From the IMG/VR virus record IMGVR_UViG_3300036818_000105, positions 32,001 to 96,000 of that record: a stretch of 64,000 nucleotides of DNA. The stretch is one strand, 5' to 3'. This DNA comes from a virus. The position numbers were made by a program, and so were the translations under genes. The notes beneath the pieces are model-generated. The model did no database searches. It saw only the letters and a list, made by a program, of their open reading frames with translations, and was not told the origin of the DNA. Shown here one piece after another: positions 1-64,000 of the stretch; within the stretch, counting starts at the first letter, position 1, and each line of letters opens with the position of its first letter.

Positions 1-95
1 GTGCCGGCATTGCCGCTGACGACGTACGTCAGCGTGATCGTCTGACCCGAGGCGGGCGCGCTCGGGCTGACGGTGAGGGCGACGGTTACCGCCAT
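1..95 (-). CDS. Partial ORF running off the window (MAVTVALTVSPSAPASGQTITLTYVV...), beta-rich protein
   Basis: ATG at 95 on the minus strand, preceded by GGGAGAA; open to position 1. Confidence 0.6.
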   Translation of the reverse strand, partial: MAVTVALTVSPSAPASGQTITLTYVVSGNAG

Positions 96-123
96 CTGAT
101 TCTCCCTGGTCCTGGTCTTCTGC

Positions 124-873
124 CTAGACGCCGAGCAGCGCGGGCCATGTCTGGGGCCCGACGGTGCCGTCGACGGTGATCTTCGCCGCCGCCTGCACGG
201 CCTTGACCGCGGCGAGGGTCGCGGGCCCGAACGACCCGTCGACCGTGACCGCGTGCCCCCGCTGGCCGCACTGGAACTGAGCGGTCCGGACGAAGGTCCC
301 GGTCGCTCCCTGCCTGAGCTCGGGAAGCTGCTGCATGAGGGTCTCCGTCCAGGCTGGCGTGGGCGGTGCCGCCGGGGCGCCGAAGAAGTTGCCAAGCAAG
401 AGCGACTGGTCGAGGACCCGCCCCATGGCGCTTGACGTCCACTGGGTTCCGTCCATGGCGACCGGCGTCATGCGGCACGACGACGGGCCGCAGACGTGCT
501 CGCCGGCCCCGTAGTGCGCCGACCAGAGGCGCACCGAGGGCCGCTCGATCCCGGAGCGGTCGAGGACGGGCAGTACCTGCGCCTCCATCGTGTACGCGCT
601 GGCGTAGACGACCGGCCTGGCAATGCCCCGTGCCACCTGCCGGGCGTGCCAGCCGGGGACGTCGGACGCGCTCGCCGCGCCGCTCTCGACGTCGAGGGCG
701 TCCGCGTTGCTGCCGGCGAGCAGGGCGATCGACAGGTGCTCCGCCTTCGGGAACGCCGCGACGACCCAGTCGTAGTTCGGCTGGTTGCCGACCGACCCGT
801 CGACGTAGGCGGCGTAGGCGGCGGCCCCGGCCGGGAACTGGCCGTTCAGCGCCGTGTCGTACATGGTGATCAC
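124..873 (-). CDS. Endolysin: GH25-like glycoside hydrolase plus C-terminal peptidoglycan-binding domain
   Basis: Motifs ADALDVESG, PVVYAS, LWSAHY and TQW; PG-binding repeats VDGSFGPATLAAVKAVQ and VDGTVGPQTW; GTG start overlaps the upstream stop. Confidence 0.85.
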   Translation of the reverse strand: MITMYDTALNGQFPAGAAAYAAYVDGSVGNQPNYDWVVAAFPKAEHLSIALLAGSNADALDVESGAASASDVPGWHARQVARGIARPVVYASAYTMEAQVLPVLDRSGIERPSVRLWSAHYGAGEHVCGPSSCRMTPVAMDGTQWTSSAMGRVLDQSLLLGNFFGAPAAPPTPAWTETLMQQLPELRQGATGTFVRTAQFQCGQRGHAVTVDGSFGPATLAAVKAVQAAAKITVDGTVGPQTWPALLGV

Positions 874-1190
874 GGCGCGTCCCCGCATCCCAGGTCCTGG
901 CGAAGCTGGTGGATCTCGGCGACGAGCGCGGCCGTGAACGTCCCCGAGGCGGGCTTCTTCGGCGCGGCGGCGTCCGCCCGGTCGAGGGTGACGACCAGGC
1001 CGCACCACTTGCCCTGCTCGGAGTTCACCTCGTGGGAGGTCCAGAGCAGGTTCCCGACCCCGGCGAGGGCGGCGATGAGGAACAGGACGACGACCGCCCG
1101 GCCCTGCAGCCGCGACAGCCCCCGTTCCCCGCGCTCTCCCTGCACGCCCCGGGGGCCGACGGGGAACCTCTCGCCAGCCTCGTTACTCAT
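870..1190 (-). CDS. Lysis-cassette membrane protein (one TM helix, short GxY collagen-like stretch)
   Basis: GPRGVQGERGERG followed by hydrophobic AVVVLFLIAALAGVG; adjacent to the lysin. Confidence 0.6.
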   Translation of the reverse strand: MSNEAGERFPVGPRGVQGERGERGLSRLQGRAVVVLFLIAALAGVGNLLWTSHEVNSEQGKWCGLVVTLDRADAAAPKKPASGTFTAALVAEIHQLRQDLGCGDAP

Positions 1191-1452
1191 GAGCGCCACC
1201 CTCCGAAGGCAAGGGCGGCGAGGACGGTGAGGGCGGCTCCTCCTGCGGGCGCGGTGAGTCCGACAATGACCCAGGCCCGGACAAGATGGTGGCGACGGCG
1301 GAGCGCGCGGCAGGTGCGATGCACCCAAGCGCGACGACGAGCAGGGCCGCGTTGGGGGACAAGGACTCCACTTGCTTCCAGATCACCCAGATACCGAACC
1401 CGGTGAGCCCCACGTCCCGTAGCAGCGGCCATGCTTTCTGGAGCCACCCCAC
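1183..1452 (-). CDS. Holin-like small membrane protein
   Basis: 89 aa, two hydrophobic segments, in the lysis cassette. Confidence 0.55.
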   Translation of the reverse strand: MGWLQKAWPLLRDVGLTGFGIWVIWKQVESLSPNAALLVVALGCIAPAARSAVATILSGPGSLSDSPRPQEEPPSPSSPPLPSEGGAHE

Positions 1453-1473
1453 GTCGCCTCGCTTCCCCGCTGA

Positions 1474-1725
1474 TCACGAACTTCCCGGAGGGGAACTCCC
1501 CGGCGGGCCGGCCCACTTCGCGCCTGTCATCGGGTCAGCGTGCGGGTCGAGGGTCTTCTCCGGCCGCGGGACGGTGCCCGGCCCGGCGCCGAGCAGTTCC
1601 AGCACGTCCGCGACTGGCACCTCGGCAGCGTCGGCCCGCTGGTAGCTCCGCATGATCGCGACGGCCCGGTCGAGCGCCTGCCGTGCCTCGTCGTCCTGCG
1701 CGGGCCGCTTCCGGCCCCGGATCAC
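1474..1725 (-). CDS. Hypothetical protein
   Basis: GTG start coupled to the stop of 1722..2066. Confidence 0.5.
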   Translation of the reverse strand: MIRGRKRPAQDDEARQALDRAVAIMRSYQRADAAEVPVADVLELLGAGPGTVPRPEKTLDPHADPMTGAKWAGPPGSSPPGSS

Positions 1726-2066
1726 AGAAGGGCCTTCGCGAAGCTCAGCATCGACCTGACGGCGGGGCTTTCCACGACAGCGAGGACCGCGTTGAAGTCG
1801 GGGACGTGCGCGGTGAGCATTCCCCGCAGGGTCTCCGCCTGGGGGGCGGTGACGGTGAGCGTGGAGCCCTCCGGCGGGTTGGAGGCGAGGGACTTGAGGA
1901 AGTCGGCTGCCTCGCTGATCTCGGGGGCCACGTCCTTCGAGAACCACGACTCCGCCCGGGTGAGGGCCGGAATGTGGGCTGCGGCGAGCGCCTTGAGTCC
2001 TGCCGTCTCCGCCTGGCTGATCGTGATGCTCGCGCCGCCGTCGGGGGTCGCGGTGATGTCGGCCAT
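1722..2066 (-). CDS. Hypothetical protein with an internal duplication (SITISQAET / TLTVTAPQAET)
   Basis: AAGGAG RBS; GC3-rich codons. Confidence 0.7.
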   Translation of the reverse strand: MADITATPDGGASITISQAETAGLKALAAAHIPALTRAESWFSKDVAPEISEAADFLKSLASNPPEGSTLTVTAPQAETLRGMLTAHVPDFNAVLAVVESPAVRSMLSFAKALL

Positions 2067-2116
2067 GGGCAGGCTCCTTGTGGGGCGCGCGGGGAAGGCG
2101 GGTTGTCTTGGGCATC

Positions 2117-2163
2117 AGCCTAATCCCGTGCACGTGCTAATGCACGCGACGTCTGCACGTGCG
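2117..2163 (-). promoter_or_regulatory. Late-promoter-like motif, copy 1 (points into the lysis cassette)
   Basis: Minus strand reads CGCACGTGCA-N7-CGTGCA-TT-AGCACGTGCA-N6-TAGGCT. Confidence 0.75.
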
Positions 2164-2203
2164 TTATGCCTGCCAGCCCTCGGCCGGCCTAGGATCGGGG
2201 AGC

Positions 2204-2504
2204 ATGGACACGGGCAAGCTGACGTGGGGACCCGGCTGGCTTGCCACCGTCCCGCAGGAGACGTGGACGCTCACGGGAACTTACGGGCCAGGGGCCGCAC
2301 CGCACTGCCGGGTCTTCTGGGGCTCCCACGGCTGCCAGCACCCGCGCGGCCACCCTCCGGAGGACCCGCACTCGTGCGACTGCTGCGAGTGCCCCGATGA
2401 GGCGTGCAAGCCCGTCCTGCGTGGCTAAGCCCCCGTACTACGGGCCGACGACGCACTTCTACGGCGAGGACGCGGAGGCGCTCGGCCTGCCGATGGTCAG
2501 CTAG
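2204..2504 (+). pseudogene. Cys/His-rich small protein, apparently split by a frameshift near 2400-2425
   Basis: MDTGKLTW...HSCDCCEC ends at 2428; an overlapping frame continues CVAKPPYYGPTTHFYGED to 2504. Confidence 0.4.
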
Positions 2505-2507
2505 CCG

Positions 2508-2768
2508 CTAGTGCGAGCAGTTCGACGTGCCCGCACCGAAGCCGGGGATGCCGTGCGCCGTCCACGCCGGCTCAGCCGGCGGTGCCACTGTCCCCTCCGG
2601 CGCGTACTCAGCCTGCCCGCCGGCGACTAGGCCGGGGGCCTCGCGGGAACTGGCCCAGAACGCCTCGCCGACGGACACGTTCGCTAGCCTCCCGGACCAA
2701 GCGCTCTGGACCATCGGCTGGAGGGCCAGCAAAAGGATCGGCTGGTTTGGCGGAAGCGGAAACCCCAC
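2508..2768 (-). CDS. Hypothetical protein
   Basis: Starts MGFPL like its neighbour; ends GFGAGTSN. Confidence 0.65.
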   Translation of the reverse strand: MGFPLPPNQPILLLALQPMVQSAWSGRLANVSVGEAFWASSREAPGLVAGGQAEYAPEGTVAPPAEPAWTAHGIPGFGAGTSNCSH

Positions 2769-2772
2769 CTGA

Positions 2773-3090
2773 TCAGGCTACTTCCCCGGGCGCACCGAGG
2801 ACGGTAACGAAGCCGCCCCCCGCGTCCGCGACGACCTGCCAGCCCGCGTCCCGCAGGACGCCCGTATAGCGCTCCAGCGCGGCGTCCGTCGTCGACTGAA
2901 GGGTCTCGCCAGGCCCCGTGGACATGTTCACGCGGGTGACACGGACCTCTCCCGATTCCTGCCACGCGCGCCAGCCGGAGGCGATGACCTCGCCGCCCAC
3001 CGTGACCGCCTCCAGGTACCGCGCCTTTTGCATGGCACCCGACACGGCCTCAACGGTCGGAGGGTTCGTGTCGGTCAGTGGAAATCCCAT
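2773..3090 (-). CDS. Hypothetical protein
   Basis: Starts MGFPL; GC3-rich. Confidence 0.65.
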   Translation of the reverse strand: MGFPLTDTNPPTVEAVSGAMQKARYLEAVTVGGEVIASGWRAWQESGEVRVTRVNMSTGPGETLQSTTDAALERYTGVLRDAGWQVVADAGGGFVTVLGAPGEVA

Positions 3091-3106
3091 GATCCAACGC
3101 TAACCC

Positions 3107-3394
3107 TCAGATCAGGCGACCGCACCTCGTGCAGAATGAGCCGGGCGGGATGCGGTGCTCGCACGGGGCCTCGCTGGCGGGCTCGGCCGCGCCCGTGCCG
3201 ACGTCCGTGTGCGCCGTGCTGGCCACGGGCTGGCCATCCCGGTCAAAGCGGCTGAGTTCAGCATCAATGGCGCCCTCGACCCAGACTGACCGGGGCGTCT
3301 CGCCGCGCGCCTTGTCGATCGCTTCCGCCTTCGGCTCGCTTACGCGGACCGGGATGACAACTCGCTTGCCCTCAGGGGTCCGTTCTCTCGCCAT
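3107..3394 (-). CDS. Ribbon-helix-helix-like DNA-binding protein with C-terminal Cys/His motif
   Basis: VVIPVRVSEPKAEAIDKARGETPRSVWVEGAI fits the RHH pattern; divergent from tnpB. Confidence 0.65.
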   Translation of the reverse strand: MARERTPEGKRVVIPVRVSEPKAEAIDKARGETPRSVWVEGAIDAELSRFDRDGQPVASTAHTDVGTGAAEPASEAPCEHRIPPGSFCTRCGRLI

Positions 3395-3400
3395 GGAAGG

Positions 3401-3416
3401 AGTATACGCGTATACT
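3401..3416. promoter_or_regulatory. Perfect 16-bp palindrome forming back-to-back -10 boxes for two leaderless genes
   Basis: AGTATACGCGTATACT; TATACT lies 6 nt before GTG 3423 on + and 6 nt before ATG 3394 on -. Confidence 0.75.
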
Positions 3417-3422
3417 GATTGA

Positions 3423-4685
3423 GTGACTATACGGAACCGGCTATACCCCGACGCACGGGCGGAAGCGATCATGCGCGACCTGCACTGTGCGCAAGCCCGG
3501 TACGTGTGGAACCTCTGCGTCGAGCAGGAATCCTGGTGGCGGCGGGACCGCGGGAAGATGCCAACCTGGGTAGAGCGATGCCGCCAGTTGGCTGAGGCGC
3601 GGACTGAGTTTGAGTGGCTTCGCGCGGGCAGTAATGCAGTCCAGCAGCAGGCCATCAGGGACTTCGGACGGGCGATGACCGCCTTCCTTGATCCGAAGAA
3701 CCCGGCTAGAGAGCCAACGTTCCGGAAGGCGGTCCGCGATGAAGGATTTCGCATCGTCGGGGAGCGATCGGGACCGCACGTTTCCTGGGGCCTTCGGCGC
3801 CTGAACCGCAATTGGGGCGAGGTCCGCATCCCGAAGGTCGGCTGGGTCCGCTTCCGCTGGTCTAGGCCAGTTCCGGGAGATGTGAAGTCCTTCCGGGTCA
3901 CCCTTGACCGCGCAGGCCGATGGCACGTCTCGTTTCCGTCTCCGCAGGGCGCCGTCGGCCGTCGGCCGACCGGGGCGGCCGTCGGCATTGACCGGGGCGT
4001 CCGAACTGCCCTGGTCACCTCAGAAGGCCAGCATTTCCGAGTGCCCAGAATTGGCGACCGTGCTGCAGGGCGGTACGTCGCCCTGCAGCGGCGCATGTCC
4101 CGCCAGCAGAAGGGCTCGCGCAAGAGGGAGAAAACCCGGCTGGCAATGGCCCGGATCGCGGTAAGGGTTGCCGACCGGCGCAAGGACTGGGCAGAGAAGG
4201 TCTCCACGCGACTTGTTAGCGACTACGACCTGATCGTGTTCGAAAAGCTGAACGTGGTCCGCATGACTCGCAAGTCTGCACCCAAGTCCGATCCTGATCA
4301 GGTCGGTGCATTCCTTCCCAACAAGGCCCGCGCGAAGGCTGGGCTGAACCGAGGCATCCTCGCGGCATGCTGGGGCATTCTGGCCGCCCGTGCCGAGGAG
4401 AAGGCTGTCGCATCAGGCGTGAGTGTCATCTACGTCAACCCGAGATTCACCTCGCAGCAGTGCCATGCGTGCGGCCACGTGAGCCGGAAGAACCGCGAGA
4501 GCCAAGCGGTATTCCGGTGTGAGTCCTGTGGCCACCATGATCATGCTGACGCGAACGCTGCGAAGAACGTACTTGCCCGGGGGCTAGGCACAATGGCGGT
4601 CCCTGCGCACGCCCCGGGTCACGGGGTGCAACGCCCGCATAAGTCCGCGAGAGCGGCGGCGGGAACCACCCGGAGTGCGACATAA
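3423..4685 (+). CDS. tnpB: RNA-guided endonuclease TnpB (IS200/IS605 family), copy 1
   Basis: ARYVWN N-terminus; RuvC motifs GIDRG, VFEKL, HADANAAKN; zinc finger CHAC...CESC. Confidence 0.93.
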   Translation: MTIRNRLYPDARAEAIMRDLHCAQARYVWNLCVEQESWWRRDRGKMPTWVERCRQLAEARTEFEWLRAGSNAVQQQAIRDFGRAMTAFLDPKNPAREPTFRKAVRDEGFRIVGERSGPHVSWGLRRLNRNWGEVRIPKVGWVRFRWSRPVPGDVKSFRVTLDRAGRWHVSFPSPQGAVGRRPTGAAVGIDRGVRTALVTSEGQHFRVPRIGDRAAGRYVALQRRMSRQQKGSRKREKTRLAMARIAVRVADRRKDWAEKVSTRLVSDYDLIVFEKLNVVRMTRKSAPKSDPDQVGAFLPNKARAKAGLNRGILAACWGILAARAEEKAVASGVSVIYVNPRFTSQQCHACGHVSRKNRESQAVFRCESCGHHDHADANAAKNVLARGLGTMAVPAHAPGHGVQRPHKSARAAAGTTRSAT

Positions 4686-4745
4686 GCACTCCGGGAAATC
4701 CCCGTCCATCAAGTCGGGGAGGATGTCAAATCCAGTACTTCGCGT
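4600..4745 (+). ncRNA. omegaRNA of tnpB #1: scaffold, right end and guide (5' boundary approximate)
   Basis: Stem CCCGGAGTGC/GCACTCCGGG; right end ATCCCC...GGGGAGGATGTCAA ending at 4729; guide from 4730. Confidence 0.75.
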
Positions 4746-4775
4746 GGCAGTGCCCGAGGTGACAGGAGGATCGCC

Positions 4776-5360
4776 ATGAGCAACCCAGACATTCAGTATT
4801 TCGGCAGTTCCGGCACGTGGGTAAAGCCCCCGAACGCCGTCCGCGTTGACGTGGTGCTCAAGGGCGGCGACGGCGCCGCCCCCGGCACCGTGCCGGGCGG
4901 AGGCGGCGACCCGCTCTCGGGCCCTGCGTTTACAGGCACCGGAACCCTTAACGGCAGCACGGGCGGTGGGGGCGGCGGCGGTACGGCCGTGTATCCCGCT
5001 GCCCGGGGAGGCTCCGGGCCGCGCGTCAGCGTGGTCTGCAGCCCGAGCCCGGCCGCGTCTCCCGTAGGAATCCTAGGCTCGCTGAGCGTGGATTCTTACG
5101 ACGCCGATGACTTTCCCGCCGAGCTTCACGTCGAGGTCGGCAAGGGCGGCAGGCCCGGAGGCCGGGACGGGTACGCGCTGATCGTCACTCACCTGGCCTC
5201 GCCTAGCCTGCCGTCAGTTCCGCCGCATGACCTGATGCTTCACGCCCACTCCCGCGACCACCCGGACGACGGGGAGCCGCACGAGCACCTTCACGCCGGG
5301 CCCGGTCACATGGGACTTGAGCACGTCCACCCGCACCGGCATGCCTCGGGAGAGCAGTGA
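4776..5360 (+). CDS. Glycine-rich domain protein with a His-rich tail
   Basis: QYFGSSGTWVKPPNAVRVDVVLKGGDG resembles the Gly-rich module of tail proteins; AGGAGG RBS. Confidence 0.65.
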   Translation: MSNPDIQYFGSSGTWVKPPNAVRVDVVLKGGDGAAPGTVPGGGGDPLSGPAFTGTGTLNGSTGGGGGGGTAVYPAARGGSGPRVSVVCSPSPAASPVGILGSLSVDSYDADDFPAELHVEVGKGGRPGGRDGYALIVTHLASPSLPSVPPHDLMLHAHSRDHPDDGEPHEHLHAGPGHMGLEHVHPHRHASGEQ

Positions 5361-8300
5361 TGAATGACGTCACTAACCAGATCACGGCTCACCTGATGGA
5401 CGCCGCCAAGCTGGCGATCGAGGCAGGCGGCAACTACACCGGGAAGTACGCGATCATCGCCCAGGCGACGGTTGACTCTGACGGGTCGATCATTCTCACC
5501 TGGGAGCGGTACGGCCCGAACGGGATGGACAGCGGAGGCGGCCAGGGATGAGCACGGAGCACCAGATCACCAAGCGCGCCGCTGACGGCACCCTGACCAT
5601 CGCCGAGCTGCGGGAGTTCATTGACGAGTTCGAGAAGGCCGCCGACGCGGCGTTCGCGTCACCAGCCGACGGGACGGCAGCGATCCCAGACTGGTGGGGG
5701 CTCAAGCCGAAGGCCCGGATAGCGTTCGGCGGCGGGATCAAGTCGATAAGCGTCACCATCCCCGGAGAGGCGGAGTAGCGGTGAGCGCAGGCCTTTACCT
5801 TGGATTGGTCGGCATGGTCATCTGCGCTGTCGCGGCGGCCGGAAGCGCATGGGGGGCGGTACGGGAGATCCGGGGTTGCCCGGGCGGGGCGGCGCTGATT
5901 GCCGCCTGCCTGGCGCTTGCAGTAGTCGGGGTCGCAGCCGTGGTCTCGGGCATGCTCGTGGCGATGGGAGAGGTGCGATGAGTGTCACCATCCCCGGAGG
6001 GGGCGATAAGCAGTGAGCGACGTTCAGGACCGCATCGAGCGGACGCGCGCCGTCCGCCGCACCACTGTTCTCGTTGTCGCCCTGAGTGCCGTTGCCCTCG
6101 TCGTGAACCTCACGGAGGGATCGGCCGGGGTAGCGGCGGTGGCGGCGGTTGCGATCACCTTCCTCCTGGTGCTGATGGCCATCCAGACGCGCCAGATCGG
6201 GGCCTTGCGGCGGCGGGAGCGGGAGCTTAACCGCCCGCGCATGACCCCCGGGGACTACCGGCGGCTACGGGAGATGGAGACCGAGCTCGGCTGGGAGCCG
6301 AGCGAGCCGCCCCCCGGGGCTGAACTTCCGCCGGCGGCCGTCCCGGGGCGGATAACCGCCGTGGCGGGGCCGCTGCCGGGGGTGGCTGCCCTGTGCGGCT
6401 CCGGCAGCCTGTCCGCCCCGATGACGGGACCGGGCGGTCGCTGGCGCCCGCTCAGTGAACTGCCCAAGGCCAAGGCGGCCGAGCACTTCGCGCAACTGGC
6501 CAGGGTAGGCCGGGAGTCCTGCATCTCGTACTGTCCGGTCTGCGAGCGGCGAGGCCGGGACCAGGCAACGGCCGAGGGCATCCCGGCCGCGCCGCCGGTC
6601 GAGAAGATGTGCCGGGAGCTTGAGGACCAGCGGCGGCTTGAGGAAGATCGGTGGGAGCAGCAATGAGGATCGGCTGGCATGTTCACCTGCTCGGCCCCCT
6701 CGACCTGGGCGGCACCGTGTGGCGGTCGAAGCCGCGCCGTAAGCGGCGGCAGGTGTACCACGGGACACTGACAGGCTGGCGTTGCCAGCACAACCACAGC
6801 CGGATGGACCTCGCGGTTGAGTGCGCCCGGCGCGAGGCACGGAGGAGGGCGCGGTGAGCGAGTGGTGGTACCCGACCAGGGACCTGCACGCTCTGCTGCG
6901 GGACGCACCCGACGATGCCCTGGTCGCCGGCTGGGACAAGGATTTTACCGACAGCGAGCACATGGCCTACGCGCCGGACCTTGACGGCCTGCGGAAGCTC
7001 GCGGCGGAACTCAACATCTCCTGCCAGGGTGACATCAACCCGGATTACCTGGAAAGCCAGGTGCTCCACGAGCACGAGCACGCCGAGGCGGCGCAGGCGG
7101 CCGGGTTCGCGAAGGTCCGCTACGGGCTGTATGCCCGGCGCGAGCGGGAAGGTTTGCCCGGCGGCGGTTACAGCGTCACAACGCACTGGCAGACGAGGAT
7201 CGAGCACGCTGCCCCGTCGGGGCCGGTGACGAAACTGGCTTACGCGGGGATCCTGATCGCTCCCTGCCGCCTGTCGCCGAGTGACGAGAAGGGGCTGCGG
7301 GTGATGGGCTACCGGGACGCGGAAGACGTACGAGAGCGCCTGAGCAGACTCAAGGGAGCACGGCGATGAGCGAGAGTAACTACGGGCAGGTCACTGGCCA
7401 TGCGGTGACCGGCGGCGTCACGATCGGTGAAGGCACCGAACTGGGCACGGCGTACCTCGGCGTACCCCCGCACGACATGATGAGCGAGGAAGACTGCCTC
7501 CGGTACGGCGGCCACTGCTTCGAGGGCACCGGCGAGGTGAAGGCATCGATCCCGCCGCAGTACGTGCAGAAGTGCAGGCACTGCGGCAAGGGGCGGGTGG
7601 CCGTACCGCGTGAGCCGTTCGAGTACCGGGACTGGCCGCTGAAGGGAGCGGGGCAGTGAGGGTCCTCATCGAGAAGGACGTCGAGCTGTACCCGGAGACG
7701 GTGCTGCTGTTCGGGGACAGTGAGATCGTGTTCCCGTCGGTGCCGAGGAACTGGGAGAAGAAAGCAGGCACCGAGGTGCCTGATGACGTGGCCGCACGGT
7801 GGAAGACTGCCCGTGACGCGTGGCGGCGCGCGCAGCAGGAGGCAGAGGCATGGCCCGCTCCCGTGAGCGAGGAGGCACCGTGACCGTTCAGCGGTACCGG
7901 CGCAAGCCGGTGCAGGAAGACCGTGAGGACCAGTTCGCGGCCCGGTATGAACCGGGAAGGCCGCTCGACGACCTCGCCGAGGTCGCGCGCATGGCTGACG
8001 GCGACGCCGTGCTCACAGAAGTCAGCTACCGCAGCGGTCTCTTTCGTAACCTCGCGGGACCGTACCTGGTCGTGCTGTACTCGCGCGTTCCCGACGAGCA
8101 CGCGGCCGAGGTGACCGCTCAGCTGGTGAAGCCGGGCGATTACCTCGCCTACAGCTCCGGAAACGAGTTCCTGTACGAGTCAGACGAGGCCGGCTGGCGG
8201 CAGTTCTACGACCTGGTGACCGGAGAGGACGGCGGCCGGTGAAGCCGGTAATGATCCACGCGGACGGCACCGACTGCCTCCATGAGGGGACGGCGCAGGC

Positions 8301-11300
8301 GACGGTGGCCGACGAGGGCGGCCCGGTCTGCGCGGGCGGCCAGCCGGTCACCCGCGTCCGCTTCAACGGCCAGGTGCTCACCGTCGAGGAGGCATGCCAG
8401 GCCCTCAAGAACATCGCCGACGTCTTCGCCAAGCAGCTGACCCCGGCGATTACCTCTCTCGCCAGCCTGGCCAGCCAGATCGGCGCGGCCATGGAGCCGG
8501 CGATCCGCGCGCTCGCCGCCGCAGCGCAAGTAGTTGACGAGGAACGGCAGGCGGACGACGACGACGAGGAACCGTGGTCCACCCCGTTCACGATGACGTT
8601 CGGGGAGACGCCGTGAGCGGGGACCTGACTGCCCGCGTAGCCGGGCTGGCCGCCGCGATTGAGGCCGGCCTTGCCGAGGACGAGGCCGCAGCGAAGGCGT
8701 GGGAGCGCGCACCGTGGCCTGAGCCCGGCGAGAGCGCGATGCACTGGCGCCCGGTCGGCAAGCGCTGCGTCCGCTACGACAACGGCCGGGACGAGCCCTT
8801 GCAGGCGATCGACGTGAGCGGCCGGGTGGCCCTGTACGCCGAGGCGATCTGGGTTAAGTGGGACGCCACGGGCGAACGGGCCGTCCACGTCGCCCGCAAC
8901 GACCCCGCTCGCGCTCTCCGGCACGTTAAGGCCACCCGTGACCTCGTTGCCGAGATCCTCGCTGAGCGGCACGACTACAACGTCGGGGACGAGTTCTACT
9001 CCTGCTCGCAGGCGGTTGAGTACGGTACGGACGGCGAGCCGGGATCGGGCTGCTCCGACCAGGAGCGGGCGGGCAAGCCCTGCGACTGCGGACGGGACGA
9101 GAGGGTAGCCCGGATGCTCGGCATCATCGCTACTGAATGGGGAGAGTGAAAGGCGACCGTGGACTTCAACGACGACAGCTTTACGAGGCTGGTCGGCGGG
9201 GCGGTAAAGCTCGCCTGCCCGTTCGCGGACGAGGTCACCACCTACTCCGGGACAGGCTTCGTCACCCTTGACAGCGGGCAGGTGTTCCGCTTCGAGGTCA
9301 GGGAGGTGACCCCGGAGGACGCGGCCGGCGAGTCCGCCGCGTGGCCCGAGGATTCCGAAGCGCCCCCGGGTAATTCCGGGCCGGCCTTGGACGACGACCT
9401 CAGGACGCCGTGGCAGGCTGACCGCGACAAGGCCGAGCGAGCCGGCAAGTGGCCGGAGTCGTGGGGGCCGTTCCACCGTCACTTCGCCAGTGACGCGGTC
9501 CACCGGGACGGGGGCCCCGAGTGCGACCAGCCGGGGACGCCGCGCCGGGTCTACCTGTTCGACCCCGATTACCTCCGCGAGCACGAGATAGCGGTTGCCC
9601 GGTACGCCATCGCCCACCCGGAGGAGTTCATGCCTGAAGGAGGCACCGATGCGACGTGATCCCTTCACCTGGCCCCGCGAGGAGTGCCCGGTAGAGTCCG
9701 CTTCCCTGGTGCTGCGCCTGAAGGACGGCCGCAGGGTCGAGTACGCGGTCAGCGAGCCCGACGCGGCCCGCCTGCTGTGCGACTACGCGCCCGGCCGCTA
9801 CCCGGGCGACGACGACATCCTGTACGGGAACCTTCCGATCGTGCCCGACCCGCGCGTTACCGAGCCCCGCCCGCCGCTCCAGTTCACGGTGACGTTCGGG
9901 TTCCGGCTCATGAGGCGGGATGAGTTCCTGCGGGTCGCGGAGACGCCAGCCGAGGAGGCGGCCCGTGATCAGGGTTGAAGTCACGAACGAGCCCGACGTA
10001 ACCCGCATGGTGGCCGCGTTCACGACCCTGCCGGTACTGCTGGACTCCGACTACGAGGTGTTCCTTGCTGGCGGGTTCGGCCCCGGCGGGAATGCGGCGA
10101 TGCTCCGGGCGTGGCGCAGGGACGGCCAGCGAGGCGGCAGCGGCGGGAGCGCGGGCATCATCCACCACGGGCCGGGCGCGCTCGGGGGATTCGACGGCAT
10201 GGGCGGCGGGGGCGGAACTGGCGGCGGCGGCCGGGTAGAGATGCACAACCACGGACTCGCCGGACCCTGCCTGCCGGGATGCCCGAGCTATGCGGCAAGG
10301 GAGTCGTGATGGGCCACCAGGTCATTAAGCAGCCGGACGGCCTGTACGCGATCTTCTCCAGCTTCTCGGATACCTGGATCGTCTACGACGCCCCCCGGCA
10401 GGAAGTCATCGACTACTACGCCGAGAAGGCCGCGAGGGAGGCGCGAGAGAGTACCGCCCGGTTGCTGGACGACGTGGACGAGAACCCCCGCAAGGCGTAC
10501 TGCCAGTTCGCCATGACCTTCGCCGAGGCCAACGCCAAGAGCAAGGCGCACGGCGGCGAGGTACTTGACGGGCCGGTCGACGCGGAGCTGCTGGCCGAGA
10601 TGACGGCCGCGTGGGGCGACGCGGAGGACGATGGCGATGGCTGAGCCGTGGTACTGCGAGGCGTACGGCCCGCGCGCCCCGAAGGCGGAGACGCTCTGCT
10701 TCATCGCGCCCGGCCCGGTCCCCCGCGCCTGCGCCTCACCGGAGACGTGCCGCGAGACGATGGCCGCCGAGCGGCAGCGGGTATGGCGGCGGATCAACGA
10801 GATGGCGGCCAGCGGCGACCCGGACGGGGAGTTCCTCGCCGGAGAGTTCACTGACCCGGCGCAGATCCTGGGCGGCGGTGACGATGGACAGGCGTAAGCC
10901 TGGCTGCCAGGGCGCTAGCTACGGCACCGACTACTCGGCGGCACCGCACGGCGCGCACGAGTTCCTCGCGTCGCGGTACGCGGAGCCGGGCGAGTGCTAC
11001 GGCTGGACTCAGCAGGAAGGGGACGCCAGCACCCTCGCCGACCGGCTCGACCAGGTGGCCCGCGACAACGCACGGCCGCTGAAGATGCCGCCTGGTATCC
11101 GCCTGGAGTGCCACCCGCTGGTGGTTCACGTCCTGCAGCAGCTGTTCGTCCCGTCATACGGCGAGTTCACCGCTAGCCTGAGCACGGGCGAGGACATGAT
11201 GAAGCCGCAGATCCCGGTCGTGGTCACGGCGGGGATGGGGCGCGGGCAGTGGCGGATCACTGCCGATGACGGGCTCATCGCAGAGGGAGCGGTGCGCGAT

Positions 11301-13864
11301 GGCTGATTCCCTGGAAGAGACTAAGCGGTACATCGCCGAGTACGAGGCCCGCGAGCGCGCCCTCCGCGACTGGACGGCACGAAGCCAGGACACCCCGCTC
11401 GGCCGCGTCGCAGCCCTCATCCTCGCCGAGGACGACGAGGCCGCGAACCTGTCGGGCGGCCAGGGACCCGAGTACTACTCGGGACTGGCGTTCGCACTCG
11501 GCGCGATCACGGACGAGGTGCTAGGCGATGGCTGACGAGGACGACCCGCTAGCGGGCTTCAACCCGGACGAGGCACTCGGCCAGATGCGGGAGCTGGCAG
11601 GCGGCGAGGACAACGCGAACGAGGTAGTCAGGCTGTTCACGCGGGTGAAGGTGCGGGCGAAGGCGGAAGAACTCTGGCAGCGCGCCGAGGCTGACCCGGA
11701 GTTCGCCGCCGAGCTAGGCGAGGAACTCGCGTCCCTCCGTGAGTCCGGGCCGTATATCACCTACCCCGGCGGCATGAGCAAGCCGGAGAAGTGCGAGGTG
11801 TGCGGCACCCTGGTTATCGTCGTTCCTGAGGTGCCCGCCAGCGCCCGCACCGAGCCGGAGCCTGCGCTGTGGGAGTCCGGGCAGTGGCGCAAGCACACCC
11901 CGCGCCGCTGCAAGGCGATGCGGAGGGAGACATGATGGCCGAGATGACACAGAAGTTCTACCTCCTGGTCTGCCGGGAGTGCGGCAACGGCGACCTCGTG
12001 ATGCCCTTCGGCAGCGCAGAAGAACGCGGCAAGTGGGCCGGGGGGCACACGAGAGGCACCGGGCATGACCGCTGGTTCGTCACCGAGTCGGACCACCGGC
12101 TGTCCGGCCAGGAGGTAGCCGGGATGCTGGCCCGCGCCGGCGAGGCGCTGCGGGAACTCGCCCTGCCGGAGGATCCCCGGCTCGCCGAACTCCGCCACCT
12201 CGCCGCCGACCTGGTTGAGCTGCACGCGGCGGGCGCGCTGGCGGGAGTCCGGGCGGTCGTCGCCGAGCGGCTGCGTCAGGTACGCGGAGAACCCGCTGAG
12301 GGCATCGACGGAAGGGCGTACCAGGCCGCCATGCTGGCCGGGGAGATCGACCGGGAAGGAACCACGTGACCGCCTTCGCCCGGTGGAGCATCGCGGCCAC
12401 GCACCGCCTCCACGGCCTCACCGAGGGCCCGTGCACGCCGCACACGGCCCGCTACGACCTCGCCGGGGGCGGAACCGCGATCGTTACCCTGGAACTTCCC
12501 CTCGGCCCTCCTGCGTCGGCCGGGAGGACCGTGATGATGCTGCCCGCGCCTCCCGCCGGAAGCCTCGTCGAGCACGTGGCCCTGTTCGCCGAGGACGGGA
12601 CCGAGTTGATCGAGATCCGGTGCGACCCGCCGGAGGCCGCCGGTGACAGCGGGACGTGGCAGGTTGCCGTCGCGGCCCCGGACCTGGACGAAGGCGCGGT
12701 CGCCGAGGCCCCTGAGGATGTCCGGCTGGTCATCGGCGACCGGGAGTACCCGTGCGACGTGCTGCGCGACCCGGAACAGGACAGCGACGGCTGCGCGGCA
12801 TGGGTCGTGGTGCCCCGCGAGGCGCTCCCGCCTCTCGGAGACGGCGCGTGCGTGCGCGCCGCGGTGCTCCCGGCCAGAACACTGCTGGTCCTCGACCTTG
12901 GGCTGACGACGTGACCGCCTCTGAGCCCGAGTACGACTACCCGCGCACCGGCAGCGGCCCGCTCTGCGCCGCCGAGGAGAGCGGGTACCTGGACAGCACC
13001 GACGTGTTCTGCCCGTTCCTGCCGGGCCCGGACTACAGGTGCACATCGGGATGCCCGACGAACCGGGAACGGGTCTGCATCAACGGACTGGACGGTGAAT
13101 GAACGCATGGCCCTTGCAGTGACATCCGACGGCCGCCGGTACGCCGCGCCCGGCTTCAACCATGAGGCGCACGACCGCTGGGTACTGGCGGGGAACTGCC
13201 CTGTCATCAGCGTGGCGAAGTCGTGGTGCGACAAGAAGGCCGGGCATGACGGCCGCCACGGGTCGCCTCTCGTGCTTCCGCCGGGACCTGGCGAGGTACC
13301 AGGGGGCGCGCTGCTGCCGGGCAAGCCTGAACCCGGCATGCGGCCGTCCCCCGTCCGCTACGTCGAATGGGACTGGTGATGGCGCACGAGATCGTGATCC
13401 GCCTTGGCCGCCCGTTCGGCGTGCAGACGGACCACGGCGCGTTCCTCGCTGGCGTCCGCGAGATAACGATCCCGTTCGCCGACCGGGAGTCCGCTGAGGC
13501 CGCCCAGCGCGAGGTCGGGGTGTTCGTCCGGGAGGTGCACGACGCTGGCGGGGAGGACTACCTGCCTGTAGTAGCGGGCGAGGTGGTGCCGGAAGATTTC
13601 GAGCGGGTGCTCAGGGAGCAGGCGGGGCAGATGCGCGCCTCGATCCTCGCACCCAAGCCCGACCTCGGCGACGTGCGCGGCGACCTGGCCCGCGACATGC
13701 GCGACCTGCGGGAGCTGGACGAGATCAACGCGATCATCCCGCTTCCCGCCCGCTGCCCCGCCTGCGGGATACGCGACGACGTGCCGATGGACAGTTCCCC
13801 GCTGCCGGAGACTGACGACGAGGCCCGCAGTTACTGCACTACCTGCGGAAGGCGGGTGGACTGA
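5357..13864 (+). other. Array of about 30 small, translationally coupled hypothetical phage genes
   Basis: Back-to-back ORFs with GTGA/ATGA overlaps and RBSs, e.g. 5357-5551, 5548-5778, 6013-6666, 7366-7659, 7656-7883, 8239-8616, 9159-9659, 10631-10897, 11528-11935, 12366-12914, 13095-13379; many carry CxxC motifs. Confidence 0.75.
9405..9623 (+). repeat. 219-bp near-identical segment, inverted copy at 19293-19511
   Basis: Both copies encode TPW.ADRDKAERAGKWPESWGPFHRHFASDAVHRDGGPECDQPGTPRRVY.FDP. Confidence 0.9.
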
Positions 13865-13867
13865 CGG

Positions 13868-14101
13868 CTACGAGCCGCCCATCTTCGGTCCGCAGGCGAT
13901 GCCCGCATTGGCCCACATGACCGCGGCGCGGACGTGCCTGAGCGCCTCGTCCCGCTCTACGCCCTCGGGCACCTCGTCAACGATCAGCTCGGCTAGCTCC
14001 CGTCCGCCCTTGCGGATCTCCTGGTAGACCGCCACCTCGCCCGGCCCTGACGGCGGGTGGTGCGTGAACCAGTTCTCTAGCTGCTGGCCCTGCTCTGACA
14101 T
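13868..14101 (-). CDS. Acb2/Tad1-like hairpin protein, candidate anti-defence sponge (alternative start 14182)
   Basis: FTHHPP...YQEIR...LAELI...P...ERDEAL...VMWANAGIAC pattern. Confidence 0.6.
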   Translation of the reverse strand: MSEQGQQLENWFTHHPPSGPGEVAVYQEIRKGGRELAELIVDEVPEGVERDEALRHVRAAVMWANAGIACGPKMGGS

Positions 14102-14195
14102 CGCGCCTCGCCCTCCTGGCCTGATTACCCACTTGCGGTCAATTCTGAAGGCGGTGATCGGCCCGTACCGGACCTCAGCCATCCCGCCTCCCTCG

Positions 14196-14241
14196 TGCAC
14201 GTGCAGGCATCTCGTGCATTGGCACGTGCATGCGGCATCAT
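14196..14241 (+). promoter_or_regulatory. Late-promoter-like motif, copy 2 (terminase operon)
   Basis: TGCACGTGCA-N7-CGTGCA-TT-GGCACGTGCA-N5-CATCAT. Confidence 0.7.
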
Positions 14242-14248
14242 AGGGGAC

Positions 14249-14701
14249 ATGGCCACCTCCCGTCCCGGCACGCGCGCCGACCTTACCCGTGTCGCGATCT
14301 TCGGATCGGTAGACGGCCTCGGCCTGTACCTCGGCATCGTCGCCGGCCTGATCGTCGCCCGCCAGCAGCCGTCAGCCGTCTGGGTCGCCGCAGTGTCCGG
14401 CGGAACCGCCGAGCTCATCAGCATGGCCAACGCGCAGCGCCTCAGTGACCGCAAGTCAGGCGTCACGGCCGCCCTCGTCGTCGGGGCCGCGTCGTTCGCC
14501 GGGTGCGTCGCCCCTGCCGTCCCGTACGCGGCATGGCGGGGCGAGTGGGCGCTCGCGGCCTCCCTCGCCCTCGCCGCCGCCGTCGCGGGGGTCATCAGCT
14601 GGCTCCGGCCCGAGCGCGGGGTCCTGGCCGTCGCGGAAACCTATGCGCTGCTCACCGTGACCGCCGTCGCGTGCGGGCTGATCGGGCTGTGGCTGCGGTG
14701 A
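14249..14701 (+). CDS. VIT1/CCC1-like membrane protein (compact)
   Basis: IFGSVDGL in TM1, ELISMA in TM2, about five hydrophobic helices. Confidence 0.6.
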   Translation: MATSRPGTRADLTRVAIFGSVDGLGLYLGIVAGLIVARQQPSAVWVAAVSGGTAELISMANAQRLSDRKSGVTAALVVGAASFAGCVAPAVPYAAWRGEWALAASLALAAAVAGVISWLRPERGVLAVAETYALLTVTAVACGLIGLWLR

Positions 14702-14711
14702 GGCGGCGGCG

Positions 14712-15164
14712 ATGGTGAAGCACGGCGGCCACCTGTGGGCAAGGCACCCCGCGGTCCGCAGCGGCAGCGACCTCAGCACCGGGGAACGGGCGGCGGACGG
14801 CCTCAAGGCAATCTTCGGGACCTGGACCCTCCTGTTCGCCATCATCATCGGCATCATCTTGTGGATCACCCTGGTCACCGACCCCGGCGAGCTCCGCCTG
14901 AACCTCGGCCTGTCGTTCCTCGCCAGCGTCCAGGGGGTGATCCTCCAGATCGCCGCCAACCGCGGTGACCGGATCGCCGGGGAAGTCGCCCTGCACACCG
15001 CGGGCAACACGGACGCCCTGAAGCAGCAGAGCGGGGAGATCCTGACCCTGCAGAAGCAGCAGATGGACCTGCTGTCCGGCATCGAGCACGCCAACTCCGA
15101 GCTCGCCCTCATCCGCCAGGCCGTCGCCGCGCGCCCGCAGTCACCCGAAGGAGGCGGCACGTGA
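14712..15164 (+). CDS. DUF1003-like membrane protein
   Basis: GERAADGL...FGTW, LNLGLSFLASVQGVILQIAANR, coiled-coil tail. Confidence 0.65.
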   Translation: MVKHGGHLWARHPAVRSGSDLSTGERAADGLKAIFGTWTLLFAIIIGIILWITLVTDPGELRLNLGLSFLASVQGVILQIAANRGDRIAGEVALHTAGNTDALKQQSGEILTLQKQQMDLLSGIEHANSELALIRQAVAARPQSPEGGGT

Positions 15165-15439
15165 GCCGCACACGAGACCAGCTAACCCGCCTCGAGGCAT
15201 CCGTCGCCCGCCTCGAGGAGGCCCTCGCCGGACACGCCACCCACCTCCGCGAGCAGGCCGCCGCGACCCGCATCGAGGTCAAGAACGCCGGGGCATCCGC
15301 TGACGCCGCCCACGCCGGGGTCCAGGCCCTCGCAGACATGCTCCCCGTCCCCGTCCCGGTCGACCCGGTGACAGGCGGGCCGGCCGTGCAGCCGCCCGCT
15401 GCCCGGCGCGCGGTCAAGCCGCCGAAAGAGCAGGCGTAG
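15161..15439 (+). CDS. Hypothetical coiled-coil protein
   Basis: AGGAGG RBS, coupled start. Confidence 0.6.
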   Translation: MSRTRDQLTRLEASVARLEEALAGHATHLREQAAATRIEVKNAGASADAAHAGVQALADMLPVPVPVDPVTGGPAVQPPAARRAVKPPKEQA

Positions 15440-15484
15440 GTGCGCGGGCCCGGCGCCGAGATCACAACCTGACCAGGAAAACCC

Positions 15485-16078
15485 ATGACCACGCAAACAC
15501 CCCGCAGCCGCGGCGGCAACGGCAAGTTCACCCGCGCCGCCGAGAGCCGCAAGCGCGACTGCCGTGCCGCCGAGCTCCACGGGCAGGGCTGGTCCTACCA
15601 GCGGATCGCCGACGAGCTCGGGTTCGCGTCCAAGGGCCACGCGCACAACGGCGTGATGCGCGCCTACGCCGACATGTGCACCGAGGAGGCGGGGCAGGCC
15701 CGGCAGGCCGACCTTGACCGCATCGACCGGCTCATCGAGCAGGCGTGGCAGGTGATGCTGACCCCGCACCTGACCGTGAACAACGGCAAGGTCATCCGCC
15801 ACTTCGCGGGCTTCGAGCGCGACGAGGACGGCATCGAGCGCCTCGACATGGACGGCAAGCCGATCCCGGTCTTCGTGGACGTGCTCGACGACGGCCCGAG
15901 GCTCGCCGCGGTCGGCGTCATCAAGGGGCTGCTCGAGCGCCGGGCGAGGATCTTCGGCTACGACGCCCCCGCCAAGTCCCGCGTCGAGGTGATCACGGCC
16001 GACATGGTCGAGTCGCAGATCGCCGACCTCGAGTCCCAACTGGCCCGCAATGACCCCGCTGGTCCAGGCACCCCCTGA
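15485..16078 (+). CDS. terS: Terminase small subunit
   Basis: HTH GWSYQRIADELGF; LLERRARIFGYDAP; directly upstream of terL. Confidence 0.8.
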   Translation: MTTQTPRSRGGNGKFTRAAESRKRDCRAAELHGQGWSYQRIADELGFASKGHAHNGVMRAYADMCTEEAGQARQADLDRIDRLIEQAWQVMLTPHLTVNNGKVIRHFAGFERDEDGIERLDMDGKPIPVFVDVLDDGPRLAAVGVIKGLLERRARIFGYDAPAKSRVEVITADMVESQIADLESQLARNDPAGPGTP

Positions 16079-18818
16079 CCGCCTGCGGTACCTGCTGGAG
16101 CTCCAGCGCCGCGCCGCGAGGATCAAGCACGGGATCACCAGGTACTACGACGACCCGGTCGGCTTCGCGCGTGACTGCATCGACTGGGGCGACAGCGAGG
16201 GCCTGACCGAGTACCAGGAGGAGATCCTCGACGGGATTCCCCGCCGCAAGCGCGTCGCGGTACGAGGCCCCCACGGGCTCGGCAAGGCGCTAGAATTGAG
16301 TGTGCGCATACCCACCCCTTCCGGCTGGTCGACCATCGGCGGCCTGCGCGTCGGCGACGAGGTTTTCGACGAGCACGGCAAGCCCTGCCGGGTGACGGGC
16401 AAGTCGCCCGTATGGCACGGCGACACGTACGAAGTCGAGTTTGCGGACAAGACCGTCATCACCGCTCACGGCGAGCACGAGTGGAACGCAGTCGACGTCT
16501 ACCACCGCCCGAAGACACCGAAGCCAGACCGGCGGCCTGTGCCCGTTTCGGACTGGCGCGACCACTGGGTATCGACTAGGCGCGTCACTACCGCGTACAT
16601 GGCGGAGCACATGCTCTCGCCTGGCGGTCAGCTTCGGTGGCGCATCCCGGCAGCACGCCCGCTGGAGCTACGTGCCGCCGACCTGCCGGTTGACCCGTAC
16701 ATCCTTGGGTACTGGCTCGGTGACGGATCGTCGAGGGGCGCCCAGATAACGATCTGCGCCAGCGACTGGCCGAGCCTGCAAGAGCGCCTGAAGGATGCCG
16801 GGTATCACCATGGCGAGCCCCGGCCGCATAAGGCCAGCCCGTCAACCTTCTCAGTGGGCGTCTCCACGCAGCCGGTGCGCCGTGGCGGCGGCCAGCATGA
16901 CACGCTGGCGCTCAGGCTCCGCAATCTCGGCGTCCTCGGCAATAAGCACATCCCGGTGATCTACCAGCGGGCATCCGCGGCGCAGCGCATGGAGGTTGTG
17001 CGCGGACTGTGGGACTCGGACGGCTACCGGCAGGCTGGCGGCAGCGACGAGATCACGCTCACCTGCAAGCCGCTAGCGGATGACGTAGCTGAGCTGCTGC
17101 GGTCTCTCGGCCTGGTGGTCCGGGTAAGCGAAAGCGACTCCAAGATTGACGGGCGCGTGGTCGGCCGCAGGTGGCGCATCGCCGCCCGGTTCGACTTCAA
17201 CCCCTACCGTCTTGCGCGCTACGACTGGGAGCCCCGCGGCCGGCAGTCCTCTCGCCACACCCAGCGGACGATCACGGATATCCGCAGGGTGGCCGACAAG
17301 CCGACCCAGTGCATCGAGGTGGACTCGCCGTCGCACCTGTACCTCGCTGGCGACTCAATGATCCCGACGCACAACTCCGGGATAGCGGCCATCGCCGTCC
17401 ACTGGTTCGCCCTGACGCGGGACGCGGCCGGCGTCGACTGGAAGATCCCTGCGACCGCCGGGTCATGGCACCAGCTGACCCAGTACCTGTTCCCTGAGAT
17501 CCACAAGTGGGCCGGGCGCCTGCGATGGGACAAGGTGCGGGACGGCCGCCCGTTCTCCCGCGCGCACGAGCTCCAGAACCTGAACCTGCGCCTGGCGCAC
17601 GGCTCCGCCTTCGCGGGGGCATCGGCGAACGCGGCGCTGATCGAGGGCGCGCACGCCGACTCGCTGCTGTTCCTGTTCGACGAGGGAAAGGCCATCCCGG
17701 CCGCCACGTTCGACGCATGTGAGGGCGCCCTCGGCGGCACGGGCGAGGCCTTCGCCCTGATCCTGTCAACGCCGGGGGCACCGTCAGGGCGCTTCTACGA
17801 CATCTGCGCGCGCAAGCCCGGCTACGAGGACTGGCACCCTGTCCACGTCACCCTCGAGCGCGCGATCGCCGCCGGGCGCATCAGCGAGGAGTGGGCTGAG
17901 CAGCGCGCCCGTCAGTGGGGCACCGAGTCGGCGATCTACCAGAACCGCGTCCTGGGCGAGTTCTACGCCAGTGACGAGGACTCGGTTATCCCCCTCGCGT
18001 GGGCGGAGGCGGCGGTTGCCCGCTGGCACGCCTGGGACGAGGCCGGGCGTCCGGAACCGGGCAGGCCGCGCACGGTTGGCGTGGACGTGGCCCGCACCGG
18101 CCAGGACCGCACGGTCCTCGCCCTCCGCAACGGCCCGGTGATCACGGAGCTGCGCCGGTCGGTGAAGGAAGACACGATGCAGACCACCGGCCGCGTGAAG
18201 GGCATCCTTGACGCCGACGACTCGGTTACCGCCGTGGTCGACGTGATCGGCATCGGCGCAGGCGTCGTTGACCGCCTCCGCGAGCAGCACGCCCGGGTGC
18301 TGGCTTTCAACGCCTCCCGCGGGTCGAAGGCGAAGGACAGCACGAGGGAGTTCGGCTTCGCGAACCGCCGGAGTGAGGCGTGGTGGACGATGAGGCAGGC
18401 GCTGGACCCGTCGAGCGACCCGGATATCTGCTTCCCTGACGACGAGATGCTGCTCGGTGACCTCTCGGCACCGCAGTGGAAAGTCACGTCATCCGGAAGG
18501 ATCGCGGTGGAGACTAAAGAGGAGATCGCCAAGCGCCTAGGCCGGTCAACTGACGACGGTGACGCGGTAATTCAGGCTTTCGTCCCGCACCTCGGCGAGT
18601 CTTCGCCGGGCACCGTCCGCAAGTGGGCCGGGTCCGTCGAGCTCGACAGCATGGGCGTGAGCGAGGAAACGAAGGCTCACCGCCGCATGAGGGAGATCGC
18701 GGGCAAGGCGGCCGAGGGACTTGAGGACGCGCCGTGGGATCTCGACGGATTCTCGCCGCAGGACGGCGATGACAGACCGCAGGGCGGGCGACGGGGCAAC
18801 GTCCGGACGTGGCAGTAG
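16050..18818 (+). CDS. terL: Terminase large subunit containing an intein
   Basis: Walker A GPHGLGK|S split by the intein; Walker B LFDE; ILSTP; nuclease motifs GVDVARTGQD and RSTDDGDA. Confidence 0.93.
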   Translation: MTPLVQAPPDRLRYLLELQRRAARIKHGITRYYDDPVGFARDCIDWGDSEGLTEYQEEILDGIPRRKRVAVRGPHGLGKALELSVRIPTPSGWSTIGGLRVGDEVFDEHGKPCRVTGKSPVWHGDTYEVEFADKTVITAHGEHEWNAVDVYHRPKTPKPDRRPVPVSDWRDHWVSTRRVTTAYMAEHMLSPGGQLRWRIPAARPLELRAADLPVDPYILGYWLGDGSSRGAQITICASDWPSLQERLKDAGYHHGEPRPHKASPSTFSVGVSTQPVRRGGGQHDTLALRLRNLGVLGNKHIPVIYQRASAAQRMEVVRGLWDSDGYRQAGGSDEITLTCKPLADDVAELLRSLGLVVRVSESDSKIDGRVVGRRWRIAARFDFNPYRLARYDWEPRGRQSSRHTQRTITDIRRVADKPTQCIEVDSPSHLYLAGDSMIPTHNSGIAAIAVHWFALTRDAAGVDWKIPATAGSWHQLTQYLFPEIHKWAGRLRWDKVRDGRPFSRAHELQNLNLRLAHGSAFAGASANAALIEGAHADSLLFLFDEGKAIPAATFDACEGALGGTGEAFALILSTPGAPSGRFYDICARKPGYEDWHPVHVTLERAIAAGRISEEWAEQRARQWGTESAIYQNRVLGEFYASDEDSVIPLAWAEAAVARWHAWDEAGRPEPGRPRTVGVDVARTGQDRTVLALRNGPVITELRRSVKEDTMQTTGRVKGILDADDSVTAVVDVIGIGAGVVDRLREQHARVLAFNASRGSKAKDSTREFGFANRRSEAWWTMRQALDPSSDPDICFPDDEMLLGDLSAPQWKVTSSGRIAVETKEEIAKRLGRSTDDGDAVIQAFVPHLGESSPGTVRKWAGSVELDSMGVSEETKAHRRMREIAGKAAEGLEDAPWDLDGFSPQDGDDRPQGGRRGNVRTWQ
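16287..17375 (+). mobile_element. Class 3 intein (363 aa) with LAGLIDADG homing endonuclease
   Basis: Starts ALELSVRIPTPSGW, ends IPTHN/S; W-C-T triad (HEW, TQCIEVD, PTHN); YILGYWLGDG and RGLWDSDG. Confidence 0.9.
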
Positions 18819-18832
18819 GCAGGCCGACCCGC

Positions 18833-19237
18833 CTACATGAACTCCACGTCCTCCCCGGCCGCCGCTGCCTTCCGTAGCCCGTCGATGAACCGCTCAGTGT
18901 TTTCCCGCGCGCGGTAGACCGCGCCGTCCAGCAGCGGCAGCAGCTGCTCTAGCCGGTCCGCGAGGTGAGCGCCGTGCTGCGGGTGAATGACCCCGTCGCA
19001 GTCCGAGTGAACGAGCAGGAACAGCAGCGGGTCGTCTCCGGGGATGGCGTCCCACTCGCCCAGGTAGTTCTTGTCCTCGAACATCTCCCACGGCAGTTCG
19101 TAGTACGCCTCGCCGCGCAGGACGTTAGGCGTTCTGTCGCTGACCTGGTACCCCGCCGCCCTGGCCACCTCGCGCCGCCACCGCTGGAACCCGCCGTACG
19201 GCCCGTGCCAGCACTCGTGACTGGTGTCTAGTCCCAC
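18833..19237 (-). CDS. Conserved hypothetical phage protein
   Basis: MGLD...GPYGGFQRWR...LLVHSDCDG. Confidence 0.7.
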   Translation of the reverse strand: MGLDTSHECWHGPYGGFQRWRREVARAAGYQVSDRTPNVLRGEAYYELPWEMFEDKNYLGEWDAIPGDDPLLFLLVHSDCDGVIHPQHGAHLADRLEQLLPLLDGAVYRARENTERFIDGLRKAAAAGEDVEFM

Positions 19238-19259
19238 GCCCGGCAGCCTACATGCGCGC

Positions 19260-19550
19260 TCAGGCCGGGCCCTCCCCTTCCGCCGCGAACTGCTCCGGGT
19301 GGGCGATGGCGTACCGGGCCACTATCAGCTCGTGCTCGCTCAGGTATTCAGGGTCAAAGACGTAGACCCGGCGCGGCGTCCCCGGCTGGTCGCACTCGGG
19401 GCCCCCGTCCCGGTGGACCGCGTCACTGGCGAAGTGACGGTGGAACGGCCCCCACGACTCCGGCCACTTGCCGGCTCGCTCAGCCTTGTCGCGGTCGGCC
19501 TCCCACGGCGTGCGGGTGTCCTGGTCGTCCTCTGGGTCCGGGGTGCTCAT
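19260..19550 (-). CDS. Hypothetical protein, paralog of the C-terminal half of 9159..9659
   Basis: Sequence near-identity to 9405-9623. Confidence 0.75.
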   Translation of the reverse strand: MSTPDPEDDQDTRTPWEADRDKAERAGKWPESWGPFHRHFASDAVHRDGGPECDQPGTPRRVYVFDPEYLSEHELIVARYAIAHPEQFAAEGEGPA

Positions 19551-19801
19551 GACTTCCTCCGGTTGCTGGTCACCACGGGCTCGAACTCGGCCGTCCAGCC
19601 CTCAGTGCCACGGTAGACGGTAACCGGGGCGTTCTTCGGCGCGAACGCCGCGCCTTCCATGCGGACCACCCCGATGCCGGGCAGCGTGATGCCGTCTCCG
19701 GCTAGGGCGTACTCGCCCGGGAGGTAGCGCGTCCCGCACCGTTCGTGACCCGGCCCTTGGCAGCGTCCCGTCCCGGCGACACGGCAGCGCCACTCAGGCA
19801 T
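19547..19801 (-). CDS. Hypothetical protein
   Basis: Coupled within a leftward operon. Confidence 0.5.
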   Translation of the reverse strand: MPEWRCRVAGTGRCQGPGHERCGTRYLPGEYALAGDGITLPGIGVVRMEGAAFAPKNAPVTVYRGTEGWTAEFEPVVTSNRRKS

Positions 19802-20156
19802 TGCCGTCAGCCCCTTCCCCCGGCGCGAACTTAGCGGCCTCTCGCTCGATGTCCGGGTTGTCCTCAGCCGACTCCAGTACGAGCGATGCGCCGCGCTGGA
19901 GCCGGTTGGCGAGCACGAGCGCGTCTTCGGCCGTGAGCAGGACAGAGGAGACGCTCGGCGTGCCGTCCCCGTCCTCGCTGTTGATGACCAGTCCGACCAT
20001 GCCGGGGTCATGTGCCGCGTCCCCGCAGTGCTCGCAGGTAGACGCGCCCTCAGGCTCGTAGACGTGCTCGACGATGATCACGGTGTCTTCGTCAGGGTGG
20101 ACGCACCCGAGGATGCGTGAGCGGATTCTGATGCCGCCGGGCTCGTTGTCACTCAT
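19794..20156 (-). CDS. Hypothetical protein, probably leaderless
   Basis: TATACT lies 7 nt before ATG 20156 on the minus strand. Confidence 0.65.
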   Translation of the reverse strand: MSDNEPGGIRIRSRILGCVHPDEDTVIIVEHVYEPEGASTCEHCGDAAHDPGMVGLVINSEDGDGTPSVSSVLLTAEDALVLANRLQRGASLVLESAEDNPDIEREAAKFAPGEGADGNA

Positions 20157-20225
20157 AAGCCAGAGTATACCCGGATATTGCCGCTTCACTGTGTAGTGCG
20201 CACGTTCATCATGTAGAATAAGGTC

Positions 20226-20471
20226 ATGACCGACGCTAGCCCGGTTGCCATCCAGCGAGCCATCGCGGCCAACATCCGAGCCGAACGCGCCCGCGCCCGG
20301 CTCTCTCAGCAGGCCGTGGCAGACGCCATGCAGAAGCGCGGGTTCGCCTACTGGCGCCAGCAGACAACCGGAGCGACCGAACGCGGCGAGCGCCGGATAA
20401 CCGCCGATGAACTGACCGCACTCGCCGCCGTATTCGGCACCGCGCCGGAGACGCTCTGGCGGATGCCGTGA
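20226..20471 (+). CDS. XRE-family HTH regulator
   Basis: NIRAERARARLSQQAVADAM...ERGERRITADELTALAAVFG; TAGAAT lies 6 nt before the ATG. Confidence 0.85.
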   Translation: MTDASPVAIQRAIAANIRAERARARLSQQAVADAMQKRGFAYWRQQTTGATERGERRITADELTALAAVFGTAPETLWRMP

Positions 20472-21658
20472 GGCGGGCCTACAAGTTCCTCGCATACCCG
20501 ACGCGACCCCAGGAGGGCCGCTCGGGCGCGCTGCTGCGCGACCACTGCGACCTGTACGACGCCGCGCTCGAGGAACGCCGCGAGGCGTGGCGGATGCGGA
20601 AAGCTCCGGTGTCCTACGGCATGCAGTCTGCCCAGCTCAAGGAGATCCGAGCGGCCGACCCGGACGGGCAGGGGAGGCACTCGTTCACCGCCCAGCAGCA
20701 AACCCTGCGCAGGCTCAACGACGCGTTCGTTATGTTCTACAAGCGGTGCAAGATCCCGGGCAAGAAGCCGGGCTACCCGAGGTTCAAGCCGTACGCCCGG
20801 TTCGATCAGGTCCGGTTCGTCGCCGGAGACGGTGCGAAGTGGACCCCGGCGAACGGCATTGGCTGGGCACGCGCCTACTTCCAGGCGGTCGGCTCGGTCA
20901 AGGTGAAGCAGCACCGGCCGGTGACGGGCACCGTCAAGGCGCTCCAACTCAAGCGGGAGCACCGCCGCTGGTACGTCATCGTCATCACCGAAACTGAGCC
21001 GGTGCCGCTGCCCCCGGCGGGCCGTGAAGTCGGCGTAGACGTGGGGGTGGTGCGGTTCCTGACCACCTCGGACGGCGGGATCGTGGCCAATCCGCGTTTC
21101 TTCGCCGCGTCGGCCGGGGTGATCGCGGACTTGCAGCGCCGCATGAACCGCGCCAGGCCGGGTTCGGGGAACCGCAAGCGGATCAGGCGCGCCCTGGCCC
21201 GGGAGCACCGCAAGGTCAGGAACTCCCGCCGCGACTTCCACCACAAGACCGCGCGAATTCTCATTGACGAGTGTGACGTGATCGCCCTGGAAGACCTCAA
21301 CACGGAAGGGATGACCAGGCGTCCCAAACCGAAGCCCGACCCGGACAAGCCGGGCGAGCACCTCCCGAACGGGGCCGCCTCCAAGGCCGGCCTGAACAAG
21401 TCGATACGCGACGCGGGCTGGGCACAGTTCATGAGCATCATCGTCGGCAAGGCTGAGAGCGCCGGCCGGCGAGTGATCCTGGTGGACCCGCGGAACACGA
21501 GCATCGACTGTCACCAGTGCGGGCGAAGATGCGAGCGCCCGCAGCAGGACACGGTTATCTGCCCCGCGCACGGCGCGATGGACGCCGACGTGAACGGGGC
21601 CAGAAACATCGCCAGCAGGGCCGGGCTGGGCTCTGGTCAGGCCGCGCGAGCGGCCTGA
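20468..21658 (+). CDS. tnpB: RNA-guided endonuclease TnpB, copy 2
   Basis: RAYKFLAYPT; RuvC motifs GVDVG, ALEDL, DADVNGARNI; zinc finger; GTGA-coupled to the XRE gene. Confidence 0.93.
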   Translation: MRRAYKFLAYPTRPQEGRSGALLRDHCDLYDAALEERREAWRMRKAPVSYGMQSAQLKEIRAADPDGQGRHSFTAQQQTLRRLNDAFVMFYKRCKIPGKKPGYPRFKPYARFDQVRFVAGDGAKWTPANGIGWARAYFQAVGSVKVKQHRPVTGTVKALQLKREHRRWYVIVITETEPVPLPPAGREVGVDVGVVRFLTTSDGGIVANPRFFAASAGVIADLQRRMNRARPGSGNRKRIRRALAREHRKVRNSRRDFHHKTARILIDECDVIALEDLNTEGMTRRPKPKPDPDKPGEHLPNGAASKAGLNKSIRDAGWAQFMSIIVGKAESAGRRVILVDPRNTSIDCHQCGRRCERPQQDTVICPAHGAMDADVNGARNIASRAGLGSGQAARAA

Positions 21659-21711
21659 GAAGGTGGCGGAGCGATCCGCCATAGCAGTCACCCAGTTTTC
21701 CAGATACGTCG
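21590..21711 (+). ncRNA. omegaRNA of tnpB #2 (5' boundary approximate); right end at TCAC 21691, guide from 21692
   Basis: Hairpin TGGCGGA-GCGA-TCCGCCA followed by TAGCAGTCAC. Confidence 0.75.
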
Positions 21712-21727
21712 ACGACTTCTTTCTCTC

Positions 21728-21774
21728 CTCCCTGCTGCACGGCGGCGAAAGCCCCGCCGCCAGGCAGCAGGGAG
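21728..21774 (+). terminator. GC-rich hairpin just downstream of the guide
   Basis: CTCCCTGCTGC...GCAGCAGGGAG with an inner GGCGG/CCGCC stem. Confidence 0.55.
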
Positions 21775-21812
21775 CGTGACCGGCACTGCCTCCGCACGCT
21801 AGCCTGTGAGCG

Positions 21813-21847
21813 TGCACGTGCATTCGTCGCGTGCAGATGCACACGCT
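21813..21847 (+). promoter_or_regulatory. Late-promoter-like motif, copy 3 (portal; third box degenerate)
   Basis: TGCACGTGCA-N7-CGTGCA-GA-TGCACAC. Confidence 0.65.
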
Positions 21848-21875
21848 AGCGGCGGAGAGGAGGTGATGCTTGGGT

Positions 21876-23492
21876 ATGGTCGACACTCGCTCCGCAAATG
21901 TCGTCGCCTTCCCCGACCTCGCGCCGAAGGGCTCTCGCGGCCCCAGCGGCAAGCGGGCCCTTTTGGGTCCAGAGGTAGGGACGTCGTTCGATTACGGACA
22001 GCGCTTGTTCGCCTACTATTAGTTAAGGCGAAGGAGATGTGTTCGACTACGGCTTAGCGAATTTTCCGCTCGTGACTACAAAACGATGTTGTCCCGTAAC
22101 GGAATGTGCGCGGCCATCGAGCAGGTACTCACTCTCCCGATCAGGGGCGCCCCGTACACCATCGAGCCCGCCAAGGGTGACCAGGGCGAGGCCGAGTTCG
22201 TGACCAGCGTTCTCATGACAGCCGACGAGGACGGCGGCATGAAAACACCTATCAGCACGCTGGTCGGCCAGATTACGAGCGCGCAGATTTTCCGTCGCGC
22301 CTTCTTCGAACGTACTTACAAGGTTCGCGAATCCGACGGCAAGATCATTTACGACAAGGTGGCCTTTCGCCCCCCCGCGACCTGTCAGGCCAGGTACAAC
22401 GACCGTACGGGCGAGCCGAACGGGTTCCGTCAGCAGGTCTGGTTGTTCGGCGGGAACTTGATGCTCAACCGCACTCAGAAGGTTCCCGGCTACGTCGACA
22501 TCCCGAAAATCAGGAGCTACATATACACCCACGGGAAACACAGGGAACCTCTCACTGGTGTCAGTGAGATGGAAACGGCCTACTGGTGCTACCAGACCCA
22601 GGCGAAGCTAGCCTACCTATGGCTCAGCTTTCTCGAGGGAATGGCGATGCAGCGCCTCGTCGTCTACGGCAACGACCAGCCGGAGGCATCCCAGCGAGCG
22701 GATGACATCTCCCAGCTGCGCGGTTCCGGCATTGTCGGCCTTATCCACCCGATCGACGGGCAGAAGTCGTTCGAGGCCCTCCCCACGGCCGCGGACGCGG
22801 GCGCCCAGTTCGCGGCGTGCATGACGTACCTGGAGAACTGGGCAGCCAGCAGCGTCCTCGCCGGCTTCCTGCAGCTTTCCGGCGCGGCGGCGAAGGGCAC
22901 CCGGGCGGGCGGCGGCGCCAGTGCCGGCTCCTACGGCATGAGCGAGGACCAGAGCTCGTACTACCTGGCCTCCCGTGAGGCGGCGGCAACGGAGATAGCG
23001 GACAGTATCTCCCATGACCTGATCCGCCCCCTGGTGACCCTGAACTTCGGCGCGGACGCGGCGTTCCCGAAGTGGAAGTTCGGCCCGTTGCAGGAGGCCA
23101 TGACGGCCGTACTTTTCACCATGTTCGGGCAGCTAGCCGCCGCCCCCAAATTGAACCTGCCCCTCGCGTTCGTGGACCTCCTCACCGAGCGGATGGCGGT
23201 GATCCTGAACCTGGACGCGGACCAGATTCACGAGTCGCTGGTGAATACCGCGTCGCAGCGGGCGGAGGCGCTGGCGGGCAATCCCCCGCCCGGCATACCC
23301 CCGGAGGCCGCGGCGGGACTGGGGCAGTTGCAGGGGCTGGCGCAGGCGGGGACGTCGATCGCGCAGCAGGCGATAGCGAGGAACGGCGGGCCGCCGACGC
23401 CGCCGAAGGTGACCATGCCGCCGGCCGGGCCGCCCGCGCCCCCGCCCAAGCCGCCGATGGCCGGGGGACTCGCGGGGGCGGCGGCGCAGTGA
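21876..23492 (+). CDS. Portal protein; 5' part interrupted by 7-nt and 5-nt inserts (uninterrupted ORF is 22086..23492)
   Basis: Position after terL; ISHDLIRPLVTLNFG typical of Mu gp29/DUF935-type portals; AGGAGG RBS before ATG 21876, in frame with 22086. Confidence 0.8.
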
Positions 23493-24978
23493 CCGGGTGC
23501 GCGAGGTGCAACGGCGAGGGGTGGACGTGCGAGTCGCATCCCCGCCGCGCGTGGGGTGACATGTGCTGCGACGGGCCACGCCGGGCGGCGATCGTGCACC
23601 AGTTGCACCGCCTGCTGCCGTACGGCGGGCCATTCCGGCTGGCGTGGCGGATCCGCGTGCTGTGCGAGCACGGCGCGTGCCACTGCGGCGGCGCCGGCGA
23701 CCCGTGCCCGGACTGCAATTCCACGGCTGACGTCAACTGGGCCGACAATCATTGCGGAGGCGTCCTGATGACCCCGGAGGAGGCCGCGAACTTCTGCGAG
23801 GACGACGAGGACCCGCGCGAGGTCTTCGCCCGGTTCGACGCCGGGCCGCACGTCGTCACCGGCCAGGCGTGGTACGAGGCGGGCGGCACGCTGCCGCTTG
23901 CCCTTACCGCCGTGCGCAACGGCACGGGCACGGCCGAGCGGGTCCGGCGGGGACTGGACTACATCAAGGCGACATACGGGCCGGGGGCGAGCCAGTGAGC
24001 CTGACGATGCTGACGGAGATCGCAGACCACTGCACCGTGCGGACTCCCCTCGGCGAGACCGAGTTCGCCGACGTCACCGTGATGGTCGTCGAGAACGTAC
24101 TGACCGTGAACCGCGACGGCCGCACGCTGGCGTGGTTCGCGGCCGGGTCATGGCGGGTGAGCTTCCTGTGAGCGAGTGGCGGCGCGACCCGGTCAAGTAC
24201 TGGTGGGAACTCGGCTACTGGGACGAGCCCCGGCAGGAGTTCATCGGCGTGGCGTGGGTGACTGACGAGGTGATCGCCCGCGCCGACCCCAGGATGACCG
24301 CCGCGTACCTGTACCGCAAGCTCGGCACCGTGCCGCCGCCGCTGGCCGGGTATCCTCCGCCGCCACCCGTGCCGGTGACGGTCGTGTACGCGGAGGGATC
24401 GCGGTGAGCGACTACAAGATCGCGAAGACGCTGCGGGTCGTCCGGGAGGGCGCCGGCGGTGCGTCTCGCCTCTACATCGACGGCGAGCCGTTCGACTACG
24501 CGACGGTCGACGGGTACACGGTCCACCCGAGGCGGGGCGAGATGCCGGGCGTTACCGTCACGATCGCCGCGTGGCGGGTCGAGCTCGTGGACGACACCGA
24601 CGCGAAAGCCGGGCGAGTTGTCGCCGGCCGCGCCAGGTTCCGAACCAGATCAGGAGAGTTAGCCCAGTGACCGAGAGCAAGCCCGGTGCCGTTGCCGTCA
24701 TCGACCAAGCCGGCCGCCACCACCACTTCGACGCGGACGACTGGCTCGTAGACCTGAAGGGCTACCTGCACGTCACGAAGGACGGCAAGAACGACGATCC
24801 TGTCGCCTTCTTCACGCCGGGCTTCCTCGGCGTCTACAGGGTCAGCGCCCGCGCCGCCGCGCCGGTAACGGTCATCGGTTCACCCCGAACCGCTGCCGCA
24901 AGCGCCGCCATCGAGACCTTGCGGCGGGAAGTCGAGGCGGCGCCAAGCGGAGAAGGAAAGGCGGGTGATGCCCTGTGA
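23489..24978 (+). other. Cluster of small coupled hypothetical genes after the portal
   Basis: GTGA-coupled ORFs ending at 23998, 24171, 24407, 24670 and 24978. Confidence 0.6.
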
Positions 24979-25036
24979 TCGACGATGACCCTCAAGACGG
25001 GCACCGTGGCAGGGCGGGCGGGACCGGGGGCGTGCC

Positions 25037-25516
25037 GTGAGCGAGAAGAGGCGAACCGAGAACGTGCTGTCCGTCCGGCTTGACGACGAGACCTCGGCCG
25101 AGCTTAAGTGGGCGGCCGGCGAGTCCGGCGTCAGCGCGTCTGAGCTAGCCCGCCGCGGCCTTCGCCCGGTGCTGTCCTATATCCGCGCTGAGTGGTACGA
25201 GAAGCACGGCAGCGAGGACGACTGGGGTGAGGTGGTTGCCGCCGGGCCGGTGCAGCCGCGCAAGCTCGACGCCTCGTTCGGGGTGCGCCTCGCTTACGAG
25301 CAGGTGCTTGAGGTCGCGCAGGCCGCCGAGGCATGCGGCGTGACGATCTCCGCGTACCTGCGGGAAGCCGGGCTTGCCCTTGCCGCGGCCCAGCGGGCAG
25401 GCGGCACGGCCAGGTGCTCTCACCTGAGCATCGGCGGCGCGGTCAGCGCGGAGTGCGGCACTTGCGGCTCGCTGCCGGTTGCCCTCACGGTGCACGCCCC
25501 GGCGAGGCGACCGTGA
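25037..25516 (+). CDS. Tandem RHH/CopG-like DNA-binding protein
   Basis: LSVRLDDE...GVSASELAR and FGVRL...GVTISAYLREA. Confidence 0.65.
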   Translation: MSEKRRTENVLSVRLDDETSAELKWAAGESGVSASELARRGLRPVLSYIRAEWYEKHGSEDDWGEVVAAGPVQPRKLDASFGVRLAYEQVLEVAQAAEACGVTISAYLREAGLALAAAQRAGGTARCSHLSIGGAVSAECGTCGSLPVALTVHAPARRP

Positions 25517-26055
25517 CCGCCGACAACCGGGTTACCGCGCTCCGGTTCGCGATTGACGCGATGGCGGTCGACGGGAACCTGTCCGCCGCCCGCGCCGGGG
25601 ACGTCACGGCTACCGCCAGTGTCTTTTACCGCTGGCTGGAGGGCCCGGCCGTCATGGTCCTGGCCCTCGGCCCGTTCACCTACCAGCAGGCCGCCCCGGA
25701 AGGACCGGGGACGCCGACTCTTACGAAGGGAACCACAGTGCAGCTCACCGATACCCAGCAGGTCACCCTGTCCGTTGCCGAGCAGGACAGCAAGGGGCAG
25801 CCGGTCACGGGCGACGCCCTCGCCTGGTCGGTTGACAACCCGGCGGTGATCGCGGTCACCCCGTCGGCTGACTCCTACTCGTGCCTGTGCGTCGCGGGAA
25901 CGGACGGGACGGCGACGGTCACCGTGGCGGACAACAGCGTTAACCCGCCGCTGACCGCGACGGACGTGCTCACGGTCGTCTCGTCGGCCGCGACCGCCCT
26001 CGTGATCAGTGAGGGCACGGCAGAGGACCAGGCGCCGGCGGCCCCGGCGGCCTGA
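25513..26055 (+). CDS. Protein with a C-terminal Ig-like domain (possible internal start 25738)
   Basis: QQVTLSVAEQDSKGQPV...WSVDNPAVIAV...GTATVTV. Confidence 0.6.
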   Translation: MTADNRVTALRFAIDAMAVDGNLSAARAGDVTATASVFYRWLEGPAVMVLALGPFTYQQAAPEGPGTPTLTKGTTVQLTDTQQVTLSVAEQDSKGQPVTGDALAWSVDNPAVIAVTPSADSYSCLCVAGTDGTATVTVADNSVNPPLTATDVLTVVSSAATALVISEGTAEDQAPAAPAA

Positions 26056-26657
26056 GCCGGGCAGCCCGGGCGGCGGGGGGGAGCAGCGCAGTGCCGCCGC
26101 CCGGGCGCGCCTTGGCCCCGCTGGTCAGCCGTAATGCCACGATAGGCCTGATACGGGAGGATGCCCGGCAGGAGGCAGGTGAAGGCGTGATTACTGATAC
26201 GGCCGCGTTCGACGCGGTAACTGACCTGATGGACGAGGTCCAGCGGGGGAACCAGATGCTCGCGAGGCTCTGCGAGAAGGCGGGCATCGACGTGGCGGAG
26301 GCACGGAGGCTGCCGGGCGAGGTGCCGTCGCCGGCCAGGGCCGCGTGATGCGCCGCGTGCTGTCGCTGGCCGCGATCCTGGCTGCCGCCGTGGGCGGCCT
26401 GCTGCTGACTGGCGGCGGCGTGCACCAGGCGGTCACGTACGGCTTCGGCGCGCTATTCGGGCTCGGCGTCGGCATGGCGTGGCGGTCTCGGTGAAGGCGC
26501 GGATCTGGAAGGACCCGGAGACCGGCCGCTGGTGCTTTAACGTGCAAGGCCACGGCCTGCGCTCAACCGGCGACCGGGCAGTTTGGCGTAGCGCGGTCGA
26601 CGAGGCACTGGACGACATGCGGTGGATCGAGTCGCGCCGGCACGCGTGGAGGCGGAC

Positions 26658-27380
26658 GTGACCACCCCGCTTCCGCCCCGGCAGCCGTACCCGCCCGGCC
26701 AGCCGCCGCCTCCCCAGCAGCAGCAGCAGGACGACGCACTGGACGACGCCGCCCTTGCCGTGGCGGTCGCCGCCTTTCTCGCCGGCGCTACCGCCGCTGC
26801 CGCGGGCGGCGGGGTCGCCGTGATGCTCGCCGCGCTCAAGCTCCGGTTCGCCCTGACGTCCGCCGCGTGGTCGGCGCTCGGCGCGGTGCTGACCCTCGTC
26901 ACCGAGCACCCCCCGGCGGTTACCGGCATCATCGGGCCCGCGTCAGCGCAAACCTCGCGGATGAACACGGCACGGCGGGCCCAGTACGTGATCGCGGCGT
27001 CTAAGCGGGTACTCGGGGCGGCGCGGGGGGCGCGGTCGAAGGGCCTGCCGGTGATCGCGGCGGTACAAGCCCAGCTCGCTAAGGAGCGGCGGTTCTACTC
27101 CCAGCACATGGCGGCGATGTGGAACCGGGCGGCAGCGGCGGGGAAGACAGACATGGCGGCAGCGGAACACGGGGACCTGCTTGGTTGGCTGGCCATGAAA
27201 AGCGCCACTACGTCGCCCGAGTGCAAGGCGGCCTCGGGGTGGAACTACCACGCGTCAGCCATGCCGGACATAGGTTACCCAGGGTCAGTACATCCTCACT
27301 GTAAGTGCATACCTGTTGCTCCCTGGCCGGGCGGGAAGCTGCTGCCGAGCCGTGGTGCAAGGTTTGCGAGGGCGGCATGA
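26658..27380 (+). CDS. MuF-like minor head protein
   Basis: GW...TSPECKAASG...PGSVHPHCKC C-terminal motif. Confidence 0.75.
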   Translation: MTTPLPPRQPYPPGQPPPPQQQQQDDALDDAALAVAVAAFLAGATAAAAGGGVAVMLAALKLRFALTSAAWSALGAVLTLVTEHPPAVTGIIGPASAQTSRMNTARRAQYVIAASKRVLGAARGARSKGLPVIAAVQAQLAKERRFYSQHMAAMWNRAAAAGKTDMAAAEHGDLLGWLAMKSATTSPECKAASGWNYHASAMPDIGYPGSVHPHCKCIPVAPWPGGKLLPSRGARFARAA

Positions 27381-28701
27381 CGACATCCGGCCGGATCGTG
27401 ATCTCTGTCGGTCCCGGCGATGACCTGGCCGACGTCGCGTGCGGGCTCGCAGCCGAAGCGGGACTGCCGCTCGGTGAGTGGATGAGGGACAAGGTAATCG
27501 AGCGGCGTTATCCCGGGCGGGGGCACCGGCAGGTACCCGTCGTGGACGCCGGTCACGGTTTCGAGGCCGAGGTAGACGAGGGCATCGCGTCGGACATCCT
27601 GCTGCTGTGGCGGAACGGCATCGAGACGGTGTTCTCCTGCCAGCACCTAGCCCGCGACGGCCGCCAGGTTGTAATCCGGCATGTCAGCGACCTGCGCCGT
27701 GCCGCAGCCCTGCTGCCGTGGGCGACATGCGGCACTTCCAACCTGCTTGAGTACGCCGCTCTGACCGAGCACTGCCAGGGGCAGTGGCTGGACTGGCCTC
27801 ACGTCTGGGAGAGGAGCGCGCCGTGACCTGGCGTGACCTGAAGCCGCTTGACGGCTGGTACGAGCTGGAGCGCCCGGAGGTGTCGGAGGAAAACGGTTCC
27901 GCCCTCGCCGGGTTCCCGCATGGCGGGCACATCGCGCTGGACTTCAACGACCCCCAGTCCCGTGAGTGGTTCGCTGAGTGGCTGCGGTCTAAGCGGGGCT
28001 GGACGGCGTTCATGGCCTGGGTCGATGAGAAGCGGTGACGCACATGAGCCAGCGCATCTGGAAAGACCAGGAGACCGGCATGTGGCACTTCGACGTGCAA
28101 GGCCACGGCCTGCGAGCCGCCGGTGTCCGCAGTACCCGGCAGGCCGCACTCGCTGAGGCGCTCGACGGTTTCTGGAAATTCTGCGCCGGCATAGGAGAGC
28201 TTGCCGAGGCGGGCACGCTGCCGCTGGCCGTGAGACGCGAGTCTGTGACGGTGAGGTCCGCATGAGCGCTCAGGTCATCGCCGCGCTGCGCAGGCGCGCG
28301 GACACGCTGGAAGCGGACGCGAAGGTCTTCCGCGCTGACCGCGAGGTGGCCTTCAGGTACGCGCCCACCGTCGGGGATGCAGCGGCAGTGAATCCCGGCC
28401 TGCTGCGGTTCGTTGCTGCCGAGTTCCGCAAGCTGGCCGACGAGGCCGAGGGGTACGAGCTGCAGGCCGGAAGCGGGGGCGCAACGTGATCAAGGACCCT
28501 GAGGCCGGCGACTTCGTCACGCTGTCCGGCCGGATCGTCAGCGTCAACAGGGGCACGGCGCTGGTAGAGGTCTACCGCTCCGACCCGGTTGGCCTGCGCG
28601 TCCCGGTGCAGTGCGGGGCACTGGAGCACGTTGAGCCGGTTGCGGACGCTGACCGTCCCGCCGAGCGCGTGCCGCTAAGTTCCATGGACTGGGAGTAGCC
28701 G

Positions 28702-30696
28702 ATGACCGTCACTGCCCGGCCTAAGCCCGTGATTGCGGCCCCTGTCGCCCCGCCTCCGGCCCCGCCCCGCCGCCGCGGCATGACCCCGCTGACCCCGATG
28801 CGGGTGCAAACCGCGAAGTCGATGAGCAGGCTCGCCGACCACCTGCAGAAGGACAGCCCGGACCTGCCCGCGCACCAGCACCTGCGCGACGCGGCGAGGA
28901 CTCTCCGGGCCGGGAACGAGGAGGCGTCGCAGCGGCACCTGCGCGCGGCCATGTTCTCCCTCACCCCGCAGAGCTTGATGCGGAACGGCCAGCACACCGA
29001 CGACGCGCACCTCGCGGCACGGCAGGCCATGCACGGGCTTCACCGGCATCTCCTGCTGGTGAAGGACATCAGCGATGTCGCGGCGAGGAACCAGGCGGCT
29101 ATCCGGCGGGACTCCTACGACGACGACTCCTCCTCCCCGCCCCCCCTGACCTCCCCGGTGCGAGCCGGCCCGAACGCGGGGTACGGTCCCGGTGCGCTGG
29201 CGCAGAAGCCGGCCGTCCGGCAGCCACCGGGGAACCAGGCGCTGAACGCCCCGGCGAGGGCGGGAACAGGAAAGCCGGACCCCAACGTTGCCGACCCGGT
29301 CGGGCCGCAGCCGAGGGGATCGAAGCAGTTCGCGTACGGGTGGGATGACCTGTCGGCAGTTGTGGAGCTGGCGAGCCGCCCGAAAGTCACTGAGCTGAGC
29401 GCCGCTTCCCGTCTCAAGGCACATGACACCGCGTCGGCTACCGCGCACCGGACCGCGTCCGAGCACGCGAAGATGGACGAGGCGCGCAACGCGCACGGCG
29501 AGTTCGCCAAGGTCGGCGTAGCGGACCTCGTGCTGCACCATGACGGCACGGTGGGAAGCAAGAAGACCAAGGCCGCGATCGGCAGCCTGGCCCATGAGGA
29601 CGGTAAGTGGGCCGCGACCCACGCTGACGGGACCGTCACTAAGCACGCCACCAAGCAGGCCGCCCTCGCGGCGATAGTCACCCGCCACAACAAGGCCGGC
29701 AAGGCGGCGGCGATCGCGGCCCCGGGGAAGCCTGCAACGGCCGCCGTCCCTCCTGACTCGCACCCGGCCGGCGATCTCGCCGCGCCGGGCAAGCCAGCCG
29801 CGGCGAAGGCGGGGCCGGCACCGCAGGCACCCGCCCCGGCGGCCGCGAAGGTGCCCATCGTGCACGCGGCCGACCTCACTGTCCACAAGGACGGGTCGGT
29901 TACCAGCAAGAAAACCGGCGCCCAGGTCGGCGCGATCAGCAAGGCCGGGGCGGGTTACAGCGCCACGCACGCTGACGGCACGGTCACCCAGCACGCGACG
30001 AAGGTCGCTGCCGTCAAGGCCGTCGTGACCAGCCACAACAAGGCGGCCAAGGGCGCGGCAGCCGGGAATGCCGGCGCCTCCTCGCTAAAGCCGAAGCCGT
30101 CAGCCCCGGCAGCGGCGGCAAAGGCCGCCGCCGCGCAGCCGCCGCAGCCGAAGCTGTCCCAGGCGGAGAAGCGGCGGCTCACCGGTATCTGGTCCGTCTC
30201 GTACCGGTACTCAGGCAAGTCGGGCGGGGCAGGCAAGGAAGGCCAGGATTTCACTGACGAACTGCACCGGCTGCTGTCCACGAACAAGCCGCCGGACGTA
30301 TGCGGGAAGGGCTGCCAGGAAGCGCACAAGTTCCTGTCCATGGTCGACCAGGATGCCACCGTGCAGCACAAGGAACTGCGGCGCGGCATCACGCTGGACG
30401 CCGCGGACGCGAAGCGGATGTTCACCCCGGGCAAGACCATGGACATGCCAGCCGCGTCATGGACAACCAAGGCCTCTACCGCAGTGCAGTTCTCGAAAGG
30501 CGACGCGGGGCCGGGAAAAACGAAGGTCATCCTGCACACGGCGCCGCCGGCGAAAGGCCTGGACATAGCCGGCATGTCGAATTACCCGACGGAAGCCGAA
30601 GTGGTCACCGGCGGCCGGTACTCGGTGGACTCGGTGAAGACCGTGAAGGGAGTCATGCACGTGTACGTGACCCAGGGGGACTTCAGTGCTCACTAA
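28702..30696 (+). CDS. Modular head-associated protein with a C-terminal R-S-E ADP-ribosyltransferase domain
   Basis: ELRRG, ASWTT, YPTEAEVV; internal duplicated domain of about 58 aa (HxDGTV..KKT). Confidence 0.7.
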   Translation: MTVTARPKPVIAAPVAPPPAPPRRRGMTPLTPMRVQTAKSMSRLADHLQKDSPDLPAHQHLRDAARTLRAGNEEASQRHLRAAMFSLTPQSLMRNGQHTDDAHLAARQAMHGLHRHLLLVKDISDVAARNQAAIRRDSYDDDSSSPPPLTSPVRAGPNAGYGPGALAQKPAVRQPPGNQALNAPARAGTGKPDPNVADPVGPQPRGSKQFAYGWDDLSAVVELASRPKVTELSAASRLKAHDTASATAHRTASEHAKMDEARNAHGEFAKVGVADLVLHHDGTVGSKKTKAAIGSLAHEDGKWAATHADGTVTKHATKQAALAAIVTRHNKAGKAAAIAAPGKPATAAVPPDSHPAGDLAAPGKPAAAKAGPAPQAPAPAAAKVPIVHAADLTVHKDGSVTSKKTGAQVGAISKAGAGYSATHADGTVTQHATKVAAVKAVVTSHNKAAKGAAAGNAGASSLKPKPSAPAAAAKAAAAQPPQPKLSQAEKRRLTGIWSVSYRYSGKSGGAGKEGQDFTDELHRLLSTNKPPDVCGKGCQEAHKFLSMVDQDATVQHKELRRGITLDAADAKRMFTPGKTMDMPAASWTTKASTAVQFSKGDAGPGKTKVILHTAPPAKGLDIAGMSNYPTEAEVVTGGRYSVDSVKTVKGVMHVYVTQGDFSAH

Positions 30697-32206
30697 ATCA
30701 GGACTGCCCGGCTGGTTCCCGGAGGACTTCAAGACCGACCCGGCACTGCTGGCGGCGTTCGAGGACGACGCAGAGTGGCACGCGACGGGCAGGAAGCAGG
30801 ACGGCCACGCGCATGCCCGCACCTGGGATGAGCTCGCCGCCGTCATCGAGCTGTCGGCCAGGACGGCCGCACTTGAGGTGACCCCGGCCCCGTACGGCAA
30901 GCCAGGCGGCAAGGGCCTGTATGACGTGAAGGGGCTCAGTCACACCCCTTACTTCGAGCAGGTCGTCAAGGCGCTGCGCGGGCGCGGCATGGACAAGGGC
31001 AAGGCCTCAGCGGTCGCGTACGGGGCGCTGCGGAAGTGGGCGGCGGGCGGCGGCAAGGTCCATCCCGAAGTCCGCGCTGCGGCCACCGCCGCACTGGCCG
31101 GGGAGAAGGCGATCGGCGCGTCCGCTAAGGCGGTCCACGGGCACGCCAACCGGCCGCGCCGTGTCATTGACCTCGACTGGGCGGCGTGGGACGCCGGCCA
31201 CGGCGAGGCGTCGGTTAAAGCCCACGACACGGCCAGCGCCACGGCGAGCAGGGACGCGAAGGCGAAGATGGCGGCGGACCACCTCCACGCGGCAGCGGAC
31301 CAGGCGGACCGGAAGTTCCCGTCCGCCAGCGCGGGCAGCGACATCCACGCGGCCGCCGACTCGTTCTCCGCCGGCGACGCGCAGGGGGCGCACCAGCACC
31401 TCGCCGACGCCCGCTCGAAGCTGAGGGGCGCGAGCGAGGCCAAGGGAAAGGTCCCCGGCCGCGATCCCGTCGCCAATGACTTCAGCGGCCTCGACAGCAC
31501 CCTGAAGCAGGGCCAGGGCCAGGCGCAGATGATGGCCCAGCAGCAGGATGACGACGCGAAGGCGGCAGCGAAGATGGCGAAGAAGGCGGCGAGGGCGCAG
31601 AACCACGCGGTGACGTGGGCTGACGTGGCGAGGGTGGTCGAGCTGGCCGCTAACCCGGCCCAGCCCAGGGTTGCCTCCGGGAGCACAGGGGCGGGGCAGT
31701 TCACGTCCGGGGCCAGCACCGCCCCGGCGGCCGCGCCGCCCCCGGCCGGCGGGAAGAGCGTCGCCAGCCAGACGGCCAGCGCCACCGCCAAGGCGACGAT
31801 CGCCAAGAAGGCGCAGCAGAAGGCGGCGCTGATGAAGACGGCGGCGCAGGCCCGTGCTAAGGCCGACGCCCTCGAAGCGCAGATGCACACGCTGAAGCAG
31901 GAACTGGCGAGCGCGTCCGGGGCGACGTCCAGCGGCCAGTCCGGCAGCACCACGTCCGCCGGCAGTTCCACGACCAGTTCCGGCGCCTCCACCACGGCGA
32001 GCACCGCCCCTGCCACGGCCAGTACGGCGGCGGCGACTCCTGCGGCGAGCACGACGGCTGCCGCCCCGGCAGCCAGCACGAGCACCCCGGCGCTGACGAC
32101 AGCCCAGACCGCGCAGATCACCGCCCAGATCGGCCAGCTCACCACGCAGATCCAGGCGTACCAGAAGGTGATCCAGCAGGCGACTGCGCAAGCGGCGAAG
32201 CTGTAG
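30686..32206 (+). CDS. Modular Ala/Thr-rich head-associated protein
   Basis: Shares KAHDTASATA and WxxxxxVxELA modules with the upstream gene. Confidence 0.65.
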   Translation: MLTKSGLPGWFPEDFKTDPALLAAFEDDAEWHATGRKQDGHAHARTWDELAAVIELSARTAALEVTPAPYGKPGGKGLYDVKGLSHTPYFEQVVKALRGRGMDKGKASAVAYGALRKWAAGGGKVHPEVRAAATAALAGEKAIGASAKAVHGHANRPRRVIDLDWAAWDAGHGEASVKAHDTASATASRDAKAKMAADHLHAAADQADRKFPSASAGSDIHAAADSFSAGDAQGAHQHLADARSKLRGASEAKGKVPGRDPVANDFSGLDSTLKQGQGQAQMMAQQQDDDAKAAAKMAKKAARAQNHAVTWADVARVVELAANPAQPRVASGSTGAGQFTSGASTAPAAAPPPAGGKSVASQTASATAKATIAKKAQQKAALMKTAAQARAKADALEAQMHTLKQELASASGATSSGQSGSTTSAGSSTTSSGASTTASTAPATASTAAATPAASTTAAAPAASTSTPALTTAQTAQITAQIGQLTTQIQAYQKVIQQATAQAAKL

Positions 32207-32227
32207 CGACACCGATATGCTCGGGTA

Positions 32228-32446
32228 ATGGCCGGCATCGAGGCGAACAGCGACGAGCGCTACCCGTACGTCTGGGTCAAGTTCCGGGATGACCCCGCCG
32301 CCCCGTACTCGTCTATGTTCGGTGACGGCAGGACGTTCAAGCCGAACGTGGAGCTGACCGCTGAGGAAGAGTCGGACCTGAAGGACTTGCGCGACCGCTG
32401 GGAAGCGTGGCAGGGCAGGCTCCGGGTGATGCTGGGAGAAGACTGA
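32228..32446 (+). CDS. Hypothetical protein
   Basis: TATGCT about 6 nt before the ATG (leaderless). Confidence 0.6.
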   Translation: MAGIEANSDERYPYVWVKFRDDPAAPYSSMFGDGRTFKPNVELTAEEESDLKDLRDRWEAWQGRLRVMLGED

Positions 32447-33066
32447 TGATGAGCGGCGAGGACAAGGTCCGGGAGGCCAGGCTCCGGCGCGTTGCCGACC
32501 GAAGGGGCCTGCGGCTAGTCAGGTCCCGCCGCCGCGACCCCGGCGCGCTCACCTACGGGCGCTACTTCGTGCAGGCGCAAGACGGGCGCGTTCCGGACGG
32601 CTACCAGACCGTCCGGGGCTTCACCCTCGACGAGGCAGAGGAACGGCTGGCGATGGCCGTCACGGCCGGCGAGATCGAACGGCGAGGCGAGTACGCGCCA
32701 GAGCGCCCGTTCCCGCCCGAGAGCACGGGCGGCGGCCGACAGCGCGGCTACGGCTACGGCTACTCCGCTGCCCGCAAGGCCGGGGAACTGGACCCCGAGT
32801 GGGTGATGGCGGGCGTTGACGTCCCGGCCGGGAAGCGGCTGTACGCGAGCAGGGAGCTGAAGGGCTCGGCGTTCGCGGTGGCCGTGGACGAGAACTGGAA
32901 CGGCGACGGCTGGCACCTCACTACGACCATGTGCCGGATGCTGGTGGTCACCAAGCCCACCTACGCGGAGTGCCTGGCTGAGCTGATGACGATCTGGCAG
33001 AACTGGGACAACGCGGGCCGGGAACTGCCCGCCGCGAGCTCGGGTAACGGAAGGGCGCTGTCGTGA
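32446..33066 (+). CDS. Hypothetical two-domain protein
   Basis: N-terminal REARLRRVADRRGLRLVRSRRRDP module. Confidence 0.6.
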   Translation: MMSGEDKVREARLRRVADRRGLRLVRSRRRDPGALTYGRYFVQAQDGRVPDGYQTVRGFTLDEAEERLAMAVTAGEIERRGEYAPERPFPPESTGGGRQRGYGYGYSAARKAGELDPEWVMAGVDVPAGKRLYASRELKGSAFAVAVDENWNGDGWHLTTTMCRMLVVTKPTYAECLAELMTIWQNWDNAGRELPAASSGNGRALS

Positions 33067-33205
33067 CCTTGCACATGGCACCCGTCAAGCGGTCCCGGCT
33101 GCCCAGGTGGATCGGCCGCCTCATCGCCCGCTGGCAGCTGCGCAACTGGCACTACACCGGCGTTGTGGAGGACGACCCGTACGAGAATGACGGGGAAGGC
33201 GACGG

Positions 33206-33961
33206 ATGACGATCACAGAGCAGGTGCTTGACCTCGCCGAACCGGCGGATGACGCTGGCGATTCCAGCGGCGCGGACCTGGCGTCGGCAACAGTCAGCCC
33301 GGCGGCGATGAAGTCGCCCGGCCTTCCCGTCCCGGACGACCCGGCGGCGATCTCCATCTTCACCGCGCACCGGGTTGACGAGGTGCTCCACAAGCTCTCT
33401 CACGCCGCCGAGCGGATGAAGGCTTCCCGCTCCGCTTCCGGGGACCTGCGGAAGTACCACGCCTCCCTCCTCGCCGGGCACCTGCAGTCAGCCCTGAAGG
33501 CCGGGCATGACCTGGTGGCGAACATCCGCGAGCACTACCCGGACGAGGCTAAGGAACTGGACGCGGTCGGGGAGTCGGTAGGTCTGGCGAAGGCGGTCAG
33601 TTCCGAAGCTAAGGCGGCCACGACCGCGCACCTCCTCGAGACGACGCTGCACGAGCTGACTCACGGCGCCCGGCACGCCCTGCAGATGACGGAGGACACG
33701 CCGGAGGACGAGCAGGAGTTCAACGCCGACCACGCGGAGAAGCACCTCGGCGGGGCGGTGGAGCACGCGGGGAAGCTTGAGGAGCACTTCAAGGACAATT
33801 ACCCGGACGTGGCGGGGTGGCTGAACGGGCTCACCGAGGTCACCGAGGACGCTGAGGAGAGCGACGGGGACGCCGAGCACGCCCGGTACAGCAAGGCCGG
33901 CGGCGGGACGATCGCGGCGCAGCTGGCGAACGCGGGGACGATCGGCGGGCAGCTGCTCTAG
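33206..33961 (+). CDS. His-rich helical protein with an internal duplication
   Basis: Paired segments AHRVDEVLHKLSHA / AHLLETTLHELTHG and EHYPD / DNYPD. Confidence 0.7.
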   Translation: MTITEQVLDLAEPADDAGDSSGADLASATVSPAAMKSPGLPVPDDPAAISIFTAHRVDEVLHKLSHAAERMKASRSASGDLRKYHASLLAGHLQSALKAGHDLVANIREHYPDEAKELDAVGESVGLAKAVSSEAKAATTAHLLETTLHELTHGARHALQMTEDTPEDEQEFNADHAEKHLGGAVEHAGKLEEHFKDNYPDVAGWLNGLTEVTEDAEESDGDAEHARYSKAGGGTIAAQLANAGTIGGQLL

Positions 33962-34017
33962 CTGCCCGCATTTCGGGTGGCCCCGACCCGCATGCTCCGG
34001 TATCGTCTGGGGCAGCA

Positions 34018-34092
34018 CCTCTCCCGAAGTGCTGGCGCCGGTTCCTTCTCTTGCGTTGAAAACGACCCGCCGCCGATCCGTTGTCGGGAGGG
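34018..34092 (+). ncRNA. Small Y RNA (Ro60-binding stem, no tRNA-like domain)
   Basis: 5' CTCCCGAAGTG pairs with 3' GTTGTCGGGAG; same signature as the next RNA; upstream of Ro60. Confidence 0.7.
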
Positions 34093-34106
34093 ATCAACTT
34101 CATGAC

Positions 34107-34254
34107 GGCGTGCCCGAAGTGCAGGCACCGGCTACTTCTTGGGAACTGAGAGTTGCGGGTTCAAATCCCGTCCGGACGGCCATGCCGCCCGGTGGCGCAA
34201 CCTGGTAGCGCATCAGTACGAAAATGCCGGCACCGACTCGTTATCGGGCACGCC
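34107..34254 (+). ncRNA. yrlA: YrlA-type tRNA-like Y RNA
   Basis: GGCGTGCCCGAAGTG / GTTATCGGGCACGCC terminal stem; T arm GCGGGTTCAAATCCCGT precedes a closed acceptor-like stem and D arm TGGCGCAACCTGGTAGCGC (permuted order). Confidence 0.85.
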
Positions 34255-34295
34255 AGTCGTGAAGTCAGGCCCTCCCCCTCACGTGAGGGGTTGAG

Positions 34296-35960
34296 ATGAG
34301 CAAGAACAACCGGGGAACCGTCCTCGCGGCCGTATCTAGCCCGGTCGCCAGCGAGGCTCGCCCGTCAGCGTCTACCGCTCTCGGCGCGCCGGGGTACGCC
34401 CGCGACGTGCAGTCAGAGCTGTTCCTTCTCGCCGCGTGCAACCTGCCCGGCGAGAAGGCGTTCCACGAGGGCACCGACGAGCGGGTGAAGCGGTTCCGTG
34501 ACCTGGTGCGCGAGGCCTCGGCGGTCAGCCCGGACTGGACCGCCGCCCTGCTCCCGTACCTGCGCGGCCCCGGTAACCTGCGGCTCGCGCCCGTGGAGGC
34601 GGCGGCCGAGTACGCGTGGGCGCGGCGGGACGAGGCGGGAACGGGCCGCGAGGTCAGTAACCCGCCCAAGGCAACCGTCCGGCAGGTTGTCAACTCAGTG
34701 CTTCAGCGCGCCGACGAGCCCGGCGAGATCATCGCCTACTGGCTGGCCCGCTACGGCCGGAAGATGCCGATCGGCTTCAAGCGCGGTGTCGCCGACGCGG
34801 TACTGCGCCTCTACACCGAATGGTCGCTCCTGAAGTACGACACCCGCGAGGCCGCGGTGCGCTTCGGTGACGTGATCGAGCTGGTGCAGCCGCGGTACGT
34901 CAGCAAGGAGTACGGGACCTGGCGGGACGCCCTCTACAAGCACGCGATCGAGCGGCGCCACAACCGGGACAACCCGATCCCTGAGCCGCTGGCGATGATC
35001 CGGGCGAACGCGGCGCTGAACGCGGCGGCGGCCACCGACCCGAGGGTGCTGCTCGACACGGAGCGGCTGCTGGCCGCTGGGATGACGTGGCAGAACGCGC
35101 TGTCCATGGCGGGCGACAAGGTCGACAAGGGCAAGCTGTGGTCAGCCCTGGCCCCGATCATGGGCTACGACGCGCTGCGGAAGAACCTCCGCAACTTCGA
35201 CCAGTCCGGCATGCCGGACGAGGTGGCCGAGGCGGTCGCGGCGCGGCTGTGCGACCCGGAGCAGGTGGCGAAGTCGCGCCTCTTCCCGTTCCGGTTCCTG
35301 TCCGCCTACCGCGCGGCCCCCTCGCTGCGGTGGGCGTACCCGCTGGAGAAGGCATTGAACGCGTCACTGTCGAACGTCCCCGCACTCAAGGGGCGGACGC
35401 TCGTGCTCGTGGACCGCTCGCCGTCGATGTGGGACCAGAAGTTCAGCGAGCACTCCGACATGCCGTGGGCGGACGCCGCGGCCTTGTTCGGCGCGGCGAT
35501 CGCGCTGCGGGCCGAGCAGGCGGACCTCGTGGAGTTCTGGGGGATGTCGCGGCCGGTGCCGTTCCAGGCGGCCGACTCGGTGCTGAAGCTCACGGAGCGG
35601 TTCAGCTTCCAGCCCGCGCCGGGCGGGACCGACATCCCCTCGGCGGTCGTCGCCCACCTGCGGCCCGATCACGCGCGGGTGGTCATCGTCACCGACGAGC
35701 AGACGCAGGCCGGCTACCTGCCGTCGAACATGCGCTACCAGGGCGGCAGGCCCCCGATGCTGATTGACGACCTGGTGCCGAAGTCCAAGCCGCTCTACAT
35801 GTGGAACTTCGGCGGTTACAAGCACGGCGCGGCGCCGTCCGGGACGGGAAACCGGGTCACGCTCGGCGGCTTGTCGGACTCCGCCTTCCGCCTTATCCCC
35901 ATGCTTGAGGCGGGACGTGAATGCGACTGGAACGCCCTCTTCGGCGTCACTGCGGACTAA
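34296..35960 (+). CDS. rsr: Ro60/TROVE-domain RNA-binding protein
   Basis: SELFLLA, QRADEPGE, ALRKNLRN, KSRLFPFRFLSAY; vWA motifs LVDRSPSM, GGTD, IVTDEQ. Confidence 0.92.
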   Translation: MSKNNRGTVLAAVSSPVASEARPSASTALGAPGYARDVQSELFLLAACNLPGEKAFHEGTDERVKRFRDLVREASAVSPDWTAALLPYLRGPGNLRLAPVEAAAEYAWARRDEAGTGREVSNPPKATVRQVVNSVLQRADEPGEIIAYWLARYGRKMPIGFKRGVADAVLRLYTEWSLLKYDTREAAVRFGDVIELVQPRYVSKEYGTWRDALYKHAIERRHNRDNPIPEPLAMIRANAALNAAAATDPRVLLDTERLLAAGMTWQNALSMAGDKVDKGKLWSALAPIMGYDALRKNLRNFDQSGMPDEVAEAVAARLCDPEQVAKSRLFPFRFLSAYRAAPSLRWAYPLEKALNASLSNVPALKGRTLVLVDRSPSMWDQKFSEHSDMPWADAAALFGAAIALRAEQADLVEFWGMSRPVPFQAADSVLKLTERFSFQPAPGGTDIPSAVVAHLRPDHARVVIVTDEQTQAGYLPSNMRYQGGRPPMLIDDLVPKSKPLYMWNFGGYKHGAAPSGTGNRVTLGGLSDSAFRLIPMLEAGRECDWNALFGVTAD

Positions 35961-35982
35961 AGGGCCCGCGCGCAAGAAGGGC

Positions 35983-36031
35983 AAGCCCCGGATGCCCGGC
36001 CCCGTAAGAGGGCCGGGCATCCGGGGCTTTT
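35983..36031 (+). terminator. Intrinsic terminator
   Basis: AAGCCCCGGATGCCCGGCCC / GGGCCGGGCATCCGGGGCTT followed by a T run. Confidence 0.9.
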
Positions 36032-36093
36032 GCTTTTGAGCGGGGACCGGCACGGCAGGGGCTGCGTGTGCCGGACCCCGCCAGAAATCCTAG

Positions 36094-36140
36094 TGCACGT
36101 GCATCCGCTCCGTGCATCTGCACGTGCATGAGGCTATGCT
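36094..36140 (+). promoter_or_regulatory. Late-promoter-like motif, copy 4 (capsid operon)
   Basis: TGCACGTGCA-N7-CGTGCA-TC-TGCACGTGCA-N6-TATGCT. Confidence 0.8.
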
Positions 36141-36180
36141 TGCCGCTAGGCAGGGGTGCCAGCCGTTTGAGAGGACGGAC

Positions 36181-37146
36181 GTGGGCACATCCCTGGACTT
36201 CGCCGCACCCAAGCTCGGCAGCGGCACCCGGTTCAAGAAGCTGTCCGCGACCCTCGCCGCCCGCGGCGCCCACGACCCCGACGCCCTCGCGGCCTACATC
36301 GGCCGGAAGAAGTACGGCTCGGGCATGGGCAAGCTCTCCCACCACAAGTCCCTCGCCGGCGACGACCTCGGCATCTACCTGTCCGAGACCACGAAGGACG
36401 ACCAGGGCAAGACCCTGACCTGCCCGGAGTGCAACTACTCCGGCCCCGCGAACCGCTTCGGTGCCTCCGGCGCGTCCCTCCAGAGCGCCCCCGGTGACCT
36501 CCGCACCCCCGCGCCCGGCACCGGCGGAGTCCGCAAGGGCGTGCCGCTGACGGTCAAGTCCGGCGCCGCCCACGCCCTCGCCAACGGCACCCGCGGCGCG
36601 GTCGAGCTCGCCACCGGCACGGCCCGCCGCCCCATCCGCGGCCCCATGGACGTGCTCGCCTCCCGCGCGGAGGACGGTGTCGCGGTCCTCAGGCACCGCA
36701 ACGGCGGCGCGACGATCGCCACCCTCCGCAAGACCGACGGCGGCAAGTGGGTCGCCAACGTCAACGGCCGTGACCTCGAGCCCCGCGACCACCAGCGCAC
36801 CGCCCTCATGGAAGCGGTAGGCCAGTGGAACGGGTCCATCAGGGGCGCCGTCCGCCCGCAGGAGGCCCCTCTCCAGCACGAGCCCGTGCAGACGCCGCTG
36901 ATGGCCGAGTACGGCATCCCCGCGATGCGCTCCGCCGCGTTCGCCACCCCGACCACGGGAGCGGGCGACGGGCCGAGGATGACCAGCGCTGACGGCGGGG
37001 GCACCGACGAGAACGGCCTGACCGCCAAGGGCCAGGGCATCTACAAGAAGCTGCTCGCCAAGGGCTTCCCCCAGGCCAGGGCGCTGAGCTTCGCGAAGAA
37101 CAGCCAGAAGACGAAGGCCGGCACGTTCGGCAAGGTCGCGGCCTGA
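36181..37146 (+). CDS. Modular head-associated protein
   Basis: GAGGA RBS; KLGSGTRFKKL...ALAAYIGRKKYG; zinc ribbon; GAVELA motif. Confidence 0.7.
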   Translation: MGTSLDFAAPKLGSGTRFKKLSATLAARGAHDPDALAAYIGRKKYGSGMGKLSHHKSLAGDDLGIYLSETTKDDQGKTLTCPECNYSGPANRFGASGASLQSAPGDLRTPAPGTGGVRKGVPLTVKSGAAHALANGTRGAVELATGTARRPIRGPMDVLASRAEDGVAVLRHRNGGATIATLRKTDGGKWVANVNGRDLEPRDHQRTALMEAVGQWNGSIRGAVRPQEAPLQHEPVQTPLMAEYGIPAMRSAAFATPTTGAGDGPRMTSADGGGTDENGLTAKGQGIYKKLLAKGFPQARALSFAKNSQKTKAGTFGKVAA

Positions 37147-37421
37147 TGACCACGCTCACGCACACCTTCACGCGGACCCACATCGTCATCACGCCCGCGA
37201 ACCCCTTCCTCGCCTGCCGGACGTGCCGTAAGCGCGTCGAGGCGTTCCACGATGACGAGTGCGGCTGCGATGAGAGCGGCGGCCCGCTGCTCCTGATGCC
37301 GTGCTTCCACCGCGGCGAGTACGACGACCTGTGCCCGTCATGGAGCCCGGTCGACGGCTGCACCTGCCGGGAAGTGCTCGGCCGCGTCCCGCACCCGGCA
37401 GAACTGCCGAGGACCGCCTGA
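37146..37421 (+). CDS. Small Cys-rich protein
   Basis: Coupled ORF with several Cys pairs. Confidence 0.55.
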   Translation: MTTLTHTFTRTHIVITPANPFLACRTCRKRVEAFHDDECGCDESGGPLLLMPCFHRGEYDDLCPSWSPVDGCTCREVLGRVPHPAELPRTA

Positions 37422-37422
37422 C

Positions 37423-38703
37423 ATGACCCTCGCCGTCCTGACCCCGTTCTCGACCGCTGGCGCGGTAGAGCTCGGCAACCGCGTGTGGCGCAAGAAAGTG
37501 CTGCCGGTCGGCGACGTCGAGTACAAGGGCCGCACCCTGCACTTCAACCGCGACTACCTCGGCAAGCTCGTCACCGCGTTCCAGAACCGCGCCTACGACC
37601 AGGTGCCGTTTCAGCTCGCTGACGCGCAGAACACCCACACCAACGACCCGGAGCGCACTCGCGGCGAGATCGAGTCGATGGAGCTCGGCGACGACGGCCT
37701 GTACATCACGGCCCGGCTCACGCCCGAGGGCGAGGCGGTCCTGTCCGCCAACCCGAAGCTCGGCGTGAGCGCCCGGATCGTCGAGGGCTACGACCGCAGC
37801 GACGGCAGGCACTTCCCGGCCGCCGTCCAGCACGTCCTGGGCACCCTTGACCCCCGCATCCCCGGCCTCGGCGCGTGGACGGCGATTGAGGCGGCGTCCC
37901 CGCAGCCCGACCAGGTGATCGACCTGTCCGGCTTCTCATTCTCCGGCGGGGAGACTGACGGCTCCCTGACGGACCCCGCTCCCAACGGCCAAAGGACGGA
38001 CGGCATGGCGGATCTGAATGCCCTGAACGACGAGCAGAAGGCCCGGCTCGCGAAGCTCCTGTCCCTGCCCGACGACGCCCTCGACGCCCTCGCGAACGGC
38101 GGCATGGTGATGACCCCCGACGAGCTGGAGGCCCTCACCGCCCCCGACGCCGGAGACGACGACGCGGACGGCGAGGACGCGCTTGCCGCCGAGATCGACG
38201 CGATGACCGACGAGGAGCTCGCCGGGCTGGAAGCCGAGTTCGAGACCGAGACCGAGGGCGAGACCCCGGGTTACGCGCCAGAGGGGGAGCCCGTGGCTGC
38301 AGGACTGTCCGCCGAGGCCCAGTTCAGTATCGACCTCGCCAACGCCAGGGCGGACGAGACCGCCCGGGAGCTGGCCGTCGTCACCGCGCGGCTGCGCGAG
38401 GAGGACTACCAGGCGGAGCGGCGCCGCCTCGCGGATACCGGGGTGCCCCCGTACATCACGGAACTGGCGAGGCCGCTCCTTGAGGGCGCCGGCCACGCGG
38501 TGGAGCTGAGTAACGGCAAGACGGTCGACGCCGGGGCGATCATGCGCCGGGTCCTGACCGAGTACGCCCGCCAGGCCCGCCTCCTCGACCTCGACGTCGA
38601 GCTCGGCAGCCCGATGGACGAGCCGGAAGAGGCCGTCACCGAGCAGCAGGCCCAGTCCCGTCAGGACACCGTCAGCAAGTTCAAGTCGATGACCGGCCTC
38701 TGA
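37423..38703 (+). CDS. Mu gpI-like prohead protease/scaffold (probable internal scaffold start ATG 38005)
   Basis: DDGLYIT...TPEG...GVSARI...HVLGTLDPRIPGL; acidic helical C-terminal half; RBS before 38005. Confidence 0.8.
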   Translation: MTLAVLTPFSTAGAVELGNRVWRKKVLPVGDVEYKGRTLHFNRDYLGKLVTAFQNRAYDQVPFQLADAQNTHTNDPERTRGEIESMELGDDGLYITARLTPEGEAVLSANPKLGVSARIVEGYDRSDGRHFPAAVQHVLGTLDPRIPGLGAWTAIEAASPQPDQVIDLSGFSFSGGETDGSLTDPAPNGQRTDGMADLNALNDEQKARLAKLLSLPDDALDALANGGMVMTPDELEALTAPDAGDDDADGEDALAAEIDAMTDEELAGLEAEFETETEGETPGYAPEGEPVAAGLSAEAQFSIDLANARADETARELAVVTARLREEDYQAERRRLADTGVPPYITELARPLLEGAGHAVELSNGKTVDAGAIMRRVLTEYARQARLLDLDVELGSPMDEPEEAVTEQQAQSRQDTVSKFKSMTGL

Positions 38704-38739
38704 CCGCCGTGTCCCGCTATGTAGGAAAGGTGGCCTGAC

Positions 38740-39237
38740 ATGACCGCGGTTCTGCCGCATTACACCCGGGGGCCGGCGAACTACCAGGTCTCCACGCTGG
38801 TCTACGGCGGCCAGTTCGTGATGCCGACCACCCAGTCGTACGGGACCACCGACCTGACCGTCAAGGTGGCCACCTCCGCGACCGTCTACTCGCTTGGCGT
38901 CGCCGGCACCGACGCCAACGTGATCACCACCCAGACCGGCGCGGCCAACAGCTACGGCCAGCCGCTGATCGACATCTCGGTGCTGACCGACTACGCGGCC
39001 GTCTACGCGGGCGGCTGGGACATCTGGTGCTGGTACGTCGGCCAGGCGTACTGCGGCCAGAAGCTCATCATCGGCGCGACCGGCGGGGCGGTCACCGGGG
39101 CCGGCGCAGGCCCGGCCGCCGACCAGGTGGTGGGCACCTGCACCCAGCCCGGCGGCGTGTCCAGCGCGATGCTCACCCAGCAGATCGGCGGCTCAGGGTC
39201 GGCGGTCTACTACCTCGGCCGCGTCCGGGTCTTCTGA
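38740..39237 (+). CDS. Capsid decoration/cement protein
   Basis: Lies between scaffold and MCP; beta-rich, LGVAGTDA. Confidence 0.65.
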   Translation: MTAVLPHYTRGPANYQVSTLVYGGQFVMPTTQSYGTTDLTVKVATSATVYSLGVAGTDANVITTQTGAANSYGQPLIDISVLTDYAAVYAGGWDIWCWYVGQAYCGQKLIIGATGGAVTGAGAGPAADQVVGTCTQPGGVSSAMLTQQIGGSGSAVYYLGRVRVF

Positions 39238-39251
39238 GAAGGGACTGACAG

Positions 39252-40163
39252 ATGCCCACTGGCGCGAGAGGCTACAGCGACTCCCCGCGGCTTACCGTAT
39301 CCGAGCTGCTCAAGGACCCGCTTGTCATCCCGGCGCTGATCCTCGACATCACGCAGAACGAGTTCATCATGGACTCCGTCCTGCGGATGGGCGGGGCGGC
39401 CCCCTCCGGCGCCGTGCGGTACTCGGAGAGCACCCCGCTGTACGCGGACGACTTCCCCGAGATCCGGCCCGAGTTCGGCGAGGTGCCGGTCGTCCCGACC
39501 TCGATCGGCGTGCCCCGCGTGGTGTTCTCCCACGAGCGGGCCATGGCGATCATGGTGTCCGACGAGATGCGCCGCCGTCAGGCGATTGACCCGGTAACCC
39601 GGCAGTTGCTGCAGGTCAAGAACACGATGGTCTACTCGTGGAACACCGCTTTCTACTCGGCGGTGGTCGCGAACGCGTCCATTCAGACGCTTGCCGTCGC
39701 GAACCCGTGGGCGTCCGCCGCGGCGACGACCCGCGCGGACATCGCGCAAGCGGTCTACCTGGTCGAGAACGCGAACATCGTCTCGCCGTCGGGCGTGACG
39801 CAGTGGCTGGGCTTCGAAGCCGACACGATGATCATCAACCACGGCACGAAGAACACGCTGCTGCAGTCGAGCACCTTCGCGGCGCCGTACATCGGCGACA
39901 TCGCGAGCGAGAACCTGCAGTACACCGGCGTGCTGCCGAACAAGATCTTCAACCTCGACGTGCTCGTCTCACGGCAGGTGCCCGCGGGCAACGCGATCGT
40001 CATGCAGCGGCACCGCTGCGGCGGCTATGCCGATGAGCTGCCCTTTATAGCCGGACCTTTGTACCGGTCCGAGGAGCGCAAAGTCTGGCGCAGTGACACA
40101 CAGCGATCTTCTGCGATTTTTCTGGACCAACCGTTGGCCATAGCGTTGCTGAGTGGCGTCTAA
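39252..40163 (+). CDS. Major capsid protein
   Basis: 303 aa; PEFGEVPV, VSDEMRRR, DQPLAIALLSGV; expected position. Confidence 0.85.
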   Translation: MPTGARGYSDSPRLTVSELLKDPLVIPALILDITQNEFIMDSVLRMGGAAPSGAVRYSESTPLYADDFPEIRPEFGEVPVVPTSIGVPRVVFSHERAMAIMVSDEMRRRQAIDPVTRQLLQVKNTMVYSWNTAFYSAVVANASIQTLAVANPWASAAATTRADIAQAVYLVENANIVSPSGVTQWLGFEADTMIINHGTKNTLLQSSTFAAPYIGDIASENLQYTGVLPNKIFNLDVLVSRQVPAGNAIVMQRHRCGGYADELPFIAGPLYRSEERKVWRSDTQRSSAIFLDQPLAIALLSGV

Positions 40164-40197
40164 ATTCGAATACATATACGAATACGGAGCGTAACAA

Positions 40198-40764
40198 ATG
40201 GCGCAAGCCGTAGCCGACGAGCAGGCCCGTCCGCTCACCGAGGACGAGAAGAAGGTCCTCCGTGACCTGATGACCCGGGAGAACGCCTGGGCGGGCCCGG
40301 CGACCCGGGTCGGCGAGCCCTACATGGCCCTGGTCAACTTGTCCGTCCCCCGCCGGGGCGACAAGGACCGCAACAGCGACCTCGTCATGGCCGGGGAGAC
40401 GGTCTACCTGACGGCCGAGGAAGCGCGGGCGTTCAACCGGCACGGCAGCCGCGACGGCCGGCAGGTCAGCGTGCTGCAGAAGCTGTCCGGGCCTGACGGC
40501 TCCCGTGAGGCGCCGCCGCGGGTCCCGCCGCGCGCCGTGTCGGGGCGCCTGTTCCGGCCGCCGGTGCCGGAGCCGGGCGACGTCGCCCCGCGCCCGGACC
40601 CGCCGGAAAGCTCGGCTATCCAGGTCATCGAGGACGGCCGCGCGCCGGAGGCCGAGGGTGCCATGACCGCGGACCCGTCCGAGATGGCTGACCAGCTGCG
40701 CTCCGCGGCGGCGCCTGACGCCCTCGACCTTCCCCCGTCCCGTAGCCGGTCAAGGTCGCGGTAG
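40198..40764 (+). CDS. Hypothetical virion-associated protein
   Basis: Follows MCP; GC3-rich. Confidence 0.65.
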   Translation: MAQAVADEQARPLTEDEKKVLRDLMTRENAWAGPATRVGEPYMALVNLSVPRRGDKDRNSDLVMAGETVYLTAEEARAFNRHGSRDGRQVSVLQKLSGPDGSREAPPRVPPRAVSGRLFRPPVPEPGDVAPRPDPPESSAIQVIEDGRAPEAEGAMTADPSEMADQLRSAAAPDALDLPPSRSRSRSR

Positions 40765-40767
40765 CCG

Positions 40768-41406
40768 ATGCCGACGACCACCTACACGCCGGCGACGGTC
40801 CAGCCAGCAGAGGTACCCCAGCTCAGGTGCCCCCGCTGCTGGTTTCCCGCGCCCATGGTCCCGGTCGCGGCGCTGACGTTCCGCTGCAACCGGTGCGAGT
40901 GGCCGTTCACGCTGGCCGCGCCGGCCCTGGCCGCTGCCCCGGCCTTCCCTGCCGCCACGGTCGCGGTAACGAACCCGTACGCCACGCCGGTCGCAGCGGC
41001 GATCACGGCGAACGGGGCGACGATCACCAACGTCAGCGTCAATGCCGTCACAGCGGGCACCGCCGCGGGCACGTACGTCATCCCCGCGGGCGGGACGATC
41101 TCGTGCGCGTACACGGTGGCGACGCCGACGTGGACGTGGGCGCTTCCGGCCATCAGCGCGGGGGTGGCCGCGGGCGGGACGGCGCTGCCGTTCGCCTCCG
41201 GCGGCACGAGCTTCGCGCAGGGCCAGGTGCTCATCGTCGACCCGTCCGGCACCAGCGACGTCGTGGTCGTCACCGGCACCCCCACGGCTACGTCCGTGCC
41301 GGTGAACGCGCTGAACTCCGCGCACCTGTCCGGCGTGCAGGTGACCGTCGCCCAGGTCGCCCCGGCGCACTCCAGCGTCCAGGTAGTCCCGCAGGCCAGC
41401 TACTAG
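40768..41406 (+). CDS. Virion structural protein with an N-terminal zinc ribbon
   Basis: CPRC...CNRC, then Thr/Val/Ala beta repeats. Confidence 0.65.
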   Translation: MPTTTYTPATVQPAEVPQLRCPRCWFPAPMVPVAALTFRCNRCEWPFTLAAPALAAAPAFPAATVAVTNPYATPVAAAITANGATITNVSVNAVTAGTAAGTYVIPAGGTISCAYTVATPTWTWALPAISAGVAAGGTALPFASGGTSFAQGQVLIVDPSGTSDVVVVTGTPTATSVPVNALNSAHLSGVQVTVAQVAPAHSSVQVVPQASY

Positions 41407-41427
41407 CAGCGAAGGGAAGGTGACCTC

Positions 41428-41961
41428 ATGGCGACGCTCAGCCGGTACGTGCTGACCGCCGATGTCACGATGCCCTGGCCCGCTACCTGGTCGGAGATCA
41501 TCCAGGGCCAGGCGAACAGCCCGGTGGTCACTCCCGCCGTGCCTGGCACCACGGTCGCGGTGACCAACGGCAACCCGCTCCCGGTGCTGGTCTCGGTCAC
41601 GGGCGGCACGGTCACGCTGGTGCAGGTCGGCAGCGCCACGGTCGCGACCTCCTCGCCGGCGACAGCGGTGGTCGAGCCGGGCGGTTCGATCACTCTCACC
41701 TACTCGGCCGCGCCCGCCTGGGCATGGGCGACCGCGCAGCTCCCGCACTCCGGCTCCTCGTCCATGACCGCCGCCGTGTCCGCCACCGCCCCGGCAGGCG
41801 GGCAGGCCGGCATCATCCCGGAGTTCACCTGGTTCGCCGGGCAGCCGCTGGTCCTGGACCCGGACGGCCAGCTGTACGCGGCGCTGAGCGGCAGCCTGCG
41901 CGAGTGGACCGACGGCACCGACAACGTCTCGCATTACGGCCTGAGCAACTTATGGGAGTGA
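41428..41961 (+). CDS. Virion structural protein
   Basis: Shares the GGTVT..V / ITLTYS.AP.W.W module with its neighbours. Confidence 0.65.
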   Translation: MATLSRYVLTADVTMPWPATWSEIIQGQANSPVVTPAVPGTTVAVTNGNPLPVLVSVTGGTVTLVQVGSATVATSSPATAVVEPGGSITLTYSAAPAWAWATAQLPHSGSSSMTAAVSATAPAGGQAGIIPEFTWFAGQPLVLDPDGQLYAALSGSLREWTDGTDNVSHYGLSNLWE

Positions 41962-41965
41962 CGCC

Positions 41966-42571
41966 ATGATCACCCAGCCCGCGGTTCCGGCCACCGGGAC
42001 GGCCAGCACTAACACGGTCACGAATAACACCGGGAACACGGCGTACGTGACGATCAGCGCCAACGGCGCGACCATGAGCAACTACTACGTCAACGGCACG
42101 TCGGTGGCCACGACCGCGTCGATTTACACGGCCACGCTCACCCCCGGCAGCTACATCAGCCTCGCCTACACCGTCGCGGTCCCCGTCTGGTACTGGTCGC
42201 CGTTCACCCCGGCCGTCCCCGCCTCCGGCACCCCCGTGGCGAACCCGACCGGGCAGGACGTCAGCGTCGTCCTGCTCGGCGGCACCGTCACCCACGTCAC
42301 CGTCAACGGCACCGACCGGGCCACCTCCAGCCCGGCGAACGTGATGCTGCCAGCCGGGGAGAGCGTCACCCTGACCTACTCCGGCGCACCGGTGTGGGCG
42401 TGGATGAACTTCCTTGACCTGGCCACGGGCGACAGCCTCGGCACCGCCTACGCGCAGGCGGACACCATCCTCGCCACGGGAGCCTCCGGCTACAACCCGG
42501 CCAGCGCCCTGCCGTACGCGCAGCACGCGGCGACCGGCGAGTCCGGCTTCGGAACCGGGGTCAGCAACTGA
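41966..42571 (+). CDS. Virion structural protein (two copies of the same beta module)
   Basis: PAVPATGT...P.WYW and PAVPASGT...P.WAW. Confidence 0.65.
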   Translation: MITQPAVPATGTASTNTVTNNTGNTAYVTISANGATMSNYYVNGTSVATTASIYTATLTPGSYISLAYTVAVPVWYWSPFTPAVPASGTPVANPTGQDVSVVLLGGTVTHVTVNGTDRATSSPANVMLPAGESVTLTYSGAPVWAWMNFLDLATGDSLGTAYAQADTILATGASGYNPASALPYAQHAATGESGFGTGVSN

Positions 42572-42795
42572 TGTCCCAGTACCCGCGCCGCGTGCTGTCT
42601 GACGTTGATGTCGCCTGGGACCCGCACGCCAACGGCGCCGGGCGGGCCACGTTCACCAGGCACGGCACCGTCGTCGACATCGAGCCCGGCTCCGTGCTTG
42701 AGGCTGCCTACGGCGACGAGAACCTGTCCGGCGTCATCCCCGTCAGCCAGCGCGGTAACGAGAGCTGCCTTTCCCGCGCGGCACAGAGCAACTGA
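42571..42795 (+). CDS. Small virion protein
   Basis: Paralog of 42807..43091. Confidence 0.65.
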   Translation: MSQYPRRVLSDVDVAWDPHANGAGRATFTRHGTVVDIEPGSVLEAAYGDENLSGVIPVSQRGNESCLSRAAQSN

Positions 42796-42806
42796 GGGGG
42801 CAACTG

Positions 42807-43091
42807 ATGGCAGGCAACCCGCGCACTGTGACTGCGGACGTTGTGTTCACCTGGGATGGCGTATCCCAGCGGCTGCCTCGCGGCCAGGCCATCGACGTGA
42901 CGCCGGGAAGCGCACTAGAAGCCGCCATCGGACGTGACCGGCTCGTCCCGCTCGGCCTCACCTCCGCACTGCCGCCGGTAGAGCCGCCAGCGCGTAAGCC
43001 GCAGCAGGAGGAGCCCCCTGCCGCCCCGCCCAAGGCTGCCGCGGCGAAGAAGCAGGATGCCGGAACCGACGGCAAGGACGGTGCCCCGTGA
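42807..43091 (+). CDS. Small virion protein
   Basis: GQAIDVTPGSALEAAIG. Confidence 0.65.
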   Translation: MAGNPRTVTADVVFTWDGVSQRLPRGQAIDVTPGSALEAAIGRDRLVPLGLTSALPPVEPPARKPQQEEPPAAPPKAAAAKKQDAGTDGKDGAP

Positions 43092-43288
43092 CCGCCCCGT
43101 CCCAGCAGCAGCCGCCCCCGGTGGTCGTCACGCCGTTCTCGCTGCGCCGCATCCTGCTCGTCGTCGGCGCCGTCCTGTTCGCCCTCGCCGCGTTCTCGGC
43201 CGGGGGTGACGCGCTCGGGCACGTTCCCGCCTGGTCGTGGGCGTTCGGCGCGCTCGGTGCCTGGTGCTCGTCCGGGGCGGTCCCGTGA
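43088..43288 (+). CDS. Small two-TM membrane protein
   Basis: ILLVVGAVLFALAAF and WAFGALGAW. Confidence 0.6.
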   Translation: MTAPSQQQPPPVVVTPFSLRRILLVVGAVLFALAAFSAGGDALGHVPAWSWAFGALGAWCSSGAVP

Positions 43289-43830
43289 CCGCGCCCGCGG
43301 CCTCCGGCACCCTCTACGCCACGGTCGAGGACCTGCGCGCCGTCATGTCCGGCACCGACTCCGGCGCCGGCACCGCCGCGAAGCTCACCACTGAGCAGCT
43401 CGAGCTTGCCCTGTACTCGGCCTCCAACCGCGTCTCGGTGTACGCCGGGAACGTCTACGACAGCTCCACCCCGCAAGCCGTACCGCCCGCGATCCTGCAC
43501 GACCTGACGCTTGACCTCGCGCGCTTCTGGGCTGCCGTCACGTACCTGAAGTTCAAAGAGATCCCGCAAACGAGCCCCATCTACATCGCCTACCAGAGTG
43601 CGATGACGATGCTCAACGCGGTCCGAGCCGGGACGATCCTGCTCGACCCGGTGACGGCACCGGGCATCGGGTCTGAGACGGGCGTGATTATCAATCGCGT
43701 CCCGCCCGTGTTCACTGGCCGTGATTCGAACACGCATATTGACCCGATCACCGGCACCCTTGAGAGCGATTCCCCCTTCTGGACCGCTCGCACTGGCGGG
43801 CTGGTTGACGGGGGGGCGATCTACCAGTGA
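43285..43830 (+). CDS. Head-tail adaptor (Mu gp36-like)
   Basis: YATVEDL...ASNRVSVY...P.IL...DLA...YQSAM..L. Confidence 0.75.
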   Translation: MTAPAASGTLYATVEDLRAVMSGTDSGAGTAAKLTTEQLELALYSASNRVSVYAGNVYDSSTPQAVPPAILHDLTLDLARFWAAVTYLKFKEIPQTSPIYIAYQSAMTMLNAVRAGTILLDPVTAPGIGSETGVIINRVPPVFTGRDSNTHIDPITGTLESDSPFWTARTGGLVDGGAIYQ

Positions 43831-44333
43831 CCGGAACCTTCAGCGAGCACATCGACGAGCTGCGGAAGATGGTCGGATCCGGCCAGAAACTCACTGGGTC
43901 GGTCGTAGTCGATCAAATTTACGCACATTTCCAGAGTGAACGGCTCGACCTGCACCACCCTCGTGGCGGCGGCCCGAAATTCCTCGAGCGCCCGCTCATG
44001 GACGGCTACCGCGACTACCTGAGCGACTACGCCCGCACGGTGCTCACCGACGGCGGCCAGCCGGCGATGAAGCGGTCAATGGAGCACCTCTCCGACCAGG
44101 TCGAGCTGACCGCGCCGGTTGAGTTCAGCGACCTGCGCCGCTCCGGTCACCCGTCGGTGACGCTCGGCGGCCGGACGGTCTACGACCGGGCACCCAAGGT
44201 CGCGCGGCTGACCACCGAGGAACTGAAGGCCAGGGGCCGGGCGCGCATAGGCGAGCTGATCGCGGCCGGGCTGCCGTGGTTCTTCACGCGCCACGGCAAG
44301 GTCATCCGGGTGCCCGGCAAGGGCGGGCGGTGA
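43827..44333 (+). CDS. Neck/tail completion protein
   Basis: YAHFQSERLDLHHPRGGGPKFLERPL; APVEFSDLRRSG. Confidence 0.7.
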   Translation: MTGTFSEHIDELRKMVGSGQKLTGSVVVDQIYAHFQSERLDLHHPRGGGPKFLERPLMDGYRDYLSDYARTVLTDGGQPAMKRSMEHLSDQVELTAPVEFSDLRRSGHPSVTLGGRTVYDRAPKVARLTTEELKARGRARIGELIAAGLPWFFTRHGKVIRVPGKGGR

Positions 44334-44337
44334 GCGC

Positions 44338-44772
44338 ATGACCACTCCCCTTGCCATCACCACGCCGCGCACCCGGATCGCCATCGACTGGCTGACCCTG
44401 GCGGGCTGGGACGTCACCCAGGAGAGCGGCTACCCGCTCCTGCCGGGCCCGGAGATCGTCGACGAGCCCGACAAGGCGGTGTTCCTCACCCCGTCCGGCG
44501 GTCCGGGCTACACGACCGAGGAAGCCGGGACGGACGCCTGGAACGTGCAGGCGCGGCTCCGGGGAGCGGCCGACGACCCCCTCGGCGCGCAGGCGGCGGC
44601 GCAGCTCCTGGACTACGTGATCCTGCACGGCCCGCGCCGGGTGACGGTCTGCGGCGTGCCGGTCCTGAACGTGCAGCGCCTCGGCTCGCCCCCCACGTCG
44701 CTTCCCCTTGACCCCAGCGACCGCCGGTTCGAGTACACGGCCACCTATGTCATCACAACCGGAGGCAGCTGA
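44338..44772 (+). CDS. Tail terminator-like protein
   Basis: PDKAVFLTPSGGPG...VQARLRG...RRFEYTATY. Confidence 0.7.
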   Translation: MTTPLAITTPRTRIAIDWLTLAGWDVTQESGYPLLPGPEIVDEPDKAVFLTPSGGPGYTTEEAGTDAWNVQARLRGAADDPLGAQAAAQLLDYVILHGPRRVTVCGVPVLNVQRLGSPPTSLPLDPSDRRFEYTATYVITTGGS

Positions 44773-45281
44773 TGTCCGGAGGACTGCTCACCACGCCGCT
44801 GGTCCCGGTGAACTTCAGCCAGGCGGCGCTCGCCGGCACGTTCTGGGGCACCGGCGGCAGTGCTCCTCCTTCCAGCGGCATCGACCAGGCCGGGGCGGGA
44901 GGGGCCACCTTCGGCACGGCCTGGAGCACCACCTACAACGTGGTGCTGGTGCCGAACCTGTCCGGCAACACGGTCCTCTGGTACTACTGCGGCACCGCGG
45001 CGGCCGGCATCGCGCAGGTGCTTGTCGGGGGGGCGCTAGCCGGGCAGGTGCTGCCCGCGTCCACGGCGCAGACGATCGCCGCGAACTCCTCCGGCTGGCT
45101 CGGCCCCTTCAGCCCCGCCACGTACAACGTCCGGACGGCGAACCCGGTGCCGACCGGGATCGCCGGGTCACCGGCCATCGCGTCCTGGCCCGCCGCCGCC
45201 GCGAACTGCTTCGCCGTGGCGTTCACCACCGTCACCGACCTGTACGTCCGCGCGTACACGTTCTCGAACGTCCAGCCCTAA
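44772..45281 (+). CDS. Virion structural protein
   Basis: GWLGPFSPATYN; coupled in the structural operon. Confidence 0.6.
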   Translation: MSGGLLTTPLVPVNFSQAALAGTFWGTGGSAPPSSGIDQAGAGGATFGTAWSTTYNVVLVPNLSGNTVLWYYCGTAAAGIAQVLVGGALAGQVLPASTAQTIAANSSGWLGPFSPATYNVRTANPVPTGIAGSPAIASWPAAAANCFAVAFTTVTDLYVRAYTFSNVQP

Positions 45282-45289
45282 GGAGGCCA

Positions 45290-45586
45290 GTGCCCGTGAC
45301 AGAGCAGCCAGCCACCGCGCCTTCGCCCGGCAAGCAGCCGCCGCCTCCCGCCGCGCCCGGCGACCCGCAGGACCGCGTCGACAAGCTCCGCGCGCAGCTC
45401 ACCGAGGCCGAGGCGGCGCTCCCGGCCGAACCCGGAACGGTCCGCCTGCGGGTCATGAAACCGCACGACAGCTTCACCGTCGCCGGGGTCACCGTCGGCA
45501 AGGACCCGACCAGCGTCCCCTCGTGGGCCGTCACGCGGCTGATGTCCGCGGCGGCCGGCGCGGGCGTTGCCCTCACCGTGGAGTAA
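45290..45586 (+). CDS. Hypothetical protein
   Basis: AGGAGG RBS. Confidence 0.6.
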   Translation: MPVTEQPATAPSPGKQPPPPAAPGDPQDRVDKLRAQLTEAEAALPAEPGTVRLRVMKPHDSFTVAGVTVGKDPTSVPSWAVTRLMSAAAGAGVALTVE

Positions 45587-45590
45587 GAAA

Positions 45591-46085
45591 GTGCAGACTA
45601 AGCGCCGGATCGCGATATTCGCGGTAGCGGGCACGCTTCTCGCGGGCGCCGCGGGAGTAGGCGCCGGAACCGCGATGGCATCCATTCCAGACTCGTCGGG
45701 GACTATTCACGGGTGCTATCAGACCTCCGATCCCGGCGAAGGCCAGCTTTTTGTAATCGACTCCGATAACGGCGGTGCCTGCTCTAGCGGTCAAACCACC
45801 CTGAGCTGGGCGTCTAGCGCTACCGCGGGGCCGTCCGGCCTGGATGTCACGGTCGTCCAGGCTGTCGGCACGAGCACGAATCTCGCGGAAGCCACATGTC
45901 CTTCCAGTCATCCCTACCTTCTCGGAGGCGGGGGAAGCGTGACCTCTGGATTCGGAAACCTCGAGACATACCCGAGCCCAGGGTCCGGCGAGGAATCGGC
46001 AAGCAATCCCGGCTCGTGGATAGCCGCGATCTATAGCCCTAGCGGGTCAGCGACGGTGGACGCGAATGCCATCTGCGCCAAGTAG
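45591..46085 (+). CDS. Secreted protein with a signal peptide (lower-GC insertion)
   Basis: KRRIAIFAVAGTLLAGAAGVGAGTAMA|SIPDSSGTIHGCY. Confidence 0.65.
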   Translation: MQTKRRIAIFAVAGTLLAGAAGVGAGTAMASIPDSSGTIHGCYQTSDPGEGQLFVIDSDNGGACSSGQTTLSWASSATAGPSGLDVTVVQAVGTSTNLAEATCPSSHPYLLGGGGSVTSGFGNLETYPSPGSGEESASNPGSWIAAIYSPSGSATVDANAICAK

Positions 46086-46110
46086 CAAAAGGGAAGGGGC
46101 TGGCTGAGTT

Positions 46111-46731
46111 ATGACCGGCACGCTTACTTACGCGCCGCCCGCCTACGGGACGACGGACGTCCTGTACGGGACGGGGATCCTGTTCACCGCGCCTAACCCC
46201 TCGCCCGGCACCGGGGCCACGGTGCCGGGCGACGCCAGCCTCGGCGTCGGGTCCGCGTGGCTCGGGCTCGGGTGGAGCTACGTCGGCTCGACCGAGGCCG
46301 GGGTCACGCAGACCTACAACCCCACGATCCAGAACATCTCGATCGAGGAGCAGCCGACTCCCGTCGGCGTCGCGGTGTCCACGGCGACCCTGCAGTTCAC
46401 CACGAACCTCAGCGAGGAAACGCTGGCGAACATCAACCTCGCCTACGGCAACAGCGGGGCGATCGCCACCACCGCCGCGGGAGCAGGGCAGCCGGGCAAG
46501 AGCGTGCTCACCCTGTCGACCACCTTCGCGACGCTGACGGCCGCGCTGGTCGCCCAGAACGAGTACGGGTACGCCACCGTGCTCTACATCCCCGTGGTCG
46601 TCTCCGCCGGGCAGGTGCAGACCGCGTTCCGCAGGGCGGCGCAGCAGCGGCTTTACCCGCTGACCCTCTCGGCGATCTGCCCGTTTGACGACATCTCGTT
46701 CACCGAGCTCACCGCCCCGGCCACCAGCTAA
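46111..46731 (+). CDS. Major tail (tube) protein
   Basis: VLYGTGILFTAP, WSYVGSTEAGV, LSEETLANI. Confidence 0.8.
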   Translation: MTGTLTYAPPAYGTTDVLYGTGILFTAPNPSPGTGATVPGDASLGVGSAWLGLGWSYVGSTEAGVTQTYNPTIQNISIEEQPTPVGVAVSTATLQFTTNLSEETLANINLAYGNSGAIATTAAGAGQPGKSVLTLSTTFATLTAALVAQNEYGYATVLYIPVVVSAGQVQTAFRRAAQQRLYPLTLSAICPFDDISFTELTAPATS

Positions 46732-46756
46732 CCCCAGAAGTCAGGAGAGTGAAGGC

Positions 46757-47206
46757 TTGGCCAAGTTCAACGCGGCCGGCGTTGTCGAGGGCCTCGACTA
46801 CGAGTTCGAGGCGTTCGTGCCCGGCTGCAACGGCACCATCAGGGAACCGACCGACACCCAGATCACGGCGTTCCTCACCGAGCGGCAGAAGATCAACGCG
46901 GAGGCCCGCCGGCAGATCGAGGCGGCCGGGAAGGCGATCGAGGCGGCCGGGGAGTCCGGCAACCCGGAAGAGGCCATCGCCGCCCTCGACGACACCGAGG
47001 CCGCCCTGGAGATGCACCGGCGGACGGCGGACGCCTACGCGGCGCTGTGCTCCGGCGCCCCGTCGGCGGCCGACATCCTCCGGCTCCCGATGCGGATCCG
47101 CGTCCTGTTCTACGCCTGGCTCAGCAAAGAGGTGATGAACCCGGAAGCCGTGCCCGGCGGTGGGAGCTCGCAGGTGAAGACCCTGCGGTCCGTAGCCGCC
47201 GGGTAA
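46757..47206 (+). CDS. Tail assembly chaperone (G-like)
   Basis: Lies between tube and tape measure; TTG start after an AGGAG RBS. Confidence 0.7.
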   Translation: MAKFNAAGVVEGLDYEFEAFVPGCNGTIREPTDTQITAFLTERQKINAEARRQIEAAGKAIEAAGESGNPEEAIAALDDTEAALEMHRRTADAYAALCSGAPSAADILRLPMRIRVLFYAWLSKEVMNPEAVPGGGSSQVKTLRSVAAG

Positions 47207-47463
47207 TCCTCTACGCCGTCCGCAAGTACCTGCAGATCTGGCCGGACGAGTGGGCGGACCTGTCGTGGGACCTGAGGGAGATGTACCTGGACGGCCTGAG
47301 CGAGGACGAGAGCGTGCCGTTCCGCCTTGAGCGGCGGGCGGTCCCGGCGGCCGGGGCCGGCGGCCCGAAGGTCCGCAAGGTGGCCGGCGGCGCGGACGTG
47401 ATCGACATCGGCGCGATGATCGCCGACCTGGAGGCCAACCCGGCGGCGCGCAGGCGCCAGTAG
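47200..47463 (+). CDS. Tail assembly chaperone extension (T-like, -1 frame)
   Basis: VILYAVRKYLQIWPDEWADLSW overlaps the G stop; no clear start of its own. Confidence 0.55.
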   Translation, partial: RVILYAVRKYLQIWPDEWADLSWDLREMYLDGLSEDESVPFRLERRAVPAAGAGGPKVRKVAGGADVIDIGAMIADLEANPAARRRQ

Positions 47464-47478
47464 AGGGAGGTGTGAGCG

Positions 47479-50400
47479 GTGGCCTTTGACGCGGGTGCCA
47501 TCGAGGCGCGCCTCACCGTTGACACCTCGGCCGCCGACCGGGACCTCGACACGTTCGAGGCCAGGGTCAGGGCGCTTGAGGGCGACCACAGGGTCAAGAT
47601 CACCGCCGACCTGGACACCTCGTCCCTCGGCCGTGCCCGGCAGATGTTCGCGGACCTGGACAACAGCATCTCCAAGGACGCGATGAACCGCCTGCGGTCA
47701 AGCCCGCAGGGATCGGTCCTCGGGGCGCTCAACGCCCTGTTCAGCCCGCACCCGGTGACGGGTGCCCCCTCGGCGCAGCAGGCGGCGAGCCAGGGCCTGC
47801 TGGGGCAGATGGTCGGCGACCAGGGCTCGGGCGGCACGCTGGCGCCCGGCACCAGCAACGGCGCGGGCGAGAACACCAGCGGGAGCAGCAGCGGCAACCT
47901 GGGCGGCGTCCTTAACCAGGCGCAGAACGAGTCCACCACCGACGACGTCCGCCAGGTGCTGCAGGGCAACGGGCCCGCCGACACCTCCACGACCGACGAC
48001 ATCCGCCAGGTGCTGGAAGGCAGCACGCCGGGGAACCTCGCCACCACCGACGACATCCGGCAGGTGCTGGAGGGCAGCACGCCGGGGAACCTGTCCACCA
48101 CCGACGACATCAAGCAGGTGCTGGAGGGCGCCAGCCCGTCCGACGTCACCACCACCGACAAGGTCAACCAGGAGCTTGCCGGGACGGGCCCGAAGGACAC
48201 CACGACCACCGACGTCATCAAGCAGGAGCTCGAGGGCAACGGGCCGAAGGACAGCAGCACCACCGACACCGTCAAGGAGAAGCTGGACCCGTCATCGGCC
48301 GCCAAGACCGAGGCGGACGCCAAGGCCAGCGGCGGCCGGGCGGGAACCGGCTGGGGGTCGGCGTTCAGCTCGAGCGTCGGCGGGATCCTGTCCGGCCTGT
48401 TCGGCGGCGGCGGGGGCGGAGGGGAAGGCGGCGGAGGGGGCGGGGAGGACTCCAGCTTCCTCGACGAGGGCCTGCTCGGCGGGATCGGCCCCGGCATCCT
48501 CGGCATCAGCACCCTGAAGGCATCGCTTACCGGGCTGGTCAGCGCGGCCGTCGCCGCCCTGCCCGCGCTCGGCGGGGTCGCGGCCGGGCTGACCGCGGTC
48601 GCCGGGGGCGCGGCGCTGCTGTTCACCAGCAACAGCCAGCTCAAGGCGCAGGCGTCGTCCCTGCTGGACAGCCTGAAGAGCGAGTTCACCGCCGCGGCCG
48701 CCCCGATGATCAAGCCGCTGCAGGACGCCCTGACGTCCCTGGGGCAGACGTTCAAGTCGGTCGGTCCCGAGGTCGGCCAGATCTTCTCCGCCGCCGCCCC
48801 GCTGATCATGCCGCTGACCGCCGGGCTGGAAGGGCTGGTCACCGGGCTGCTGCCGGGGCTGCTGACCATCCTGAAGTCCGTAGCGCCCGCTATGGACGTG
48901 TTTGACCAGTTTATCGCGGACGTCGGCAAGGACCTGGGCGTCATGTTCGCCGACTTCGCGCCCGCCGTCGCCGACAGCTCAGTGATACTCAAGGCGCTGC
49001 TCGGCGTCGTGACCGGGCTGTTCCCCGTCCTCGGCGAGCTGGGGTCCACCCTGACCGGGGTGCTCGGGCCGGCCTTCACCGCCTTCGCCGGGGCCATCGG
49101 GGCACTGATGCCCTTTTTGTCCGGAATCGCCCAGATCGTCGGCCAGTTCGCGGGCGCGGTCCTCGAAGACCTCGGCGGCGCGCTGCAGCTCGTCGCCAGC
49201 CTCCTGAAAACAGTTTCGCCCGCCTTCGACACCCTGGCCACAACGCTCGGCAACGTGTTCAGCACCCTCGAGTCCAAGGGCGGGTTCGCGCAGCTCGGCG
49301 ACGTCCTCGAAGGGCTGGCCGCCCCGCTCGGCAACCTCGTCACGTCCCTGGTCACCGGCCTCGCGCCCGCGATACCTCCCCTCCTGACCCTGTTCTCCGA
49401 TTTCGTCAACGTGGCGTCGTCCGTCGCCGTCACGGTCCTGTCGGCGCTGATCCCGCCGCTGACCCAGCTCGCGGCCACCGCGCTCGGCGCGCTGGTCGCG
49501 GTCCTTCCCGTCGTGGTCCCGCTGGTCACCAGCCTCCTGACCTCCTTCACCACCGACGCGGGCAACGCCATCGTCACCATCGGCACCGCCGTGCTCAACC
49601 TTGCACAGGTGTCACTCGACGCGCTGCTCCAGGCCGCCCAGCCGCTCATTCCCGTCATCCTCGACCTGGTCACCGCCTTCACGCCGCTGCTCAACGTCCT
49701 GACCTCGGCCACGGCCAGCACCATCGCCGCCCTGGCCAGCGCCCTGGCGGCCATCGTCACCGCCATCCCGTCCGGGGTGCTGACCGGCGTGTCGGTGGCC
49801 GTGCTCGGGATCGTCGGCGGGTTCAAGCTGTGGGGGACCGCCGTCGCCGGGGTCAGCTCGGCGCTGAAAGCCCTTGACGTCACCTCCGCGGTCTCCGGCA
49901 TCGCCAGCCTGTCGGGGGAGATCGGCGCGTTCGCAGCCGCCGCCGAGGGCGCCACCCTGGCGGAGAAGGGCATGCTCGCGGGCGAGCTGCTGATGGAGGC
50001 GGCCACCCCGTTCGGCTGGGTAGTGGCGGGCGGCGTGGCCCTGGTCGGCCTGGTCGCCCTGCTGCGCCAGACGACGGACGCCGCGCAGTCGGTGACGACC
50101 CAGTTCGCGCAGCAGGACGACGCCACCGGCTACAACATCTCCGGCTACCAGAAGCTCGCCCTCCAGCTGGAGATCCTGTCCGGCCAGTACCAGAAGCTGA
50201 ACGCCGCCCAGTACGCCAGCGACCCGGAGTACGCGTCCACCGTCGCGAACCAGCTGTCCGCCGCCGCGCAGGCGGCCGCGGCAACGGCGGAAACGCTGCA
50301 GGCACGGCTCACCAGCCTCTCGCAGGGCCTCGGGGTGTCGCAGACCGTGATCGAGCAGTGGGCGAGCGCGGCAGGGGTCAGTGCCACCAAGTTCGCCAGC

Positions 50401-52140
50401 AGCGGCGAGAACGTGCAAGACCTGACCGACAAGATCGTCACCTACGTCAACAAGAACGCCTCCGCCGTCACCTCCACGGCGTCCCTGGCCACCAACATCG
50501 ACATCTTCGGCAACGACGTGTTCAGCGCTACCACCCAGCTCGACGCGTTCAACGGCATCTGGAACACGCTCGTGGGCAACCTGCTGACCAAGCAGATGGC
50601 GGTCAGCCAGTCGGCGTCCGCGTTCCAGTCCCTGCAGGCGTCGATCAAGCAGAACGGGACGGCGTCCACCGCGACAGCGCAGAGCTTCCAGGCGTACATC
50701 GAGCAGATCGGCAGCTCGGTATCGACGCTGCTCAAGCAGGGCACCTCGATCGGGTCAGTCAACAGCTACCTCCAGGGCCAGATCAGCAACCTCAAGACCC
50801 TCGGTCCGCTCAACAAGTCCCAGCAGGCCGACCTCAACGGGCTCATCGCCGTGCAGGCCAGCCTCGCCAACAGCACCAAGGGCCTGTCCGCCAACCAGCT
50901 CACCTACATCAGCCAGGTCGAAGGCCACGTCATCCCCGACCTGCAGAAGATGCACGCCGACACGCCGCTGGTCAACACCGACATCGCCAACCTGGCCAAC
51001 TCGATCGCCCAGACCGGGACCAAGAGCGCCAGCACCGAGTCCGACCGGGCACAGCTGATCAAGGACCTGGAGAGCGCCGGGGCCACCGCCCAGCAGGCCA
51101 CCACCCTCGTCAACGGCCTGACCACCTCCCTCGGCAAGGTCCCCAAGAGCGTCACCTCCGGCGTCGCCGTCCGCCTGTCCGGGTCGGGCTCGGTCACTGC
51201 CGTTGTCACCGCCCCCGGCGTCGCCGCCGTCCAGGGCGGCGGGCAGATGGTCCTGGAAACAGCCGCCGCCGGCGGTTACGTCAGCGGGCCCGGCGGCCCC
51301 ACCGACGACGTCATCCCCGCGTTGCTGTCCAACGGCGAGTACGTCATCCAGGCCAGCTCGGTCGACAAGTACGGCAAGGGGTTCCTCGACGAGCTCAACG
51401 CCCAGCGGTTCGCCTCCGGCGGCATCGCCGACCTCAGCGCGGCGGCCAGCTTCGCCGACAGCCAGGCCAACGCGTTCACCAGCTCGGACAGCCAGGCGTT
51501 CGTCAAGAGCCTCGTCGCTGCCTACGAGGCCGCGGCCAAGGCGGCAGCGGCCAAGGCGGCGGCGAACCTGAAGCCGACCGGGTCCGGGGCCACCGTCGAG
51601 GCACTGATGCAGTCCATGGCCGCGAGCGTCGGGTGGACCGGGGCCGAGTGGACGGCCCTGGCGGAAGTCGAGGCACGTGAAGCCGGGTTCTCGCTCACGG
51701 CAACCAACCCCAGCAGCGGCGCCTACGGGCTCGCGCAGTTTATCGACGGGCCCTCAGAATACGCGCAATACGGCGGCAATTCAACAACTGCGGCGGGCCA
51801 AATTACCGCAATGCTGAATTATATATCCAGTCGCTACGGCGATCCAATTGCGGCCGAAGCGCACGAAGTCGAATACGGCTGGTATGACAATGGCGGCTAC
51901 CTAAAGCCCGGTTACACCCTGGCCTACAACGGCACCGGCAGGCCCGAGCCGGTTACCCCCGCCGGCGCGGGCGGGGCGTCGATCAGCGACCTCTCCGCCC
52001 GCCTCGACCAGCTCCACGCCGACATGCGGGAGATGGTCAGCGTCACGCGGCAGGTCCCCGCCGGCGTGGGCCAGCATGTCGGCAGCGCAATCAACGGAGC
52101 CGCGCAGAACGCCTCATTCCGGTCACGGTACCCGCGATGA
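47479..52140 (+). CDS. Tape measure protein with a C-terminal lytic transglycosylase-like domain
   Basis: 1553 aa; amphipathic repeats; GPGGPTDDVIPALLSNGEYV; REAGF...NPSSGAYGLAQF, YISSRYG, GWYDNGG. Confidence 0.92.
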   Translation: MAFDAGAIEARLTVDTSAADRDLDTFEARVRALEGDHRVKITADLDTSSLGRARQMFADLDNSISKDAMNRLRSSPQGSVLGALNALFSPHPVTGAPSAQQAASQGLLGQMVGDQGSGGTLAPGTSNGAGENTSGSSSGNLGGVLNQAQNESTTDDVRQVLQGNGPADTSTTDDIRQVLEGSTPGNLATTDDIRQVLEGSTPGNLSTTDDIKQVLEGASPSDVTTTDKVNQELAGTGPKDTTTTDVIKQELEGNGPKDSSTTDTVKEKLDPSSAAKTEADAKASGGRAGTGWGSAFSSSVGGILSGLFGGGGGGGEGGGGGGEDSSFLDEGLLGGIGPGILGISTLKASLTGLVSAAVAALPALGGVAAGLTAVAGGAALLFTSNSQLKAQASSLLDSLKSEFTAAAAPMIKPLQDALTSLGQTFKSVGPEVGQIFSAAAPLIMPLTAGLEGLVTGLLPGLLTILKSVAPAMDVFDQFIADVGKDLGVMFADFAPAVADSSVILKALLGVVTGLFPVLGELGSTLTGVLGPAFTAFAGAIGALMPFLSGIAQIVGQFAGAVLEDLGGALQLVASLLKTVSPAFDTLATTLGNVFSTLESKGGFAQLGDVLEGLAAPLGNLVTSLVTGLAPAIPPLLTLFSDFVNVASSVAVTVLSALIPPLTQLAATALGALVAVLPVVVPLVTSLLTSFTTDAGNAIVTIGTAVLNLAQVSLDALLQAAQPLIPVILDLVTAFTPLLNVLTSATASTIAALASALAAIVTAIPSGVLTGVSVAVLGIVGGFKLWGTAVAGVSSALKALDVTSAVSGIASLSGEIGAFAAAAEGATLAEKGMLAGELLMEAATPFGWVVAGGVALVGLVALLRQTTDAAQSVTTQFAQQDDATGYNISGYQKLALQLEILSGQYQKLNAAQYASDPEYASTVANQLSAAAQAAAATAETLQARLTSLSQGLGVSQTVIEQWASAAGVSATKFASSGENVQDLTDKIVTYVNKNASAVTSTASLATNIDIFGNDVFSATTQLDAFNGIWNTLVGNLLTKQMAVSQSASAFQSLQASIKQNGTASTATAQSFQAYIEQIGSSVSTLLKQGTSIGSVNSYLQGQISNLKTLGPLNKSQQADLNGLIAVQASLANSTKGLSANQLTYISQVEGHVIPDLQKMHADTPLVNTDIANLANSIAQTGTKSASTESDRAQLIKDLESAGATAQQATTLVNGLTTSLGKVPKSVTSGVAVRLSGSGSVTAVVTAPGVAAVQGGGQMVLETAAAGGYVSGPGGPTDDVIPALLSNGEYVIQASSVDKYGKGFLDELNAQRFASGGIADLSAAASFADSQANAFTSSDSQAFVKSLVAAYEAAAKAAAAKAAANLKPTGSGATVEALMQSMAASVGWTGAEWTALAEVEAREAGFSLTATNPSSGAYGLAQFIDGPSEYAQYGGNSTTAAGQITAMLNYISSRYGDPIAAEAHEVEYGWYDNGGYLKPGYTLAYNGTGRPEPVTPAGAGGASISDLSARLDQLHADMREMVSVTRQVPAGVGQHVGSAINGAAQNASFRSRYPR
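47935..48285 (+). repeat. 54-bp (18-aa) tandem repeat, about 6.5 copies, within the tape measure gene
   Basis: TTDDIRQVLEGSTPGNL(A/S)-type units. Confidence 0.85.
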
Positions 52141-52233
52141 CGCTGAGCCCAGGTCCTACCGCCAATCGCTTGATACATACTTACCTGCCCATTCTAGCGG
52201 ATTCGCTAGCAATTTCGGCTGTCACCGGGCGAG

Positions 52234-55200
52234 GTGACGGCTGAAATGTACGATTCCCTAGTGCTCGGCAATGTTGTTGAATTGCTGAACAATAAGGCAG
52301 TCTCGACCAACCCCGCGTGCCCGGGCGCGATCTTCATGCTTCAGCCGGGCAGCGATCCCGGCGCGCCGCAGCCGACGACTGACTTCGTGGCGAGCCTGCT
52401 GCTCGACGGCGAACGCCCGTTCGGGAGACGTGCGAGCAATCGCACCATCAAGCTCCCGATTTGGATTACGGCACCGAACAGGCAAATTCTAGCCGCCGCT
52501 CGCGAAGTCCTCCAGCAAGTGATTGACCAGGACTATTACACAATTACATGGACCCGCGACCCAAGTAACGGCAATCCCGGCAATGTCGCGCTGCCCTTGA
52601 TTTACGATTGCTTCCGCGCCGAGCCCAGCGTCCCGGTCTTTAATTCCCTCTTCGAGAAAGAAATTCTCGGCACGCAGATCGAGCTCACCATCCCGGCGCT
52701 GCCCTACGGCCGGTCTGACACGCAGACTCAGGTGAGCTTCGCCGCCCCGGTCCCGGCCAACCCGCCTGTCCCGCCGCCGCCGACGTCGGTGGTGCTGGAC
52801 AACTTCAGCTCGATCTCGTCGGTGCAGTGCTTCCAGAGCACCCAGTGCGTCGTCGGCCCGTACACGGCGTGCTGGGACCCGGACAGGTTCGGTGACCCGG
52901 GCGGGCAGGAGACCTCGTTCAGCTACGGGTCGGCGTTCGCTTCCCCGCTGAACCTGACGGACATGACGTCGCTCCAGTGCTGGCTCGGCCTGGGCAGCCG
53001 TTACTACGCGAACCTGGAGTTCCACGGCAAGACCCACGGCGTGTCGGTCTACATGACCCTGACCGATACCAGCGGGAACACGCTTTCCTTCTCGCGCGGG
53101 AACCTCCTCGTGCCGGTGTCGAACTCCGCGCAGGCCCCGGTGTTCTCCCGCCTCACCATCCCGGTCCCGCAGACGAGCTCCACATTCAACTACGCGTCGG
53201 TTGCTTCCTACTCGCTTGAGATCATCAACCGGCAGGACCGGGTCCGGCGCCTGTCCTGGGTCACCGCCTACCTTGACGCCCTGACCGCCTACCCGGGCAG
53301 CCAGTACGTGAGCCCGGTCGTGCGGGGCGCGATCTACACGCTCTACGGGGTGGCGGGGACGGCCAGGGCACCGGTGTCGATGTCGTTCCAGCAGGCGGCC
53401 TCCCCGGGCTCGTCGACGACGGTCACGGCCACGGGGCCGGGCACCTACACGGTCCCGGCGAACACCGCCTACCTCAAGGCGGAGTGCTGGGGTGGCGGCG
53501 GCGCGGGCGCGGGCATGACCGCGGCGGGAGTCGGCGCCGGAGGGGGCGGCAGCGAGCACGCGGCCGAGACCGTGTTCCCGGCCTCGGCCGGCCAGGTCAT
53601 CCCCTACGCGGTCGGCCCGGGGGCGGCCGCCGGGGCATCACCGAACGGCGGCCAGGCGACGTTCTTCGGCCCGGCGCCGGGCGGGACGCTGCAGGTCACC
53701 GCGAACGGCGGCGGGTCGGTCGCCACGAACGGCACCACGGCCGGCCTCGGGGGGGCGGGGTCGCTCAACTCGGTTGAGTACCCGGGAGGGGCCGGGCGGT
53801 CCAACCCGGCCGGCACGTACGGGGGAGGGGGCGGTTCCTCGGCCGGGACGGCGTCGGCGGGCAATACCCCGATGGGCTCCGGGTCGGTGCTGTTCACCGC
53901 CGCCGGCACCTACTCGGGGTCCGGGTCCGGGTGGCTGTGCCCGGCGGGCGTCTTCCAGGTGCTCGCGGAGTGCTGGGGGGCGGGCGGCGGCGGCGCGAGC
54001 GGCAGCAACTCCGGCAACGGCGCGGGCGGCGGCGGCGGGGAGTACCGCAACGCCTTCGTCTCCGTCACGCCCGGCACCTACTACACGGTCGTGGTCGGGG
54101 CGGGAGGCTCGGGCGGGTCGTCTACCGGGAACGGCTCAGCGGGCGGCCTGAGCAGCTTCGCGGGCAACGGCTACACGGTCACCGCGCACGCGGGAGGCGG
54201 CGGCCAGGACACCGGCTACGGCGGGCAGGGCGGCGGCGGGTCGGGGGGGACGGGCACCACCGGGCACAACGGCGGGTCCGGCGGCAACTCCTACCCTTAC
54301 ACCGGCGGCGGCGGGTCCTCAGCGGGCCCGGACGCCCAGGGCAACTCCGGCGGGAGCCCCGGAGGGGCGATCGCCCCGGCGCAGGGCGGCAGCGGCGGCA
54401 GCGGGTCCGGCGCCCAGAACGGCTCGGGGCAGGCAGGGGCGGCGCCCGGCGGCGGCGGGGGCGGCTCGTACAACAGCGCCTACCCGGGCGGGGCGGGCGC
54501 GGCAGGCCAGGTCCGGATCACCTACCCGGCGACGACCGGCGCGCCGACGGCGGCGGGCGGGACCGCGGTCAGCGGCGGGGGCGCAGGCGGGGCGGGCGGC
54601 GCCGCGGCCGGGTCAGCCGGGTCGGCGGGGTCGGCCCCCGGCGGGGGCGGCGGCGGGGCTGACTCCTCGGGCAGCACGCTCGCGGGCGGGGCAGGCGGCA
54701 ACGGGCAGATCCGGATCACCCCGTACGTGCCGAGCGCGTTCAGGTCCCTGATCGTCCACCGGCCGCCGCTGGGGACGCTGAAGACGTTCCAGCCGATGGT
54801 GTCCGTGGGAGGCGGCGGGGACCCGCCGGACGGGACCCACCAGTACACCATGCCGCAGCCTGTGACCGGCGTGAACGCCGACTTCGGCGGGACGTACACG
54901 GTCTACCTGGTCAACGACACGTGGAGCGGCGGGAGCAGTTCCTCGACCGCCAGGACGATCACCGTGACCGTGACCCAGTACGAGTACGCGGGCGGTCCGG
55001 GCTACTCCGTCAGCACGCTTCCCGTCTCCGTGGCGCCGAACCAGGTCAGCAACGGGATCGTCACCGCGGGCGTGCTCACGCTCCCGGTCAAGGCGGTCGC
55101 GCCGGACAACCTCGGCGGCTACTACACGGTGTCCGTCACGGACTCCAACACGTCGGACCGGTTCTTCGACTGCATCTTCCTCGACACCATGGGCCAGACG

Positions 55201-55470
55201 GTCGTGATCAACGAGCCGAGCAGCGGATACGAAACGTATTACATAGATGCCCCTGATCCCAACGTGTCCCTGGGCCGGATCATGGGCAGCCAGAACGGCC
55301 GCCCTAACGCGATCAGCGTGATGGACAACACCCCGTACATCTCCGGCGGGCCGCTCTACGTCGAGCCCGCTGACGGGGACAACCAATTGCTCGTCTATTC
55401 CGCCGACGCCTCTGCGCCCAGCGTGTCCCTGAGTTATTACGCGGCGTACTACTTCGATCGCTATGAGTGA
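52234..55470 (+). CDS. Distal-tail-like protein with a large Gly-rich insertion
   Basis: Follows the tape measure gene; DGERPFGRRASNRTIKLPI; two ECWG.GGGG Gly-rich modules. Confidence 0.75.
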   Translation: MTAEMYDSLVLGNVVELLNNKAVSTNPACPGAIFMLQPGSDPGAPQPTTDFVASLLLDGERPFGRRASNRTIKLPIWITAPNRQILAAAREVLQQVIDQDYYTITWTRDPSNGNPGNVALPLIYDCFRAEPSVPVFNSLFEKEILGTQIELTIPALPYGRSDTQTQVSFAAPVPANPPVPPPPTSVVLDNFSSISSVQCFQSTQCVVGPYTACWDPDRFGDPGGQETSFSYGSAFASPLNLTDMTSLQCWLGLGSRYYANLEFHGKTHGVSVYMTLTDTSGNTLSFSRGNLLVPVSNSAQAPVFSRLTIPVPQTSSTFNYASVASYSLEIINRQDRVRRLSWVTAYLDALTAYPGSQYVSPVVRGAIYTLYGVAGTARAPVSMSFQQAASPGSSTTVTATGPGTYTVPANTAYLKAECWGGGGAGAGMTAAGVGAGGGGSEHAAETVFPASAGQVIPYAVGPGAAAGASPNGGQATFFGPAPGGTLQVTANGGGSVATNGTTAGLGGAGSLNSVEYPGGAGRSNPAGTYGGGGGSSAGTASAGNTPMGSGSVLFTAAGTYSGSGSGWLCPAGVFQVLAECWGAGGGGASGSNSGNGAGGGGGEYRNAFVSVTPGTYYTVVVGAGGSGGSSTGNGSAGGLSSFAGNGYTVTAHAGGGGQDTGYGGQGGGGSGGTGTTGHNGGSGGNSYPYTGGGGSSAGPDAQGNSGGSPGGAIAPAQGGSGGSGSGAQNGSGQAGAAPGGGGGGSYNSAYPGGAGAAGQVRITYPATTGAPTAAGGTAVSGGGAGGAGGAAAGSAGSAGSAPGGGGGGADSSGSTLAGGAGGNGQIRITPYVPSAFRSLIVHRPPLGTLKTFQPMVSVGGGGDPPDGTHQYTMPQPVTGVNADFGGTYTVYLVNDTWSGGSSSSTARTITVTVTQYEYAGGPGYSVSTLPVSVAPNQVSNGIVTAGVLTLPVKAVAPDNLGGYYTVSVTDSNTSDRFFDCIFLDTMGQTVVINEPSSGYETYYIDAPDPNVSLGRIMGSQNGRPNAISVMDNTPYISGGPLYVEPADGDNQLLVYSADASAPSVSLSYYAAYYFDRYE

Positions 55471-55479
55471 CGGGACGCG

Positions 55480-56277
55480 GTGATGAGGAAACTGGCCCTG
55501 CTCGGGATCGCCCTGCTCGCCGCTTACGTCGGCACGCGGGCGCTGAGGCGCAACGCCGAGGTCATCCAGCTGGTGTGCGCGCTGATCGGCATGACCGCCA
55601 CCGCCAGCCTGGCGAACACCCCCAAGGCGCGCTCGGTCGAGGACCGGCTCAACTCCCTGGTACCCGTCGTCTTCCCCAACACCGGCGGCACGGTCAACGG
55701 CTCCATGACGGTCACCGGGAACCACACCGTCAGCGGCAACTCCGTGGTCGGCGGGCAGATCAACGGGTCCGGCGGGGCCCTGGAGAACAGCAGCGGCATC
55801 CACTCCAGCGGGGTCATCGAGGCCGATAACGGCATCAGCACCTCCGTGGTCACCGCGAGCAGCGGCAGCACGAACGAGTTCTCCGGCGCCATTCACTCCA
55901 GCGGCACCGTCGAGGCCGACAACGGCATCAGCACCGGGGGAAGCGTCAGCGCCAGCGGGGGCGGCACCAACGAGTTCAGCGGCGGGATCCACACCGGCGG
56001 GGACTCGGTGACCGACGGGGACCACACCGTCGGCGGCACCCTGACGGTCAACGGCGGCTCCACGGCCGAGATCAACCCGAGCGTGCACATCGGCGGCAAC
56101 CTCGTGGTCGACGGCAGCATCAGCGGCAGCGGGTCCGGGGGCGTAACGGGAGGCCAGGCCGGGGTGTCGACCGTCTCCGCCGCGCCCAGCAGCTACAGCC
56201 AGTCGACCATGACCACGTACGCCTCGGCGATCAACGGGATCATCGCCCGGCTCGAGTCGTCCGGGCTCATCGGCTAG
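55480..56277 (+). CDS. Tail-associated beta-helix repeat protein
   Basis: Repeats IHSSG.(I/V)EADNGIST and GG.L.V.G. Confidence 0.6.
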   Translation: MMRKLALLGIALLAAYVGTRALRRNAEVIQLVCALIGMTATASLANTPKARSVEDRLNSLVPVVFPNTGGTVNGSMTVTGNHTVSGNSVVGGQINGSGGALENSSGIHSSGVIEADNGISTSVVTASSGSTNEFSGAIHSSGTVEADNGISTGGSVSASGGGTNEFSGGIHTGGDSVTDGDHTVGGTLTVNGGSTAEINPSVHIGGNLVVDGSISGSGSGGVTGGQAGVSTVSAAPSSYSQSTMTTYASAINGIIARLESSGLIG

Positions 56278-56295
56278 GCGAGGTGACGTGACGCC

Positions 56296-58551
56296 GTGTC
56301 CTTCACCGCCGTAGGCAGCAACCCGCCCACCACCTCGACCACGTCCAACTCGTTCTCCCTGGCCCCGCACGCCGCCGGCGACTTCATCCTGCTTGGCGTC
56401 CTCGCCGGGTTCACCACGGGCAGCGCCGCCGACTACGCCACCTCGGTCAGCAGCAGCAACGGCAACGTCACCTGGTCCGTCCTCGTCGCCCACACCGCGT
56501 TCGGCACGGGCGGCACCGGCGCGCAGACGGTCTTCATCGGCAAGGTCAACAGCACCACCAGCGGCACCCAGACGATCGGGTTCAACGCGGGCAGCCCGAC
56601 CTGCCGCATCGCCTGGCAGGAGTTCAGCAACACCCTCGGGTACAGCGCCGTCACCCTCGACGGGTCCCCCGGCACCATAGACGTCGGGTCGAGCGCCCGC
56701 TTCCCCTCGCTCACGCCCGGCCACGGCAGCGGCGAGCTGTACTGGGGCTACCTCTGGGACAACGGCACCGCCGCCGCGGGCAGCACCTCCGGGTACTCGT
56801 ACTACTTCGACGCCAACGGCAACCCGATGGCCGTCAACACGGCCTGCGGGACGGGCGCGCAGGCCCCCAACCTCGGGGACACCGGCGACGGCGTCGCCGG
56901 CATAGCCGTCCTGCTCTACGAGGCGGTCACCACCGTCAGCGGCGCTGCCGCCCTGTCCGGGTCGGGCACGCTCGGGGCGGGCGGGCGCGTGGCGGTGCCG
57001 GGCGCGGCCACGCTGGCGGGCGCCGGCTCCCTCGGGGCCTCCCCGGCTGTCGCCATACCGGGGTCCGTGACCCTGCTCGGCACAGGGTCCCTGACCGCCG
57101 GGGGAAACGTCTCCGCGCCAGGGCAGGCGTCCGCCAGCCTGTTCGGGAGCGGGTCGCTGTCCGCGGCTGGCTATGCCGGCTGGCAGCCCGCTGTCACCCT
57201 GTCCGGCACGGGCACTATCGGCGCGCAGTACACGGGGGTCACCCTCCAGGGCGTTACCCTCGCCGGGGCCGGCGCGCTCACCGCCGGCGGGTCGGCAGGG
57301 CTCAAGTTCACCTCAGGGCTGGCCGGGGCCGGGTTCCTGTCCATCCCGCAGGTCAGCGGCGGCCTGGTCCCCGGCGTCGGCGGGGCGGCCGCGCCGCAGG
57401 CGCTGCCCGGGTCAAGCCAGGTCGCCGTCGCGCCGCAGGGATCGGGCAACTGGCAGTGGCTCGGCACGCTCGGGCAGGTCACCGCCCTGACCTACAGCTA
57501 CGTGTGCCCCGGCGGGTGCGACCAGCTCACCATGACGATCATGGTCCCGGCCGCCTACCGGACGCAGCTGTTCAACCCCGGGTGGCAGGTGAAAGTCATC
57601 CGCGGGGGGCACCGGGTCTGGTACGGGAAGCTAGACGAGCCGCAGCCGTCAGCCAGCGGCTGGACGCTGACCGCGGTCGGGGCCGGGAACCTCTCGCAGA
57701 ACTTCGTCGCCTACTATTCCGTGGACGACGTGTGGCCCGAAGACGAGCCCGATGAGATCATCAACCGGGCGATCAGCCGGGGACTCCCGTGGGTCAACCC
57801 AGGGCTCAACAGCGGGCCGTACGCCTCGCAGTACTGGATGGGGCAGGCCACCGACCCCGGCTCGCAGAACGTCTCGGCGTTCCTGAACTTGATCTGCACG
57901 CGCGGCGGCCTGCTGTGGTACGTCAACAGCCAGCCGGGCGGGAGCTACGGCGGGAACAACCTGTCCGTCTTCCCGCTGCCCACCGTGCCGAACCGGCTGC
58001 TGGTGTGCACGACCCCCGTGGCGCGGACGCTCGGCGGCTACGTGAACACGTTGTTCATAAGGTACGAATCGGTCGCTGACAACACAACGACCAACGTGGC
58101 CGCCTCATATGACGTCGTGACCGCGATTAACTCTCAGTCGGTGACCGCTCACGGAACGCTAGAGTCGTACCTGGATCTAAGCGACGCCGGCCAGTTGTCC
58201 TCCGCAGCCGCCCAAGCTGTCGGCAATTCCATACTGAGCATCTACGAGGCCGCCAGCTTCGCCGGGCCGTTCACTGTCTCCTACGGACAGCTGCTCAACA
58301 TGGGCGGCCAGCCAGTGGATATCGCCTGTGACCAGGCCGGTTCTATGGTGAAGTTGGTTCTAACCGACTTTGCGTACGGCGGATCGGTCACACCGAACAT
58401 TCCCGTCGCATTCATCGTAGGGAGCTACGCATATGACGACTTCGCCCAAACTGCGACAATTACTCCGTATCAGTCCCTGAACGAAAGTCTTAGCGGGTTG
58501 CTCTCCATGACGAGCACCGTCATGACTCCACTCACCGTGGCTTCCACCTAG
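56296..58551 (+). CDS. Minor tail protein (SGSGTL spacer plus C-terminal hub-like domain)
   Basis: LTYSYVCPGGCDQL, RVWYGKLDEP; position in the tail-tip module. Confidence 0.7.
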   Translation: MSFTAVGSNPPTTSTTSNSFSLAPHAAGDFILLGVLAGFTTGSAADYATSVSSSNGNVTWSVLVAHTAFGTGGTGAQTVFIGKVNSTTSGTQTIGFNAGSPTCRIAWQEFSNTLGYSAVTLDGSPGTIDVGSSARFPSLTPGHGSGELYWGYLWDNGTAAAGSTSGYSYYFDANGNPMAVNTACGTGAQAPNLGDTGDGVAGIAVLLYEAVTTVSGAAALSGSGTLGAGGRVAVPGAATLAGAGSLGASPAVAIPGSVTLLGTGSLTAGGNVSAPGQASASLFGSGSLSAAGYAGWQPAVTLSGTGTIGAQYTGVTLQGVTLAGAGALTAGGSAGLKFTSGLAGAGFLSIPQVSGGLVPGVGGAAAPQALPGSSQVAVAPQGSGNWQWLGTLGQVTALTYSYVCPGGCDQLTMTIMVPAAYRTQLFNPGWQVKVIRGGHRVWYGKLDEPQPSASGWTLTAVGAGNLSQNFVAYYSVDDVWPEDEPDEIINRAISRGLPWVNPGLNSGPYASQYWMGQATDPGSQNVSAFLNLICTRGGLLWYVNSQPGGSYGGNNLSVFPLPTVPNRLLVCTTPVARTLGGYVNTLFIRYESVADNTTTNVAASYDVVTAINSQSVTAHGTLESYLDLSDAGQLSSAAAQAVGNSILSIYEAASFAGPFTVSYGQLLNMGGQPVDIACDQAGSMVKLVLTDFAYGGSVTPNIPVAFIVGSYAYDDFAQTATITPYQSLNESLSGLLSMTSTVMTPLTVAST

Positions 58552-59501
58552 AAGAGCCTGCCATCCTGCTGCTCCTGCAGCCGCTTGCGATCCTTTGCCC
58601 GGCCGCACTTCCTGCTGCAGTAGAAGCTTCTCCCGATCGTCTTAGACTGGTACTCGCCCCCGCAGACGGTGCAGGTGCGGGTTTCAGGCTCGCGGCGGTT
58701 CCATGTCTCAGCCACAATGGCGCTCATTGCCTGCCTGTGCTCAGGTGTCCCCCAGCCGCTCTCCTCGGCGTGCCACGCGTCCAGCACGGCCTGCGGAGGG
58801 CCGGGGTCGAAGTTGGTGAACGCGAACTCGCCGTACGCCTCCCGGGCGGCCAGGTCGTATGCGTAGGCGGCGCTAAGCTCGCTGGAGAAGACGCCAAGAT
58901 GGCGGTTGCCGAGGTGCGCGATCCAGCGGCCGCTCGCCTTGACCAGCGCAACGCCCTTGTACTGCGAGATGCCGCTTTGCCTCATCCGGCGGTTTGCCGC
59001 GTTCTGCGCCGGCGTGGCCAGCCTGAGGTTTGATCGACGATTGTCGATTCCGTTGCCGTTGACGTGGTCCACCCACGGCTGACCCATGATCAGGACGTGC
59101 ATCAGGAGAGTTGGCGCCTTGCCGCCGTGGTCGCGACGCGACAGCGAGGTAAGCGCGTACGGCCCGGACACATGATGCCCGTTCTTCCACACCTCGCGGA
59201 CGTTCCAGCGGTACGGGGCGACTAGCTCGAAATCTTCCTCGTCGATCAGGGCCACCCGGCCCGCGGCGACCTTGCCGTACAGGGGTATCTCGCCGCGGTC
59301 CGCCGAGGCGAGGTTGATCTCCCAGCGCCAGCAGCCGCACGACTTCGTGTGCCCCGAACGCAGCTTCGCGAGATCGACGACTTTCTGCTTGCTGCATTCA
59401 CACCGGCACAGCATCGCCCGGCGGCCCCCGGCGGTGGTCGTCTCCTCGATCACCGTCAGCCGCCCGAAGACGGTGCCGGGCGGGACGTCTATGCTTCGCA
59501 T
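58548..59501 (-). CDS. Free-standing HNH-AP2 homing endonuclease
   Basis: FGRLTV...CRCEC...TKSCGC; DHVNGNGIDNRRSNLR; SQYKGV...HLGVF...AAYAYD...GEFAFTNF; C-terminal zinc finger. Confidence 0.88.
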   Translation of the reverse strand: MRSIDVPPGTVFGRLTVIEETTTAGGRRAMLCRCECSKQKVVDLAKLRSGHTKSCGCWRWEINLASADRGEIPLYGKVAAGRVALIDEEDFELVAPYRWNVREVWKNGHHVSGPYALTSLSRRDHGGKAPTLLMHVLIMGQPWVDHVNGNGIDNRRSNLRLATPAQNAANRRMRQSGISQYKGVALVKASGRWIAHLGNRHLGVFSSELSAAYAYDLAAREAYGEFAFTNFDPGPPQAVLDAWHAEESGWGTPEHRQAMSAIVAETWNRREPETRTCTVCGGEYQSKTIGRSFYCSRKCGRAKDRKRLQEQQDGRLF

Positions 59502-59656
59502 GTCGGACCTGTCTCTCCAGTTTCAGGTTCGGCCAAAGCCCCGGGGCGTCGCTAGCGCTCGCGGGGCACTTGCGCACATTCTATCGGATTCACCCTTAAT
59601 TGCTGCCGTTTTGTGTCGTGGTGTCAGCAAAAAGCGCCATTGCTCAGGCTTGGGCC

Positions 59657-59685
59657 TCGACAAATCTGGTAACGGTGAGTATTGT
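59657..59685 (+). promoter_or_regulatory. Sigma70-type promoter
   Basis: TCGACA-17 nt-TATTGT. Confidence 0.55.
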
Positions 59686-59850
59686 CACGTATGCGGGAAG
59701 TAAACAACTCCCCGTAACCTCAGAAGGTCTCCGAAAACCTCGGTTCCGTCTGATGCCTGGTTACAGAGGCGGTGCACCGGAGCGGCCCCCGGTCACCGCC
59801 TCACTCATGCCCGGGGTAAGCGGGGGTGCCGGCTCCCCCGAAGATCGTGA

Positions 59851-59897
59851 TGCACGTGCATTCGCAGCGTGCATCTGCACGTGCATGAGACTAACCT
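59851..59897 (+). promoter_or_regulatory. Late-promoter-like motif, copy 5 (tail-fibre operon)
   Basis: TGCACGTGCA-N7-CGTGCA-TC-TGCACGTGCA-N6-TAACCT, 6 nt before ATG 59904. Confidence 0.8.
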
Positions 59898-59903
59898 GAG
59901 GGA

Positions 59904-60179
59904 ATGCGGGTTGGTTGCAAGCAATGTGGCGCGGTCATCGACCTGCCCTCCGGCGCCGACCCCCACGCGACCACCTGGTGCGGGTGCTGCACGGCCAGGC
60001 ACCACCACGGCGAGGCAGCAGCGGCGTGCGGGCCGCACGTCCACGACGGCCCGTGCTGGAACCCGCCCGTCGCCGGCATCCCCCTCGAACTCCAGCCGGG
60101 CGTTGTCCCTGTCCGCCCGGCAGGCTGCACCGTCTGCCGCCCGGTCGCCCATTACGCGGTCGCCGGGAGCCCGTCTTGA
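59904..60179 (+). CDS. Small Cys/His-rich protein, probably leaderless
   Basis: CKQC, CGCC, CTVC. Confidence 0.6.
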   Translation: MRVGCKQCGAVIDLPSGADPHATTWCGCCTARHHHGEAAAACGPHVHDGPCWNPPVAGIPLELQPGVVPVRPAGCTVCRPVAHYAVAGSPS

Positions 60180-60190
60180 CCACCTACGGG

Positions 60191-60649
60191 ATGACCGACC
60201 AGAACCGGGTCAACAGCCTGCTTCAGGCCCTGTTCTCGTCAACAAGTACAGGTGGCGGACTTACGCCGGAGGCAGGCAGCGGCGGGGGCTCAGGGTTCGC
60301 GATCAGCCCGCCGTACCACCTGCGGCTGATGACGACGGTCGGCTCGAACACGGCCTACGGCACCGAGGCGAACGGCTCGAACTGCCCCGGTTACACGGTG
60401 CTCGGCGCGACGCTCGGCACCCAGTTCTGCGCGGCCCCCTCGGCGGGCGCGCAGTCGAATACCAACCAGGTCCTCTGGAACGCGACCGGCACCTGGGCGA
60501 CGGTCGGCGGGCTTGAGGTCTGGGACAACGCCGCCACGCCGCTCCGGTGGCTGCAGGGCCCCCTGTCCAGCCCGATTACCGGCGCGGTCAACGGCGACTC
60601 GATCATCGTGGCGGCCGGCGCGCTGACCCTGAACGCCGGCTCGTGGTGA
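60191..60649 (+). CDS. Tail-fibre-associated protein, paralog 1
   Basis: MTDQ...ALFSST...LRL.TT.G...EVWDNA. Confidence 0.7.
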   Translation: MTDQNRVNSLLQALFSSTSTGGGLTPEAGSGGGSGFAISPPYHLRLMTTVGSNTAYGTEANGSNCPGYTVLGATLGTQFCAAPSAGAQSNTNQVLWNATGTWATVGGLEVWDNAATPLRWLQGPLSSPITGAVNGDSIIVAAGALTLNAGSW

Positions 60650-60680
60650 GCGGCAGGGACCAGGAAAGAAAGGGAACCGA

Positions 60681-60902
60681 GTGATCCACGTTGCTTGCCA
60701 GAACTGCGGCACGTTCGACATCGCGGGGCCGGGTCACCCGGCCGTCACCTACGACACTGAGAAGCAGCAGCACGTGCTGACCGACCGGACGGCGCTCCGC
60801 CACTCGCACGCGGACGACTGCCAGCCGGGCGAGGACGGGAACTACCCGCTGCACTTCACGTTCATGGCGCCGGTCGGCGCGCAGCCGGCAACGGGAGGAT
60901 GA
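60681..60902 (+). CDS. Hypothetical protein
   Basis: RBS AAGGGA; CQNC. Confidence 0.55.
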   Translation: MIHVACQNCGTFDIAGPGHPAVTYDTEKQQHVLTDRTALRHSHADDCQPGEDGNYPLHFTFMAPVGAQPATGG

Positions 60903-60903
60903 C

Positions 60904-61206
60904 ATGGGGACCATTAGCCATTACGGCGTACTCACAAACGGCGTGCCGCCATCAACGACATACCTCACCAGTAACGACGGCTACCTGCATGTCTGGAACT
61001 ACGGGCCTGAGGCGCTGTTCGCGAATTACACGAGCGCAGCCAGCCCTTCAGTGCCCACGGACGGCATCCCCGTGCCTGCCGGGGAGTGGGTCATCCTGCC
61101 CGCAGACGCGTACGGCGCTGGCCAGCGCCTGGCGTTTGGGGTCACGGTAGACAGCTACCCCGGAGGCGGAACGGACTGGCAAGGCATGCACATATGGGTT
61201 ACCTGA
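60904..61206 (+). CDS. Hypothetical beta-rich protein
   Basis: GGAGGA RBS. Confidence 0.55.
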   Translation: MGTISHYGVLTNGVPPSTTYLTSNDGYLHVWNYGPEALFANYTSAASPSVPTDGIPVPAGEWVILPADAYGAGQRLAFGVTVDSYPGGGTDWQGMHIWVT

Positions 61207-61226
61207 GTCAGGAGCGGACTAGATAA

Positions 61227-61712
61227 ATGCCAACCTCGGGAATGACCGACCAGACACTGGTCAACAAGATCCTGTCCGCCCTGTTCACGAGCAGTACGAC
61301 GTTCACCATCACGCCCGGCACCGGCGGCGGGTCCGCGTTCACGATCACCCCGCCGTTCCGCCTGCACCTGTTCTCCACGACCGGGACCGAGACGGCGACG
61401 GGCACCGAGAACGTTGCGGGAACGAGCCCCGGTTACACCAGCGGTTACCCCTCGGGCGGCATCAGCCTCGGCTCCAGCGCGTTCGGCTCCTTCTCCTCCG
61501 GTGCCAGCTCGAACGGCACCCTCGTGTCGTGGACGGCGACCGGCACGTGGACGCTCGGCGTCGCGGGGATCGAGGTGTGGGACTCGGCGGCCACCGCGAT
61601 CCGCTACCTGTGGGGGCCACTGAACACCGGAATCGGGGCGAGCGTGGTCGTATCGGGCGACACTGTCTCCTTCGCCATCGGTGCCGTCACAGTGTCCGGA
61701 GCCGCGTGGTAG
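61227..61712 (+). CDS. Tail-fibre-associated protein, paralog 2
   Basis: Aligns with 60191..60649 (WTATGTW, IEVWDSA). Confidence 0.7.
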   Translation: MPTSGMTDQTLVNKILSALFTSSTTFTITPGTGGGSAFTITPPFRLHLFSTTGTETATGTENVAGTSPGYTSGYPSGGISLGSSAFGSFSSGASSNGTLVSWTATGTWTLGVAGIEVWDSAATAIRYLWGPLNTGIGASVVVSGDTVSFAIGAVTVSGAAW

Positions 61713-61751
61713 GCCCCTGACCTGCTCTTACCGGATGACGGGCAGGACGCG

Positions 61752-64000
61752 ATGACGACCTACCGGCTGTTCCCGTCCGCGAACGGGCCCTCGGCCGCCA
61801 CCAGCTTCAGCGGCGCGTTCGGCCCGGGAGTCAAGTTCAAGGTCACCAGCGGCGGCCTGTGGCTGAACGGCTTCTGGTGGTGGGTGTGCAGTACCGGCGG
61901 CCAGTCGGCGAGCGCGCAGAAGTTCGCCCTCTGGCAGGTGTACGGGAGCGCGGCGGGCCTCATCGTGCCAGGCGCGTCGGTGACCTCGGGGGCGCTGTCC
62001 GCCGGGTGGAACTACGTCGCCCTCGCAACCCCGGTCGCCCTCACCGCAGGGGCCACCTACCAGGCGGTGACGGCCTTCAGCGGCGCGTTCCCGCTGACCA
62101 GCAGCCAGTTCGCCAGCGGCGGCACCTACGCGGCGGGGATCGTGAACGGCCCGCTGACCGCGTTCAGCGACGGCACCGGGTCCAACCCCGACCCCTACAG
62201 CAACAGCCAGTGCACGTACCAGACGGCGTCCACGGACCCGGCGGTCACCTTCGCCAGCAACGCCGACGCCGGGTACAACGGCTGGCTCGACGTCCAGGTC
62301 TCCGACACCGCGCCCTCGGGTGCGAGCTACCGGATCTGGCCTGACCTCCCCGACGTCCTCGTCGGCGTGAGCAGTGACACGACCGGCTACCTGCTCGCCA
62401 CCGAGTTCTCCCTGTCGGCCGCCTGCGCGCTGGACCGGATCTGGCACTACTCGCCGTCCGGCGCCGCGTCCCTGCCGACCCGCTGCAGCATCTGGAACGT
62501 CTCCACGACGACGGAGGTCAGCGGGGCGGGCAACACCTCCCCGACGTGGCTGCTGCCCGGCGGCGCCAGCGCCTCGGCCGGGGGCGGGTGGGTGTACTGC
62601 GACTACACCTCCGCCGGGGTGAGCCTGTCCGCCAGCACGAGCTACAAGGTCGCCACCTACCACGCCAGCGGGTCGGAGTGGATGGCGGTCACCCCGTCCT
62701 ACTGGTCGACCGGGGCAGGCGGGCCCGGGATCACCAACGGCGTCATCACCGCGCCCGACAGCGCGTCTGCTACTCCAGGCCAGGGGTCCTACGAGACCAC
62801 CTGGTCCTACCCGGGCCTGTTCATCACGGGCGGGGAGAACTACTGGGTTGACGTCGAGGTCACCCCGTCAGGCGGGGGAACGGCCAGCGGCGCGGCGTCG
62901 CTTTCCGGGTCGGGCGCCCTCACCGCGGGCGCGGCCGTCACCCAGCCGGCGGCAGCGTCCTTGTCCGGGTCGGGAACGGTCGGGGCGACGCCGGCGCTGA
63001 AGCTCGCCTCCGGTGCGTCCCTGTCCGGGACGGGGACGCTGGGGGCCGCGGGGACCCCGGCCGTTCCCGCCTCCGCCGCCCTCGCCGGCACCGGGCAGGT
63101 TACCGCCGCCGCCGCCCTGAAGCTCGCCTCCGGCGCCGCCCTCGCCGGGTCAGGGTCGCTTGCCGCCGCCGCGATCGCCGTCCAGCCTGCCGCCGCCTCC
63201 CTCGCAGGCTCCGGATCGCTCGGGGCCTCGGTGTCCGTCGTCCTCGCCAGCGCCGCGGTACTGTCCGGCGCGGGGACGCTGACCGCCGCCGGGACCGTCT
63301 CCGGGCTCACCTCAGGCGCCGCCGCCCTGTCCGGCTCAGGGACGCTCGCGGCCGCCGCCTCCCCCGTGCTGCTGCAGGCGGTCACGCTCTCGGGCTCGGG
63401 GGCGGTAACGGCTGCGGGCGTGGTCACCGTGACGTGCGGGGCGGCCCTCGGCGGCACCGGGACCCTGCTGGCCGCTGCCCTCGTGACAGCTCCCGCGTCG
63501 GCCGCCCTGTCCGGGCAGGGGGCGGTCTCGGCCGCCGCGTCGTCCGCCGGCCCGGCGAGTGCCGCGCTTTCCGGTTCCGGGTCGGTGACGGCCGGGGCGT
63601 CCCTCGCCTTCACGGTGGCCGTGTCCCTCGCCGGTTCCGGCGTGCTCACCGTGTCCGCGCAGGTCCTCACGCCCGTCAGCGAGCCGCCGGTTACCTGGCT
63701 CGCGCAGCCTGCCGCGCCCCGCTGGCGCTGCGGCCCGTCACTACCCAGATGGAGGGTTTCCGTGACCTTGTTCAGCCCGGTATCGGCGCTGTCCCTGGAG
63801 TGCGTCAACGTCACCTGGTTCTCTGACCTGGACGGGACGTCCGTTGACCCGACGGGGCAGGCGGAGAACCAGCCGGCGCTCCCGGTGTACCTCGCGTTCC
63901 CGCCCACCAGCGGGACCTACACCGCGCCAGCCCAGCCTGTGACGTGGTTCACGGCGTCGTGGCTGCTCGGCGGGACGGGCACCGGGTACATAGCGCAGGC
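61752..64000 (+). CDS. Tail-fibre/receptor-binding-like protein with two DUF4082-like domains and SLSGSG repeats; runs off the window
   Basis: MTTYRLFPS...GVKFKVT...GWNYVAL..PV; NYWVDVEVT; absent from the ORF track because it has no stop in the window. Confidence 0.7.
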   Translation, partial: MTTYRLFPSANGPSAATSFSGAFGPGVKFKVTSGGLWLNGFWWWVCSTGGQSASAQKFALWQVYGSAAGLIVPGASVTSGALSAGWNYVALATPVALTAGATYQAVTAFSGAFPLTSSQFASGGTYAAGIVNGPLTAFSDGTGSNPDPYSNSQCTYQTASTDPAVTFASNADAGYNGWLDVQVSDTAPSGASYRIWPDLPDVLVGVSSDTTGYLLATEFSLSAACALDRIWHYSPSGAASLPTRCSIWNVSTTTEVSGAGNTSPTWLLPGGASASAGGGWVYCDYTSAGVSLSASTSYKVATYHASGSEWMAVTPSYWSTGAGGPGITNGVITAPDSASATPGQGSYETTWSYPGLFITGGENYWVDVEVTPSGGGTASGAASLSGSGALTAGAAVTQPAAASLSGSGTVGATPALKLASGASLSGTGTLGAAGTPAVPASAALAGTGQVTAAAALKLASGAALAGSGSLAAAAIAVQPAAASLAGSGSLGASVSVVLASAAVLSGAGTLTAAGTVSGLTSGAAALSGSGTLAAAASPVLLQAVTLSGSGAVTAAGVVTVTCGAALGGTGTLLAAALVTAPASAALSGQGAVSAAASSAGPASAALSGSGSVTAGASLAFTVAVSLAGSGVLTVSAQVLTPVSEPPVTWLAQPAAPRWRCGPSLPRWRVSVTLFSPVSALSLECVNVTWFSDLDGTSVDPTGQAENQPALPVYLAFPPTSGTYTAPAQPVTWFTASWLLGGTGTGYIAQ

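Follow-up and report, generated by a model that had tools for sequence, protein, structure and literature searches.

By cleaving empty donor sites, TnpB is known to maintain the transposon that encodes it, and nuclease-dead relatives of TnpB have been retargeted as repressors. Among the described systems closest to the locus analysed here, tnpB #1 of a soil phage, the TnpB of ISDra2 (IS200/IS605; PDB 8bf8, 8exa, 8h1j) has the same protein family, domain order, D-E-D triad and zinc finger, together with a structured RNA region over the 3' end of the gene and a conserved right end with a variable guide after it. By contrast, tnpB #1 differs from IS200/IS605 elements in having no left end, in the lack of TnpA in the phage and in a likely promoter common to a divergent small gene; elements related to it are flanked by TCAT rather than the TTGAT of ISDra2, and whereas an IS200/IS605 guide only marks the empty donor site, the start of guide #1 copies a motif of the neighbouring gene. 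The free-standing homing endonucleases of T-even phages (Seg, Mob; intronless homing, PMC13565253) also are encoded in a variable spot between conserved genes, and there too the target lies in the adjacent conserved gene of relatives, as is putatively the case here, with the allele of the carrier differing by substitutions. Recognition by Seg and Mob depends on protein rather than on an RNA guide, and for tnpB #1 both cleavage and marker exclusion are putative. The TldR proteins (10.1101/2023.11.30.569447, PMC13418256), some of them phage-encoded, are likewise domesticated, devoid of transposon ends and guided to a gene rather than to a donor site; however, they lack the catalytic residues of RuvC and act as repressors of host genes, whereas TnpB#1 has retained D-E-D and would target a phage gene. 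In the main texts of the literature, we found no account of a phage TnpB that is active and directed against a neighbouring gene in relatives.

The locus lies within a window of 64,000 nucleotides (positions 32,001 to 96,000 of virus record IMGVR_UViG_3300036818_000105), and its features are listed in Table 1. The left-end-less TnpB-omegaRNA cassette is real. The tnpB #1 product matches the Pfam families OrfB_IS605 (PF01385, 6e-16) and Cas12f1-like_TNB (PF07282, 1.1e-19), both passing the cut-offs, and HMMER aligns it with the ISDra2 TnpB chains 8bf8/8h1j at E 1.4e-25, placing GIDRG, FEKLN and HADANAAKN opposite the catalytic motifs and CxxC...CxxC opposite the zinc motif. At the TAM-contact columns of ISDra2, TnpB#1 carries W, C, N, A and Q, similar to the Y, C, Q/N, T/V and Q of the TCAT clade. 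No match to a Y1 (Y1_Tnp) or serine (Resolvase) transposase was detected in the phage, and the locus has neither the left end with flanking TAM nor the TnpA of an intact IS200/IS605 transposon. We propose that tnpB #1, whose transposon left end has been lost and which is unaccompanied by a transposase, encodes a nuclease-competent TnpB with an omegaRNA.

Table 1. Features of the tnpB #1 and tnpB #2 loci (positions within the window)
Feature	Position	Strand	Remarks
Conserved gene, left border of the variable island	2508..2768	-	Homologs in relatives (tblastn)
Small divergent gene	3107..3394	-	ORF; N-terminal half ribbon-helix-helix-like by eye
Perfect 16-bp palindrome AGTATACGCGTATACT	3403..3418		In 28-bp spacer with divergent start codons on either side
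tnpB #1	3423..4685	+	420 aa; RuvC D-E-D triad and zinc finger both intact
Predicted omegaRNA scaffold, and right end	4560..4729	+	Finishes ...GGGGAGGATGTCAA at 4729; from alignment, motif and fold
Predicted guide #1	4730..4749	+	Over bases 1-13 (4730-4742), same sequence as codons 6-10 in the majority allele of the neighbour-gene family
Reading frame I-Q-Y-F-A-W-Q-C-P-R-stop	4730..4762	+	G or C at 10/10 third positions
Neighbour gene, glycine-rich protein family	4776..5360	+	Conserved N-terminus M-S-N-P-D-I-Q-Y-F-x-x-S-G-T-W-V-K-P
Resident site, CCAGAC flank and ATTCAGTATTTCG	4785..4803	+	Guide positions 3 and 9 mismatched
tnpB #2	20468..21658	+	35% identical to tnpB #1; start overlapped by the end of upstream small gene 20226-20471
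Start of guide #2, CCAGTTTTCCAGATACGTC	21692..21710	+	Boundary by comparison with L135 and L039
Portal-gene site T-Y-L-E-N-W matched by guide #2	22823..22841	-	Resident flank CTGC

The right-end boundary at 4729, drawn from comparison of related elements, is solid. Similarity in a three-way alignment with L003 and L004 ends exactly after CAA; of the 75 loci with TnpB#1 homologs, 33 have an exact terminal motif, GAGGATG[TC]CAA, where it is expected, followed each time by unrelated sequence, L003 and L072 carry near variants of it, and six of nine further copies have it, again followed by unrelated sequence. A conserved right end and predicted scaffold thus precede a variable guide, as is typical of TnpB. 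The scaffold region folds with an energy z-score of -4.5, and a weak, sub-threshold match to the Rfam family HgcC was found at 4598-4741 (22.4 bits, E 0.015; gathering score 50). Our reading of the sequence agrees with the earlier note in that the right end (...GGAGGATGTCAA) stops at 4729, is followed at 4730-4742 by ATCCAGTACTTCG, and precedes an ATG at 4776.

At the opposite side of tnpB #1, the spacer is too short, at 28 bp, to hold a transposon left end, and it does not resemble the left ends of related elements. The palindrome within it is likely to be a promoter or operator shared by tnpB #1 and the divergent small gene. In the copies from G002 and G003, which belong to the clade nearest TnpB#1, similarity ends 66-81 nt upstream of the start codon, with no common flank at the left boundary of the two. 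The conserved gene that borders the cassette on the left has homologs in ten loci (L012, L013, L018, L021, L023, L027, L031, L036, L039 and L041; tblastn), each 0.36-1.7 kb upstream of the homolog of the neighbour gene, and the contents of the gap between the two differ across these loci. By sequence comparison, tnpB #1 occupies a hypervariable island flanked by two conserved phage genes, the kind of spot between genes conserved among relatives in which free-standing homing endonucleases are found. The 2.6-kb region had no match in the phage GenBank collection in either near or distant DNA searches.

The earlier note had drawn attention to a likeness between the guide and the start of the neighbour gene, and the sequence bears out its details: the guide agrees with 4791-4803 at 11 of 13 positions, mismatching at 3 and 9, both stretches encode I-Q-Y-F, and the 5' flank of the site is CCAGAC. 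Taken by itself, this match to the resident gene is weak evidence. Shuffled sequences attain the local alignment score of 4730-4775 with the following 125 nt in 19% of cases (2.4% for the gapped score), and the same local and gapped scores are reached by 45% and 21%, respectively, of natural neighbouring pairs in the phage genome. A near-match at 57827-57839 (minus strand, 12/13) was attributed to chance, given its unrelated context and the lack of a TAM-like flank. No second copy of the neighbour gene was found in the phage, where the only matches were of glycine-rich low complexity. As to the suggestion that the T-ending codons of the site are unusual, this is so genome-wide, ATT accounting for 7.5% of Ile and TAT for 5.9% of Tyr codons (counted over 91 ORFs, 23,850 codons), but GC3 is only 79.5% within the gene itself. 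Of its 16 initial codons, five have A or T at the third position, and because the A/T-ending rate of the whole gene is ~20%, the two T-ending codons are not significant. TAT also is present in 3 of 20 homologs, and the evidence for the proposed recoding of the resident copy is weak. Across 22 alleles, the four target codons have fewer A/T endings than their neighbours (8/88 versus 81/550), and no family-wide codon anomaly is seen at them.

A new and stronger result comes from the family of the neighbour gene, which comprises 91 homologs at E <= 1e-3, with D5, I6 and Q7 nearly invariant; the closest, P0001, is 60% identical. The loci used were collected with an alignment query and pattern searches; the neighbour protein as a single query yielded no confirmed locus in IMG/VR. 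Guide bases 1-13 are identical to the majority allele of this family, and the match begins at guide base 1. Perfect agreement over bases 1-12 was found for 12 of 20 distinct homolog alleles, the longest run being 15 and the best overall match 17/20. Exact 13-mer matches to the allele set occur at 134 of 124,479 genome positions, or ~9e-4 per position outside the gene itself. The resident copy is hence a poorer fit to the guide than are homologs of the neighbour gene, and an intact gene with the guide as its 3' half was not found elsewhere; the interpretation in the earlier note thus withstands the check that it had proposed. In ISDra2 TnpB, pairing over ~12 bp is enough for cleavage and double mismatches in positions 1-12 abolish it (PMC10097598); by this rule, relatives are complementary over the ~12 TAM-proximal nt and self is mismatched, and the resident mismatches at guide positions 3 and 9 would block ISDra2 TnpB. 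No match exceeded 15 contiguous bases among the 20 alleles, or 17 in IMG/VR. An IMG/VR search for the full-length target returned 66 exact 15-mer matches, approximately the random expectation, of which L194 alone is possibly a homolog. Two candidates were set aside, namely, a look-alike of the guide target in L146/L149, which is antisense to an unrelated portal gene, and the idea that the 31 nt following the 15-mer are a normal upstream region in relatives, for which L006-L041 gave no match. The 25-nt flank was not found, at up to three mismatches, among the searched genomes of the 401 in the order of G001.

The flanking signal fits less well. TCAT adjoins the left ends of related elements in 19 of 23 clade-2 loci and in L135, L003 and L121, yet none of the 20 neighbour-gene alleles carries it 5' of the site; the flank there is CCN-GAC (15 alleles), CCN-GAT (4) or CCN-GAA (1), TCAT being a signal inferred from related elements rather than measured for TnpB#1. 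A TAM derivation attempted from 87 viral right ends left only nine usable elements. On that basis, the TAM-flanked target that had been predicted for relatives is not there: all 20 alleles share the flank type of the resident. Because the resident CCAGAC is of the same kind, the TAM cannot separate self from rival, and with such a misfit of the flank, targeting of the neighbour gene by tnpB #1 is no more than plausible. Of the earlier claim that the guide is aimed at an unrecoded allele in related phages, the match to the majority allele stands, the TAM part fails and the evidence for recoding is weak.

The parallel that the earlier note drew with tnpB #2 is real. Similarity between tnpB #2 and a 71%-identical bacterial copy, L135, ends at a common ...GCAGTCACC, and the right end in L039, ...GAGTCAC, is followed by bases that differ from those after tnpB #2. 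Like tnpB #1, this gene has neither left end nor transposase and lies directly downstream of a small gene, which in this case overlaps its start; its guide also starts by copying a motif conserved in a structural gene nearby, and the resident copy of that motif differs from the guide by two synonymous changes. At tnpB #2, the match is longer (17/19 for the 19-mer against the portal gene, where shuffles give an expectation of 0.00), inverted and 1.1 kb away. Furthermore, TCAT or CCAT stands beside the portal site in 12 of 19 loci of relatives and is replaced by CTGC in the resident, whereas at tnpB #1 such a flank is present in neither. A degenerate portal pattern retrieved four unrelated loci and was replaced by a portal protein query.

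What has been directly observed, namely the build of the cassette, the place where the right end stops, the allele counts and the tnpB #2 parallel, could be accommodated by a role in homing or competition, a reading that we regard as plausible, unproven and somewhat short of an even chance. Under this reading, tnpB #1 would be driven from the palindromic divergent promoter common to the small, DNA-binding-like gene, and an omegaRNA, if expressed, would end at 4729, with the bases after it serving as the guide. As guide bases 1-13 spell the commonest I-Q-Y-F allele of codons 6-10 in a conserved gene 46 nt downstream, the complex might, in a mixed infection, find and cleave related phages at that allele, with the break being repaired from the tnpB-bearing genome or the rival destroyed, which is the mode of action of free-standing homing endonucleases in T-even phages. 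The phage's own copy would be spared through the mismatches at guide positions 3 and 9. The CCN-GAY flank would have to be tolerated as a TAM, and the origin of the guide is similarly conjectural; in favour of this reading, acceptance of weak TAMs for templated repair is reported of one archaeal TnpB (PMC11043419).

Alternatively, the locus might represent an ordinary decayed insertion, which we consider rather unlikely. An IS200/IS605-type element would have entered 3' of TCAT in the 3' end of a now-destroyed upstream gene, and the left end would have gone in a later deletion that joined tnpB to the resident divergent promoter. What serves as the guide would then be the original flank, with no real target other than the empty site in relatives that lack the insertion, and the I-Q-Y-F likeness would be a coincidence. 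Consistent with this scenario, the 4730-4762 frame, with its uniform G or C at third positions, stops 13 nt short of the next start codon, and a ribosome-binding site lies in the interval, as at a normal gene junction. The genes at this position in relatives are unrelated and variable, and TCAT, besides flanking related left ends, would fit the frame through a His codon, CAT. The match to the resident gene is within the local-alignment background of neighbouring sequence (19-45%), and a 13-mer overlapping the same motif recurs by chance in the 1.2-kb locus L028. Among 64 viral elements with a right end and a guide, the first 13 nt were matched within 1.5 kb, at <=2 mismatches, in seven, as were control 13-mers (7/64); the guide-to-neighbour pattern is thus not general among viral elements, and no second instance was seen in L039 or for the TnpB of relative G008. 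Chance accounts poorly, however, for an exact 13-base match to the majority allele from guide base 1, given its background frequency, and for the stronger guide-to-gene match in the same phage, and neither the predicted empty site (TCAT-ATCCAGTACTTCGCGTGGCAG; TCAT-ATCCAGTACTTCGCGTGG) nor the upstream gene was found in the relatives compared, where the 4730-4762 frame has no counterpart.

That frame may be all that is left, at the 3' end, of an upstream gene since destroyed, or it may derive from a partial duplicate of the 5' end of the neighbour. In the latter case, the cassette would have entered, or been repaired into, a short copy of the 5' end of the neighbour gene, and the 13-25 nt after the right end would be a decaying fragment without present function, which appears improbable. 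With a 4-nt gap, the likeness extends past the 13-mer (GGCAGTGCC versus GGCAGTTCC, 4791-4823) and includes a rare AGT codon; the gapped score is one that few shuffles reach (2.4%), but 21% of natural neighbouring pairs attain it. The element family has short tandem duplications at right ends (L003 and L312), and the homologous gene of L039 has lost its 5' half to a TnpB cassette. Nevertheless, several rearrangements would be needed, the start of the fragment exactly at the right-end boundary would be unexplained, there being no TCAT at the corresponding place in the gene, and so would the copy at tnpB #2, which is inverted and 1.1 kb distant. It is very improbable that TnpB-omegaRNA instead binds the start of the phage's own gene and tunes its expression in the manner of nuclease-dead TldR: although the site lies near the beginning of the downstream gene, and binding without cutting has been reported for short guides (PMC13507860), the catalytic triad is intact and the phage's own copy has two TAM-proximal mismatches and lacks the flank of the family.

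Extending the homing and competition reading to both loci, the phage might run two domesticated TnpB-omegaRNA modules as programmable nucleases, with guides rewritten to copy conserved motifs of the nearby structural genes of rivals, a TAM preference of TnpB#1 that drifted from TCAT to N-GAY, and escape of self by synonymous seed changes (#1) or by loss of the flank (#2). This combined scheme is doubtful, and the guide rewriting that it invokes is a process not yet described for TnpB. If the guide is indeed aimed at a conserved gene of competing phages, an active, transposase-less phage TnpB of this kind would be new. It would constitute an RNA-programmed counterpart of the T-even protein homing endonucleases and an intermediate between the nucleases of selfish transposons and systems that exchange their guides, such as CRISPR, raising the question of how a TnpB guide gets replaced without transposition.

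The product of the small divergent gene matches no Pfam family. A homolog of its residues 51-95 adjoins the homolog of the left border gene in the tnpB-less locus L027, and in L039, a different RHH-TnpB cassette occupies the same gap.

The guide predicted for TnpB#1, the product of the first of two tnpB genes in this phage, resembles codons 6-10 of the neighbouring gene, which encodes a member of a glycine-rich protein family and starts at an ATG preceded by an AGGAGGA ribosome-binding site. As described in an earlier note, the resident copy of this gene agrees with the guide at 11 of 13 bases, differing at positions 3 and 9 of the guide, and has CCAGAC as its 5′ flank; every quoted letter was re-read directly and agreed. 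At E ≤ 1e-3, the family has 91 members, many of which lie on ~125-kb contigs, and its best-conserved part is the N-terminus, M-S-N-P-D-I-Q-Y-F-x-x-S-G-T-W-V-K-P. IMG/VR and metagenome loci supplied 20 distinct alleles of the DNA for this N-terminus, the window's own being excluded. Eighteen of them have ATC as the Ile codon, one has ATA and one CTT (Leu), but none has ATT; the Tyr codon is TAC in 15, TAT in three and TTC (Phe) in two. Twelve of the 20 match the guide perfectly over at least 12 bases from base 1; the longest run is 15 bases (L038), the best overall match is 17/20, and none of the 20 alleles matches guide bases 16-20. The first 13 bases of the guide are thus the majority allele of the family, and the homologs fit the guide better than the resident copy does, as the note had proposed. 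The histidine-rich tail of the neighbour protein (H-x-H repeats) is common only to its closest homologs, P0001-P0009, and most of the family lacks it.

Coordinates of the features in the window
Feature	Position	Strand
Leftward gene	2508-2768	-
Leftward gene	2773-3090	-
Leftward gene	3107-3394	-
tnpB #1	3423-4685	+
Small frame across the right end of tnpB #1	4723-4779	+
Right-end pentanucleotide GTCAA (#1 type)	4725-4729	
Start of guide #1, ATCCAGTACTTCG, directly after the right end	4730-4742	
Neighbour gene; further rightward genes follow	4776-5360 onward	+
Codons 6-10 of the neighbour gene, ATT CAG TAT TTC G	4791-4803	+
Histidine-rich tail of the neighbour protein	5200-5360	
tnpB #2	20468-21658	+
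Right-end pentanucleotide GTCAC (#2 type)	21687-21691	
Start of guide #2, CCAGTTTTCCAGATACGTC	21692-21710	
Portal-gene match to guide #2	22823-22841	-
Portal segment with two allele classes	22823-22851	-
12/13 match to the start of guide #1	57827-57839	-

The earlier note correctly identified the element as a TnpB cassette: TnpB#1 contains OrfB_IS605 and TNB domains and, when aligned to ISDra2 TnpB, retains both the D-E-D triad and the zinc finger. Its right end, ...GGAGGATGTCAA, stops at 4729. Two phage-borne relatives, L003 (65% protein identity) and L004 (62%), share with the window only the tnpB gene and ~45 nt behind it, and the similarity breaks off exactly after ...CAA. An exact GAGGATG[TC]CAA motif occurs with the expected spacing downstream of the gene in 33 of 75 homolog loci (L003, L004, L042-L114), with near variants in L003 and L072, and is followed by a different sequence in every locus, except for a shared insertion of L045, L055 and L087. 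Further copies from two metagenome-assembled genomes behave likewise in six of nine cases, a TnpB only 30% identical from a related phage also ends in ...GGGGAGGATGTCAA, and the motif occurs in >115 stretches of viral contigs. Judging from these comparisons, 4729 is the true right end, and, if this TnpB works like those already characterised, the guide is predicted to start at 4730. The 170 nt before this end fold much better than shuffled sequences (z = -4.5) and give a sub-threshold match to the Rfam HgcC RNA (22.4 bits). The left end is absent; the upstream sequence does not convincingly resemble that part of related elements, and the phage encodes no Y1 or serine transposase. Only 28 bp, including a perfect 16-bp palindrome, separate the GTG start of tnpB #1 from the start of the nearest divergent gene, and promoter and regulator roles may be assigned to this spacer and gene.

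Taken alone, the guide match to the resident gene is unremarkable. When 4730-4775 is aligned locally with the following 125 nt, 19% of shuffles score as well (2.4% with gapped scoring), and so do 45% (gapped, 21%) of natural neighbouring pairs taken from the same genome. In 7 of 64 distinct viral right end-guide elements, the 1.5 kb that follow contain a match to the first 13 guide bases with at most two mismatches, and control 13-mers find one equally often (7/64); from this rate, we estimate a probability of ~0.5% that the same strand holds such a match within 125 nt. The consensus-allele match is stronger: exact 13-mers of the allele set start at 134 of 124,479 genome positions, about 25 of them inside the gene itself, and hence the background is near 9e-4. 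Allowing for the choice of strand, distance and two tnpB genes, we put the chance level for the consensus match at roughly 0.1-3%. A distant 12/13 match to the guide start, flanked by GGCCTGCCCC, was judged to be a chance match.

In a sister clade of bacterial elements (~50% identical), 19 of 23 loci have TCAT[C/G]N before a conserved left end of ~96 nt (at -95 or -96 in 17 cases), with unrelated sequence further upstream. GTCATCA is likewise found before the left end in L135, a relative of tnpB #2 with 71% identity, and in L003 and L121 the probable left borders are marked by TCATCA and TCATGA. The left-end flank GTCAT (L044-L075) differs from the right-end GTCAA or GTCAC in the last base only, an arrangement that would fit the paired TnpA cleavage sites of this transposon family, for which IS608 offers the comparison. 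From these flanks and pentanucleotides, we infer a TCAT-type TAM, the short flank required 5′ of the target, for TnpB#1. In the neighbour-gene alleles, by contrast, this TAM is absent in 20 of 20: the site is preceded by CCN and then GAC (15), GAT (4) or GAA (1), and the resident CCAGAC is alike. The lack of this flank is the main argument against the note's model. The argument is softened because the TCAT assignment is carried over from related elements and because, for one TnpB from Sulfolobus, weak TAMs are reported to serve in templated repair, with an increased sensitivity to mismatches (PMC11043419). At the columns of the TAM-contacting residues of ISDra2 TnpB, Y52, S56, K76, F77 and Q80 (PMC10097598), TnpB#1 has W, C, N, A and Q versus Y, C, Q/N, T/V and Q in the TCAT clade, similar but not identical. 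The natural guide of ISDra2 TnpB is described as 16 nt, with cleavage 15-21 nt from the TAM that is abolished by double mismatches in positions 1-12 and tolerates them in 13-16 (PMC10097598), and editing by ISDge10 TnpB falls off below 14 nt (PMC13507860). Under such rules, a 12-15-base match would suffice if a TAM were accepted, and the resident mismatches at positions 3 and 9 would be protective.

The resemblance of guide #2 to a nearby gene, also pointed out earlier, proved real on re-testing: it matches the portal gene at 17/19 bases (shuffles expect 0.00). Across 46 relatives, with the motif present in 19 loci, the guide-sense flank before the portal site is TCAT in four loci (L223-L226), CCAT in eight (from L210-L216, plus L227 and L251) and CTGC in six (L217-L222) as well as in the resident gene; the closest allele (L216) differs from the guide by one base. 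The putative TAM is thus present in relatives and absent in self, a pattern which makes the general targeting idea credible for this phage and sharpens the contrast with tnpB #1. The portal alleles (L210-L227, L251) fall into two classes after T-Y-L-E-N-W, W-M with TCAT or CCAT beside the site and W-A, which includes the resident gene, with CTGC.

The resident copy looks only weakly recoded. Its T-ending codons are unusual, as claimed, in that ATT (7.5%) and TAT (5.9%) are both rare genome-wide, but the recoding falls short of significance and 20% of the codons of the gene itself are A/T-ending, five among the first 16. In 22 alleles, A/T endings occur at 8/88 positions of the four target codons versus 81/550 of 25 flanking codons (6/84 versus 77/525 without the window); the target codons being less A/T-ending than their flanks, there is no family-wide sign of escape at the site.

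The proposal that guide #1 targets the relatives' allele while the own copy has escaped is therefore upheld only in part: the common allele fits better and the own copy is mismatched at positions 3 and 9, but the site has no TCAT flank of the kind presumably needed, and its recoding is not significant. A homing or competition mechanism of TnpB#1 is accordingly tentative, somewhat short of an even chance. Its nearest concepts are intronless homing (PMC13565253) and, beside it, the phage TldR repressors; our literature searches turned up no account of an active phage TnpB whose target is a neighbouring gene in relatives. It is rather unlikely that the guide is ordinary flank that matches the neighbour by coincidence, the element having inserted in the 3′ end of an upstream gene since lost and then having been deprived of its left end by a deletion. 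The 33 nt after the right end do read I-Q-Y-F-A-W-Q-C-P-R-stop, with G or C at 10/10 third positions, and lead into a ribosome-binding site and the next start, as the end of a genuine gene would; however, the relatives' loci, IMG/VR and the genomes searched yielded no empty site, donor gene (the intact gene that the earlier note had considered as a counter-explanation) or longer target. That the stretch is a decaying partial duplicate of the neighbour gene is improbable, although allowing a 4-nt gap carries the similarity beyond the 13-mer, a rare AGT codon included. Both explanations leave tnpB #2 unaccounted for; the remaining probability falls to other readings.

The window covers bases 32001-96000 of an IMG/VR virus record that is 124,491 bp long, has direct terminal repeats, is rated complete and has a GC content of 70.7%. 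The cassette lies where leftward and rightward genes meet. In ten loci, homologs of the outermost leftward gene lie 0.36-1.7 kb upstream of a neighbour-gene homolog with differing intervening contents; the rightward genes of these islands are unrelated and mostly reach the neighbour's start by ATGA overlap. The gap of L039 is occupied by a TnpB of 43% identity, encoded on the opposite strand together with a coupled RHH gene, and one of five complete relatives has a TnpB at a different locus. On these grounds, the island shows the pattern of a hotspot for mobile nuclease cassettes. In the same island of L039 (1244-3207), the ribbon-helix-helix gene has an ATGA overlap with TnpB; the homolog of the neighbour gene in this locus lacks the N-terminal ~100 residues, its first part aligning with residue 110 of the window's protein.

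Several right ends show further peculiarities. In L003 (3771-3812), the last ~15 bases of the right end and ~15 bases of guide stand in tandem, GGGAGGGTGCCAACC, 15 nt, GGGAGGGTGCCAACC, a two-unit, repeat-spacer-like layout whose first unit supplies the ATG of the next gene. In L312 (190-290), the terminal 53-nt module (two hairpins, ending in GGGGAGGATGTCAA) is duplicated in tandem with zero spacer, and L266 has three motif copies within 7.3 kb. In the window, a small frame that opens at an ATG within the right end encodes M-S-N-P..., the neighbour's first four residues in other codons, and runs to a TGA overlapping the neighbour's ATG; this likeness is probably a coincidence, since ATGTCAA is conserved in all right ends. 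One uncultured Actinomycetota genome, G003 (L117, L119, L125, L135), has relatives of both TnpB#1 (63% identical) and TnpB#2 (71%), and the closest bacterial copies come from Streptosporangiaceae-like genomes, a hint as to the host group.

What the first reader, a model, noticed from the sequence alone, without database searches (positions are those of the whole stretch)
20226..21774. XRE-tnpB #2 is a self-contained regulated operon, not an IS
Seen: a TAGAAT -10 box with a leaderless XRE gene, GTGA translational coupling to tnpB, then right end, guide and a strong hairpin (21728-21774). There is no tnpA or left end, and the unit sits between terL and portal where free-standing homing endonucleases commonly lie. 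Both tnpBs in the window are therefore paired with a dedicated small DNA-binding gene. Inference: a regulator + TnpB + omegaRNA cassette that moves by cleavage and recombination rather than transposition.
Basis: partly seen in the sequence, partly recalled or inferred. Interest (0 to 1): 0.7.

Follow-up and report, generated by a model that had tools for sequence, protein, structure and literature searches.

The report
Phage TnpB aimed at rivals' portal
A soil phage carries a transposase-less RNA-guided DNA cutter (TnpB) that is fused behind one of the phage's own small regulator genes, and its guide matches the portal gene of rival phages but not its own, so it probably spreads or competes like a homing endonuclease.

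Summary
An 81-aa XRE gene (20226-20471) overlaps tnpB (20468-21658) by GTGA. The right end stops at 21691, a guide follows, and a -41.6 kcal/mol hairpin lies at 21728-21774. There is no tnpA and no left end.

The XRE gene is not a TnpB-specific partner:
- Sibling phages (L055, L057) carry it with a 16-aa longer tail and other genes behind it, one an HNH/NUMOD3 endonuclease.
- 0 of 80 bacterial relatives of this TnpB have it, and 38 of 80 have a Y1 TnpA there instead.
- The hairpin is a positional backbone terminator.

Spread by cleavage plus recombination gains real support:
- The 19-nt guide matches the antisense strand of the portal gene 1.1 kb downstream (17/19 in this phage, 18/19 in sibling L015; 0 of 2000 shuffles do as well).
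- The match starts exactly at the right end and spans one guide length.
- Siblings have a CCAT motif beside the target. This is the motif that flanks the left end in 14 of 16 bacterial copies.
- This phage's own portal reads CTGC there (Met to Ala).

No cleavage or RNA was shown. First-stage notes on this genome report the same guide match, and unchecked scan reports describe similar transposase-less phage TnpBs on other DNA.

The parts
19794..20156 (-). Backbone gene of 120 aa, divergent from the XRE gene. A TATACT box on the minus strand (20164-20169) lies 7 nt before its ATG. My searches used 19794-20165, which adds three extra codons.
   Evidence: Homologues are in L055 (71% aa) and L052 (67% aa). 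No Pfam or PHROG family matched.
20214..20219 (+). TAGAAT -10-like hexamer, 6 nt before the XRE ATG. It suggests a leaderless mRNA.
   Evidence: Sequence. TAnnnT hexamers sit at the same place in L055 and L057. It was not flagged by the consensus scan. Function is inferred.
20226..20471 (+). XRE-family HTH gene in its short form. It is a resident phage gene whose 3' end was replaced by the tnpB junction.
   Evidence: HTH_31 scores 30 bits and phrog_3 'transcriptional repressor' matches at E = 5e-5. Short and long forms are shown in alignment A1. Homology to L057 ends at 20462.
20460..20471 (+). Junction. XRE homology ends at about 20462, IS homology starts at 20463-20469, and the XRE stop overlaps the tnpB start as GTGA.
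20468..21658 (+). tnpB, 396 aa, of an actinobacterial IS605 lineage. The RuvC residues D191, E275 and D374 and the zinc-finger residues C348, C351 and C365 are invariant.
21507..21691 (+). Predicted omegaRNA scaffold. It overlaps the 3' end of tnpB and ends at the right end (GCAGTCAC).
   Evidence: RNAalifold on 20 copies predicts 39 pairs, 12 of them with compensatory changes. The right-end boundary comes from 19 of 19 bacterial copies. There is no Rfam hit.
21692..21710 (+). Guide, 19 nt. It is the reverse complement of portal codons T-Y-L-E-N-W.
21728..21774 (+). Strong hairpin, probably the terminator that ends the XRE-tnpB-omegaRNA transcript. It is a positional backbone feature.
22086..23492 (+). 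Portal gene (Portal_Mu).
22823..22847 (-). This phage's own, immune copy of the target. The protospacer (22823-22841) matches the guide at 17/19. The TAM position reads GGCTGC, where siblings read GGCCAT.
   Evidence: Abundant soil alleles read ATG at 22842-22844 and T at 22829.

Best explanation
What it is. A tnpB gene with its omegaRNA, taken from an IS605 lineage common in soil Actinomycetota, has lost its transposase and left end. It is fused to the 3'-truncated XRE regulator gene that this phage lineage already had. This anatomy is shown.

How it is expressed. The pair is probably transcribed as one leaderless mRNA from the XRE -10 box. tnpB would be translated by GTGA coupling. The omegaRNA would be cut from the 3' end of the same transcript, which stops at the backbone hairpin 37 nt after the right end. 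These steps are inferred.

What the guide points at. The 19-nt guide is not the element's own empty site. It is the antisense of portal codons TYLENW, 1.1 kb downstream. In sibling phages that sequence sits next to CCAT, the inferred TAM of this TnpB family. In this phage the portal has lost the TAM (Met to Ala) and carries two silent mismatches, one of them in the seed. This is shown in sequence.

Proposed mechanism (inferred). During co-infection TnpB cuts the portal gene of susceptible relatives. Repair from the resistant genome copies the portal allele and, by co-conversion, the XRE-tnpB unit. This is RNA-guided 'intronless homing' or marker exclusion.
For: Anatomy:
- IS homology runs only from 20463-20469 to 21691-21696 in 20 bacterial copies.
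- The right end is defined by 19 of 19 copies.
- The left end or tnpA is present in the bacterial copies but absent here.
- D-E-D is intact and the omegaRNA shows covariation.

The XRE gene is resident:
- L055 has the neighbouring backbone gene, the XRE gene, two PHROG ORFs and then portal.
- L057 has the XRE gene, an HNH/NUMOD3 gene and then portal.

The unit is old and kept intact:
- Eight short-form XRE proteins (68-89% identical) stop within a few residues after the shared LWR motif, where the window's stop is supplied by the tnpB junction.
- XRE and TnpB homologues share contig lengths of 1756 and 5933 nt.
- A starred clade holds eight TnpBs, including the window's (quick tree).

Guide:
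- It matches this phage's own portal at 17/19.
- 0 of 2000 composition-preserving shuffles reach 2 or fewer mismatches anywhere in the 124-kb genome.
- The match starts at the first base after the right end and ends after 19 nt. Both mismatches are silent third positions.

TAM:
- 14 of 16 resolved left-end junctions read CCAT (the others TCAT and CTAT).
- The CAT is the antisense of genuine start codons. In 5 of 8 flank ORFs the Pfam domain starts at profile position 1-2.

Targets:
- 14 sibling loci have CCAT or TCAT beside a protospacer with 1-4 mismatches.
- L015 (mismatch at position 13) and L010 (positions 13 and 14) have a perfect 12-nt seed.
- 25 of 28 close portal proteins have Met at the TAM codon.
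- Abundant alleles in soil metagenome runs read ATG and TAT.

Context:
- The same slot holds an HNH gene (L057) and a canonical IS605 (L053).
- Inteins sit in terL (this window) and in portal (L052, L057).
Against: - No cleavage, RNA or inheritance data exist.
- No sibling in hand matches the guide at 19/19. The best is 18/19.
- The TAM is inferred from insertion flanks and, for the hairpin geometry, from a recalled IS608 rule. It was not measured.
- The TAM-less Ala allele also occurs in L016-L021. These show no TnpB2 homologue in up to 8 kb upstream. It also occurs in 3 of 28 close portal proteins. It is therefore not exclusive to carriers.
- I could not fetch DNA for the other putative XRE-tnpB contigs, so I do not know whether their guides also point at portal.
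- No contig joint that skips the cassette was seen, and no near-isogenic carrier/non-carrier pair was available for co-conversion tracts.
- How a guide-length piece of inverted portal sequence got behind the right end is unexplained.
- tnpB #1 shows no comparable target in my scan.
Confidence: 0.55

Rival explanations
1. Stranded transposon relic. An IS605 copy landed just after or inside the 3' end of the XRE gene, and a deletion then removed the left end (and tnpA if it was present). The remnant is passively expressed and does nothing useful. The guide-portal likeness is only a historical scar.
For: Canonical IS605 insertions do occur in this slot. L053 has tnpA, and L017 and L021 hold its empty site. 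The XRE tail is missing. A similar 'relic' reading was given by an earlier scan report on other DNA (e1-3265216, unchecked).
Against: - The ORF and the D-E-D residues are intact, and the clade has diverged by up to 15% amino-acid difference without decay.
- Eight diverged short-form XRE alleles imply long persistence.
- A relic does not predict a guide-length match that starts at the right end, a TAM in siblings, and TAM loss in the carrier itself.
Confidence: 0.2
2. The XRE gene is a dedicated controller that belongs to the cassette, and XRE-tnpB-omegaRNA moves as one self-contained unit.
For: Tight GTGA coupling and a shared promoter. Probable further XRE-TnpB pairs. Regulators inside IS605 elements are known: Arc in Moon et al. 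2026, of which I read the abstract and sections 5, 6 and 9.
Against: - XRE homologues occur without TnpB in 24 of 24 fetched loci that carry one. These were 13 viral and 11 metagenomic loci, and some are the same contig fetched twice.
- None of 80 bacterial TnpB relatives has the XRE gene.
- Homology with L055 runs on from the neighbouring backbone gene through the XRE gene.
Confidence: 0.12
3. Domesticated RNA-guided regulator (TldR-like). TnpB2 binds without cutting and tunes portal or another gene.
For: It has no transposase, its guide points at a gene rather than at its own empty site, and a regulator gene is upstream. TldR precedent: bioRxiv 10.1101/2023.11.30.569447, of which I saw only the abstract in the search listing.
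Against: The RuvC residues D191, E275 and D374 are invariant. This phage's own portal lacks the TAM and has a seed mismatch, so its own gene should not be bound.
Confidence: 0.05
4. Chance. The guide-portal likeness is a coincidence in a GC-rich genome.
For: 162 of 3000 random genomic 19-mers have a partner with 2 or fewer mismatches somewhere in the genome, and 20 of 3000 have one within 1.5 kb. GC-rich flanks gave several such hits.
Against: - 0 of 2000 shuffles of this 50%-GC guide reach 2 or fewer mismatches.
- The match starts exactly at the right end and has the length of a guide.
- Its mismatches are silent.
- Siblings carry the inferred TAM beside it.
Confidence: 0.05

Closest known systems
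IS200/IS605-family TnpB with omegaRNA (OMEGA; transposon 'restorative homing', Meers et al., PMC10055086, abstract seen in the search listing; ISDra2 recalled)
   Same: Same Pfam domains, RuvC D-E-D and zinc finger. The omegaRNA scaffold overlaps the 3' end of tnpB and ends at a hairpin-bearing right end, with the guide directly behind it. The closest relatives are bona fide IS605 and IS1341-type copies, up to 78-79% identical, in Actinomycetota MAGs.
   Different: There is no TnpA and no left end, so it cannot transpose. The guide is not the sequence of its own empty site but a piece of a gene 1.1 kb away, in inverted orientation. Expression is borrowed from a phage gene.
Free-standing homing endonucleases of phages (Seg/Mob of T4; 'intronless homing' and marker exclusion, as summarised in PMC13565253, passages read)
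   Same: A nuclease gene sits between conserved genes and is present or absent among siblings. Its target lies in a nearby conserved essential gene. The donor is protected by substitutions at the site. The expected spread is by double-strand-break repair with co-conversion.
   Different: Recognition would be by a 19-nt RNA guide plus a TAM rather than by the protein. That review lists TnpB only under transposon restorative and non-restorative homing, which tell alleles apart by presence or absence of the transposon, not by substitutions.
Arc (RHH)-regulated IS605 elements (Moon, Zedaveinyte, Wiegand, Sternberg, bioRxiv 10.64898/2026.09.24.754181; abstract and sections 5, 6 and 9 read)
   Same: A small DNA-binding protein gene lies next to tnpB and probably controls the promoter that drives it. 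The divergent arrangement with a palindrome matches tnpB #1 of this window.
   Different: For tnpB #2 the protein is an XRE-type HTH, not an RHH. It is co-directional and translationally coupled. It lies outside any transposon boundary and exists in siblings without TnpB.
TldR, nuclease-dead TnpB exapted as an RNA-guided repressor (bioRxiv 10.1101/2023.11.30.569447; abstract in the search listing only)
   Same: A transposase-less TnpB whose guide points at a specific gene.
   Different: TldR has lost its catalytic residues. TnpB2 keeps D191, E275 and D374.
The canonical IS605 in sibling phage L053
   Same: It occupies the same terL-portal hot spot and is a TnpB with a guide.
   Different: L053 has a Y1 TnpA (142 bits), and its guide matches the uninterrupted site in L017 and L021. 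That is the textbook layout, which the window's element lacks.

Membership tests
Complete IS200/IS605 insertion sequence | Y1 transposase TnpA | tested here: not met
   There is no TnpA hit in the window's unit. The XRE gene occupies that position. 38 of 80 bacterial relatives have a TnpA within 200 nt upstream.
Complete IS200/IS605 insertion sequence | Left end with subterminal hairpin next to the target/TAM | tested here: not met
   Homology to bacterial copies begins at 20463-20469. The ~180-190 nt left end seen in L069, L079, L082 and others is absent.
Complete IS200/IS605 insertion sequence | Right end with hairpin and conserved terminal motif | tested here: met
   The hairpin and the GCAGTCAC motif end at 21691, as in 19 of 19 bacterial copies (one of which ends GCAGTCAT). 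The stem shows compensatory changes.
TnpB-omegaRNA (OMEGA) RNA-guided nuclease | OrfB_IS605 and TNB domains above the curated cut-offs | tested here: met
   84.2 bits against a cut-off of 30.5, and 59.1 against 26.3.
TnpB-omegaRNA (OMEGA) RNA-guided nuclease | RuvC D-E-D catalytic triad and zinc finger | tested here: met
   D191, E275, D374, C348, C351 and C365 are invariant in 17 sequences. The fourth zinc ligand is His368, as in part of the family.
TnpB-omegaRNA (OMEGA) RNA-guided nuclease | Structured RNA scaffold overlapping the gene's 3' end, with the guide behind the right end | tested here: met
   39 predicted pairs, 12 of them with compensatory changes. No Rfam family reached its threshold.
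TnpB-omegaRNA (OMEGA) RNA-guided nuclease | RNA-guided, TAM-dependent DNA cleavage | not testable with these tools
   This needs an interference or in-vitro assay.
Free-standing (intronless) homing endonuclease | Present or absent among siblings at one locus between conserved genes | tested here: met
   L055, L057, L010, L044 and L051 lack it, and the slot content differs between them.
Free-standing (intronless) homing endonuclease | Target in a nearby conserved gene of non-carriers, with the carrier protected by substitutions | tested here: met
   In sequence only. Siblings have CCAT or TCAT plus a protospacer. This phage's own portal has CTGC and a seed mismatch.
Free-standing (intronless) homing endonuclease | Co-conversion of flanks or biased inheritance | not tested
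XRE-family transcriptional regulator | HTH_31/HTH_3 domain | tested here: met
   HTH_31 scores 30 bits against a cut-off of 27. HTH_3 scores 22.4, just under its cut-off of 23.
XRE-family transcriptional regulator | Binds an operator at its own promoter | not testable with these tools
   No inverted repeat of 8 nt or more was found in 20100-20300.
Arc-regulated IS605 element | RHH (Arc) protein encoded inside the transposon, divergent from tnpB | tested here: not met
   For tnpB #2 the neighbour is an HTH, is co-directional, and lies outside any transposon boundary. For tnpB #1 the divergent ORF has no Pfam or PHROG match.
TldR (nuclease-dead TnpB repressor) | Loss of RuvC catalytic residues | tested here: not met
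   The triad is intact.

The most novel reading that the evidence does not exclude
TnpB2 is a natural RNA-guided free-standing homing endonuclease, or gene drive, of phages. It is a transposon nuclease that has given up transposition. Its guide has been re-aimed from its own insertion site to an essential neighbouring gene of rival phages. Its carrier is protected by TAM loss, and it is timed by a captured phage regulator. That would be a living intermediate between transposon-bound guides and freely programmable inter-virus weapons of the CRISPR type.
Probability: 0.5. Interest if true: 0.85.

Novelty: new variant of a known kind. Interest (0 to 1): 0.7.

Why it matters
TnpB is known as a helper that restores its own transposon after excision. 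If this reading holds, a TnpB without any transposon machinery acts between phage genomes. It would tell rival from self by a TAM and a few silent changes in an essential gene, as protein homing endonucleases do.

This gives a directly testable case, because the guide, the candidate TAM, and susceptible and resistant natural alleles are all in hand. It bears on three questions:
- How RNA-guided nucleases leave transposons and become programmable weapons.
- What drives mosaicism around the terminase and portal genes.
- Why silent 'recoding' patches appear in conserved phage genes.

The negative part also matters. The neighbouring regulator is a resident phage gene that was captured by fusion, not a cassette component.

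Tried and rejected
Searches that found nothing:
- Rfam at gathering thresholds and a tRNA scan.
- Megablast of the locus against GenBank phages. At protein level TnpB2 hits 252 phage records, all under 60% identity, and the XRE protein hits none.
- A degenerate right-end-plus-guide pattern in IMG/VR.
- Other copies of either omegaRNA scaffold in the 124-kb genome.

Runs and contigs:
- No RNA holder was listed among the sequencing runs.
- Only contigs could be laid, and none joins across the cassette. The joints listed there are short and look spurious.

tnpB #1 as a replicate:
- Its right end is at 4729.
- I found no target with 4 or fewer mismatches in 20 nt, or 2 or fewer in 18 nt, in this genome.
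- No relatives of that gene were found in IMG/VR.
- The guides of L171 and L172 gave only low-complexity matches.

Other points:
- The consensus promoter scan is uninformative for -10-only actinobacterial promoters.
- The careful tree did not finish, so the quick tree is used.
- I considered the alternative TAM reading CCATCAR. I rejected it because CAT is the start codon of the flanking genes and because the portal match begins right after CCAT.
- I did not ask for supplements of papers. The supplementary tables of Moon et al. (neighbour genes of regulators) and of the TnpB surveys may list HTH-TnpB pairs that I could not see.
- 'Not in print' rests on searches of the held library only.
Full report
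Setting. The window is bases 32001-96000 of a 124,491-bp IMG/VR virus record with direct terminal repeats. GC content is 70.7%. No cultured phage in GenBank is close.

The local gene order is:
- terL, 16050-18818. It carries a LAGLIDADG intein.
- Three minus-strand genes at 18833-19237, 19260-19550 and 19794-20156.
- The XRE gene, 20226-20471.
- tnpB, 20468-21658.
- A small conserved ORF at about 21876-22022.
- portal, 22086-23492 (Portal_Mu).

A second tnpB lies at 3423-4685. It is 34% identical to the first.

Observation.
- The XRE protein passes the HTH_31 cut-off.
- TAGAAT lies at 20214-20219, 6 nt before the ATG. L055 and L057 have TAnnnT hexamers in the same position.
- The XRE stop and the tnpB start overlap as GTGA.
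- TnpB has both Pfam domains and the invariant residues D191, E275 and D374.
- The hairpin at 21728-21774 folds at -41.6 kcal/mol, with z = -5.4.

Origin of tnpB. TnpB2 belongs to a very large family. 4912 proteins had E <= 0.001 among the 8000 candidates scored. The best hits are 92% and 85% identical, and then there are many at 74-79%.

In one-genome-per-species bacterial contigs, 80 loci were kept. Identity reaches 78%. They are mostly Actinomycetota MAGs, and some genomes hold several copies.
- 38 of 80 have a Y1 TnpA ending within 200 nt upstream on the same strand.
- 0 of 80 have an XRE homologue.
- Copies without TnpA carry about 180-190 nt of conserved left end with a hairpin.
- Four of six distant viral relatives also have a TnpA directly upstream (motif read by eye).

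Nucleotide homology between the window and 20 bacterial copies begins at 20463-20469 and ends at 21691-21696. All 19 copies examined end in the GCAGTCAC motif (one reads GCAGTCAT) and diverge immediately afterwards. So the phage holds exactly 'tnpB start codon to right end', with no left end and no tnpA.

The 3' 185 nt fold into conserved stems. There are 39 predicted pairs, 12 of them with compensatory changes. This fits an omegaRNA scaffold.

The XRE gene. Its homologues are few: 12 proteins. None of the 24 fetched loci that carry one has a TnpB2 relative (13 viral and 11 metagenomic, some duplicated).
- In L055 the order is backbone gene (minus strand), XRE gene, two ORFs of unknown function (phrog_4652 and phrog_15946), small ORF, portal.
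- In L057 it is XRE gene, a 233-aa HNH-like protein with a NUMOD3 motif (phrog_314, homing endonuclease), small ORF, portal with an intein.
- DNA homology with L055 runs from 19550 to 20435 and resumes at 21906.
- DNA homology with L057 runs from 20259 to 20462 and resumes at 21893.

The XRE proteins fall into two classes:
- A long form with about 16 extra C-terminal residues: L055, L057, P0129, P0130 and P0132.
- A short form that stops within a few residues after the shared LWR motif, where the window's stop is supplied by the tnpB start region: the window, P0122-P0128 and P0131.

Hence tnpB replaced the tail of a resident gene. The short-form proteins are 68-89% identical to the window's.

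Two pairs share contig lengths, so further XRE-tnpB pairs probably exist. They are the XRE P0125 with the TnpB P0137 (1756 nt), and the XRE P0126 with the TnpB P0027 (5933 nt).

In a quick ML tree the window's TnpB sits in a starred clade of eight, nested among the bacterial IS605 copies.

The hairpin. Siblings with unrelated inserts have equally strong GC-rich hairpins 380-400 nt before the portal ATG:
- L055: -48 kcal/mol
- L012: -46
- L009: -45.6
- L053: -43.9
- L010: -32.8

The window's hairpin lies 365 nt before the ATG. It is therefore a positional backbone terminator that happens to end the XRE-tnpB transcript 37 nt after the right end.

The guide. The 19 nt after the right end (21692-21710) are the reverse complement of portal 22823-22841, codons T-Y-L-E-N-W. 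Identity is 17/19. Both mismatches are silent third positions. The likeness starts at the first base after the right end and stops after 19 nt.

None of 2000 composition-preserving shuffles of the guide finds a site with 2 or fewer mismatches in the genome. Random genomic 19-mers do so in 162 of 3000 cases, and in 20 of 3000 within 1.5 kb.

Sibling portal genes match at 1-4 mismatches. L015 has one, at position 13. L010 has two, at positions 13 and 14. Both keep a perfect 12-nt seed.

The TAM. In 16 bacterial copies with a resolvable left junction the flank ends CCAT (14), TCAT (1) or CTAT (1). Three of the 19 copies (L070, L074, L080) were not resolved.

This CAT is the antisense of the start codon of the neighbouring gene. 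In 5 of 8 flank ORFs tested, the Pfam domain begins at profile position 1-2 within 20 residues of that Met. So CCAT belongs to the flank, not to the element.

With that boundary the left hairpin foot lies 19 nt from the junction. The four bases before the hairpins (GGGA on the left, GAAG on the right) fit the IS608 base-pairing rule as I recall it. That rule is recalled, not tested here.

The target in siblings and in this phage:
- Fourteen sibling loci read GCCAT or GTCAT directly 5' of the protospacer on the guide-identical strand.
- The window and L016-L021 read GCTGC. This is a Met-to-Ala change.

Among the 28 closest portal proteins, 25 have Met and 3 have Ala. Contigs from soil-metagenome runs show abundant alleles with ATG at 22842-22844 and T at 22829. 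Both changes go towards the guide and the TAM.

Mechanism. Shown in sequence:
- An intact nuclease gene with its scaffold and a guide.
- A candidate target with a TAM in siblings.
- Loss of the TAM plus a seed mismatch in the carrier.
- Presence or absence of the unit among siblings, in a slot that also collects an HNH gene, a canonical IS605 and inteins.

Inferred:
- Transcription from the XRE promoter.
- Coupling of translation.
- Release of the omegaRNA from the mRNA 3' end.
- Cleavage of rival portal genes in mixed infection.
- Repair that copies the resistant portal allele and the cassette.

Unexplained: how an inverted, guide-length piece of portal came to lie behind the right end.

Results against the reading:
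- No 19/19 target is in hand.
- The Ala allele also occurs without the cassette.
- There are no RNA or cleavage data.
- tnpB #1 gives no clear parallel.

Contrast. L053 carries a textbook IS605 in the same slot. It has a Y1 TnpA (142 bits), and its guide equals the uninterrupted site in L017 and L021. The window's unit differs in exactly those respects.

Literature.
- Regulators inside IS605 elements are known: the Arc RHH repressor (Moon et al., bioRxiv 10.64898/2026.09.24.754181). I read the abstract and sections 5, 6 and 9.
- A 2026 review (PMC13565253, passages read) treats TnpB under restorative homing and a largely theoretical 'non-restorative' homing. Both tell alleles apart by presence or absence of the transposon. 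It keeps substitution-based intronless homing for protein endonucleases.
- Six full-text searches found no paper describing a phage TnpB aimed at a neighbouring gene of rivals.

Earlier notes of this scan.
- They report the same guide match on this genome (e1-6160175 and e1-6160158; I found it independently and saw the notes only).
- They also report similar transposase-less phage TnpBs on other genomes (e1-5821677, e1-5860911, e1-3265216, e1-5939859). Those are unchecked leads, not support.

Verdict. The unit is a new variant of known kinds: a TnpB-omegaRNA module working like a free-standing homing endonuclease and expressed through a captured resident XRE gene.

Noticed in passing
window 16050-18818: TerL (922 aa) carries a LAGLIDADG intein at about residues 80-441. 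The four siblings in which both TerL halves are visible (L010, L021, L044, L051) lack it.
   Followed up: partly
L052:6883-7959 and L057:3066-4256: Sibling portal genes carry an intein after about residue 167-178. It is 26-29% identical to the window's TerL intein.
   Followed up: no
window 21876-22085, and the same stretch in L009-L057: A conserved peptide series runs into the portal start...AFPDLxPKGS..GKRALxGPExGT / SFDxGQRLFAYY / GEGDVF / DYG / EFSARDYKTM. In different siblings it is broken at different joints by 4-13-nt inserts that contain stop codons. As a result the blocks lie in different frames. In L051 the last blocks are in frame with portal, and in L053 a compensated frame change leaves one long ORF. 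This could be recoding, escape scars or frameshifting. It is unexplained.
   Followed up: partly
window 21797-21851: An imperfect 22-nt inverted repeat (77% complementary) lies in the conserved leader before the small ORF and portal. Related GCACGTGCA motifs occur in siblings.
   Followed up: no
window 3107-4749: tnpB #1 also lacks a left end. Homology to L171, L172 and L160 runs from about 3432-3436 to 4729, and the right end is ...GGATGTCAA. It shares a 28-nt spacer holding a perfect 16-nt palindrome with a divergent 95-aa ORF that has no Pfam or PHROG match. Its guide resembles codons 6-9 of the next gene at only 11/13, as a first-stage note says.
   Followed up: partly
L171:3737-3952 and L171:5268-5330: A phage relative of tnpB #1 has a divergent HTH_17 (Xis-like) gene upstream. 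The last 14 nt of its right end are repeated once, 16 nt further on. This resembles a minimal repeat-spacer-repeat unit.
   Followed up: no
L053:2899-4582 versus L017 and L021: A canonical IS605 (divergent Y1 tnpA and tnpB) lies upstream of portal in one sibling. The empty site is preserved in two others.
   Followed up: partly
L068-L087 (bacterial loci): This IS605 lineage inserts directly against the ATG of housekeeping genes in antisense orientation (target CCAT = antisense of ATGG). Examples are the start codons of pyrophosphatase, ribulose-phosphate epimerase, an SDR, an aldo/keto reductase and a class I tRNA synthetase.
   Followed up: partly
L052:5744-6322: In this sibling the slot between the backbone gene and portal holds a different XRE-type HTH gene on the opposite strand (read by eye).
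   Followed up: no

Follow-up and report, generated by a model that had tools for sequence, protein, structure and literature searches.

The window, i.e. the whole 64,000-nucleotide stretch of phage DNA considered here, contains a tnpB gene, denoted tnpB #2, in the spacer between the genes for the terminase and the portal protein. The gene (20468..21658, plus strand) encodes a protein of 396 aa from the family of RNA-guided nucleases (Pfam OrfB_IS605, 1e-23; Cas12f1-like TNB, 5e-16). It is preceded by an XRE-type helix-turn-helix gene encoding 81 aa (20226..20471, plus strand; Pfam HTH_31, 6.3e-7; PHROG transcriptional repressor, 5.1e-5). The stop codon of the XRE gene overlaps the start codon of tnpB #2 (GTGA), an arrangement of translationally coupled genes, so that the cassette operon starts with the XRE gene. 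The portal gene (22086..23492, plus strand) belongs to the Portal_Mu family (Pfam Portal_Mu, 1.5e-25) and has 46 related loci in viral contigs.

The XRE-tnpB cassette

The RuvC triad of TnpB #2 (D191/E275/D374), which the earlier note considered intact, is indeed so. All three residues are in invariant columns of the alignment with five homologues (alignment A1), and in the alignment to a solved TnpB-type nuclease they fall on its motifs GVD.G, EDLN and D.D.N. The zinc finger CxxC...CxxH is also present. The similarity to the ISDra2 TnpB structures 8bf8, 8exa and 8h1j is at E about 8e-30. Relatives from metagenomes are up to 92% identical to TnpB #2 (the closest are P0002, P0017 and P0003, at 92%, 87% and 85%), and there are 4381 relatives at E <= 1e-60; elements consisting of TnpB only are very common.

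The 3' part of the omegaRNA scaffold, which is at the same time the transposon right end, occupies 21579..21691 (plus strand) and ends in AGTCAC. It was delimited by a covariance model (R1) constructed from 26 homologous right ends, the window sequence being left out. The full model (1-110) matches the window with 71.7 bits and E 2.6e-15, and the match ends exactly at 21691, where the sequence reads ...CATAGCAGTCAC. The terminal hairpin of the scaffold has seven pairs with compensatory changes among the homologues. The right ends close in ..AGTCAC or ..GGTCAC and diverge immediately thereafter in all four close and all five distinct distant homologues examined. The Rfam gathering scan of the window produced no family match. 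The predicted structure of the region 21560-21790 (-126.1 kcal/mol, z -5.0) includes a long G+C-rich stem-loop at 21727..21775 (plus strand) with no T tract. The transcript of the cassette is likely to terminate at this stem-loop, which the scan for consensus terminators did not pick up.

The left-end motif of the homologues was not found near tnpB #2, and its place is taken by the XRE gene. The one match of this motif in the window (19941) does not form a hairpin. There is no TnpA ORF near tnpB #2. Since both the left-end hairpin and TnpA are missing, the cassette is not a complete IS200/IS605 transposon. It is a transposase-less XRE-tnpB operon with a predicted nuclease-competent TnpB.

The guide segment and its match in the portal gene

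The 19 nucleotides directly after the right end (21692..21710, plus strand) read CCAGTTTTCCAGATACGTC and form the candidate guide segment of the omegaRNA. Positions 22823..22841 of the portal gene read GACGTACCTGGAGAACTGG and coincide with the reverse complement of the guide at 17 of 19 positions. The guide-matching site is therefore on the minus strand, and the guide is antisense to the portal mRNA. The match begins at guide position 1. The two mismatches, at 22829 (TAC/TAT) and 22835 (GAG/GAA), correspond to guide positions 13 and 7; as the portal frame begins at ATG 22086, both are in third codon positions, and both are synonymous. No similarity to the portal gene is seen beyond guide position 19 or on the scaffold side of the match. 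The possibility that the 19 nucleotides belong to a longer decayed remnant of the portal gene was considered and rejected, as neither translation nor alignment past both ends of the match revealed any similarity.

The earlier note had described a match of 17/19 letters at these coordinates, with synonymous mismatches, that starts at guide position 1 and stops after about 19 nucleotides. Each element of this description was reproduced. The beginning of the guide also proved to be placed correctly, given the agreement of the homologous right ends and the position at which the window-free model ends.

One possibility is that an ordinary flank of the element resembles the portal gene by chance. 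Short matches rich in GC are common in this genome, and 159 of 3000 random genomic 19-mers have a partner with at most two mismatches. However, the guide is AT-rich relative to the phage genome, and among composition-matched genomic 19-mers (GC <= 10) a partner of this quality was found for 20 of 3000, a count that takes in real repeats and the TnpB #2 guide itself. The analytic expectation for a match of at least 17/19 is 2.6e-4 in the whole genome and 1.3e-5 within +-3 kb. The search of both strands of the window at up to three mismatches retrieved the guide itself and the portal site and nothing else, and none of 100 dinucleotide shuffles yielded a second match. At up to four mismatches the portal site is the sole partner of the guide in the complete phage genome of 124,491 bp. 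As for the homologous elements, whose right ends were located from the ORF stops, one out of 70 (L106) has a partner of its own 19-nt guide with at most two mismatches in the fetched flanks. Further, a random resemblance would not be expected to start at guide position 1, to differ in synonymous positions exclusively, and to be adjoined in relatives by the independently inferred motif CCAT (see below). We consider a fortuitous resemblance between the guide and the portal gene very improbable.

The candidate transposon-adjacent motif and the portal alleles of relatives

In multi-copy relatives, the tetranucleotide CCAT is situated at the left boundary of the similarity between copies (22 of 27 copies in eight multi-copy groups), and the DNA upstream of it is unrelated. 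CCAT also precedes the conserved left-end block, at a distance of 8 nt, in L004, L005, L006 and L008, and likewise in L070 and L074. These boundaries suggest that CCAT is the transposon-adjacent motif (TAM) of the family. The search for a clean empty site was not successful: at the junction of the L076 element, its orthologous flanks from eight Streptomyces genomes have diverged too far. Hence the assignment of the TAM rests on the copy boundaries.

The TAM position of the resident portal site (22842..22845, minus strand) is CTGC, corresponding to the Ala codon GCA, whereas nine relatives have CCAT, corresponding to the Met codon ATG. The resident flank on this side is GGCTGC, in agreement with the earlier note, which gave it as GCTGC; if the family TAM is CCAT, the resident site does not have it. 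Among the 19 close portal loci, nine carry CCAT immediately 5' of a site that has one to four mismatches to the guide. In the remaining loci this position is TCAT (four loci) or, as in the resident gene, CTGC (six loci).

The best allele among the relatives, that of L015, has CCAT and 18 of 19 matching positions, the mismatch being at guide position 13. The allele of L010 has CCAT and two mismatches, at positions 13 and 14, and thus guide positions 1-12 are kept in both. All CCAT-bearing alleles seen have a mismatch at guide position 13. The GAA of the guide is natural in the alleles L009, L010, L013 and L015, and its TAT is natural in L022-25. The TAT base is also present in the abundant allele of the soil runs X1-X3 (22829 C>T). 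This allele seemingly has no TAM, like the resident one, a weak observation, as it follows from no changes being listed at 22842-44.

The earlier note had anticipated that some portal allele would fit the guide better than the resident one, and that cassette-less relatives would have perfect matches with a constant TAM. The former holds for L015 (18/19 compared to 17/19, plus CCAT). As to the latter, the TAM is there in nine of 19 loci, but an allele with 19/19 was not found: the exact guide 19-mer has no matches in viral contigs, and none of its 15 matches in metagenome contigs is in a portal or TnpB context, as judged by the context and by tblastn. The region targeted by the guide is of average conservation within the portal gene (46th percentile). 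The identity profile along the portal gene has no recombination breakpoint at the target site; the profile has little power, since the relatives are only 75-85% identical.

The antisense orientation of the guide (17/19 to the portal mRNA) would be compatible with a regulatory role, in which the RNP or the 3' tail of the omegaRNA pairs with the phage's own portal DNA or mRNA and tunes its expression in a TldR-like manner. PMC10705468 describes retargeted relatives of TnpB with a role in gene regulation. However, the resident site lacks the CCAT motif and has two mismatches to the guide. It is 737 nt inside the portal ORF, which is not a promoter position. Moreover, the RuvC triad is intact, and TldRs are defined by its loss. 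We find regulation of the portal gene an improbable function for this cassette.

The slot between the terminase and portal genes

The length of the terminase-portal spacer ranges from about 360 bp to about 3 kb; it is approximately 360 bp in L044, 1050 bp in L051 and 2770 bp in L010. The spacer of L010 holds an HNH/NUMOD3 endonuclease, and that of L053 holds a canonical TnpB insertion, a clean 1746 bp when compared to the empty sites of L016-L021. The terminase-portal site is a variable slot among the relatives. The TnpB #2 cassette was found in none of them, as tblastn against the 46 portal loci matched only the different TnpB of L053.

Small shares of five soil DNA runs were also compared, at the level of contigs. 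Contigs of abundant relatives with about 90% identity cover the regions 19271-19584 and 21783-23500, but not 19585-21782, whereas near-identical contigs of low depth do span the cassette; sequences with and without the cassette region thus co-occur in the soil runs. In X3, one joint links 19580 to 21999, but with a side of 22 nt it carries no weight as evidence. Megablast of the region 19000-24000 against deposited phages produced no match, and the portal protein is at most 37% identical to the portals of deposited Streptomyces phages (tblastn).

As the L053 insertion demonstrates, canonical elements do land in this group of phages, and the cassette might be a scar of such an event. A canonical insertion sequence would once have entered the minus strand of a portal allele, 3' of CCAT, e.g. 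in a defective prophage; later, tnpB with the right end and approximately 19 nt of the flank would have been moved to the present place by illegitimate recombination, and the cassette would be an idle passenger. A canonical insertion makes a guide of its flank and leaves the TAM and the target in uninterrupted alleles, and therefore the same concordance of TAM and guide is expected if the guide is a relic flank of an old portal insertion. The abundance of TnpB-only elements and the lack of a perfect target allele in viral and metagenome contigs agree with this history. On the other hand, insertion into the portal gene would be lethal to a phage, and at least two illegitimate events are needed to bring the segment to where it now lies, inverted and 1.1 kb upstream. 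The kept flank is exactly of guide size and is followed by unrelated sequence and then by the putative terminator. The ORF, the catalytic residues and the omegaRNA scaffold are fully intact, a coupled regulator has been gained, and the resident portal gene has no TAM. An idle relic thus seems unlikely, though by no means negligible. The cassette could both stem from a captured flank and have a function at present.

The second tnpB gene

The window contains another transposase-less TnpB gene, tnpB #1 (3423..4685, plus strand; 420 aa; Pfam; BLASTP 8e-50), whose product is 34% identical to TnpB #2. The earlier note claimed that it shows the same design. If its right end is located as in the L053 element, the first 13 nt of the putative guide are 4730..4742 (plus strand). 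They resemble codons 6-10 (IQYF) of the next gene (4791..4803, plus strand), with 11/13 matches to the resident sequence and 12/13 to the allele of the relative G001, and the similarity stops after 13 nt. Anchored 11/13 matches within 500 nt were found for three of 68 control elements. The exact 18-nt guide has no matches in viral contigs. Peptide patterns retrieved no relatives of the next gene from viral contigs, and the record behind L044 contains the only one that was found. With such numbers, the claim of the same design is rather weak.

Proposed RNA-guided homing or competition between phages

The layout of the cassette in this soil phage is, as far as can be read from the sequence, the one that an RNA-programmed nuclease for homing or phage competition would be expected to have. 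We believe that TnpB #2 is probably an RNA-guided free-standing nuclease of this kind, and estimate the probability of this reading at approximately one half. Firstly, TnpB #2 would have lost its transposon context and would have been kept in the terminase-portal slot as a self-contained cassette consisting of XRE, tnpB, omegaRNA and the terminator. Secondly, the 19-nt omegaRNA guide is predicted to pair with the coding strand of the portal gene. In relatives where the site on the minus strand is preceded by the candidate family TAM 5'-CCAT, the RNP would cut the portal gene during mixed infection. The resident allele would be spared because its TAM is gone (CTGC; Met-to-Ala, ATG->GCA), with the mismatches at guide positions 7 and 13 contributing as well. 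Finally, the broken genome of the rival would be repaired from the genome bearing the cassette, so that the resistant portal allele is copied together with the cassette 1.1 kb away. The outcome would be an RNA-guided version of the 'intronless' homing and marker exclusion performed by free-standing homing endonucleases.

This reading builds on the observed anatomy of the cassette, the position of the guide, the TAM taken from copy boundaries, the pattern of portal alleles and the niche. It implies that the cassette would be expressed, that the RNP would cleave its target and spare the resident allele, and that inheritance of the cassette would gain from this. That the nuclease was domesticated to cut, and that it homes, we infer from these sequence features.

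A more general interpretation is tentative and in our opinion somewhat doubtful. Phages may have repeatedly turned nuclease-active TnpBs into RNA-programmed free-standing homing endonucleases that act as a gene drive between co-infecting phages. Transposition would be given up, and one fixed guide would be directed against the neighbouring essential gene in rival alleles, the phage's own allele being protected via loss of the TAM and silent changes. The window would then hold two cassettes of this type, tnpB #2 directed against the portal gene and tnpB #1 against the gene next to it.

Two roles of TnpB are known, that of the maintenance nuclease of its own transposon and, when nuclease-dead, that of a repressor. 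If the homing or competition reading of TnpB #2 is true, a nuclease-active, transposase-less TnpB directed against an essential gene of a rival phage would add a third natural use to these. RNA-guided nucleases would then be connected with marker exclusion between phages and with the biology of free-standing homing endonucleases, and such a TnpB would illustrate a plausible step from transposon TnpB to defence-type Cas12, with a fixed guide against foreign DNA. The expectations from this reading are that defined portal alleles are cut in a CCAT-dependent manner, that the resident allele is immune, and that inheritance is biased. The search of full-text articles found no paper on TnpB as a homing or competition nuclease. 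The comparison of copies also yields a candidate TAM for an actinobacterial clade of TnpB, although CCAT might already be found in the supplementary TAM tables of TnpB surveys.

Comparison with known systems

Canonical TnpB uses a guide of approximately 16 nt taken from the flank, as described in PMC10705468. TnpB #2 is similar to TnpB of the IS200/IS605 elements (ISDra2; PDB 8exa, 8h1j) in family, domains and intact RuvC, in that the scaffold spans the 3' end of the gene and the right end with the guide directly after it, and, presumably, in TAM-dependent targeting. It differs from them in lacking TnpA, a left end and a left-junction TAM, and in being coupled to an XRE regulator. Further, instead of the adjacent 'empty site', its guide matches the opposite strand of a gene at a distance of 1.1 kb.

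TldRs, according to PMC10705468, are nuclease-dead TnpB-like repressors with mutated RuvC and often a truncated C-terminus, some of them borne by prophages. As in the TldRs described there, TnpB #2 is a phage-borne relative of TnpB that resides outside a transposon and has a guide matching a gene other than its own flank. However, it keeps the zinc finger and the D-E-D triad, and as all three RuvC residues are present, it is not a TldR.

The 'intronless homing' of free-standing homing endonucleases of phages is reviewed in PMC13565253, whose table of homing types has no TnpB acting as a homing nuclease. Like the T4 Seg/Mob endonucleases, the cassette is situated between conserved essential genes and is present or absent among relatives, and it would have its target in a conserved gene nearby in the relatives, from which the resident gene differs by a few substitutions. 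A protein homing endonuclease (HNH + NUMOD3) occupies the same slot in the relative L010. Unlike in Seg/Mob, recognition by TnpB #2 would depend on an RNA guide and a TAM, not on protein, and the system is known here from its sequence.

Virus-borne CRISPR arrays and mini-arrays aim at related viruses, and CRISPR systems are also found in huge phages. The similarity to the mini-arrays would be that of a viral RNA-guided nuclease directed against genes of competitors, with the phage itself protected by mismatches. Unlike these systems, TnpB #2 has a single fixed omegaRNA guide with neither repeats nor adaptation genes, and its candidate target adjoins the cassette, which would allow for homing beyond exclusion.

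Guide and portal site

The 19 nt that directly follow the right end of tnpB #2 (21692-21710), the putative guide of its omegaRNA, have one partner in the window at up to three mismatches: the minus strand of the portal gene at 22823-22841, with two mismatches. At up to four mismatches this site is still the sole partner in the whole genome, and dinucleotide shuffles gave a second match in 0 of 100 cases. On re-reading, the letters and coordinates reported in the earlier note for both sites were confirmed, as was the synonymous character of the mismatches, each of which falls at a third codon position of the portal. The guide is AT-rich relative to the genome, and 2.6e-4 matches of at least 17/19 are expected genome-wide; among composition-matched genomic 19-mers, 20 of 3000 have such a partner anywhere, a count that takes in real repeats. 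Chance resemblance is excluded for practical purposes. The similarity ends at both sides of the 19 nt, which rules out a decayed stretch of portal extending beyond the match, an explanation that the earlier note had allowed for.

The 124,491-bp virus record from IMG/VR, of which the window forms bases 32001-96000, has direct terminal repeats and a G+C content of 70.7% over the whole genome. The portal (22086-23492) is at most 37% identical to deposited Streptomyces phage portals, and no close relative at the DNA level was found among deposited phages.

The omegaRNA and the tnpB #2 cassette

The right ends of six viral homologues (37-42% identical, including the near-identical pair L006 and L007) and of four close genomic homologues (67-75%) consist of a hairpin followed by ..A/GGTCAC, beyond which these ten have no common sequence. 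The same right end occurs across 70 elements. In the consensus structure, derived from an alignment of 26 right ends, the terminal hairpin has seven pairs with compensatory changes. The covariance model built from this alignment, with the window left out, matches 21579-21691 over the full model length (71.7 bits, E 2.6e-15), so that the guide indeed starts directly after the right end, as had been proposed. Because this full-length match ends at 21691, the omegaRNA scaffold is intact, with the 19-mer in the exact place of the guide in this family. A long G+C-rich hairpin follows the guide at 21727-21775.

The left ends of the homologues contain a hairpin of the GGGGACTGTC...GACAGAGGAA type, and a Y1 TnpA is often present too. 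Neither was found near tnpB #2 (20468-21658), where the place of the left end is taken by an XRE gene (20226-20471) whose stop overlaps the tnpB start. The RuvC D-E-D triad noted earlier is present as D191, E275 and D374, together with the zinc finger. Judged from this layout, the cassette of XRE gene, tnpB #2, omegaRNA and likely terminator is not a transposon.

Several small minus-strand genes lie between the terminase and the XRE gene. A minus-strand gene for a 120-aa protein of unknown family is common to 19794-20156 and to positions 1382-1995 of the related portal locus L052 (73% nucleotide identity). In L052 this gene comes after an XRE gene that shares its strand; the XRE gene of the window faces the opposite way, into tnpB #2.

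Candidate TAM

Twenty-seven element copies were compared, forming eight multi-copy groups from Nonomuraea, Microtetraspora, MAGs, Dactylosporangium, Streptomyces, Mycobacterium and Ktedonobacter. The similarity between copies begins at or next to CCAT in 22 of them (six groups), whose upstream DNA is unrelated. In the remaining two groups it begins elsewhere, and their four copies have no CCAT at the boundary. CCAT stands 8 nt before the conserved left-end block in six homologous elements (L004, L005, L006, L008, L070, L074), and thus some 19 nt 5' of the foot of the hairpin. The IS608 target site is placed in the same way. Since nothing upstream of CCAT is conserved, these copy boundaries point to CCAT as the target motif and hence the TAM of the family; a search for a clean empty site that would prove it found none.

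Portal alleles of relatives

Portal loci of related phage contigs were fetched in 46 cases; the site is covered in 44, 19 of them close (82-88% protein identity). The earlier note had expected perfect matches with a constant 5' TAM in relatives lacking the cassette. CCAT, the candidate TAM, is the minus-strand flank 5' of the site at nine of the 19 close loci. These have one guide mismatch (L015, position 13), two (L010, positions 13 and 14; L009 and L050, 10 and 13; L011 and L012, 7 and 13) or four (L013, L014, L026). The flank is TCAT in L022-L025 (two mismatches) and CTGC both in L016-L021 (four) and in the resident allele (two, positions 7 and 13). The resident flank is the Ala codon GCA versus Met ATG in the CCAT alleles, differing at all three bases. 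Among the 25 more distant loci, mismatches number 6-12 and CCAT is absent throughout. Both differences between guide and self are natural variants: GAA occurs in four allele types and TAT in L022-L025, and in abundant portal contigs from the soil metagenome runs X1-X3 the majority base at 22829 likewise gives TAT. An allele closer to the guide than self thus exists in L015. No 19/19 portal allele was found; viral contigs do not contain the exact 19-mer, and the 15 places where metagenome contigs have it are all unrelated.

We put at roughly one half the probability that the cassette works as an RNA-guided free-standing endonuclease on the portal genes of relatives, in exclusion, homing or both. 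Another possibility is that the 19 nt are the fossil flank of a canonical insertion beside CCAT in some portal allele and have no present function. This would account for the TAM concordance equally well and fits the absence of a perfect allele. However, it is less likely, as it fares worse on five points: the retained piece is guide-sized; it lies inverted, with an intact portal 1.1 kb downstream; TnpB #2 and its RNA are both intact; a coupled regulator and a likely terminator have been gained; and the TAM is missing from the resident allele. The two readings are not mutually exclusive, and a captured flank may well be the origin of a working endonuclease.

The region between terminase and portal

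Just past the cassette, at about 21795-21890, the sequence is again homologous to that of relatives. Between terminase and portal, L044 has a spacer of about 360 bp, L051 one of about 1050 bp and L010 one of about 2770 bp. In L010 the slot of the cassette, directly before the portal, is occupied by a 287-aa HNH endonuclease (2739-3602) with a NUMOD3 motif (Pfam, 1.3e-7; PHROG HNH endonuclease, 3.9e-25). Some 580 bp before its portal, L053 contains a different TnpB element (1676-3421), about 30% identical to both TnpBs of the window and inserted cleanly as a segment of 1746 bp; its empty site is seen in the six near-identical contigs L016-L021, its left flank ends in ..CGCTAC, and its guide is ordinary flank. 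The portal of L052 has an intein-like insert with LAGLIDADG motifs (2382-4882, corresponding to about 22590 in the window) between W and C of TAYWC(Y/H)QTQ, after which the frame shifts. The large terminase subunit of the window (16050-18818, 922 aa) contains a LAGLIDADG/Hom_end segment (insert at about 16286-17402), which is probably an intein, as the terminases of L044 and L051 align on either side and lack this 1.1 kb or so. The stretch from terminase to portal is a hot spot of selfish nucleases.

In soil runs of two studies, compared by contigs only, near-identical low-depth contigs (2-7x) span the XRE gene, tnpB and the guide region. Contigs of relatives that are about 90% identical, at 150-350x, extend over 19271-19584 and 21783-23500 and leave the segment between uncovered. 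This fits, and does not prove, a cassette in a minority lineage among abundant relatives without it.

A small conserved 48-aa ORF (21876-22022) precedes the portal in the portal frame, the two being separated within 21876-22085 by a TAG at 22020-22022. L052 has TGA there, and L010 has one continuous 585-aa ORF. Readthrough, a pair of separate genes or a broken 5' end may account for the arrangement.

tnpB #1

The other TnpB gene, tnpB #1 (3423-4685), is 34% identical to tnpB #2. By analogy with the right end of L053, its right end was placed at 4729, and the putative guide begins ATCCAGTACTTCG. The next gene has ATTCAGTATTTCG at 4791-4803, matching the guide on the same strand at 11/13 with silent differences. 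The source record of L044, the closest complete relative, has no TnpB before that gene and carries the allele ATCCAGTATTTCG, which matches at 12/13. The guide has no other genomic partner. The match stops after 13 nt. Of 68 control elements, 3 have 11/13 matches that are anchored and lie within 500 nt; one is a real repeat, in L106, and two are GC-rich cases. The claim that tnpB #1 repeats the design of tnpB #2 is suggestive only.

In the bacterial MAG locus L106 (3726-3832), a copy (20/21) of the 21 nt after a homologous TnpB right end stands 87 nt further downstream, where the next gene starts, with GCAT before it, a layout like that of tnpB #1 outside phages. A 21-nt piece of the tnpB #1 omegaRNA region (4687-4707) recurs with two mismatches at about 120585-120605 of the full genome, outside the window; this is perhaps an orphaned remnant of a right end, or else a chance match. 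A 95-aa minus-strand gene (3107-3422) diverges from tnpB #1, with the palindrome GTATACGCGTATAC between them. By eye it has a ribbon-helix-helix look; it has no Pfam or PHROG matches. Arc-type repressors in IS605 elements are the topic of a 2026 preprint.

Comparison with known systems

Full-text searches of the literature turned up no case in which a nuclease-active TnpB has been retargeted to a neighbouring gene of a phage. The TldR search, as described in the accessible part of that paper, was confined to RuvC-mutated proteins (PMC10705468), and a cyanophage preprint, in the portion available, treats phage TnpB by speculation only. A 2026 review, which in its available sections covers the T-even free-standing HEGs and gives there no TnpB example of intronless homing, distinguishes intron, intronless, transposon-restorative and non-restorative homing (PMC13565253).
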